Below are positions 1 through 19,391 of a stretch of DNA of 19,391 nt, piece after piece. The DNA comes from Candidatus Helarchaeota ASGARD archaeon Hel_GB_B (GTDB taxonomy: Archaea > Asgardarchaeota > Lokiarchaeia > Helarchaeales > HEL-GB-B). Both the position numbers and the translations under genes were made by a program. Where the stretch lies: positions 1 to 19,391 of the forward strand of contig SUPR01000070.1 of assembly GCA_005191425.1 (NCBI GenBank), in the 5' to 3' direction. Each line of letters begins with the position of its first letter. The first letter of the stretch is position 1. The notes under the pieces were generated by a model. That model saw only the letters and a list, made by a program, of their open reading frames with translations, had not been told where the DNA came from and searched no databases.

Positions 1-1
1 G

Positions 2-610
2 ATTATAACAGGAGCAGGAAACAAGTCATTTATAGCTGGAGATGATATAAGTGAATTTGAAAACCGGGAGAAAGTTGATTTTGAACTACTACAAAATTTA
101 AATTCTAAGATAGAAAACTTTAAGAGACCAATTATTGCGGCAATTAATGGTTATGCACTTGGCGGAGGCTGTGAGTTAGCATTGGCTTGTGACTTTAGAA
201 TTGCAAGTGAAACGGCAAAATTCGGATTCCCAGAGATAAATTTAGGCTTAATTCCAGGCGCAGGAGGTACTCAAAGACTGCCAAGATTGATCGGTATATC
301 AAAAGCTAAAAAAATGATACTAACTGGTAAATTAATTGATGCAAAAGATGCTTTAAATTGGGGTCTAATTGATAAAATAACCAAGCAAGATGAATTAATT
401 GAAGAATGCCTAAAAATGGCAAAAATTTTGGCGGAAAAACCAATTCTAGCGCTTGAATTTGGGAAAAAAGCTTTAAACTACTTTATTGATACAAATATAA
501 AAAATAAATTAGAAAAAGAGCTTGATTTGGTCTGGACATTGAAAAACACTCCCGAATCAAAGAAATTGGTAGAAAATTTCTTAAACAAAAAAAGTAATCA
601 AGACAAATAA
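2..610 (+). CDS. Enoyl-CoA hydratase/isomerase (crotonase family), 5'-truncated by window edge
   Basis: The frame is open from base 2 (IITGAGNKSFIAGDDISEF...PIIAAINGYALGGGCELALACDFRIASETAKFGFPEINLGLIPGAGGTQRLPRLIG). Both crotonase motifs and both catalytic Glu (GGGCE, FPE) are present. The TTG at 182 in the ORF track is internal. Confidence 0.95.
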   Translation: MITGAGNKSFIAGDDISEFENREKVDFELLQNLNSKIENFKRPIIAAINGYALGGGCELALACDFRIASETAKFGFPEINLGLIPGAGGTQRLPRLIGISKAKKMILTGKLIDAKDALNWGLIDKITKQDELIEECLKMAKILAEKPILALEFGKKALNYFIDTNIKNKLEKELDLVWTLKNTPESKKLVENFLNKKSNQDK

Positions 611-1220
611 AATATATTTCACTTAATTTATTGTAATTATTAATAAATTTATTTCTTTTTTTGAATTTAATAGATATTATATAAAATTTATAGATTTTAT
701 ATCAAAATATTTTAGAAATTATCTCTTAATTTTTTTATTTTATATTCGTTAATAAATTTAAATAGAATTTTCCTCCAAAAAATTATAGAGGAAAAAAAAC
801 TTATCGATTTCAGAGGTAAACATTCTTTAAATACTTAGAAATCAATTTTACTTGTATATTTTACAATTAGAGAAGACCCAATAATATTAAAAAATGAAAT
901 AATCCGGATAACATCATTTCCACAAATTCAAAATAGATGGGTTAGAGAAAATATATATTCCAAAAAGTATTCGAAAAACAATTTTATCGGAAAGTTTAAA
1001 AGTTGTAAATTAATAGTTTTTTCAGCAATGGAATTTAAAAAATCTCGAAAATTCACCGAAAAAATTATAAATTTTCAAAATTTAAGTTATAAAATTAATA
1101 TTTAATTTATTTAATTTCAGAGTTAGAAAAATTAAGTTTATCCTATTTGAGGAGCTGAATAGAAGTATGGATTCATTATTTGAATTATCAAATTAAGGTC
1201 AAAAAGTAAAAAAGTAAATT

Positions 1221-1226
1221 TTTATA
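1221..1226 (+). promoter_or_regulatory. Putative archaeal TATA box (TTTATA) for a probably leaderless antitoxin-vapC transcript
   Basis: TTTATA lies 23-28 nt upstream of the ATG at 1249 and follows an A-rich tract. AGTAAA recurs at 1205, 1213, 1231 and 1257. The background is AT-rich, so specificity is low. Confidence 0.4.
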
Positions 1227-1248
1227 CCATAGTAAACTAATTAAACTT

Positions 1249-1533
1249 ATGAGTATAGTAAAAATTTCAAATAGAAAGATTTTAGACGATCTGCAAGCAA
1301 AGCTTATTTTACGATTAGGTCGAAAGATATCGTTGCAGGAAATATTAGATTTGTGCCTTAAACATGCTATGAATGATTTTGAAGAGTTAGTTAGGTTAGC
1401 CTCCAATGAGCCTGTATTAACTCCAGAGATTGCAGAAGAGATTATTGCTTTTTTCGAAAATGCAGAAGGTATCCCATATGATTTAGATGCAAAATTTCCA
1501 AATAAAGATGATCAAGATATTTATTCATTGTAG
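1249..1533 (+). CDS. Putative antitoxin (VapB-like; N-terminal DNA-binding region, acidic C-terminus)
   Basis: 94 aa ORF 11 bp upstream of a PIN gene. It has a strand-helix-helix-like N-terminus (SIVKISNRKILDDLQAKL...ISLQEILDLCL) and an acidic tail. The function is inferred from gene context. Confidence 0.65.
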   Translation: MSIVKISNRKILDDLQAKLILRLGRKISLQEILDLCLKHAMNDFEELVRLASNEPVLTPEIAEEIIAFFENAEGIPYDLDAKFPNKDDQDIYSL

Positions 1534-1544
1534 GTGGGAAATTA

Positions 1545-1976
1545 ATGGCAATTTTCTTAGATACAGGCTTTTTTTTAGGGTTATGTCATCCGAAAGACTC
1601 ATTTCATGAAAATAGTAAACGCTTATTACAGGAGATGAGCAAAGGTACATATGGATTAATTTATACATCACCATATATTATTGCTGAAACTTCAACTCTT
1701 TTGCTTATTAGAACTCATAATCATTTAGGATTATTGAAAAAGTTTGAAACATTGGTTTTTGGTGATAAAAGGTTCTTTCAAATATTATCCTGGACTCCGA
1801 CTCTTGATGCAGAAGTATTTAAACTCTTTTTAAAATTAAATAGAAAAGCAAAATCTAAAAAAGAATATTTCTCTTACATCGATGTGACTTCAATTTATCT
1901 ATGTCAATATCACCAAATTGAAAACATTTTAAGTTATGATTCGCATTTTGATATTATCTTAAACCGTATCTTCTAA
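1545..1976 (+). CDS. vapC: PIN-domain ribonuclease toxin (VapC family)
   Basis: PIN acidic tetrad is visible: IFLDTGFF, YIIAETST, SYIDVTS, LSYDSHFD. 143 aa, with a GGTGGGA RBS-like sequence upstream. Confidence 0.9.
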   Translation: MAIFLDTGFFLGLCHPKDSFHENSKRLLQEMSKGTYGLIYTSPYIIAETSTLLLIRTHNHLGLLKKFETLVFGDKRFFQILSWTPTLDAEVFKLFLKLNRKAKSKKEYFSYIDVTSIYLCQYHQIENILSYDSHFDIILNRIF

Positions 1977-2386
1977 ATTTATACTTTATTAAAAATTTTA
2001 AAAAATTTAATAATAAGATGATATAATTTTAAAATAACTAAAAATATCCTAAATTTTTCTTCTATTTATTCTATATATGTTCCTTCTTTTATTAGCAATA
2101 AATTATCAATATTTGAATTAGATTTTCTTTTTTTTTAAACCAAATTATCAGATAAAATTGTTAATAAAATACAAAATATTCCCAGAGAAAATAGCGATCA
2201 TTTAAATCTTAAGGAATTTCGGAAAACAGATCCTTTAGGTTTATTATTTTGGTATGGATGTTATTTTCCATTAGCTTTTTTAGATGATATTTTATAGGCG
2301 ATTTTTCTTATCTTTTTAAAAAATATAAATGAAATAAATTCTTTTCAATTTTAAAGAATAAATTTTGAGGAATAATTGATGCAATG

Positions 2387-2977
2387 TTATGATTGTATTT
2401 CTACAATAATCTTTTTTGCTTCCCCATAACCGAGAATTATATTTGAATTTCGCACTTGAATTTTCATTGGTCCTCGTAATGGAGCTTCTTCTTTGACGAG
2501 GATTTCGACATTTCCAACTATTCCAAGTTCATTTAATCTGCGAGTGACTACTCTGCCACCATCAATTCTAACAAGTCTACCTTTTTCGCCTTTTTTCAAA
2601 AAAATGAGTGGAACAACTTTTCGTATTTTCAAAAATTTTCTTATTTTAGTTTCAAATTTATCGGAAATAGTATGCTCTAATATATCAGATAATTTATGAG
2701 ATTCATTATCATTCATTTTCATAACAAATTTGAAAAAATTTTCGAATAATTCATGTTTTCTGTAAATTTTTTTTGCAATTTCAAGTCCTTTATCGGTAAG
2801 TATTGGATTTGAATGAATGAATTGAATATATCCATCATTTGATAGTTGCATTAAATCTTCAAAAATCTCTTCTTGAGTTTTAGACATGAATATAGAAATA
2901 TCTTCGTTATTGGCGAAACAACATCGATTTAGAAGATAAATAGTTTTAAGATAATGTTCAATTTCCTTCTTTTTCAA
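2387..2977 (-). CDS. DtxR/MntR-family metalloregulator-like protein fused to a C-terminal FeoA (SH3-like) domain; HTH degenerate
   Basis: Motifs EHYLKTIY, LTDKGLEIAKKIYRKHELFE and SDILEH, then a FeoA domain from about aa 121 (RRLNELGI...APLRGPMKIQVRNSNIILG). TTG start preceded by GGTG. Confidence 0.85.
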   Translation of the reverse strand: MKKKEIEHYLKTIYLLNRCCFANNEDISIFMSKTQEEIFEDLMQLSNDGYIQFIHSNPILTDKGLEIAKKIYRKHELFENFFKFVMKMNDNESHKLSDILEHTISDKFETKIRKFLKIRKVVPLIFLKKGEKGRLVRIDGGRVVTRRLNELGIVGNVEILVKEEAPLRGPMKIQVRNSNIILGYGEAKKIIVEIQS

Positions 2978-2999
2978 TTAAAACACCATAATTAATGAG

Positions 3000-3017
3000 A
3001 AAAAAATAAAAAAAAAA
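3000..3017 (-). terminator. Oligo(T) tract, possible archaeal intrinsic terminator/attenuator
   Basis: On the minus strand, T10-A-T7 immediately follows the stop codon of the 4-TM gene. Confidence 0.35.
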
Positions 3018-3482
3018 TTATTTGATATTTCGGATTTTCCATGCAATTGAAACTCCAGGAATTGAGAAAATTGACGCCCATAGTGCTGGAACGAAATCAT
3101 CTAAAGGGCTCCAAGATTCGAAATCTTCATTTCCAATAAGAAACATTATCCAATCAGAACCCATTATCATTAAATAGATAGCACCTATCATCAAAGCAAT
3201 GAGGATACCTCCTATTAAAAATGCAACACCTCTATCTTCTTTGTTTAAAAGCGGCTTTATGCCCATTGTAAAAATTGTTCCAATAATAACAAGGCAAATT
3301 CCACTAAAAAGATCTGGCGATATAAAAAAGGGAAATTCAAAGTTAATTCCCATCCAAATTGATATCTCATAAAATATTTGGAATATTCCAATTCCTATAT
3401 TAATTATTCCAAGAATAATACAGTATATAGCCATTAATCTTTTTGAGGAATTTGTAAAATGAATCCCATTAGACATCGTCAT
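3018..3482 (-). CDS. Uncharacterised membrane protein (about 4 TM) in the feo operon
   Basis: 154 aa with four hydrophobic segments. Its ATG overlaps the feoB stop (TAATG), with GGAGGT 8 nt upstream. Confidence 0.8.
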   Translation of the reverse strand: MTMSNGIHFTNSSKRLMAIYCIILGIINIGIGIFQIFYEISIWMGINFEFPFFISPDLFSGICLVIIGTIFTMGIKPLLNKEDRGVAFLIGGILIALMIGAIYLMIMGSDWIMFLIGNEDFESWSPLDDFVPALWASIFSIPGVSIAWKIRNIK

Positions 3483-4792
3483 TAAATTATACCTCCAAGA
3501 AATGCTATTCCAGATATGAGAAAACTTACTAAATATGCCAGAAAAAAACTATATGTCATTGAAAAAATGAACCATTTTTTTGATCCCAATTCTGATTTTA
3601 AGACACCCATACATGCCATACATGGTACATATATTAAGGTGAAAGCCATAAATGAATAGGCAATTACAGGATTGGTAAAAAGAGCCATTGCGGATACACC
3701 GATTGTTACTCCAATAACTTCTGCCACTAATTCTTTCGCAAGAAATCCAAAAATTAATGCAATTCCAATTATCCAACCCATCGATTCTACTGCAGTAAAT
3801 CCAAGTGGATAAAATACGGGAGCAATCCAACCACCTATAACACCTGCAAAAGTTTGTTGAATATTGCCTGAAATATACGCATTCCATGGGAAGTGGGTAA
3901 TCGCCCAAATAATTATAGACGCCCCAAGAAGAATAGTATAAACTCGTTTTACATATATCACTCCATGTTCCCACATGTGAATAGCTGTGCTTTTTAAAGT
4001 AGGTGATCGATAAGGAGGTAATTCTATGACAAATGGAGCTGGAGGTTTAGATTTAAAAAGAATTTTTCGGAATATTAACGCTAAAATTATTGCTAGAAAG
4101 ATACCCAACAGATACATTGAAAAAATAACAGTTCCAGCGTTTAAAGGAAAGAAGGCAGCAGCTATCCAGGTATATACTGGTAATCTAGCACCACATGACA
4201 TTAAAGGATTAATAAGAATTGTAATTTTTCTATCAGTTTCATCAGATATAGTTCTGCAAGCCATAATAGCAGGGATATTACACCCAAATCCCATTAACAT
4301 TGGAACAAATGATTTCCCATGTAACCCGACTTTGACCATTGCTCGGTCCATAACGAATGCTGCTCGACTCATATATCCACTATCTTCCAAAATTGAAAGA
4401 AAAATATATAATGCAAAAATCAGCGGAATAAATGATGCTAAAAAACCAATTCCACCTATAATACCATCTGCAAAAAACGAACCTAATATTTGAAGCCATG
4501 TTTCAGTCCCTGCGACTGCATTTGTAATAGCTTCGCTTGCAGCTTCAGTTGCTATACCAATAAGTTCCATAAATGGCGCGGATACTGTAAAAACAAATTG
4601 AAACATCGCCCATAAAATTACGATGAATATAGGAATCCCTAACCATTTATTTAAAAATACATGGTCTAAAATATCAGACCAAGTTAAGTGCTCTCTGGGT
4701 ACTTTTTGAACTTCGTCAAGAATTTCATTTACTATTTTTTCATATCTTTCTTCAATTAATTGTACTTCAAATTTTTTATCATTTTGAGACAT
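3482..4792 (-). CDS. feoB: Ferrous iron transporter FeoB, membrane part (gate-core-gate)
   Basis: FeoB membrane motifs: ILEDSGYMSRAAFVMDR, GLHGKSFVPMLMGFGCNIPAIMACRTI, PLMSCGARLPVY, FVIELPPYRSP, GFLAKELV, LIYVPCMAC. Confidence 0.95.
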   Translation of the reverse strand: MSQNDKKFEVQLIEERYEKIVNEILDEVQKVPREHLTWSDILDHVFLNKWLGIPIFIVILWAMFQFVFTVSAPFMELIGIATEAASEAITNAVAGTETWLQILGSFFADGIIGGIGFLASFIPLIFALYIFLSILEDSGYMSRAAFVMDRAMVKVGLHGKSFVPMLMGFGCNIPAIMACRTISDETDRKITILINPLMSCGARLPVYTWIAAAFFPLNAGTVIFSMYLLGIFLAIILALIFRKILFKSKPPAPFVIELPPYRSPTLKSTAIHMWEHGVIYVKRVYTILLGASIIIWAITHFPWNAYISGNIQQTFAGVIGGWIAPVFYPLGFTAVESMGWIIGIALIFGFLAKELVAEVIGVTIGVSAMALFTNPVIAYSFMAFTLIYVPCMACMGVLKSELGSKKWFIFSMTYSFFLAYLVSFLISGIAFLGGII

Positions 4793-4793
4793 T

Positions 4794-5495
4794 TTATATT
4801 ACCTCGTTAATTTTTTTCATTATTGGAGGAGGGATCTTCTTAATGACCTCTTGGTCGTCCTCTAGAATTTTAATTGCAGTCCACCTGATTGGATATTTTT
4901 TACTTAATTCTGGATATTCATTAAGTGTTGTTATAATTTTTTTCAAGATATTTTCTATTTCAGGAGAAAACTCAAAAATATTCCTTTTCAAAGGATAATT
5001 ACCGTCAAAAACCTCAATTATTTTGTCTTTTAATTTGTCCATTCCTATTTTTTTAGTCGCAACAGTGGGAATTACAGGAACTCCTAATTTTTTTTCTAAC
5101 TTTTTAACGTTAATTTCTATTCCACCTTGTTGGACGGTATCGAACATGTTCAAGGCAACTATAATGGGCACCTCTAATTCAAGAAGTAAAAGAGTTAAGT
5201 ATAGATTTCGTTCAAGTATGGTACTATCCACAATATCAATAATTACATCAGGTTTTTCTTCAATAATATAATTACGTGCAATTTTTTCATCAATACTGTT
5301 TGAAGTTAGACTATATGTTCCAGGAAGGTCTACAACATTAATTTTCACTCCTTTGTGAGTAAAGCTGCCAGTCTTTTTTTCAACAGTTACACCAGGCCAA
5401 TTAGCCACATGTTGCTTAGCTCCAGTTAAATTATTGAAAATGACAGTTTTTCCAACATTTGGATTGCCTATAAGTGCAATATTAATTTCTTTCAT
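4794..5495 (-). CDS. feoB: FeoB N-terminal GTPase/helical domain encoded as a separate ORF
   Basis: G1 GNPNVGKT, G2 NWPGVTVE, G3 DLPGTYSL, G4 NMFD and G5 TVA are all intact. The ATG at 5495 (preceded by GAGTTGAT) is preferred over the TTG at 5528, which lies inside feoA. Confidence 0.92.
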   Translation of the reverse strand: MKEINIALIGNPNVGKTVIFNNLTGAKQHVANWPGVTVEKKTGSFTHKGVKINVVDLPGTYSLTSNSIDEKIARNYIIEEKPDVIIDIVDSTILERNLYLTLLLLELEVPIIVALNMFDTVQQGGIEINVKKLEKKLGVPVIPTVATKKIGMDKLKDKIIEVFDGNYPLKRNIFEFSPEIENILKKIITTLNEYPELSKKYPIRWTAIKILEDDQEVIKKIPPPIMKKINEVI

Positions 5496-5511
5496 TGTAA
5501 TCAACTCAATC

Positions 5512-5754
5512 TCAATTTTTTTCAACAATTATTCCTTCTATTTCATGTTTTCTTAAAGTTAATTTATATCCACGTATGATAATTTCTATTGGATCACCTA
5601 ATGGAGCGCTTCTAATCATCTTAATTGATGTTCCTCTGATTAATCCCATATCACTTAGTCTTCTAATGTATTTTTTTTCACCAGTAATATCTACAATTTT
5701 ACCAGTATCACCTGGTTCTAATTCACTCAATTTCATTTTCATTTTATTTGTCAT
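5512..5754 (-). CDS. feoA: Ferrous iron transport protein A
   Basis: KLSELEPGDTGKI...RRLSDMGLIRGTSIKMIRSAPLGDPIEIIIRGYKLTLRKHE, located directly upstream of feoB. Confidence 0.95.
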   Translation of the reverse strand: MTNKMKMKLSELEPGDTGKIVDITGEKKYIRRLSDMGLIRGTSIKMIRSAPLGDPIEIIIRGYKLTLRKHEIEGIIVEKN

Positions 5755-5946
5755 AATATTTTCATCATAGTATTTTTGTTGATATTTAATTGTATTAAAA
5801 TTATATTAAAAGTCTTATAAAAGTTTTGGATGAAAATTAGGAACTTTAGCTGGTTTCTAACTTTTTTAGAATAATAACTTAGAATTAAATATTTTTAAAA
5901 AGATTTTTGCTTATTGATATGTTTAATTCTTTTTTCATAGTAAAAA

Positions 5947-5960
5947 CGAAAAATTTATAT
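5947..5960 (+). promoter_or_regulatory. Archaeal promoter (BRE CGAAAAA + TATA TTTATAT) of dtxR
   Basis: CGAAAAA-TTTATAT fits the BRE/TATA arrangement and lies about 55 nt upstream of the ATG at 6013. Confidence 0.6.
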
Positions 5961-5992
5961 TAGGTACTCCTAATATTAATAGTAACTCCTAA
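5957..5992. promoter_or_regulatory. Candidate DtxR operator: perfect palindrome plus degenerate second copy
   Basis: ATATTAGG-TACT-CCTAATAT at 5957-5976. ATAGTAACTCCTAA at 5979-5992 matches the core TTAGGTACTCCTAA at 11/14 positions. TTAGG/CCTAA are the outer arms of the classical DtxR box. Confidence 0.65.
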
Positions 5993-6012
5993 CATTTTTA
6001 GAATGACCTAAA

Positions 6013-6477
6013 ATGAACATTACGAGGAATATAGAAGACTATTTAGAAGCAATTTATAATATCACACAAGAACAAGGTTATGCTCAAACTAAAGAAATTG
6101 CTGAGAATTTACGTGTGACTTCTCCAAGTGTTTCAGGGATGCTAAAGAAATTAAAACAACTAGGATTTATTAATTACGAAAAATATTCACCCGTTACTCT
6201 TACTCCTAAAGGTGAACAGATAGCAAAAAAAGTTCAAGAAGAGCATACTACAATAAAATGTCTTTTGGAACTTTTATCAGTACCAAAGAATATTGCAGAC
6301 GAAGACGCATGTACAATTGAACACAACCTCCATAAAGCAACTATTACGCAATTAAAAAAATTTGTTGCATTTATTTATTCTTTCCCTACGCGACCAAGAT
6401 GGTTAAAATGTTTTCAGAGATATTGTAAAGATGAAAAATGTATTGATTTTGATTCTTGTGGTTGCGTATCTCCTTAA
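6013..6477 (+). CDS. DtxR-family metal-dependent transcriptional repressor with Cys-rich C-terminal tail
   Basis: IEDYLEAIY, canonical HTH (EIAENLRVTSPSVSGMLKKL), LTPKGEQIA and DACTIEH. Divergent from feoA. Confidence 0.93.
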   Translation: MNITRNIEDYLEAIYNITQEQGYAQTKEIAENLRVTSPSVSGMLKKLKQLGFINYEKYSPVTLTPKGEQIAKKVQEEHTTIKCLLELLSVPKNIADEDACTIEHNLHKATITQLKKFVAFIYSFPTRPRWLKCFQRYCKDEKCIDFDSCGCVSP

Positions 6478-6478
6478 T

Positions 6479-7624
6479 TTATTTTTTTAATTCTTCTTTT
6501 GCAATAATTAGGTTTTGAATTTCACTTGTGCCACCACCTATCTGGAAAAATTTTGCGTCCCTTAAATATCGTTCCATAGGATATAATGTTGTATAACCAT
6601 TACCACCATATATTTGTATTCCATCTAGTGCTATTTCCACAGCAGTTTTACTAGCAAAAGCCTTAGCCATCGAAGCTTCTTTTGCAAACTTTTCCCCTAG
6701 CATCGCAAGTTTTGCAGCGCCATAAGTAAGATATCTAGCAGCATTCATTTTAGTAGCCATCTCAGCAATTTTTATTTTTATTAATTGAAAATCTGTAATC
6801 AATCTCTCAAATTGTTTTCTCTCGCGCGCATACTTTTTTGAATCATTTAAAACAGCTAACGAAATGCCATTACATTCCGAACTTAGAGTTATTCGTTCAA
6901 TATTAAAAGTCGACATTAGTATTTGATATCCTTTATTTTCCTCTCCAATTAAATTTTCTTTTGGTATCCTTACATTATTAAATTTCAATACCCCATTTAC
7001 TACTCCATTTAGTCCTAAAAGACCATATGGATGTTCTATTTCAAAACCAGGTGTCCCTTTTTCTACAACAAAAACACTCATTCCTACGCGAGGATTTACT
7101 TTAGTATCAGTAAGACACCAAACCAAATAATAATCGGCTAAACCAGCATTAGTGATAAATTTCTTAGTCCCATTTAATATATAATCATTGCCATCTTTTA
7201 AAGCAGTAGTTTTAATCCCGGCTACATTTGAACCAGCCTCTTCTTCTGTCACACAGATACTTGCTATTTTTTCCCCAGAAACAATTTTTTTAAGGAATTT
7301 CTCTTTTTGAAATTCATTGCCAAACCTGTATAATGTATATGAATCTAATATACATGGAGTCCTTGTAACGGAAACAGCTACATTTAATTTTGAGATTTCT
7401 TCTGTTATCATTACATGTGATATAAAACCCTTATTCGTCCCATTATATTTTTCAGGTATTAATGGACCAATTAAACCCTTTTTACCTATTTTTCTTATTA
7501 ATTCAACCGGTACTTCCTTTTTTATATTAATTTCCTCTTTAATTGGGTCTAATTCTTTTGCAAGGAAATCTCTAATCTCGTTTCTATATTCAAAATCCTT
7601 TTTTGTATAAAATATTTTTTCCAT
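6479..7624 (-). CDS. Acyl-CoA dehydrogenase (isovaleryl-CoA-dehydrogenase-like catalytic arrangement)
   Basis: CVTEEEAGSNV, LNGTKKFITNAG, QIYGGNGYTTLYPMERYLRDAKFFQIGGGTSEIQ. 381 aa. Confidence 0.95.
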   Translation of the reverse strand: MEKIFYTKKDFEYRNEIRDFLAKELDPIKEEINIKKEVPVELIRKIGKKGLIGPLIPEKYNGTNKGFISHVMITEEISKLNVAVSVTRTPCILDSYTLYRFGNEFQKEKFLKKIVSGEKIASICVTEEEAGSNVAGIKTTALKDGNDYILNGTKKFITNAGLADYYLVWCLTDTKVNPRVGMSVFVVEKGTPGFEIEHPYGLLGLNGVVNGVLKFNNVRIPKENLIGEENKGYQILMSTFNIERITLSSECNGISLAVLNDSKKYARERKQFERLITDFQLIKIKIAEMATKMNAARYLTYGAAKLAMLGEKFAKEASMAKAFASKTAVEIALDGIQIYGGNGYTTLYPMERYLRDAKFFQIGGGTSEIQNLIIAKEELKK

Positions 7625-7973
7625 AAATTAATTTTAAATTTAAAAATTAATAAAATTTATTTCAGAAGGTCTAAATAAAGAATGACCATTATTAATTCTG
7701 ATATTTAAAAGCAGCTGGAATGTAGATAATTAGCGAAAATTTATATTAATTTTGTAAAAATTGTAAACATTACATAATAATCGATATAAATTAAGATTTT
7801 ATTTTTGATCATTTATAAAATGGATAATAACTATTTGAATAGTCCTTAGTTTCATTTCAATGTTTAAAATTATAAAAATTAACCTATAATTTTATAGAAA
7901 AAAACAAATAATTTATCTTTAGTGAGATTTAATAATAAGGCTTTTGCGCTATAATCAAATAAATTAAAAGAAC

Positions 7974-8972
7974 ATGATAAAGATGACTGAAACAAAAATA
8001 GAGCATATTTCGGGTAGTAAACCGAGTGAGGAGTTAGGATATGTATTTCAAGTCCAAAAGATGAGTACTGAAGATGGGCCAGGAATTCGCACAACTGTCT
8101 TTTTTAAAAAATGCCCATTAAGATGTGTTTGGTGCCATAACCCTGAATCAATTTCGGAAAAGCCTTCAATCCAATGGTTTAAAGTAAAATGTATTGGTTG
8201 CGGAACATGTGTTGAAGTCTGTCCTGAAAAAGCAATAATTCTTGATAGATCAGGAATACATATTAATAGAGAGATTTGTATTGCATGCGGAAAATGTACA
8301 GAAGAATGCCCTACAACTGCACTACAAAAATTTGGTAAATTTTGGAAATTAGATGATTTAATTAAAGAGGTAGCTAAAGATAAAGTATTCTATACTAATT
8401 CAAATGGTGGCATTACAGTTTCAGGCGGTGAACCAACCCAACAAGCGGATTTTATTGAAAGGTTTCTAAAAAAGTGCAAGGAACTTGGATTTCATACTGC
8501 ACTTGATACATGTGGATATGCCCCTAGGAAAATTTATGAGAGATTAATCCCATTTGTTGATTTATTTTTATATGATATTAAAGAAATTGATCCTGAAAAA
8601 CATAAAAAATATACTGGCGTCCCAAATAAATTAATTTTAGAAAATGCAATCTGGATAATCAAGAAATTAGATTCCTTAGGTAAAAAAATGTGGATAAGAA
8701 CTCCAGTTATACCAAATTATACTGCCACTGAAGAGAATATTCGCGGAATTGGAGAATTTATAGTTGAAAAACTTGAGAATAAAGTAGAACGATGGGATCT
8801 ACTTGCGTTTAATAATCTTGCGGCGGCTAAATATGAACGAATGGACATTGATTGGACTTGTAAAAATTTTGATTTACTATCAAAAGAAGAAATGAACCAT
8901 TTTCGAGATATAGCAAATAGTACTGGAGTAAATAATGTTGTTTGGTCAGGTCTAACTCGAAGTGAAGATTAA
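7974..8972 (+). CDS. Glycyl-radical enzyme activating enzyme (radical SAM with 2x[4Fe-4S] ferredoxin insert)
   Basis: EDGPGIRTTVFFKKCPLRCVWCHNPES (CxxxCxxC), CIGCGTCVEVCP and CIACGKCTEECP, GITVSGGEP, HTALDTCG, RTPVIP. The start may instead be the ATG at 7983. Confidence 0.93.
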   Translation: MIKMTETKIEHISGSKPSEELGYVFQVQKMSTEDGPGIRTTVFFKKCPLRCVWCHNPESISEKPSIQWFKVKCIGCGTCVEVCPEKAIILDRSGIHINREICIACGKCTEECPTTALQKFGKFWKLDDLIKEVAKDKVFYTNSNGGITVSGGEPTQQADFIERFLKKCKELGFHTALDTCGYAPRKIYERLIPFVDLFLYDIKEIDPEKHKKYTGVPNKLILENAIWIIKKLDSLGKKMWIRTPVIPNYTATEENIRGIGEFIVEKLENKVERWDLLAFNNLAAAKYERMDIDWTCKNFDLLSKEEMNHFRDIANSTGVNNVVWSGLTRSED

Positions 8973-9019
8973 ATTAATTAAAAAATATTTAGAAAAATTC
9001 TTGTATTTATTTAAATTTA

Positions 9020-10216
9020 TTATTGTTTGGACAATAAACTGGTTATATCCAGACCAAATCCGGGTAGTCTCCATAATGCCATTTCATAATGCCCAAGTAT
9101 CTCATTTTTTGTGAATTTACCATTACATGTTTTCTTAACAACTTTCCATAATATTTCGCTAATATCATCAATCGATTTATTTTTAGTAATAATTTCCGAT
9201 GCATCTACATCAATATTGCAGCTCATCCATTGGCATGTTTTTGGATTTCCACAAATTTTAATTACAGGACTTATTGGATTTCCCGTTGGTGTGCCTTGAC
9301 CAGTAGTCATTATTATTAACTGAGCTCCAGCTGCTGCAAGTCCAGTCATGGATTCAACATCTAAGCCTGGTTCGATCATTAACCATAGACCTTTACCTTT
9401 TGGTTTAGTTGAATACTCAACAACACCTTGAATAGGAGATTTCCCTGATTTAGCAATATTTCCCAATGATTTTTCTTCAATTGTTGTTAGCCCACCCTTT
9501 ATATTTCCAGGAGTTGGTTGGGTACCTCTAAAATCAATACCTAATTTTTTAGTGGATTCTATAAACATATTAATCGGTGCAATTATTTGATCAGCAATTT
9601 CTTGGTTGATTGCTCTTTTTATAAGGAGGTGCTCAGTACCTATCCATTCAGTAAATTCAGGAAGAATTGAAGTGCCACCAAGATTTATTATTTTATCAGA
9701 AATGATCCCGACTACAGGATTTGAAGTAATGCCAGAAATTGCGTCAGAACCACCACACTCTAGGCCAAGGACTAAATGTGAATAATCAAATGGTTCTTTT
9801 TTTATTTGTTTGGCTTCGAATGCCATTTTTCGGGCGATTTTTATCCCTTTTTCAATCGCGGCTATAGTTCCACCATTGATTTCTTGAATATCAAAAGATT
9901 CGACAGGTTTTTTAGTCTTACTAATTCGTTTGCTCAAAATGGAACTGGTCACGTTTTCACACCCTAGTCCAACAACAAGAACTCCGAAAACATTTGGATT
10001 ACTTGCTAGGCCAGCTAATGTTCGTACAGTATATTCAAAATCTGGGCCTATATGCCCGCATCCAAATTGGTGCGATAGGGCAATTGCATTTTCAACTTTT
10101 TCTGCAATTTTTTGTGCAACAACTGATGAGCAGACTACGCTCGGTAATATAACAATCTTATTTCTGATACCTACAGAACCATCTTCCCTTTCATAACCAA
10201 AAAATTCTTCGTTCAT
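9020..10216 (-). CDS. UxaA/GarD-family hydro-lyase, large subunit (altronate dehydratase / SuyB-like)
   Basis: HQFGCG, VGLGCE, LECGGSDAISG, GNIKGGLTTIEEKSLG, TTGQGTPTGNPISPVIKI. Confidence 0.9.
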   Translation of the reverse strand: MNEEFFGYEREDGSVGIRNKIVILPSVVCSSVVAQKIAEKVENAIALSHQFGCGHIGPDFEYTVRTLAGLASNPNVFGVLVVGLGCENVTSSILSKRISKTKKPVESFDIQEINGGTIAAIEKGIKIARKMAFEAKQIKKEPFDYSHLVLGLECGGSDAISGITSNPVVGIISDKIINLGGTSILPEFTEWIGTEHLLIKRAINQEIADQIIAPINMFIESTKKLGIDFRGTQPTPGNIKGGLTTIEEKSLGNIAKSGKSPIQGVVEYSTKPKGKGLWLMIEPGLDVESMTGLAAAGAQLIIMTTGQGTPTGNPISPVIKICGNPKTCQWMSCNIDVDASEIITKNKSIDDISEILWKVVKKTCNGKFTKNEILGHYEMALWRLPGFGLDITSLLSKQ

Positions 10217-10488
10217 TTTTTAAAACGCTCCAGATACGCACTCCGAACATTACGAGTATGAACCCAATCGCCTTGTTTAATATCTTTTTTTGCTTTACCA
10301 ATAATTTCCCCATATTTAATAACATAATCCCCTTTTTTTATATCATTAAGAGCAAATTTATGCCCAAATGGAATTTTTCTATTAATAATGATTATATTAT
10401 TTGCATATTCTACTTTTTCGCCTTCTTGTATTTCTTCTAGGGCTGTTGCTACATTATCTTCTTTGTCCATAACCAGAAATTTTGGCAT
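10213..10488 (-). CDS. UxaA-family SAF-domain small subunit (SuyA-like)
   Basis: DNVATAL...IPFGHKFALNDIKKGDYVIKYGEIIGKA...VHTRNV. ATGA overlap with the large subunit. Confidence 0.9.
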   Translation of the reverse strand: MPKFLVMDKEDNVATALEEIQEGEKVEYANNIIIINRKIPFGHKFALNDIKKGDYVIKYGEIIGKAKKDIKQGDWVHTRNVRSAYLERFKK

Positions 10489-10537
10489 TATTTTACAACT
10501 CTATCTTAAATTATTTCTTAATAACAATAAGAATTAC

Positions 10538-11077
10538 CTATTTTTGAATGGAATCAAAATATTTTTTAAATCGTTTGCCATTTTGGATATAGTATTCAGC
10601 ACCCATTTTAATTTTTTGACCCAACTTATCTATATCATCGAATTTTTTTACTAATTTAGCTGGTACTCCAGCCCATAATGTCCCAGATTCACAATGAGTC
10701 TCTTCTTTCAGGACTGCCCCTGCTGCTATTATTACATTGTCCTCAATAATTGCCCCATTTAATATGACTGATTGGATCCCAATTAATACATTATTACCTA
10801 TTTTTCCTGGCCCATGTACCATTGCATTATGCCCAATTACGACATAATCACCTATTTCCATTGAACTTCCAGGTTCGACATGTATAGTTGAATTGTCTTG
10901 GATACTTGTATTTTTACCTATTTTTAATGACCCAAGTTCACACCTAATTACAGAACCAAACCAAATATTTGTTCCCCTGTCTATTTCTACATTTCCAATA
11001 ATTGTAGCATTTGGTGCAATAAAACATTTTTCATGAATTCTGGGTTCTTTTTTATCTTGCGGAGAGGAGATTATCAT
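10538..11077 (-). CDS. Gamma-carbonic-anhydrase family (YrdA/CaiE/PaaY-like) left-handed beta-helix protein
   Basis: Hexapeptide repeats and three His ligands (H66 in IHV; H83 and H88 in GHNAMVH), plus IQDN and GVPAK. Confidence 0.9.
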   Translation of the reverse strand: MIISSPQDKKEPRIHEKCFIAPNATIIGNVEIDRGTNIWFGSVIRCELGSLKIGKNTSIQDNSTIHVEPGSSMEIGDYVVIGHNAMVHGPGKIGNNVLIGIQSVILNGAIIEDNVIIAAGAVLKEETHCESGTLWAGVPAKLVKKFDDIDKLGQKIKMGAEYYIQNGKRFKKYFDSIQK

Positions 11078-11824
11078 AAAGTAAAATTTGATGGAAACTT
11101 TATAAATGTTAGGTCTTAATAAAATTTCATTGATTTGAAGAAAATTTTAAGTTCATCTTAAAATTCTAAATATATATCATATCTATAAATTATATTATAA
11201 TCGAAAGTATTTGTTTTAGAAAAATTAGAATATTATATATGATAAAATTTTAAAAATTAAACCTAAAAAAAATTACCAAAAATTTACTTTAATTATATGA
11301 TTATTTATTTCTTTAAATAAATTATTAATTCTACAAAATGAATAATCTCAACTCTAAAACAATAAAAATATTCTGAAAACCTATACACATTTTAAATACT
11401 TAATTTCAACAACAGTTAATAAATATGTTAAATAATTAAAGAATTCAACACTTAAGAAAAAGACCTATAAAATGAAAACATTATTACTAAAAAATACTTA
11501 ATACGGAGAAAAGATGTTATGTGCAATGTTTTTGGGAAATAATATATACTTAATAGAAAAAAAAATTAAAAGTATTGTAAAATTTTTCTGAGAAATAAGA
11601 ATAAATATTAAACATAATTTCTGATTAAATCCTTTATAAATTTTATTAACCAATCTATATAGGTACATCAAATAGCACTTTTGAATTTAGTTTTATGTTT
11701 GGAATAAATTGCTGAATTTACTTACCAGAAATTAGGTATTTGATATATATTTTTAAGTATTTTTTAAAAGAGATTATTCAAAAATCGATTATTATTAAAA
11801 AGAAAAAGTTAGGATGAAAATAAA

Positions 11825-12613
11825 ATGACAACTCCAATTGATGAAAAAGTTATAAATTCAAAAAGCATTGCTTTTGTGGCAATAATGAGTGCATTAGGGA
11901 CATTGTTAGCTTTGTTTTCAGTTTATCTAGTACCTATCGCTGGCCCGCAAGTGGCTTTAGATCTTTCGCACATTGGGACATATATAGTAGCACTTAGTGG
12001 TGGTCCAATTTTAGGACTACTTACTGGAGCAATCGTTGGTTTTTTACCGTCATATAGGTTCGCAAATCCAGCTATAATGCCAGGAAAAATGATGACAGGG
12101 ATATTTGTAGGACTAATTTATGGACTTTTTCAAAAGATAAACCGTTTTAGAGATAACAAAATTTTTTCAGTAATAGCAATATTAGCTGCCAGTCTAATTG
12201 GATATATACCAGAGTTTATTTTTACTTGGTGGGATACAGTTTACATTGTTGGACTACCTTTCACAACAGTAGTTTTACCTATGTTAATAAAGGCTTGGGT
12301 TGAAATTATTACCATCTCAATTCTAATGACTATTTTATTTGAAATCCCATATATCAAAAATCAATTAGAAAGATTAGTCGGCTCTAAAATTAAACTTTCA
12401 ATTTATGATTATTTAATAAGCGCAATAATAACGATCCCAATATTTTCCATTACACTATATATTGCTTCGATGAGCACACTGATACCAATAGACCCATGGA
12501 GCTTTAAACCAGAAGTTTTTAGTTTAATTTTATGGATTAGTATGGGAATAGAAATAGGACTGATAAGTGGAACAGTAGCATATTATGCATATTCAAAAAT
12601 TAGAAAAAAGTAA
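11825..12613 (+). CDS. ECF transporter substrate-binding S component with C-terminal membrane extension
   Basis: N-terminal AxxxA (AIMSA) and LDLSHIGTYIVALSGGPILGLLTGAIVG, typical of RibU/PanT-like S components. Highly hydrophobic; substrate unknown. Confidence 0.75.
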   Translation: MTTPIDEKVINSKSIAFVAIMSALGTLLALFSVYLVPIAGPQVALDLSHIGTYIVALSGGPILGLLTGAIVGFLPSYRFANPAIMPGKMMTGIFVGLIYGLFQKINRFRDNKIFSVIAILAASLIGYIPEFIFTWWDTVYIVGLPFTTVVLPMLIKAWVEIITISILMTILFEIPYIKNQLERLVGSKIKLSIYDYLISAIITIPIFSITLYIASMSTLIPIDPWSFKPEVFSLILWISMGIEIGLISGTVAYYAYSKIRKK

Positions 12614-12851
12614 AAGATTTTAAATATTACATGGTAAATCAAGTAATTAGCAAAATGATCATAAGAACAATAAAAATTCTTGACTTTTTATCTTTATTTT
12701 TATTTCAAATATCTTAAAATTATATTTTGATGAAATTAACTTGGTAAAATAGTTTGGTTTGAATAAATAGTTAGAATAAAATTCTGGCAAACAATTTCCA
12801 ATACAATTAATTAAAAAATCCAATGATAGAGAAATAATTAAAATAAATGGA

Positions 12852-13949
12852 CTACTTTTTCTTTAGATTTATCTGATTTTTATCTATTTTTTTATGACAT
12901 TCAGGGCACTCCCCATAAACTTCAACATACTCTTTCCAATGATTTAAATGCCCTGCAGCTTTACAATATGGACACTCAAAAATATCTTTCTCACCTTTTT
13001 TAATTTCCATTCCACAAATAGCACATAAAACAGTAGCAATTTCAGTTTGTGTTAGTTTATTCTGACAAACAGGACAAGTACCACTCTTTTTTACCCATTC
13101 TACTAGATGTTTTTCGTGAAAAGTTGCATTACAAAAAGGACAGACTACTTTTTCTTCTTCTTTTATGAAATTGAAACAAATACCACACTTGTAAATATCA
13201 TTCCAGCAATATGGACATGATTCAGCGTTAGGGTCAATTTCCTTACCACAATGAGGACACCTATAAAGCGCTCCTTTTGGCTCATATTCAAAAATATTTT
13301 TTGCTATATCTATTTTTCCATCGATTTCCTTATTTTTTATCATTTCATTTAATATTGTGCTAATTACTTCAATTGATGTCCCTACATTATAAACAAGATC
13401 AACGAGGGGAATGTAAGTTGTATTATATTGTTCGTAAATAGCATCACAGACTAATTGAATTTCGTCCTTTAACTTCTTGATAACTTTATCATAATCAATT
13501 TTAATATAGAGCATCAAATTATTTACATTCATTTTTAAAATTGGGTCATTAGAAGCAACAGCTAAAGATAAATATGGTAATAATCTATCGATAAATGAAA
13601 TTTTCCCATTTTGTACTATTTTAAGCACTAGTTCTACCACTACATTCTTATCTACCTTTTTTTCTTTTGACCTTAAGATGTTAATCATCATGTCGATAGC
13701 AGGTTCATACTGAGCAGTATCAACAAGATATTTAACACTAGTTTCATCTATTCTAATGTTAGGGTCATTAATTTCTGGAGCATATGGAAAGGGAGCTTGA
13801 AATGTAGTTGCTTCTTCCTGGTTAATTTGTTCATTATGGGCCTCTGCAGAAGAAGTTGTACTTACTTTTTCTTCATCACTTAATGTTATATCATCTAATG
13901 CATTTAATGCATCATCAAATATCTCTTCATCTTTATCAGTCAATTCCAA
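12852..13949 (-). CDS. PCI-like winged helix + zinc ribbon + two tandem RING-like domains (putative E3 ligase)
   Basis: PCI-like IPLVDLVYNVGTSIEVISTILNEMIKNKEIDGKIDIAKNIFEY; CPHC..CPYC; two C-x2-C...C-x2-C-x4-H-x2-H-x3-(W/Y)-x6-C-P-x-C modules. TTG start. Confidence 0.8.
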   Translation of the reverse strand: MELTDKDEEIFDDALNALDDITLSDEEKVSTTSSAEAHNEQINQEEATTFQAPFPYAPEINDPNIRIDETSVKYLVDTAQYEPAIDMMINILRSKEKKVDKNVVVELVLKIVQNGKISFIDRLLPYLSLAVASNDPILKMNVNNLMLYIKIDYDKVIKKLKDEIQLVCDAIYEQYNTTYIPLVDLVYNVGTSIEVISTILNEMIKNKEIDGKIDIAKNIFEYEPKGALYRCPHCGKEIDPNAESCPYCWNDIYKCGICFNFIKEEEKVVCPFCNATFHEKHLVEWVKKSGTCPVCQNKLTQTEIATVLCAICGMEIKKGEKDIFECPYCKAAGHLNHWKEYVEVYGECPECHKKIDKNQINLKKK

Positions 13950-14056
13950 GAACCTTTAAAAAATAATTTAATTTAAAAAATTGATAAAATAAAAAATTCC
14001 TATTCTAAATTTTAGTAGATAAGTAATATATATTTTTTTCAAGTGTATTTAATTAT

Positions 14057-15160
14057 TTAAATTCTTTTTATATTTTTAAGACAAATAGGACATTGATGAG
14101 TTAATTGATATACTTCATTCCAGCAATGCTGATGAAATTTGGTATGACAATAGGGGCAAATAATTTTACATTCGCTGGTACCAGAAACTCCTTCAAGATC
14201 TAAAGTGATAGGTCTATTACAAGTTGGACATTTAAACTTGTGACATAATGCACAAACTTTTTCAGAATTTTTCAGTAATAAATCCTTAAATTCTTCAATA
14301 ATAGAGATAATTTTTTTATTTTTATCCCAGTAGTCTAATTGATAAGATATAAACTCAGATATTTTATTTGTCAAGCTCTCACTTTTTAATTTAGAAATTA
14401 GAGAAATTTCTGGAGCTTTTTTAGGATAATTTTCAGGTAATATAAACTCAAATTCAAATTTTTCTCCAGTTTCAATCTTTATATTAACATTGAAAATTAT
14501 TTTAGCACCTGATTGGACTAAACCTGCAATATACGGTTGGATTTCTTTCATTTCATAGAATATTCTAAGTCTGTGTTCTAATTTTTGAGCGATTTCATCA
14601 ACAACTGCAATAACACTACTCTCTGGCTTCCAATTTTTTAAAGTATTAATTTGTGAGATTTTAATGAATTTAGCAGTTTCAGGGGCTAATTTTACAGTAG
14701 GTGGAAGTTTGTCATAATAGATATCAAATTCAAAGTTTTTTATACCTTCATAATCAATTATTATTCGCAGCTTTTTAGGCCCAAGAGCAGTTATGTTATA
14801 ACTATAGGACAATTGTTCACCAATTTTATCTAAAACAGAAGAACTCATAATTAATCCTTCGATTTCACGAATAATTTCTATAACATGTTCAGGTCTGTTT
14901 TCATTCCATTTTTTTAATGTATACAGACTGGCTTTGGGAGTACCTAATATTACCTCTAATGAATTATCATATTGAATTTTTGGTTTAGAAGGATAATTAG
15001 AAAAATCTATAATAACCTCATAATTCGCATAGATAGATGCCGTTAAATATACTTTAATTATGCCAGTACCAAGAACATCAATCGAATACTCATATGCAAT
15101 ACGGTCTAACTCCTCTTGCACTAAATTTTTTGATTCATGTCTTCTAAATTTTTTATCCAT
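14057..15160 (-). CDS. Three tandem UBC-fold (UEV/RWD-like) repeats + C-terminal C4HC3 RING (FANCL-like architecture)
   Basis: Repeats carry NYPSKPKI / KLPPTVKL / LPENYPKKAPEI and TLKKW..HVIEIIREI / TLKNWKPESSVIAVVDEI / QLDYWDKNKKIISIIEEF. RING: CPTC...CPYC-x4-H-x2-C...CPIC. Confidence 0.8.
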   Translation of the reverse strand: MDKKFRRHESKNLVQEELDRIAYEYSIDVLGTGIIKVYLTASIYANYEVIIDFSNYPSKPKIQYDNSLEVILGTPKASLYTLKKWNENRPEHVIEIIREIEGLIMSSSVLDKIGEQLSYSYNITALGPKKLRIIIDYEGIKNFEFDIYYDKLPPTVKLAPETAKFIKISQINTLKNWKPESSVIAVVDEIAQKLEHRLRIFYEMKEIQPYIAGLVQSGAKIIFNVNIKIETGEKFEFEFILPENYPKKAPEISLISKLKSESLTNKISEFISYQLDYWDKNKKIISIIEEFKDLLLKNSEKVCALCHKFKCPTCNRPITLDLEGVSGTSECKIICPYCHTKFHQHCWNEVYQLTHQCPICLKNIKRI

Positions 15161-15503
15161 AGTAATTTTATTAGACCATTTAATATTTTTATTTTTTCTC
15201 TCCGTTTAAATAAAAAATATTCAAATTTTTTAAAAAAAGATATGCAAAAATAGGAACGATGAGGACTATTAATATAAAAAACTTTAAAAAGAAGCAAGAA
15301 TCGATTAAAGATCCAGTAGATATAAGAATTAAATTTTAATTTCATTAATTATTTGTGTATTAATTTTTATCATTTGACGCACTAACTTGACATAATATTT
15401 TCTTGTTAAAATTCATAAAAAAATTTAATTGAATTAATAATTTAAGATAATAATTAAAGGGTTAAATTTAAATATAAATGGATTCGTAATTGAATAGAAA
15501 AAA

Positions 15504-16625
15504 ATGAGAATTTTTCAGATAACTCAATCATTTTACCCGGTCATGGGTGGAATTGAAACATATATCGATAATTTAAGTACAAAACTTTCTCTTAGAGGAA
15601 ATGATTTATATGTTATTACAAGGTTTTTTCCATCTAGAAGTAAGAATACTCGAAAATTGAAATATAAAGTTATTCGTTTAAAAGAAATTAAGGTTCTCGA
15701 AAAATTAAAATTCAAAAATTTTCCCCATTTTTATCGATCGGTCTATTTTTATCCGCTTACTAAAAAATTAGTATCTAAATTAAACCCAGATGTTTTACAT
15801 TTTCACTCCAGATTTTATTTTACGCAAGCTAGATTACTCAAAAAACCGACAATATTTACATCACATACACCTTATTTTTGGTACTGGAAAAAGATATTTA
15901 TACGGAAATACTTTTTAGACTCATTTGATATTATTTTATGTTTAACAAAGCGACTTTTAAATATGGTAAATAAAATTTCAAGTTCAAGAGCAGTTTATTT
16001 GCCACATGGTATTGATACAAAACGTTTTTCTCCAAATTTAGATAGGAATGTAATAAGATTAAGATACAATATAAGTAAAGATGAAAAAATAATTTTATGT
16101 CTTGGAAGGATGGTATTTTACAAAGGTTATCATATTATGATTAAATCAATGCCATATATTCTGGAGAAAAATAAAAAGGTTAAATTGATAATAGTTGGGT
16201 CTGGGCCTTTATTAAATGAACTTAAATCATTAGCAATTAAATATAATCTTCAAAATAATGTAATTTTTGCGGGAAGGGTTGAAGATGAATTTATTCCACT
16301 TTATTATGCAGGGTGTGACATATTTGTTCATCCAGCCCTAAAAGCTGAATATTCTCCCCGTGTTATTTTTGAAGCCCTCGCGTCTGGGAAGCCGATTATT
16401 TCTACTTATTCTGGTGGAGTTGTTGAAATTATTAAAAATTTTCAAAATGGCGTTTTGATTAAGCCCAATGACCCTAAAAAATTGTCTGAAACTATCCTTG
16501 ATCTCCTAAGTAATTCAAAATTATTGCAAAAACTTTCCTCTTCAGCATTACAAAGCGCTTTAAATGAATATTCCTGGGATATAATTATTAATAAATATCT
16601 TGAAATTGTAAAATCAATCTTATAA
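15504..16625 (+). CDS. Glycosyltransferase family 4 (GT-B fold)
   Basis: MRIFQITQSFYPVMGGIE, HGIDTKRF, GRMVFYKG, the E-x7-E motif EYSPRVIFE, ASGKPII and NGVLI. Confidence 0.93.
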   Translation: MRIFQITQSFYPVMGGIETYIDNLSTKLSLRGNDLYVITRFFPSRSKNTRKLKYKVIRLKEIKVLEKLKFKNFPHFYRSVYFYPLTKKLVSKLNPDVLHFHSRFYFTQARLLKKPTIFTSHTPYFWYWKKIFIRKYFLDSFDIILCLTKRLLNMVNKISSSRAVYLPHGIDTKRFSPNLDRNVIRLRYNISKDEKIILCLGRMVFYKGYHIMIKSMPYILEKNKKVKLIIVGSGPLLNELKSLAIKYNLQNNVIFAGRVEDEFIPLYYAGCDIFVHPALKAEYSPRVIFEALASGKPIISTYSGGVVEIIKNFQNGVLIKPNDPKKLSETILDLLSNSKLLQKLSSSALQSALNEYSWDIIINKYLEIVKSIL

Positions 16626-17429
16626 ATCAGGGTCTAACTTCTTTTTTCTAAATACAATAAATTTATCAAGTAAATATTTCATAAAAAAGCCTATAATTGT
16701 CCCTGCTAATACTCCTAATGCATTATATCCGCCTAAGAAGTAATAACCTAATACCCACTGAGTACCAAGGTTGACCACTGAAGATATAAACCCAAATAAA
16801 ATATATAATACATAAAACATCGTCTGTTGTGAAGATGAACCAAACTTCTTTTTAAAAACATAAATCTTATCAAGAACAAATTTTACAGTATATCCAATAG
16901 CTAGTCCAATCGCTCCTGCTATGATATAGTATTTCACCCCAATTATCATCGATATCATATATTGGACGCCCCAAAATATTATTGTAGTAAAAATTGCAAA
17001 AAATCCATACAAAATTATTTCTTTAAAATGTTCTTTAAAAAACAAAGCATATTCCTGGTCAACTATCTTTTTAATTGTTAATGCAGCCCCACCAGCTAAT
17101 ATGGGAAATAATATATCATATTTTAAGATGTATTGAACTGCAACATATACGACACAAGCTCCAGTGGCAATTAAAATATATAAAACATAAAAAAAATTAT
17201 CATTTACGAATTCATCCCATTTATTATAAAAATTAAATTTTTTATCTATAATAAATTTTATACAATATACAACGCTAAATGATAATAATGCATTAGTTAT
17301 AAAATATTGAGTTCCTATTAATAGATCTAAAACTGTTTGAATTATTATTACAATAATTATTGATAGAAATTCAATTTTATTATAGTAATTGCCTTTATTT
17401 ACTTCCGATTCTTTTGTATTATTCTTCAT
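16620..17429 (-). CDS. GtrA-family membrane protein, internally duplicated
   Basis: About 8 TM. Four repeats end in a GtrA-like motif: IKFIIDKKFNF, IKKIVDQEYALF, VKFVLDKIYVF, MKYLLDKFIVF. Confidence 0.7.
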   Translation of the reverse strand: MKNNTKESEVNKGNYYNKIEFLSIIIVIIIQTVLDLLIGTQYFITNALLSFSVVYCIKFIIDKKFNFYNKWDEFVNDNFFYVLYILIATGACVVYVAVQYILKYDILFPILAGGAALTIKKIVDQEYALFFKEHFKEIILYGFFAIFTTIIFWGVQYMISMIIGVKYYIIAGAIGLAIGYTVKFVLDKIYVFKKKFGSSSQQTMFYVLYILFGFISSVVNLGTQWVLGYYFLGGYNALGVLAGTIIGFFMKYLLDKFIVFRKKKLDPDL

Positions 17430-17640
17430 CTTACCACTTTTTATATTATTTGTTTACCATTAGATTTTATAAAAATTATAATGAATTAAACGATCAATAA
17501 ATTATAAAACCTTTTTATAATTAATTGAAATAAATATTATATTCTAAAAACAAATACAAATCTAATAATATATAATCTATTTGTATAGAACTTATCGTTA
17601 AAATCTTGTATGAAAAAAGTACAACAAAAAATGTGATGAT

Positions 17641-18459
17641 ATGTCAAAAAATGAGGTTGAAAAAGAGAAAAAAAGTAAATACTTGAATTTTTTTGATGCA
17701 TTTTTATCAAGAGATACTCTCAAATGTATATTTATTGCGATCATCTTCATTGGAATAGCTATAGGAATTTCGTTCTTACTTGGACAGTTTACTTATACTT
17801 ATTTAGAAACAAATGCATCTAATTCAGGGCATTTATATAGTATAATATTGTCTCCAATAGCGTTTTTCTTCTTTGCAAAATATTACAATAATAATAAAAA
17901 TTTGAATCAATTGCGAGCATTTTTAATATTGTACTTTATGATCTATTTTTTAATGGTAGGGATAATTCTATTCTTTTTATTTGAAAATATTTCATATTTC
18001 TTTTCTACTTTGGGAAATTCTTTGATTTTATTTTCAATATATACACTAATAATTTTTTTATTAAACCCAGGAATATTAGGTGTTGATGGTAATTTTAAGA
18101 AGCTTTTTACTCACGGAAAGCAAGTTAGAGTAATAATCATCTATTTATTTATTGTTTTTTTGGAAGTATTTGGATTTGCTACCTTAAATTATGCGATCTC
18201 ATGGTTTTCATGGTCAAAAGGTTGGACACCTGCTTATAATATCACCCCAAATCCAGGAAATTGGTTTGATTTTATCTATTTTAGCTTTATTACATTTGCG
18301 ACAATTGGGTATGGTGATATCCACCCATTAACTAATGCCGCTAAATTTTCAGCGATAAACCAAGCCGTGATCTCTCATGTAATAAGCATATTGTTCCTGG
18401 CAATACTTTTTGTTTATATTAGTAGTACAATTGGTTCTAACTCAAAAGATAATGAATAA
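17641..18459 (+). CDS. Potassium channel family protein (Ion_trans_2-type pore) with extra N-terminal TM helices
   Basis: Pore helix and filter WFDFIYFSFITFATIGYGDIHP followed by an inner helix. About four additional hydrophobic helices N-terminally. Confidence 0.85.
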   Translation: MSKNEVEKEKKSKYLNFFDAFLSRDTLKCIFIAIIFIGIAIGISFLLGQFTYTYLETNASNSGHLYSIILSPIAFFFFAKYYNNNKNLNQLRAFLILYFMIYFLMVGIILFFLFENISYFFSTLGNSLILFSIYTLIIFLLNPGILGVDGNFKKLFTHGKQVRVIIIYLFIVFLEVFGFATLNYAISWFSWSKGWTPAYNITPNPGNWFDFIYFSFITFATIGYGDIHPLTNAAKFSAINQAVISHVISILFLAILFVYISSTIGSNSKDNE

Positions 18460-18494
18460 ATGGAATGTAAAAATAGGATTTGCCAAAAAAATCT

Positions 18495-18869
18495 TTAATT
18501 TTTTCTCCATACAATATTACTATTTTTAAAAACTTTATATTTAAAAAACAATAATTTGTTAGAGATTAATAAGTCTGGATTAAATATGTGTTAGTATCTG
18601 TCTTGCTCTTTATAATAGCAGCTATTCTTGAAATCTCAATATTTACTGGAATAATTTCATAATTTGATAAAATTTTGTTTAAAAATTCTTCTGCTTCATA
18701 ATTTTCTTTATTCTTAAGAAAAACAACATACTTCCGCAATTATAATAGTTGAAACTATTCCTTTAATTTTATTATCATCAATTGCATCTAAAACTACTCC
18801 ACAAAAATGTGAATCTTCCTCTTTATTTTTTACAGAAATAAAAATATTAGTATCTAAATTTACCTTCAT
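18495..18869 (-). pseudogene. vapC: Frameshifted PIN-domain toxin (vapC), absent from the ORF track
   Basis: The ATG at 18869 overlaps the antitoxin stop and reads MKVNLDTNIFISVKNKEED...VSTIIIAEVCCFS* (stop at 18716-18714). PIN-like sequence continues in a second frame (VVFLKNKENYEAEEFLNKILSNYEIIPVNIEISRIAAIIKSK). A possible Asp-motif remnant (NPDLLIS) lies in the third frame, which ends at 18495. Confidence 0.8.
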
Positions 18870-19087
18870 TACCATTCATCGCGTATTTTATTCTGAAAAT
18901 CTATGCTATACTCAATTGGTTTACTTTCTAATAAAATATCCTTTAATTTTTCTTCAATTTTTTCTAACATAATTTTATCTTTATAAATCTTAAAAATAAT
19001 TATATCTCCTTTTTTAATATTATATTTATCTCTAATTTCTTTCGGAATCACTATTTGACCTTTCTTACCAACTTTTCCAACTTTCAT
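18869..19087 (-). CDS. AbrB/MazE/SpoVT-family antitoxin (VapB)
   Basis: KVGKKGQIVIPKEIRDKYNIKKGDIIIF is the AbrB swapped-hairpin signature. It lies upstream of the PIN pseudogene. Confidence 0.92.
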   Translation of the reverse strand: MKVGKVGKKGQIVIPKEIRDKYNIKKGDIIIFKIYKDKIMLEKIEEKLKDILLESKPIEYSIDFQNKIRDEW

Positions 19088-19114
19088 ACTACTTTCATAC
19101 TAATTAGTATAAAA
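19080..19114. promoter_or_regulatory. Operator-like repeats at the antitoxin promoter
   Basis: Tandem 11-mer ACTTTCATACT x2 (19080-19101). Perfect 14-bp palindrome ATACTAATTAGTAT (19097-19110), extendable to 19093-19114 with one mismatch, overlapping a minus-strand TTTTATA at 19114-19108. Confidence 0.6.
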
Positions 19115-19159
19115 TTCAAATTAATAAAATTAGAGTTTTTTTAATTTCCGTTGCTTTCA

Positions 19160-19391
19160 TTATTTGGAATTTTTTATATAAATAGTTTCCGACTTTAGTT
19201 TCACACCACTTTTTAATGACCTCCAGAATAGATTTTCAGACCTCCTTGCAATAATCGGACATATTTTCATCCCGTCCACTACATCTTCGACCAGATCAGG
19301 AAACTGGCGAATTGTAAAATGAAAATATAAAACTAAATTCCAAGCAGATACAGACCTTTTACCACGAAAATTGACCATTTTTTTGAGAATG
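19160..19391 (-). CDS. 3' end of an unidentified gene cut by the window edge (weakly transposase-like)
   Basis: The frame is open to the edge (ILKKMVNFRGKRSVSAWNLVLYFHFTIRQFP...). About 40% GC by hand count over 19201-19320, versus about 22% in a sampled line of the neighbouring gene. Confidence 0.45.
   Translation of the reverse strand, partial: ILKKMVNFRGKRSVSAWNLVLYFHFTIRQFPDLVEDVVDGMKICPIIARRSENLFWRSLKSGVKLKSETIYIKNSK

Follow-up and report, generated by a model that had tools for sequence, protein, structure and literature searches.

A candidate lineage-specific pair of RING-type ubiquitin-ligase genes in Helarchaeales

The window (the whole stretch of DNA that was analysed, 19,391 nucleotides of contig SUPR01000070.1 of the Helarchaeota archaeon Hel_GB_B) contains two neighbouring open reading frames on the minus strand, as are all features of the pair given below. 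Gene A (14057..15160; 367 aa) encodes a FANCL-like protein with three inactive E2/RWD folds and a C-terminal RING, and gene B (12852..13949; 365 aa as listed) a protein with a PCI-like scaffold, a zinc ribbon and two RINGs. The two are separated by 107 bp in the ORF listing and flanked on the plus strand by a divergent glycosyltransferase gene (15504-16625) and a convergent ECF S-component gene (11825-12613), in agreement with the initial annotation, which had described a co-oriented pair between unrelated opposite-strand genes. Neither flank holds a ubiquitin (Ub)-related gene, and searches with the UQ_con, ubiquitin, ThiF and JAB profiles returned no match anywhere on the contig, as expected from the earlier statement that a ubiquitin, E1, active E2 or JAB gene is absent from the window. 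Rfam detected no RNA family at 11000-16000, and the repeats around the locus were low-complexity AT matches. The core Ub genes, which had been proposed to lie elsewhere, were indeed found on other contigs of this genome, with Ub (82 aa when mature), the E1 (429 aa) and one E2 (150 aa) on contig C128 and a second E2 (169 aa) on C17; both E2s have HPN and Cys. The genome further holds a UEV-Vps23 protein, a small RING and at least eight JAB matches (JAMM genes).

The AF2 model of gene A (pLDDT 87) shows three UBC/RWD folds and a zinc domain. When compared with known structures using Foldseek, its best match, and also its best over the full length, was FANCL (7kzp_L; E 5e-9, 286 residues aligned); 3k1l was a further full-length match, and BABAM2 and Ltn1 were recovered as well. 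Residues 1-302 contain zero Cys, and the HPN motif is absent. Domain 1 (aa 9-108; 14837..15136) occupies an ELF-like position and has a UBC/UEV-like fold with a YPxxxP motif and no Cys. It was superimposed on the E2 2h2y_B over 96 residues (VIA Z 10.5, rmsd 2.3), and its residues P57 and P60 are conserved in an alignment of 27 gene A homologue sequences (A1). Domain 2 (aa 111-205; 14546..14830) is an RWD-like fold that forms the first half of a double RWD, and domain 3 (aa 206-298; 14267..14545) is a canonical RWD. Residues 115-298 matched the double-RWD modules of Knl1 (VIA Z 9.5) and of the FANCL central domain (3zqs, Z 8.4), while domain 3 was identified by Pfam RWD (residues 223-294; 29.5 bits, cut-off 22.8) and by comparison with the RWD domains of RWDD1 and RNF25 (VIA Z 10.4 and 10.3, respectively). 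The earlier view of gene A as a FANCL-like protein with three UEV/RWD adaptors is thus borne out by the AF2 model, Foldseek, VIA and Pfam RWD. The RING of gene A (aa 301-363; 14072..14260) is a C4HC3 cross-brace with the ligands C303, C306, C335, C338, H343, C346, C357 and C360, whereas H307, C311, C314 and C331 probably form a third zinc site. All of its Cys/His ligands are invariant or near-invariant among the 27 homologues in A1. Its match to zf-RING_2 was weak (16.4 bits, below the cut-off of 27.3), and the E2-contact positions, taken as a hydrophobic residue after Cys1, an aromatic one in the helix and a Pro between Cys7 and Cys8, are occupied by L305, W347 and P358.

Alignments of the loci identified the TTG at 13943, not the codon at 13949, as the conserved start of gene B. 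In the AF2 model of the protein (pLDDT 77.6), an N-terminal acidic amphipathic helix (D-x-F-F-x-D-x-L-x-A-L-D, aa 6-19; 13893..13934), whose residues L15, L18 and D19 are invariant in alignment A2, is followed by a disordered linker with a pLDDT below 50. A conserved linear motif (F-P-Y-A-P-x2-N-D-P-N, aa 54-64; 13758..13790), with F54, P55, A57, P58, D62 and P63 invariant in the N-terminal alignment A5 and near-invariant in A2, was found only in the long forms of gene B that adjoin gene A; P0030, P0032 and G005, which are short relatives with a single RING, lack it.

The PCI-like module of gene B (13275..13745) consists of a helical repeat (aa 69-175) and a winged helix (aa 176-225). For residues 149-226, the top four VIA matches were PCI winged helices, and the Z values for the PCI-like fold were 11.7 (proteasome lid), 10.4 (CSN), 9.5 (PCID2) and 9.4 (CSN3); Foldseek matched CSN2, CSN3 and lid subunits over ~190 columns. 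The winged helices of DNA-binding regulators were matched with VIA Z values of 8-9. A comparison with this genome's Pfam-PCI winged helices using hhalign gave an E value of 2.4e-4 and a probability of 43%, and the signature ...MI.N.EI.G.ID... is common to gene B and one Pfam-positive PCI protein of the same genome. Pfam PCI scored gene B at 10.6 bits (cut-off 22; E=0.71), and a PDB profile search with gene B yielded no PCI protein. Sequence-level PCI homology was rejected, with a profile of residues 55-228 retrieving, out of 1.84 billion proteins, only 5 representatives, none of them from outside this narrow family. As judged from the model, the module appears PCI-like at the level of the fold only, with a weak profile match. 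The initial annotation had described gene B as PCI-RING-RING, of which the two RINGs stand, as does PCI at the level of the fold.

The PCI-like module of gene B is followed by three predicted zinc-binding modules. The zinc ribbon (aa 229-248; 13206..13265), with C231, C234, C245 and C248 all invariant in A2, gave sub-threshold Pfam matches to Zn_Ribbon_1 (24.2 bits, cut-off 25), DUF7575 (24.9, cut-off 28.5) and DZR (24.4, cut-off 27.3). It is followed by RING1 (aa 254-299; 13053..13190), a C4H2C2 cross-brace whose residues 254-296 matched zf-RING_2 with 32.3 bits, over the cut-off of 27.3. Residues I257, W285 and P293 of RING1, at positions that contact the E2 in other RINGs, are invariant in A2, and the linchpin position is taken by Gln, not Arg or Lys. 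RING2 (aa 308-355, with the RING itself at 309-351; 12885..13028) is a second C4H2C2 RING that matched Prok-RING_1 with 26.4 bits, below the cut-off of 29.1; its zinc ligands are near-invariant in A2, and it has I311, Y341 and P349 at the E2-contact positions and H/K at the linchpin.

All three RINGs of the pair have eight Cys/His cross-brace ligands that are invariant or near-invariant among homologues, and all three share the spacing C-x2-C-x4-H-x2-[H/C]. This spacing had been noted as shared and unusual; it is shared, but not peculiar to the pair, as the small RING of this genome's Ub operon (76 aa), to which the RINGs of gene B are similar (E 4e-9), has the same one. The full RING pattern was detected in 6 of ~3,379 crude ORFs of this genome, two of the 6 being genes A and B. 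Because so few ORFs carry it, only ~0.009 adjacent pairs would be expected by chance, compared with the one observed (A-B).

The intergenic spacer (107 bp; 13950..14056) contains an A-run with a TTTATA box (BRE/TATA-like), T-runs and an AAGG element. In an alignment of six loci from one of the two families carrying the pair (f1), the A-run and box are conserved ~25 nt past the gene A stop, and the AAGG is conserved ~10 nt ahead of the TTG start of gene B. Across all loci the spacer measures 73-160 bp, a range outside the tight-operon peak of this genome; a length of 107 bp corresponds to the 55th percentile of its same-strand gaps, 36% of which are <= 30 bp. The conserved BRE/TATA-like element and the T-runs suggest separate transcription, and a promoter for each gene is more probable than a tight operon. 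The proposal that the pair is co-transcribed, made in the initial annotation, thus finds no support in the spacer sequence.

Each of the five Helarchaeales genomes carrying the pair (G000, G001, G002, G004 and G006), which span two families, f1 and f2, has genes A and B next to each other with order and orientation unchanged. The same arrangement was found in GCA_013375455.1, GCA_054383275.1, GCA_004524165.1 and JGI 3300033149 as well as on two ENA contigs and one Logan contig. The flanks of the pair are not the same in f1 and f2 and vary inside f2 as well, and an acyl-CoA dehydrogenase homologue lies within a few kb of the pair in both families. The clade of gene A coincides in its narrow range with full-length gene B, whose orthologues occur only in f1 and f2, and the pair was not found elsewhere in Asgard archaea. 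Synteny across Asgard genomes had been suggested as a check on the pair: the genes are neighbours in every genome or contig that carries them, but no such conservation was found across the Loki, Thor and Heimdall lineages. Since its conservation is confined to one order, the adjacency may in part be inherited by descent.

The wider gene A family is confined to one Asgard class. Gene B does not adjoin any member of its other clades (E1-adjacent forms and four-RWD long forms), nor does gene A adjoin the short single-RING relatives of gene B, and the N-terminal extension and second RING are confined to the gene B copies that lie beside gene A. In four genomes, a gene A paralogue lies directly beside an E1-like gene, which ties the A family to Ub-like conjugation. 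The four-RWD long forms were considered as E2-E3 fusions and rejected as such: their additional N-terminal domain is UQ_con-like (36.3 bits) but lacks HPN and Cys, which makes it a fourth pseudo-E2 instead of an active enzyme. A link between the f2 gene B motif NDPNAYPDF and the linker PDLNAYPPDF of these long forms was likewise discarded (hhalign probability 0.2%, not significant). RWD proteins encoded elsewhere (G002 C172, 533 aa; G000 C121) were not fused to RING or PCI, a search of the ESM Atlas gave no useful lead, and a literature search found no paper on the gene A or gene B protein.

We consider it to have a somewhat better than even chance that A and B are two different RING-type ligase proteins for Ub or a Ub-like modifier and constitute a lineage-specific, functionally linked pair of Helarchaeales. 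This reading takes domain content, conserved ligands, conserved adjacency and shared phyletic range as directly established here, and infers the rest. The three catalytically dead E2/RWD folds of gene A could be surfaces on which a substrate, a partner or Ub docks, placed ahead of its putative three-zinc C4HC3 RING in the FANCL layout, whereas gene B would provide a PCI-like scaffold and zinc ribbon carrying two RINGs of the small archaeal (srfp) type. Each protein would bring in a Ub-charged E2 whose gene lies on another contig (C128 or C17), and the two would act in one pathway, possibly as one hetero-oligomeric E3. Synteny hints at a possible physical A-B heteromer of the BRCA1-BARD1 or RING1B-BMI1 type; if it exists, contact may be made through the RINGs or through the acidic helix and FPYAP-NDPN motif in the disordered, lineage-specific N-terminus of gene B. 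The more specific notion of a multi-RING ligase in which the gene B scaffold docks via its N-terminal motifs onto the pseudo-E2 domains of gene A is rather doubtful in our estimate. Complex prediction with the full-length proteins and alignments A1 and A2 gave a score of 0.01 against a mark of 0.32; it was run with no controls and counts neither way.

Somewhat unlikely, in our view, is that A and B are independent E3s or adaptors, each acting by itself with an E2, with their own promoters and substrates, that became neighbours by shared ancestry, e.g. by local accretion of RING genes. Independence would fit the promoter-like box and T-runs between the genes and the gap outside the operon range, the restriction of the pair to one order, the residual synteny (acyl-CoA dehydrogenase) that also persists between f1 and f2, and the fact that other members of both families are solitary or have other neighbours. 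It is harder to reconcile with a pair that is unbroken in all genomes and contigs carrying either gene, although the immediate flanks have been replaced, with an N-terminal extension and second RING found in gene B only beside gene A, and with the improbable chance adjacency of two among only six such RING genes. A true bicistronic operon encoding an obligate heterodimeric RING-RING E3, as in the strict version of the initial annotation, appears distinctly improbable. Strand and order are the same at all loci, and an AAGG ~10 nt before the conserved TTG start would suit an internal or leadered cistron, but the gap of 73-160 bp with its conserved promoter-like box and T-runs argues against such an operon.

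We regard as very improbable the reading that the proteins are not ligases at all, their PHD-like or treble-clef fingers, winged helix and RWDs instead making them Ub-, peptide- or nucleic-acid-binding adaptors with roles e.g. in regulation or in sorting linked to ESCRT or the proteasome. C4HC3 spacing is a PHD signature, DNA-binding regulator winged helices match gene B (Z 8-9), RWD/UEV folds are often binders only (the Tsg101 UEV matches gene A with Z 8.9), and both the gene A RING and gene B RING2 fall under the Pfam cut-offs. Against this, RING1 of gene B exceeds the zf-RING_2 cut-off and has invariant E2-contact Ile, Trp and Pro residues, the RINGs of gene B are nearest to the small RING of the operon, which in Caldiarchaeum has an active E3 as its counterpart (PMC5654768), gene A finds its best structural matches over the full length in the E3s FANCL and Ltn1, and a paralogue of the A family is linked to E1.

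Under the favoured reading of a functionally linked ligase pair, larger, modular ligases may already have been assembled by some Asgard archaea, with inactive E2 folds, a PCI-like scaffold and several RINGs as their parts and with genes apart from the core Ub operon; the narrow taxonomic range limits this claim. To our knowledge, the E3 of the known archaeal ubiquitin systems is a single small RING protein. If A and B cooperate, they would provide a simple, expressible model for the pre-eukaryotic rise of multi-subunit RING ligases and of FANCL- or listerin-like architectures, and, if they form one complex, a prokaryotic multi-subunit RING E3 made from RWD/UEV, PCI and RING blocks, which eukaryotes use in the FA core complex, in the CSN and proteasome lid and in ribosome-quality-control ligases.

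Among the known systems, FANCL, the E3 of the Fanconi anaemia (FA) core complex, consists of an ELF domain, a double RWD and a C4HC3 RING (about 375 aa) and works in this complex with FANCB/FAAP100, using UBE2T on FANCD2/FANCI. Gene A resembles it in size, in the domain order from a UBC-like fold through a double RWD to a C-terminal C4HC3 finger, and in having all three folds without a catalytic Cys. It differs in its probable third zinc site, in the orientation of the domains (rmsd about 21 A over the whole chain) and in the limitation of its family to one Asgard class; identity in structural alignments is 10-14%, and gene A has no Pfam FANCL_C match, so that the architecture is of the FANCL type but sequence-level homology to FANCL is not found by Pfam. 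Ltn1 and RNF25, which combine RWD and RING as gene A does, and Nse1, which combines winged helices with a C4HC3 RING, are among the structural matches of the pair, but differ from it in domain number and order and show no sequence-level homology. Their partners are the ribosome/NEMF, GCN1 and the SMC5/6 complex, respectively. Gene B shares with the PCI subunits of the proteasome lid, COP9 signalosome, eIF3 and TREX-2 a helical repeat followed by a winged helix, but it missed the Pfam PCI cut-off and had no sequence-level link to them in the PDB or among 1.84 billion representatives; a fusion of PCI and RING in one protein is not known to us. The archaeal srfp has in common with gene B the C-x2-C-x4-H-x2-H spacing and the Ile, Trp and Pro E2-contact residues. 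In the small RING of Caldiarchaeum (C. subterraneum srfp), an active E3, I30 and W58 are needed, with mutation abolishing activity, and these residues are equivalent to I257 and W285 of gene B RING1 (PMC5654768). The srfp, which occurs in C. subterraneum and in Asgard Ub-ESCRT clusters, is a single-domain protein whose gene belongs to the Ub operon, whereas gene B lies far away from the Ub genes and combines two such RINGs with a zinc ribbon, a PCI-like scaffold and a disordered N-terminus.

The pair comprises gene A (minus strand, 14057-15160; ORF of 367 aa), encoding a FANCL-like protein, and gene B (minus strand, 12852-13949; ORF of 365 aa as listed), which are separated by a spacer of 107 bp and located on contig C152 of a MAG (3.54 Mb, 93.7% complete, GC 27%). 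The ORFs and domains confirmed the initial annotation in its observation of two co-oriented RING-protein genes at this distance. Judging from the sequence, the start listed for gene B, a TTG at 13949, is probably mistaken; the true start is the TTG at 13943, which is conserved in all orthologues from family f1 (one of the two Helarchaeales families with the pair), preceded by a conserved AAGG and also used in the database protein (363 aa). The pair is flanked upstream by a divergent GT4 glycosyltransferase gene and downstream by a convergent ECF S-component gene. No Rfam families or meaningful repeats were found in its region.

The AF2 model of gene A (input alignment of 27 homologues) was confident (pLDDT 87) and showed a zinc domain C-terminal to three alpha-beta-alpha UBC-type folds. 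Its top Foldseek match was human FANCL over the full length (7kzp_L, E 5e-9), followed by BABAM2/BRE, Ltn1 and Drosophila FANCL. In VIA, domain 1 resembled an E2 enzyme (Z 10.5 over 96 residues, rmsd 2.3), domain 3 canonical RWDs (RWDD1, Z 10.4; RNF25, Z 10.3) and domains 2-3 the double-RWD modules of Knl1 (Z 9.5) and the FANCL central domain (Z 8.4). Pfam assigned an RWD to residues 223-294 (29.5 bits, cut-off 22.8) and matched the RING weakly. Since Cys and the HPN motif are absent from residues 1-302, all three folds are catalytically inactive. The finger has the pattern C303-x2-C306 ... C335-x2-C338-x4-H343-x2-C346 ... C357-x2-C360, i.e. C4HC3, the signature of PHD and of FANCL. H307, C311, C314 and C331 are also conserved in the alignment and could bind a third zinc.

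Gene B was modelled by AF2 (pLDDT 77.6) as a short acidic helix (residues 6-19) joined by a disordered linker to a helical repeat (69-175), which leads into a winged helix (176-225) and three C-terminal zinc modules, where Pfam detected a sub-threshold zinc ribbon (229-248), a zf-RING_2 (254-296; 32.3 bits, cut-off 27.3) and, slightly under the cut-off, a Prok-RING_1 (308-352). The PCI scaffold initially proposed for this protein held at the level of fold. In a search independent of Foldseek, residues 149-226 best matched PCI winged helices (proteasome lid, Z 11.7; plant CSN, 10.4; PCID2, 9.5; CSN3, 9.4), with generic DNA-binding winged helices ranking below (Z ~8-9). Foldseek aligned ~190 columns with CSN2, CSN3 and lid PCI subunits, and also returned Nse1 and proteins combining an alpha-solenoid with a RING (IFT-A, GATOR2). 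Pfam PCI reached E 0.71 at best, and a profile comparison with PCI-type winged helices of the same genome gave E 2.4e-4 at a probability of 43%. A 577-aa protein on contig C153 (9572-11305, minus; L156:286-2019) carries a genuine Pfam PCI (35.9 bits, aa 109-173), whose signature is 44% identical to gene B residues 188-223 over 36 residues, and a C-terminal zinc-ribbon plus RING-like cassette homologous to its counterpart in gene B. Profile searches found no sequence-level link to eukaryotic PCI families, so 'PCI-like' is a fold-level statement. Proteins of ~690-1020 aa bearing this cassette are common across Asgard genomes. Elsewhere in the genome (C56:4748-5623), genes for a PCI-type winged-helix protein (178 aa) and a JAB/MPN protein (312 aa) are neighbours on one strand, a pairing that recalls the proteasome lid and CSN.

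Orthologues of both genes were adjacent, with order and orientation kept, in 5/5 genomes having them (G000 and G001 of family f1; G002, G004 and G006 of family f2), as well as on additional public contigs, and their NCBI locus tags are consecutive. Conservation as neighbours, initially suggested as a check, was found in every genome carrying both genes, with differing flanks: the f1 pair lies between ECF and either GtrA or glycosyltransferase genes, the f2 pair between a divergent gene for a multi-wHTH protein (730-760 aa) and genes of luciferase-like or acyl-CoA dehydrogenase type. This protein, with several TrmB/HTH_47-like winged helices, is encoded directly upstream of gene A in all f2 loci (L096:4082-6292, L097:8104-10305, L098:5774-7960, L165:288-2567); its gene is absent from that position in f1 loci. 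The full RING pattern occurred in 6 of ~3,379 crude ORFs of the genome, two of which are genes A and B; ~0.009 adjacent pattern-bearing pairs were expected by chance.

Synteny across Loki, Thor and Heimdall genomes, likewise suggested as a check, was not borne out. The gene A family was found in one class only, with 46/69 genomes of family f4 and 1/7 of f5 positive and none in the remaining Asgard families sampled at E 1e-20 or better, and full-length gene B is confined to f1 and f2. In a maximum-likelihood tree, gene A of f1 and f2 formed a clade (support 95/92), whose sister comprised E1-adjacent paralogues and 550-620-aa forms of the sister order. These long forms (f4; L020, L026 and others) contain a fourth N-terminal pseudo-E2, also without Cys. 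Their acidic disordered linker bears a strongly conserved E-E-Y-I-T-P-D-L-x2-Y-P-P-D motif (T140, P141 and D142 invariant). Short relatives of gene B (260-290 aa) have a single RING, lack the N-terminal motifs and do not adjoin A-family genes. In both range and position, long gene B thus coincides with the gene A clade. Many A-family homologues of genus g7 (G258:C32, G282:C50, G033:C239 and others) showed one in-frame TGA and one TAA within the profile match, for which match overhangs, sequencing errors and recoding are candidate causes.

Co-transcription of the pair, also proposed initially, was not supported. The intergenic gaps measured 73-160 bp in all loci; among same-strand gaps of the genome, 36% are <=30 bp and 107 bp lies at the 55th percentile. 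Conserved in the spacers of six f1 loci are an A-run with TTTATA after it (BRE/TATA-like, ~25 nt past the gene A stop), T-runs and AAGG ~10 nt upstream of the conserved TTG start. At 27% GC, such elements count as weak evidence; a tight operon is nevertheless not supported by the sequence.

Contig C152 gave zero matches to UQ_con, ubiquitin, ThiF and JAB in a profile search of the genome, and the expectation that core ubiquitin genes lie elsewhere proved correct. C128:56500-66100 (L087) holds a complete Asgard Ub-ESCRT cluster. Its ESCRT components are EAP30/Vps36, Vps28 and UEV-Vps23, and its ubiquitin genes encode a small RING protein (76 aa), ubiquitin (82 aa), an E2 having both HPN and Cys (150 aa) and an E1 containing a Ub-like domain (429 aa). 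At a contig end (C17:60-1905; L073), a JAMM/MPN+ protein (147 aa, HSHPN) is encoded near a second E2 (169 aa, HPN...C, predicted active), and the two may belong to a second cluster for Ub-like conjugation. JAB matches numbered at least eight. A gene A paralogue with three RWD folds and a RING (429 aa) lies between NTP-transferase/LbH (eIF2B-epsilon/GMPPB-like) and E1-like ThiF genes (C178:7895-11600; L086:4608-8597), with a prenyltransferase farther out. This order is common to G000, G001 and G005; in G003, at least the RWD3-RING gene is still beside the E1-like gene, and in f2 a 390-460-aa protein with zero Pfam matches replaces the E1 neighbour. A loose RING/RWD neighbourhood was also seen at C115:12897-15470 (L088:3886-6470), where genes for a small RING of 61 aa and for a 245-aa protein whose N-terminus is RWD-like, on the same strand, are separated by an amine oxidase gene and an 81-aa ORF.

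The interpretation as a co-transcribed heteromeric ubiquitin ligase thus stood as to the conserved pair and the ubiquitin genes elsewhere, but not, from the spacer, as to a tight operon. Genes A and B are a conserved, lineage-specific pair that probably encodes RING ligases, and their genome has a full ubiquitin toolkit; an operon, a heteromer and enzymatic activity are putative. Neither protein, nor their pairing, was found described in the literature; new here is the pairing of a FANCL-like protein with a PCI-like double-RING protein. The spacing C-x2-C-x4-H-x2-[H/C], described as shared and unusual, is common to all three fingers but not peculiar to them, as it recurs in the 76-aa small RING of the Ub-ESCRT cluster, to which the first RING of gene B is detectably similar (E 4e-9). 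The reconstituted C. subterraneum E3 srfp, the small RING finger protein of the archaeal ubiquitin operon, requires I30, W58 and R69 (PMC5654768). In the first RING of gene B, the counterparts of I30 and W58 (I257 and W285) are invariant, as is P293, whereas the linchpin position is occupied by Gln; the second RING and that of gene A retain hydrophobic or aromatic equivalents.

Follow-up and report, generated by a model that had tools for sequence, protein, structure and literature searches.

A conserved Asgard archaeal protein with three catalytically dead UBC/RWD folds, a RING-type finger and a predicted FANCL-like architecture

FANCL, the E3 ligase of the Fanconi anaemia core complex, is built from an ELF domain, a double-RWD domain (URD) and a C4HC3 RING (PDB 3k1l, 3zqs, 7kzp_L); the ELF binds ubiquitin and the URD binds substrate. 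Listerin (Ltn1) ends in a module in which an RWD domain, which docks on the ribosome, is directly followed by a C4HC3 RING (8aaf_e, 9ofv_e, 9gy4_F). BABAM2/BRE (6gvw_C, 6h3c_C) consists of UEV/RWD domains in tandem and acts as a scaffold in the complexes BRCA1-A and BRISC, and many other tandem-RWD proteins, among them kinetochore RWDs and Mediator subunits, are likewise pure scaffolds. UEV domains bind ubiquitin and P-x-x-P peptides. How eukaryotes gained large substrate-selecting E3s is an open question in the field. To our knowledge, the known archaeal ubiquitin systems rely on a minimal RING of one domain. Archaeal ubiquitin operons of the Caldiarchaeum type encode a small single-domain RING E3 together with eukaryote-like E1, E2 and ubiquitin (PMC5654768), and PMC6601020 notes a single Asgard sequence with an RWD-like domain. 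In the searchable literature, no multi-RWD RING protein or ligase of archaea came to light, in line with the original prediction made from the DNA letters of this locus, which knew of no such architecture in archaea.

The protein considered here, P0001, is encoded in the 19,391-nucleotide stretch of Helarchaeota DNA that was analysed (the window; Table 1). According to the ORF list and the translation, its ORF is intact, with an ATG start and 367 codons, and the same start methionine is found in five relatives of equal length that are 63-67% identical to it. A second tier of relatives (29-33% identity) measures 560-590 aa, and relatives with two or four repeats exist. A phmmer search of 1.8 billion representatives returned 87 relatives at E <=1e-3, 34 of them at E <=1e-10. 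In the databases the relatives appear as hypothetical proteins of metagenome-assembled genomes assigned to Helarchaeota and Promethearchaeota, some under the automatic UniProt names 'RWD domain-containing' or 'RING-type domain-containing' protein, and P0001 itself matches no NCBIfam family. Stops flagged inside many orthologues turned out to be read-through beyond the C-terminus, and the orthologue ORF that was checked is intact. The sequencing runs that carry the stretch are all of DNA and come from metagenomes of hydrothermal vents and marine sediment, with no RNA runs listed. The gene is a real and conserved gene of an Asgard archaeon.

Table 1. Position of the P0001 gene, its domains and its candidate partner in the window.
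Feature	Coordinates	Strand	Basis and remarks
Whole gene, 367-aa P0001	14057..15160	(-)	ORF list and translation; three pseudo-E2 repeats, then RING; stop codon 14057-14059
Repeat R1 (aa 2-108)	14837..15157	(-)	Cys-less UBC/UEV/RWD fold; YPSKP and LKKW motifs
Repeat R2 (aa 109-195)	14576..14836	(-)	Cys-less UBC/RWD-like fold; LPP and LKNW motifs
Repeat R3 (aa 196-298)	14267..14575	(-)	Canonical RWD domain; YPKKAP and LDYW motifs
RING finger (aa 299-367)	14060..14266	(-)	Ligand conservation, profile matches, helix 344-354, structural alignments; zinc sites putative
Inserted zinc knuckle (aa 311-331: C311, C314, C331)	14168..14230	(-)	With H345, putative third zinc site
P0002 (365 aa), candidate partner	12852..13949	(-)	Downstream; acidic N-terminus, FPYAP, PCI-like helical/winged-helix part, zinc ribbon, two RING-H2

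The original prediction had divided the region upstream of the finger into three repeats, each a dead E2 fold with a YPxxP motif and an L-x-x-W tail. When the family alignment was split at the boundaries it had proposed and the pieces were compared profile against profile, the three proved homologous: R1 (11-106) matched R2 (107-195) with 98% probability and E 1.4e-13, while R3 (196-298) matched R1 at E 4e-5 and R2 at E 1e-5. The tryptophans of the tail (W85, W177 and W278) are kept family-wide. The proline turn was found as expected in R1 (Y56-P57-x-x-P60) and, in the form YPxxxP, in R3 (Y245-P246-x-x-x-P250), but in R2 the family alignment shows a degenerate, though conserved, L152-P153-P154, which is LPP and not YPxxP. 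Neither Cys nor HPN occurs in residues 1-302 of P0001, and the same is true of all six close homologues; the reading as a dead E2 fold stands. The catalytic positions that had been read by eye (S in SLYTL, Q in QINTL) did not survive alignment, which places F270 there in R3 (aligned to UBE2N) and about A77/S78 in R1.

The Pfam RWD family (PF05773) matches R3 above its cut-off (29.5 against 22.8 bits); R1 and R2 alone fall below it, yet are homologous to R3 by profile-profile comparison. Among 35 family members, RWD matches 31 and UQ_con 28, and a PDB search with the single P0001 sequence gave weak E2 matches only (E >=0.1). A predicted structure lacking UBC folds had been named as one observation that would overturn the assignment; the AlphaFold2 model, computed with 35 sequences (mean pLDDT 88.6), instead contains a UBC-like pattern of a helix, a four-strand meander and helices three times over, with long connecting helices joining the repeats. 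The features of the RWD/UEV branch are present, namely the alpha helix, the four-strand meander, the C-terminal helices and the YPxxxP turn. The nearest single-domain structures of R1 are UEV, E2 and RWD domains, R2 is covered by two-domain structural fits, and of the double-RWDs it is the URD that gives the best fit to the tandem repeats. Taken together, the profile homology, the motifs, the RWD match and the model lead us to conclude that R1, R2 and R3 are all catalytically dead UBC/RWD folds, of the UEV/RWD type.

The C-terminal finger is the most conserved part of P0001. Of 35 family members, at least 94% keep each of the residues C303, C306, C311, C314, C335, C338, H343, C346, C357 and C360, and 30 keep C331; at position 345, 26 members have His and 5 have Cys. 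The spacing C303-x2-C306-x28-C335-x2-C338-x4-H343-x2-C346-x10-C357-x2-C360 is a C4HC3 variant of the RING type. On its own, the P0001 sequence scores below the cut-off of Pfam zf-RING_2 (16.4 against 27.3 bits) and aligns weakly to zf-rbx1 over residues 302-360 (10.9 bits against a cut-off of 31). The family profile, compared with PDB sequences, matches the listerin RWD-RING (E 1.6e-6), Arkadia (8e-5) and RBX1 (1e-4), and in the alignment to yeast listerin the first CxxC of listerin pairs with C303/C306. Three natural variants, P0037, P0058 and the two-repeat relative P0098, lack the C311/C314/C331 segment; they retain a C-hydrophobic-hydrophobic-C motif right after the last helix of R3 and have neither His nor Cys at position 345, which is occupied by one or the other in 31 of the 32 relatives with the insert versus none of the three without it.

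Because of the listerin pairing, the span of the zf-rbx1 alignment and the three insert-less variants, we read C303/C306 as the first ligand pair of the RING. All the cysteines and histidines named in the original prediction are conserved, but their assignment changes: that prediction had begun the RING at C311/C314 and set C303, C306 and C331 apart as an additional cluster. As far as conservation and spacing can indicate, the finger would be a C4HC3 RING carrying a third, inserted, Rbx1-like zinc site, in which C303/C306/H343/C346 would form site 1, C335/C338/C357/C360 site 2, and C311/C314/C331/H345 more likely the inserted site 3. A cross-brace topology is consistent with the predicted structure, in which helix 344-354 begins at ligands 5 and 6, as in RINGs, and with the structural alignments to the RINGs of FANCL and listerin, which reach the C-terminus of P0001 and agree with it. 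The resemblance to Rbx1/Roc1 lies in an insert between the first and second ligand pairs with the pattern C-x2-C...C, and in the His between ligands 5 and 6 (H343-x-H345-C346), whose equivalent in the three-zinc arrangement of Rbx1 we take to be H80-x-H82-C83. P0001 differs from Rbx1 in that zf-rbx1 is far below threshold, the cullin-binding N-terminal strand is absent, the third and fourth ligands are C-x2-C where Rbx1 has C-x-H, and the third site is a putative one, deduced from conservation.

A Foldseek search of the PDB with the whole model placed human FANCL first (7kzp_L, E 6.2e-9), colinear over residues 15-367 against 2-369, followed by BABAM2 (3.8e-7), fly FANCL (1.7e-5), listerin (1.8e-5) and then the double-RWDs of CENP-O and Knl1. 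Against the Swiss-Prot models human FANCL was again first (E 7.1e-9, 12-366 against 2-372); against the AlphaFold clusters three archaeal family members lead (E 1e-25 to 1e-27) and FANCL fills most of the rows that follow. In language-model features, a lead only, FANCL clusters come next after the family's own (0.87). The FANCL architecture that had been proposed is therefore the top whole-chain structural match in the PDB and the AlphaFold database, colinear end to end, and BABAM2, for which a likeness had also been foreseen, ranks next. P0001 and FANCL share the domain order and are of nearly equal length (367 versus 375 aa), and in both, three UBC-like folds that lack Cys precede a C4HC3 finger whose core reads C-x2-C-x4-H-x2-C. 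A FANCL-like architecture of P0001 is thus well supported by the predicted structure. The superposition of the whole chains is poor (TM 0.21-0.23, rmsd about 18-20 A), which means that the domains are oriented relative to one another differently than in FANCL. P0001 also differs in that its repeats sit on continuous helices and are more alike than the FANCL domains are, in the putative third zinc site of its finger, in having relatives with two or four repeats, and in that partners of the Fanconi anaemia pathway were not found in its genome.

A further difference is that P0001 has no detectable membership in the FANCL sequence families: none of Pfam FANCL_d1, FANCL_d2, FANCL_d3 and FANCL_C matches it at E up to 10. 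FANCL_d1 appears in 2 of 35 relatives, both times below threshold, the better match (21.7 against 23.8 bits) falling on the N-terminal repeat. FANCL is not among the best 60 sequence-profile matches in the PDB, where the listerin RWD-RING comes first, and ELF is absent from the single-domain matches to R1 among the 50 rows listed. These results weigh against the idea that P0001 is a true FANCL orthologue or ancestor, with repeats corresponding to ELF, RWD1 and RWD2, that monoubiquitylates a DNA-repair or chromatin target, an idea in keeping with the colinear match and its nearly identical domain boundaries, the common core of the finger and the near-threshold FANCL_d1 match of one relative. 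The 3.5 Mb genome, 93.7% complete, contains no match to FancD2, which is weak evidence because the control genomes were silent too.

The history of the repeats bears on the same question. In a tree of 67 single repeats, R0, R1, R2 and R3 form one clade each (SH-aLRT 96, 99, 81 and 93), clades that span three- and four-repeat proteins, and R0, R1 and R2 fall together (support 88), apart from R3. The tree was computed from a 100-column alignment of archaeal repeats without eukaryotic sequences, and therefore says nothing direct about FANCL. The grouping of R0, R1 and R2 indicates that internal duplication produced part of the array, and these sequence relationships suggest that an RWD-RING core was extended in this way. 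The repeats being mutually closest, duplication within the archaeal lineage is suggested, and a one-to-one correspondence with the FANCL domains is not supported; as the original prediction had anticipated for such a clustering, FANCL orthology is weakened and the E3 assignment is unaffected. Of 400 Asgard genomes surveyed, 108 contain the family, and 106 of these belong to the window's own class (Loki/Helarchaeia); the remaining two gave marginal matches and come from one genus of another class, in which a two-repeat version is present in all six genomes. In most other Asgard classes the family was not found with these queries. With no FANCL Pfam match, mutually clustering repeats and a family nearly confined to one class, neither the suggested ancestry of FANCL nor orthology is supported, and we consider a FANCL orthologue quite improbable. 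The common plan may reflect either common descent or independent assembly. That the family, with its variable number of pseudo-E2 domains and C4HC3 RING, shares an archaeal RWD-RING ancestor with FANCL, listerin and BABAM2 is an idea that we entertain tentatively.

At the sequence level, listerin is the only match that covers an RWD-RING module. Profile positions 224-387 align to Ltn1 1397-1559, 164 positions at E 1.6e-6, the best PDB profile match of the family, and both Foldseek and VIA align residues 175-367 of P0001 to the listerin C-terminus. The two proteins have in common an RWD directly followed by a C4HC3 RING. Listerin, however, has one RWD and no inserted zinc knuckle, and its module is preceded by a HEAT/ARM solenoid of about 1,400 residues; P0001 adds two pseudo-E2 domains and, with its 367 aa fully taken up by three UBC-like folds and the finger, has no room for such a solenoid. 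These differences matter for the possibility of listerin-like quality control, in which R3-RING would dock on the large ribosomal subunit and tag stalled chains together with a NEMF/RqcH homologue. An NFACT_N/RqcH homologue is indeed present in the genome, but RqcH is also present in most archaea without the P0001 family, and its presence thus does not discriminate. Lokiarchaeial orthologues adjoin isoleucyl-tRNA synthetase, which may be plain synteny. Since the solenoid and the N-terminal domain that span the 60S subunit are missing, we see only a very slight chance of such a role.

As for the ubiquitin system itself, contig C128 of the genome has a Caldiarchaeum-like operon that encodes ubiquitin, an E1 and a small RING and includes two E2-like genes, and another E2 lies on C17. 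P0001 shares with the small operon RING an archaeal RING finger, and differs from it by its three additional pseudo-E2 domains and by its location outside the operon, between a glycosyltransferase gene and a double-RING gene. A paralogue of P0001 (28% identity, 429 aa, contig C178) lies directly upstream of, and on the same strand as, a 418-aa E1-like gene, whose best NCBIfam match is eukaryotic Ube1 and which differs from the operon E1 by an insert of about 60 residues containing a Cys-Thr motif. This adjacency is found in four genomes (G000, G126, G127 and G128), the last three representing three genera of the order. The two-repeat RING relative of the other Asgard class has an E1-like gene on one side and two more RING genes on the other. 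Given this E1 adjacency of relatives, a role in ubiquitin or ubiquitin-like conjugation is the most economical reading for P0001, with the proviso that the E1 links belong to the relatives and not to the P0001 gene.

The gene next to P0001 on its downstream side, P0002, is co-oriented and starts 107 bp further on. It carries an invariant N-terminal motif F-P-[YF]-A-P, and its RING part scores 32.3 bits with Pfam zf-RING_2 and matches Arkadia and RNF4 at about 1e-4 at profile level. In a second family, three genomes have a full-length P0002 orthologue (42-45% identity) immediately after the gene for the triple-RWD RING protein, on its downstream side, so that the pair is conserved in two families of the order (f1 and f2), closer relatives included; it is absent from the third family of the order and from the Lokiarchaeial loci examined. 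Kept across two families and absent elsewhere, P0001 and P0002 constitute a lineage-specific but conserved two-gene module. A complex prediction for the two proteins scored 0.01, which speaks neither for nor against their association.

The presence of two better-scoring RING-H2 fingers in P0002 raises the alternative that P0001 is a non-catalytic scaffold or ubiquitin receptor, comparable to BABAM2/BRE, kinetochore RWDs or PHD-type fingers, and that any ligase activity would come from P0002. The C4HC3 spacing is also the signature of PHD fingers, which are not ligases, and BABAM2 ranks second among the whole-chain matches and first among those of R1-R2, being a tandem array of Cys-less UBC-like domains itself and sharing with R1 the motif YPxxP...L-x-x-L-x-x-W-N/D-x-x-x-P. 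At the sequence level the R1-R2 profile finds nothing significant in the PDB, its best natural match being the N-terminal UEV of BABAM2, aligned with R1 at a non-significant E of 0.06, and Pfam BRE gives matches, all sub-threshold, to 5 of the 35 members. Neither BABAM2 nor the kinetochore RWD proteins have a RING, however, and BABAM2 is no ligase, whereas the finger is what P0001 conserves best and it matches the ligase RINGs of listerin, Arkadia and RBX1 at profile level. The E1 genes beside the paralogue and beside the two-repeat relative point in turn to an enzymatic cascade. We therefore regard a purely scaffolding P0001 as unlikely.

The domain order shared with FANCL makes P0001 probably an archaeal ubiquitin ligase, and we favour, with some reserve, its assignment as a RING-type E3 of the Asgard ubiquitin (or ubiquitin-like) system. 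Of the substrate-recognising E3 that had been predicted, the E3 part is plausible, considering the RING profile matches and the relatives beside E1 genes, and the FANCL ancestry is the part that is not supported. As a ligase, P0001 would use its finger, a putative cross-brace RING to which a third zinc site like that of Rbx1 is added, to recruit a charged E2 whose gene lies elsewhere in the genome, while the pseudo-E2 array could serve as an arm that binds a partner, substrate or ubiquitin, much as the ELF and double-RWD do in FANCL and the RWD in listerin. In Helarchaeales it probably acts with the PCI-like double-RING P0002, whose FPYAP motif may, speculatively, be a ligand for one of the P0001 repeats; the pairing hints at a multi-subunit ligase.

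An Asgard family with the FANCL domain plan, some members of which are linked to E1 genes, offers a candidate, amenable to testing, for a complex E3 older than eukaryotes. Should a common RWD-RING ancestor be true, substrate-selecting multi-domain RING E3s acting with a eukaryote-like E1 would have existed in Asgard archaea before eukaryogenesis. With P0001, an archaeal E1-E2-E3 cascade could be reconstituted that includes an arm for binding substrate, and its family would allow us to ask what pseudo-E2 arrays recognise.

Two observations on the neighbouring genes remain. The clusters matched by the helical part of P0002, as modelled in the ESM Atlas, are all of PCI domains (TM 0.41-0.48), which we take as a lead only. 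The glycosyltransferase beside P0001 was considered as a partner and rejected: the GT4s at P0001 and at its 29%-identical Lokiarchaeial orthologue are no more than 23% identical, and at a third locus a winged-helix protein takes that place, a pattern that we attribute to coincidence or synteny.

The protein encoded directly downstream of the triple pseudo-E2 RING protein (P0001) is P0002, whose family carries an invariant F-P-[YF]-A-P motif at the N-terminus. Genes of the P0002 type are found in Helarchaeota only, and their pairing with the triple-RWD RING gene is kept across two families. A GT4 glycosyltransferase gene also lies beside P0001 and beside its distant orthologue at locus L017, but because the two enzymes are only 23% identical, this shared neighbour is probably a coincidence.

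Coordinates of P0001 neighbours and relatives
Feature	Location	Strand
P0002: PCI-like helical/winged-helix part, zinc ribbon, two RING-H2 fingers	window 12852-13949	-
GT4 glycosyltransferase beside P0001	window 15504-16625	+
GT4 glycosyltransferase beside distant orthologue	L017:2120-3256	
P0001 paralogue (429 aa, 28% identity to P0001) and E1 gene, as a pair	same genome (G000), contig C178, L039: 7607-8863 and 8967-10256	both -
286-aa protein, two RWD-like repeats and simple C4HC3 RING	L041 (G119:C116:4300-7300), ORF 1024-1884	-

On contig C178 of the same genome, a gene for a 418-aa E1 lies directly downstream of the P0001 paralogue, an adjacency that recurs in three further genomes of the same order. 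The top NCBIfam match of this E1 is eukaryotic Ube1, and relative to the E1 of the ubiquitin operon it contains an insert with a Cys-Thr motif. The two-repeat protein at L041, from another Asgard class, has a RING that lacks the zinc insert; its gene neighbours an E1-like gene and two more RING proteins, and proteins of this type are present in all six of the six genomes of its genus.

The Lokiarchaeial orthologues (L017, L027 and relatives) are 550-600 aa long, having a fourth, N-terminal repeat that lacks Cys but is more E2-like, with UQ_con scores reaching 46 bits, as well as a linker of about 100 residues that is acidic and proline-rich; an isoleucyl-tRNA synthetase gene adjoins them. Some relatives (P0026, P0031, P0038 and P0039) bear an extra RING-like Cys cluster at the N-terminus, giving the layout RING-like cluster, pseudo-E2 array, RING.

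A single R1-type pseudo-E2 domain, resembling the first repeat of P0001, occurs in many otherwise unannotated Asgard proteins of 250-735 aa (P0040-P0097), some of which also contain zinc ribbons. At least five such genes are found in the P0001 genome (contigs C121, C115, C144, C123 and C179; L010-L014).
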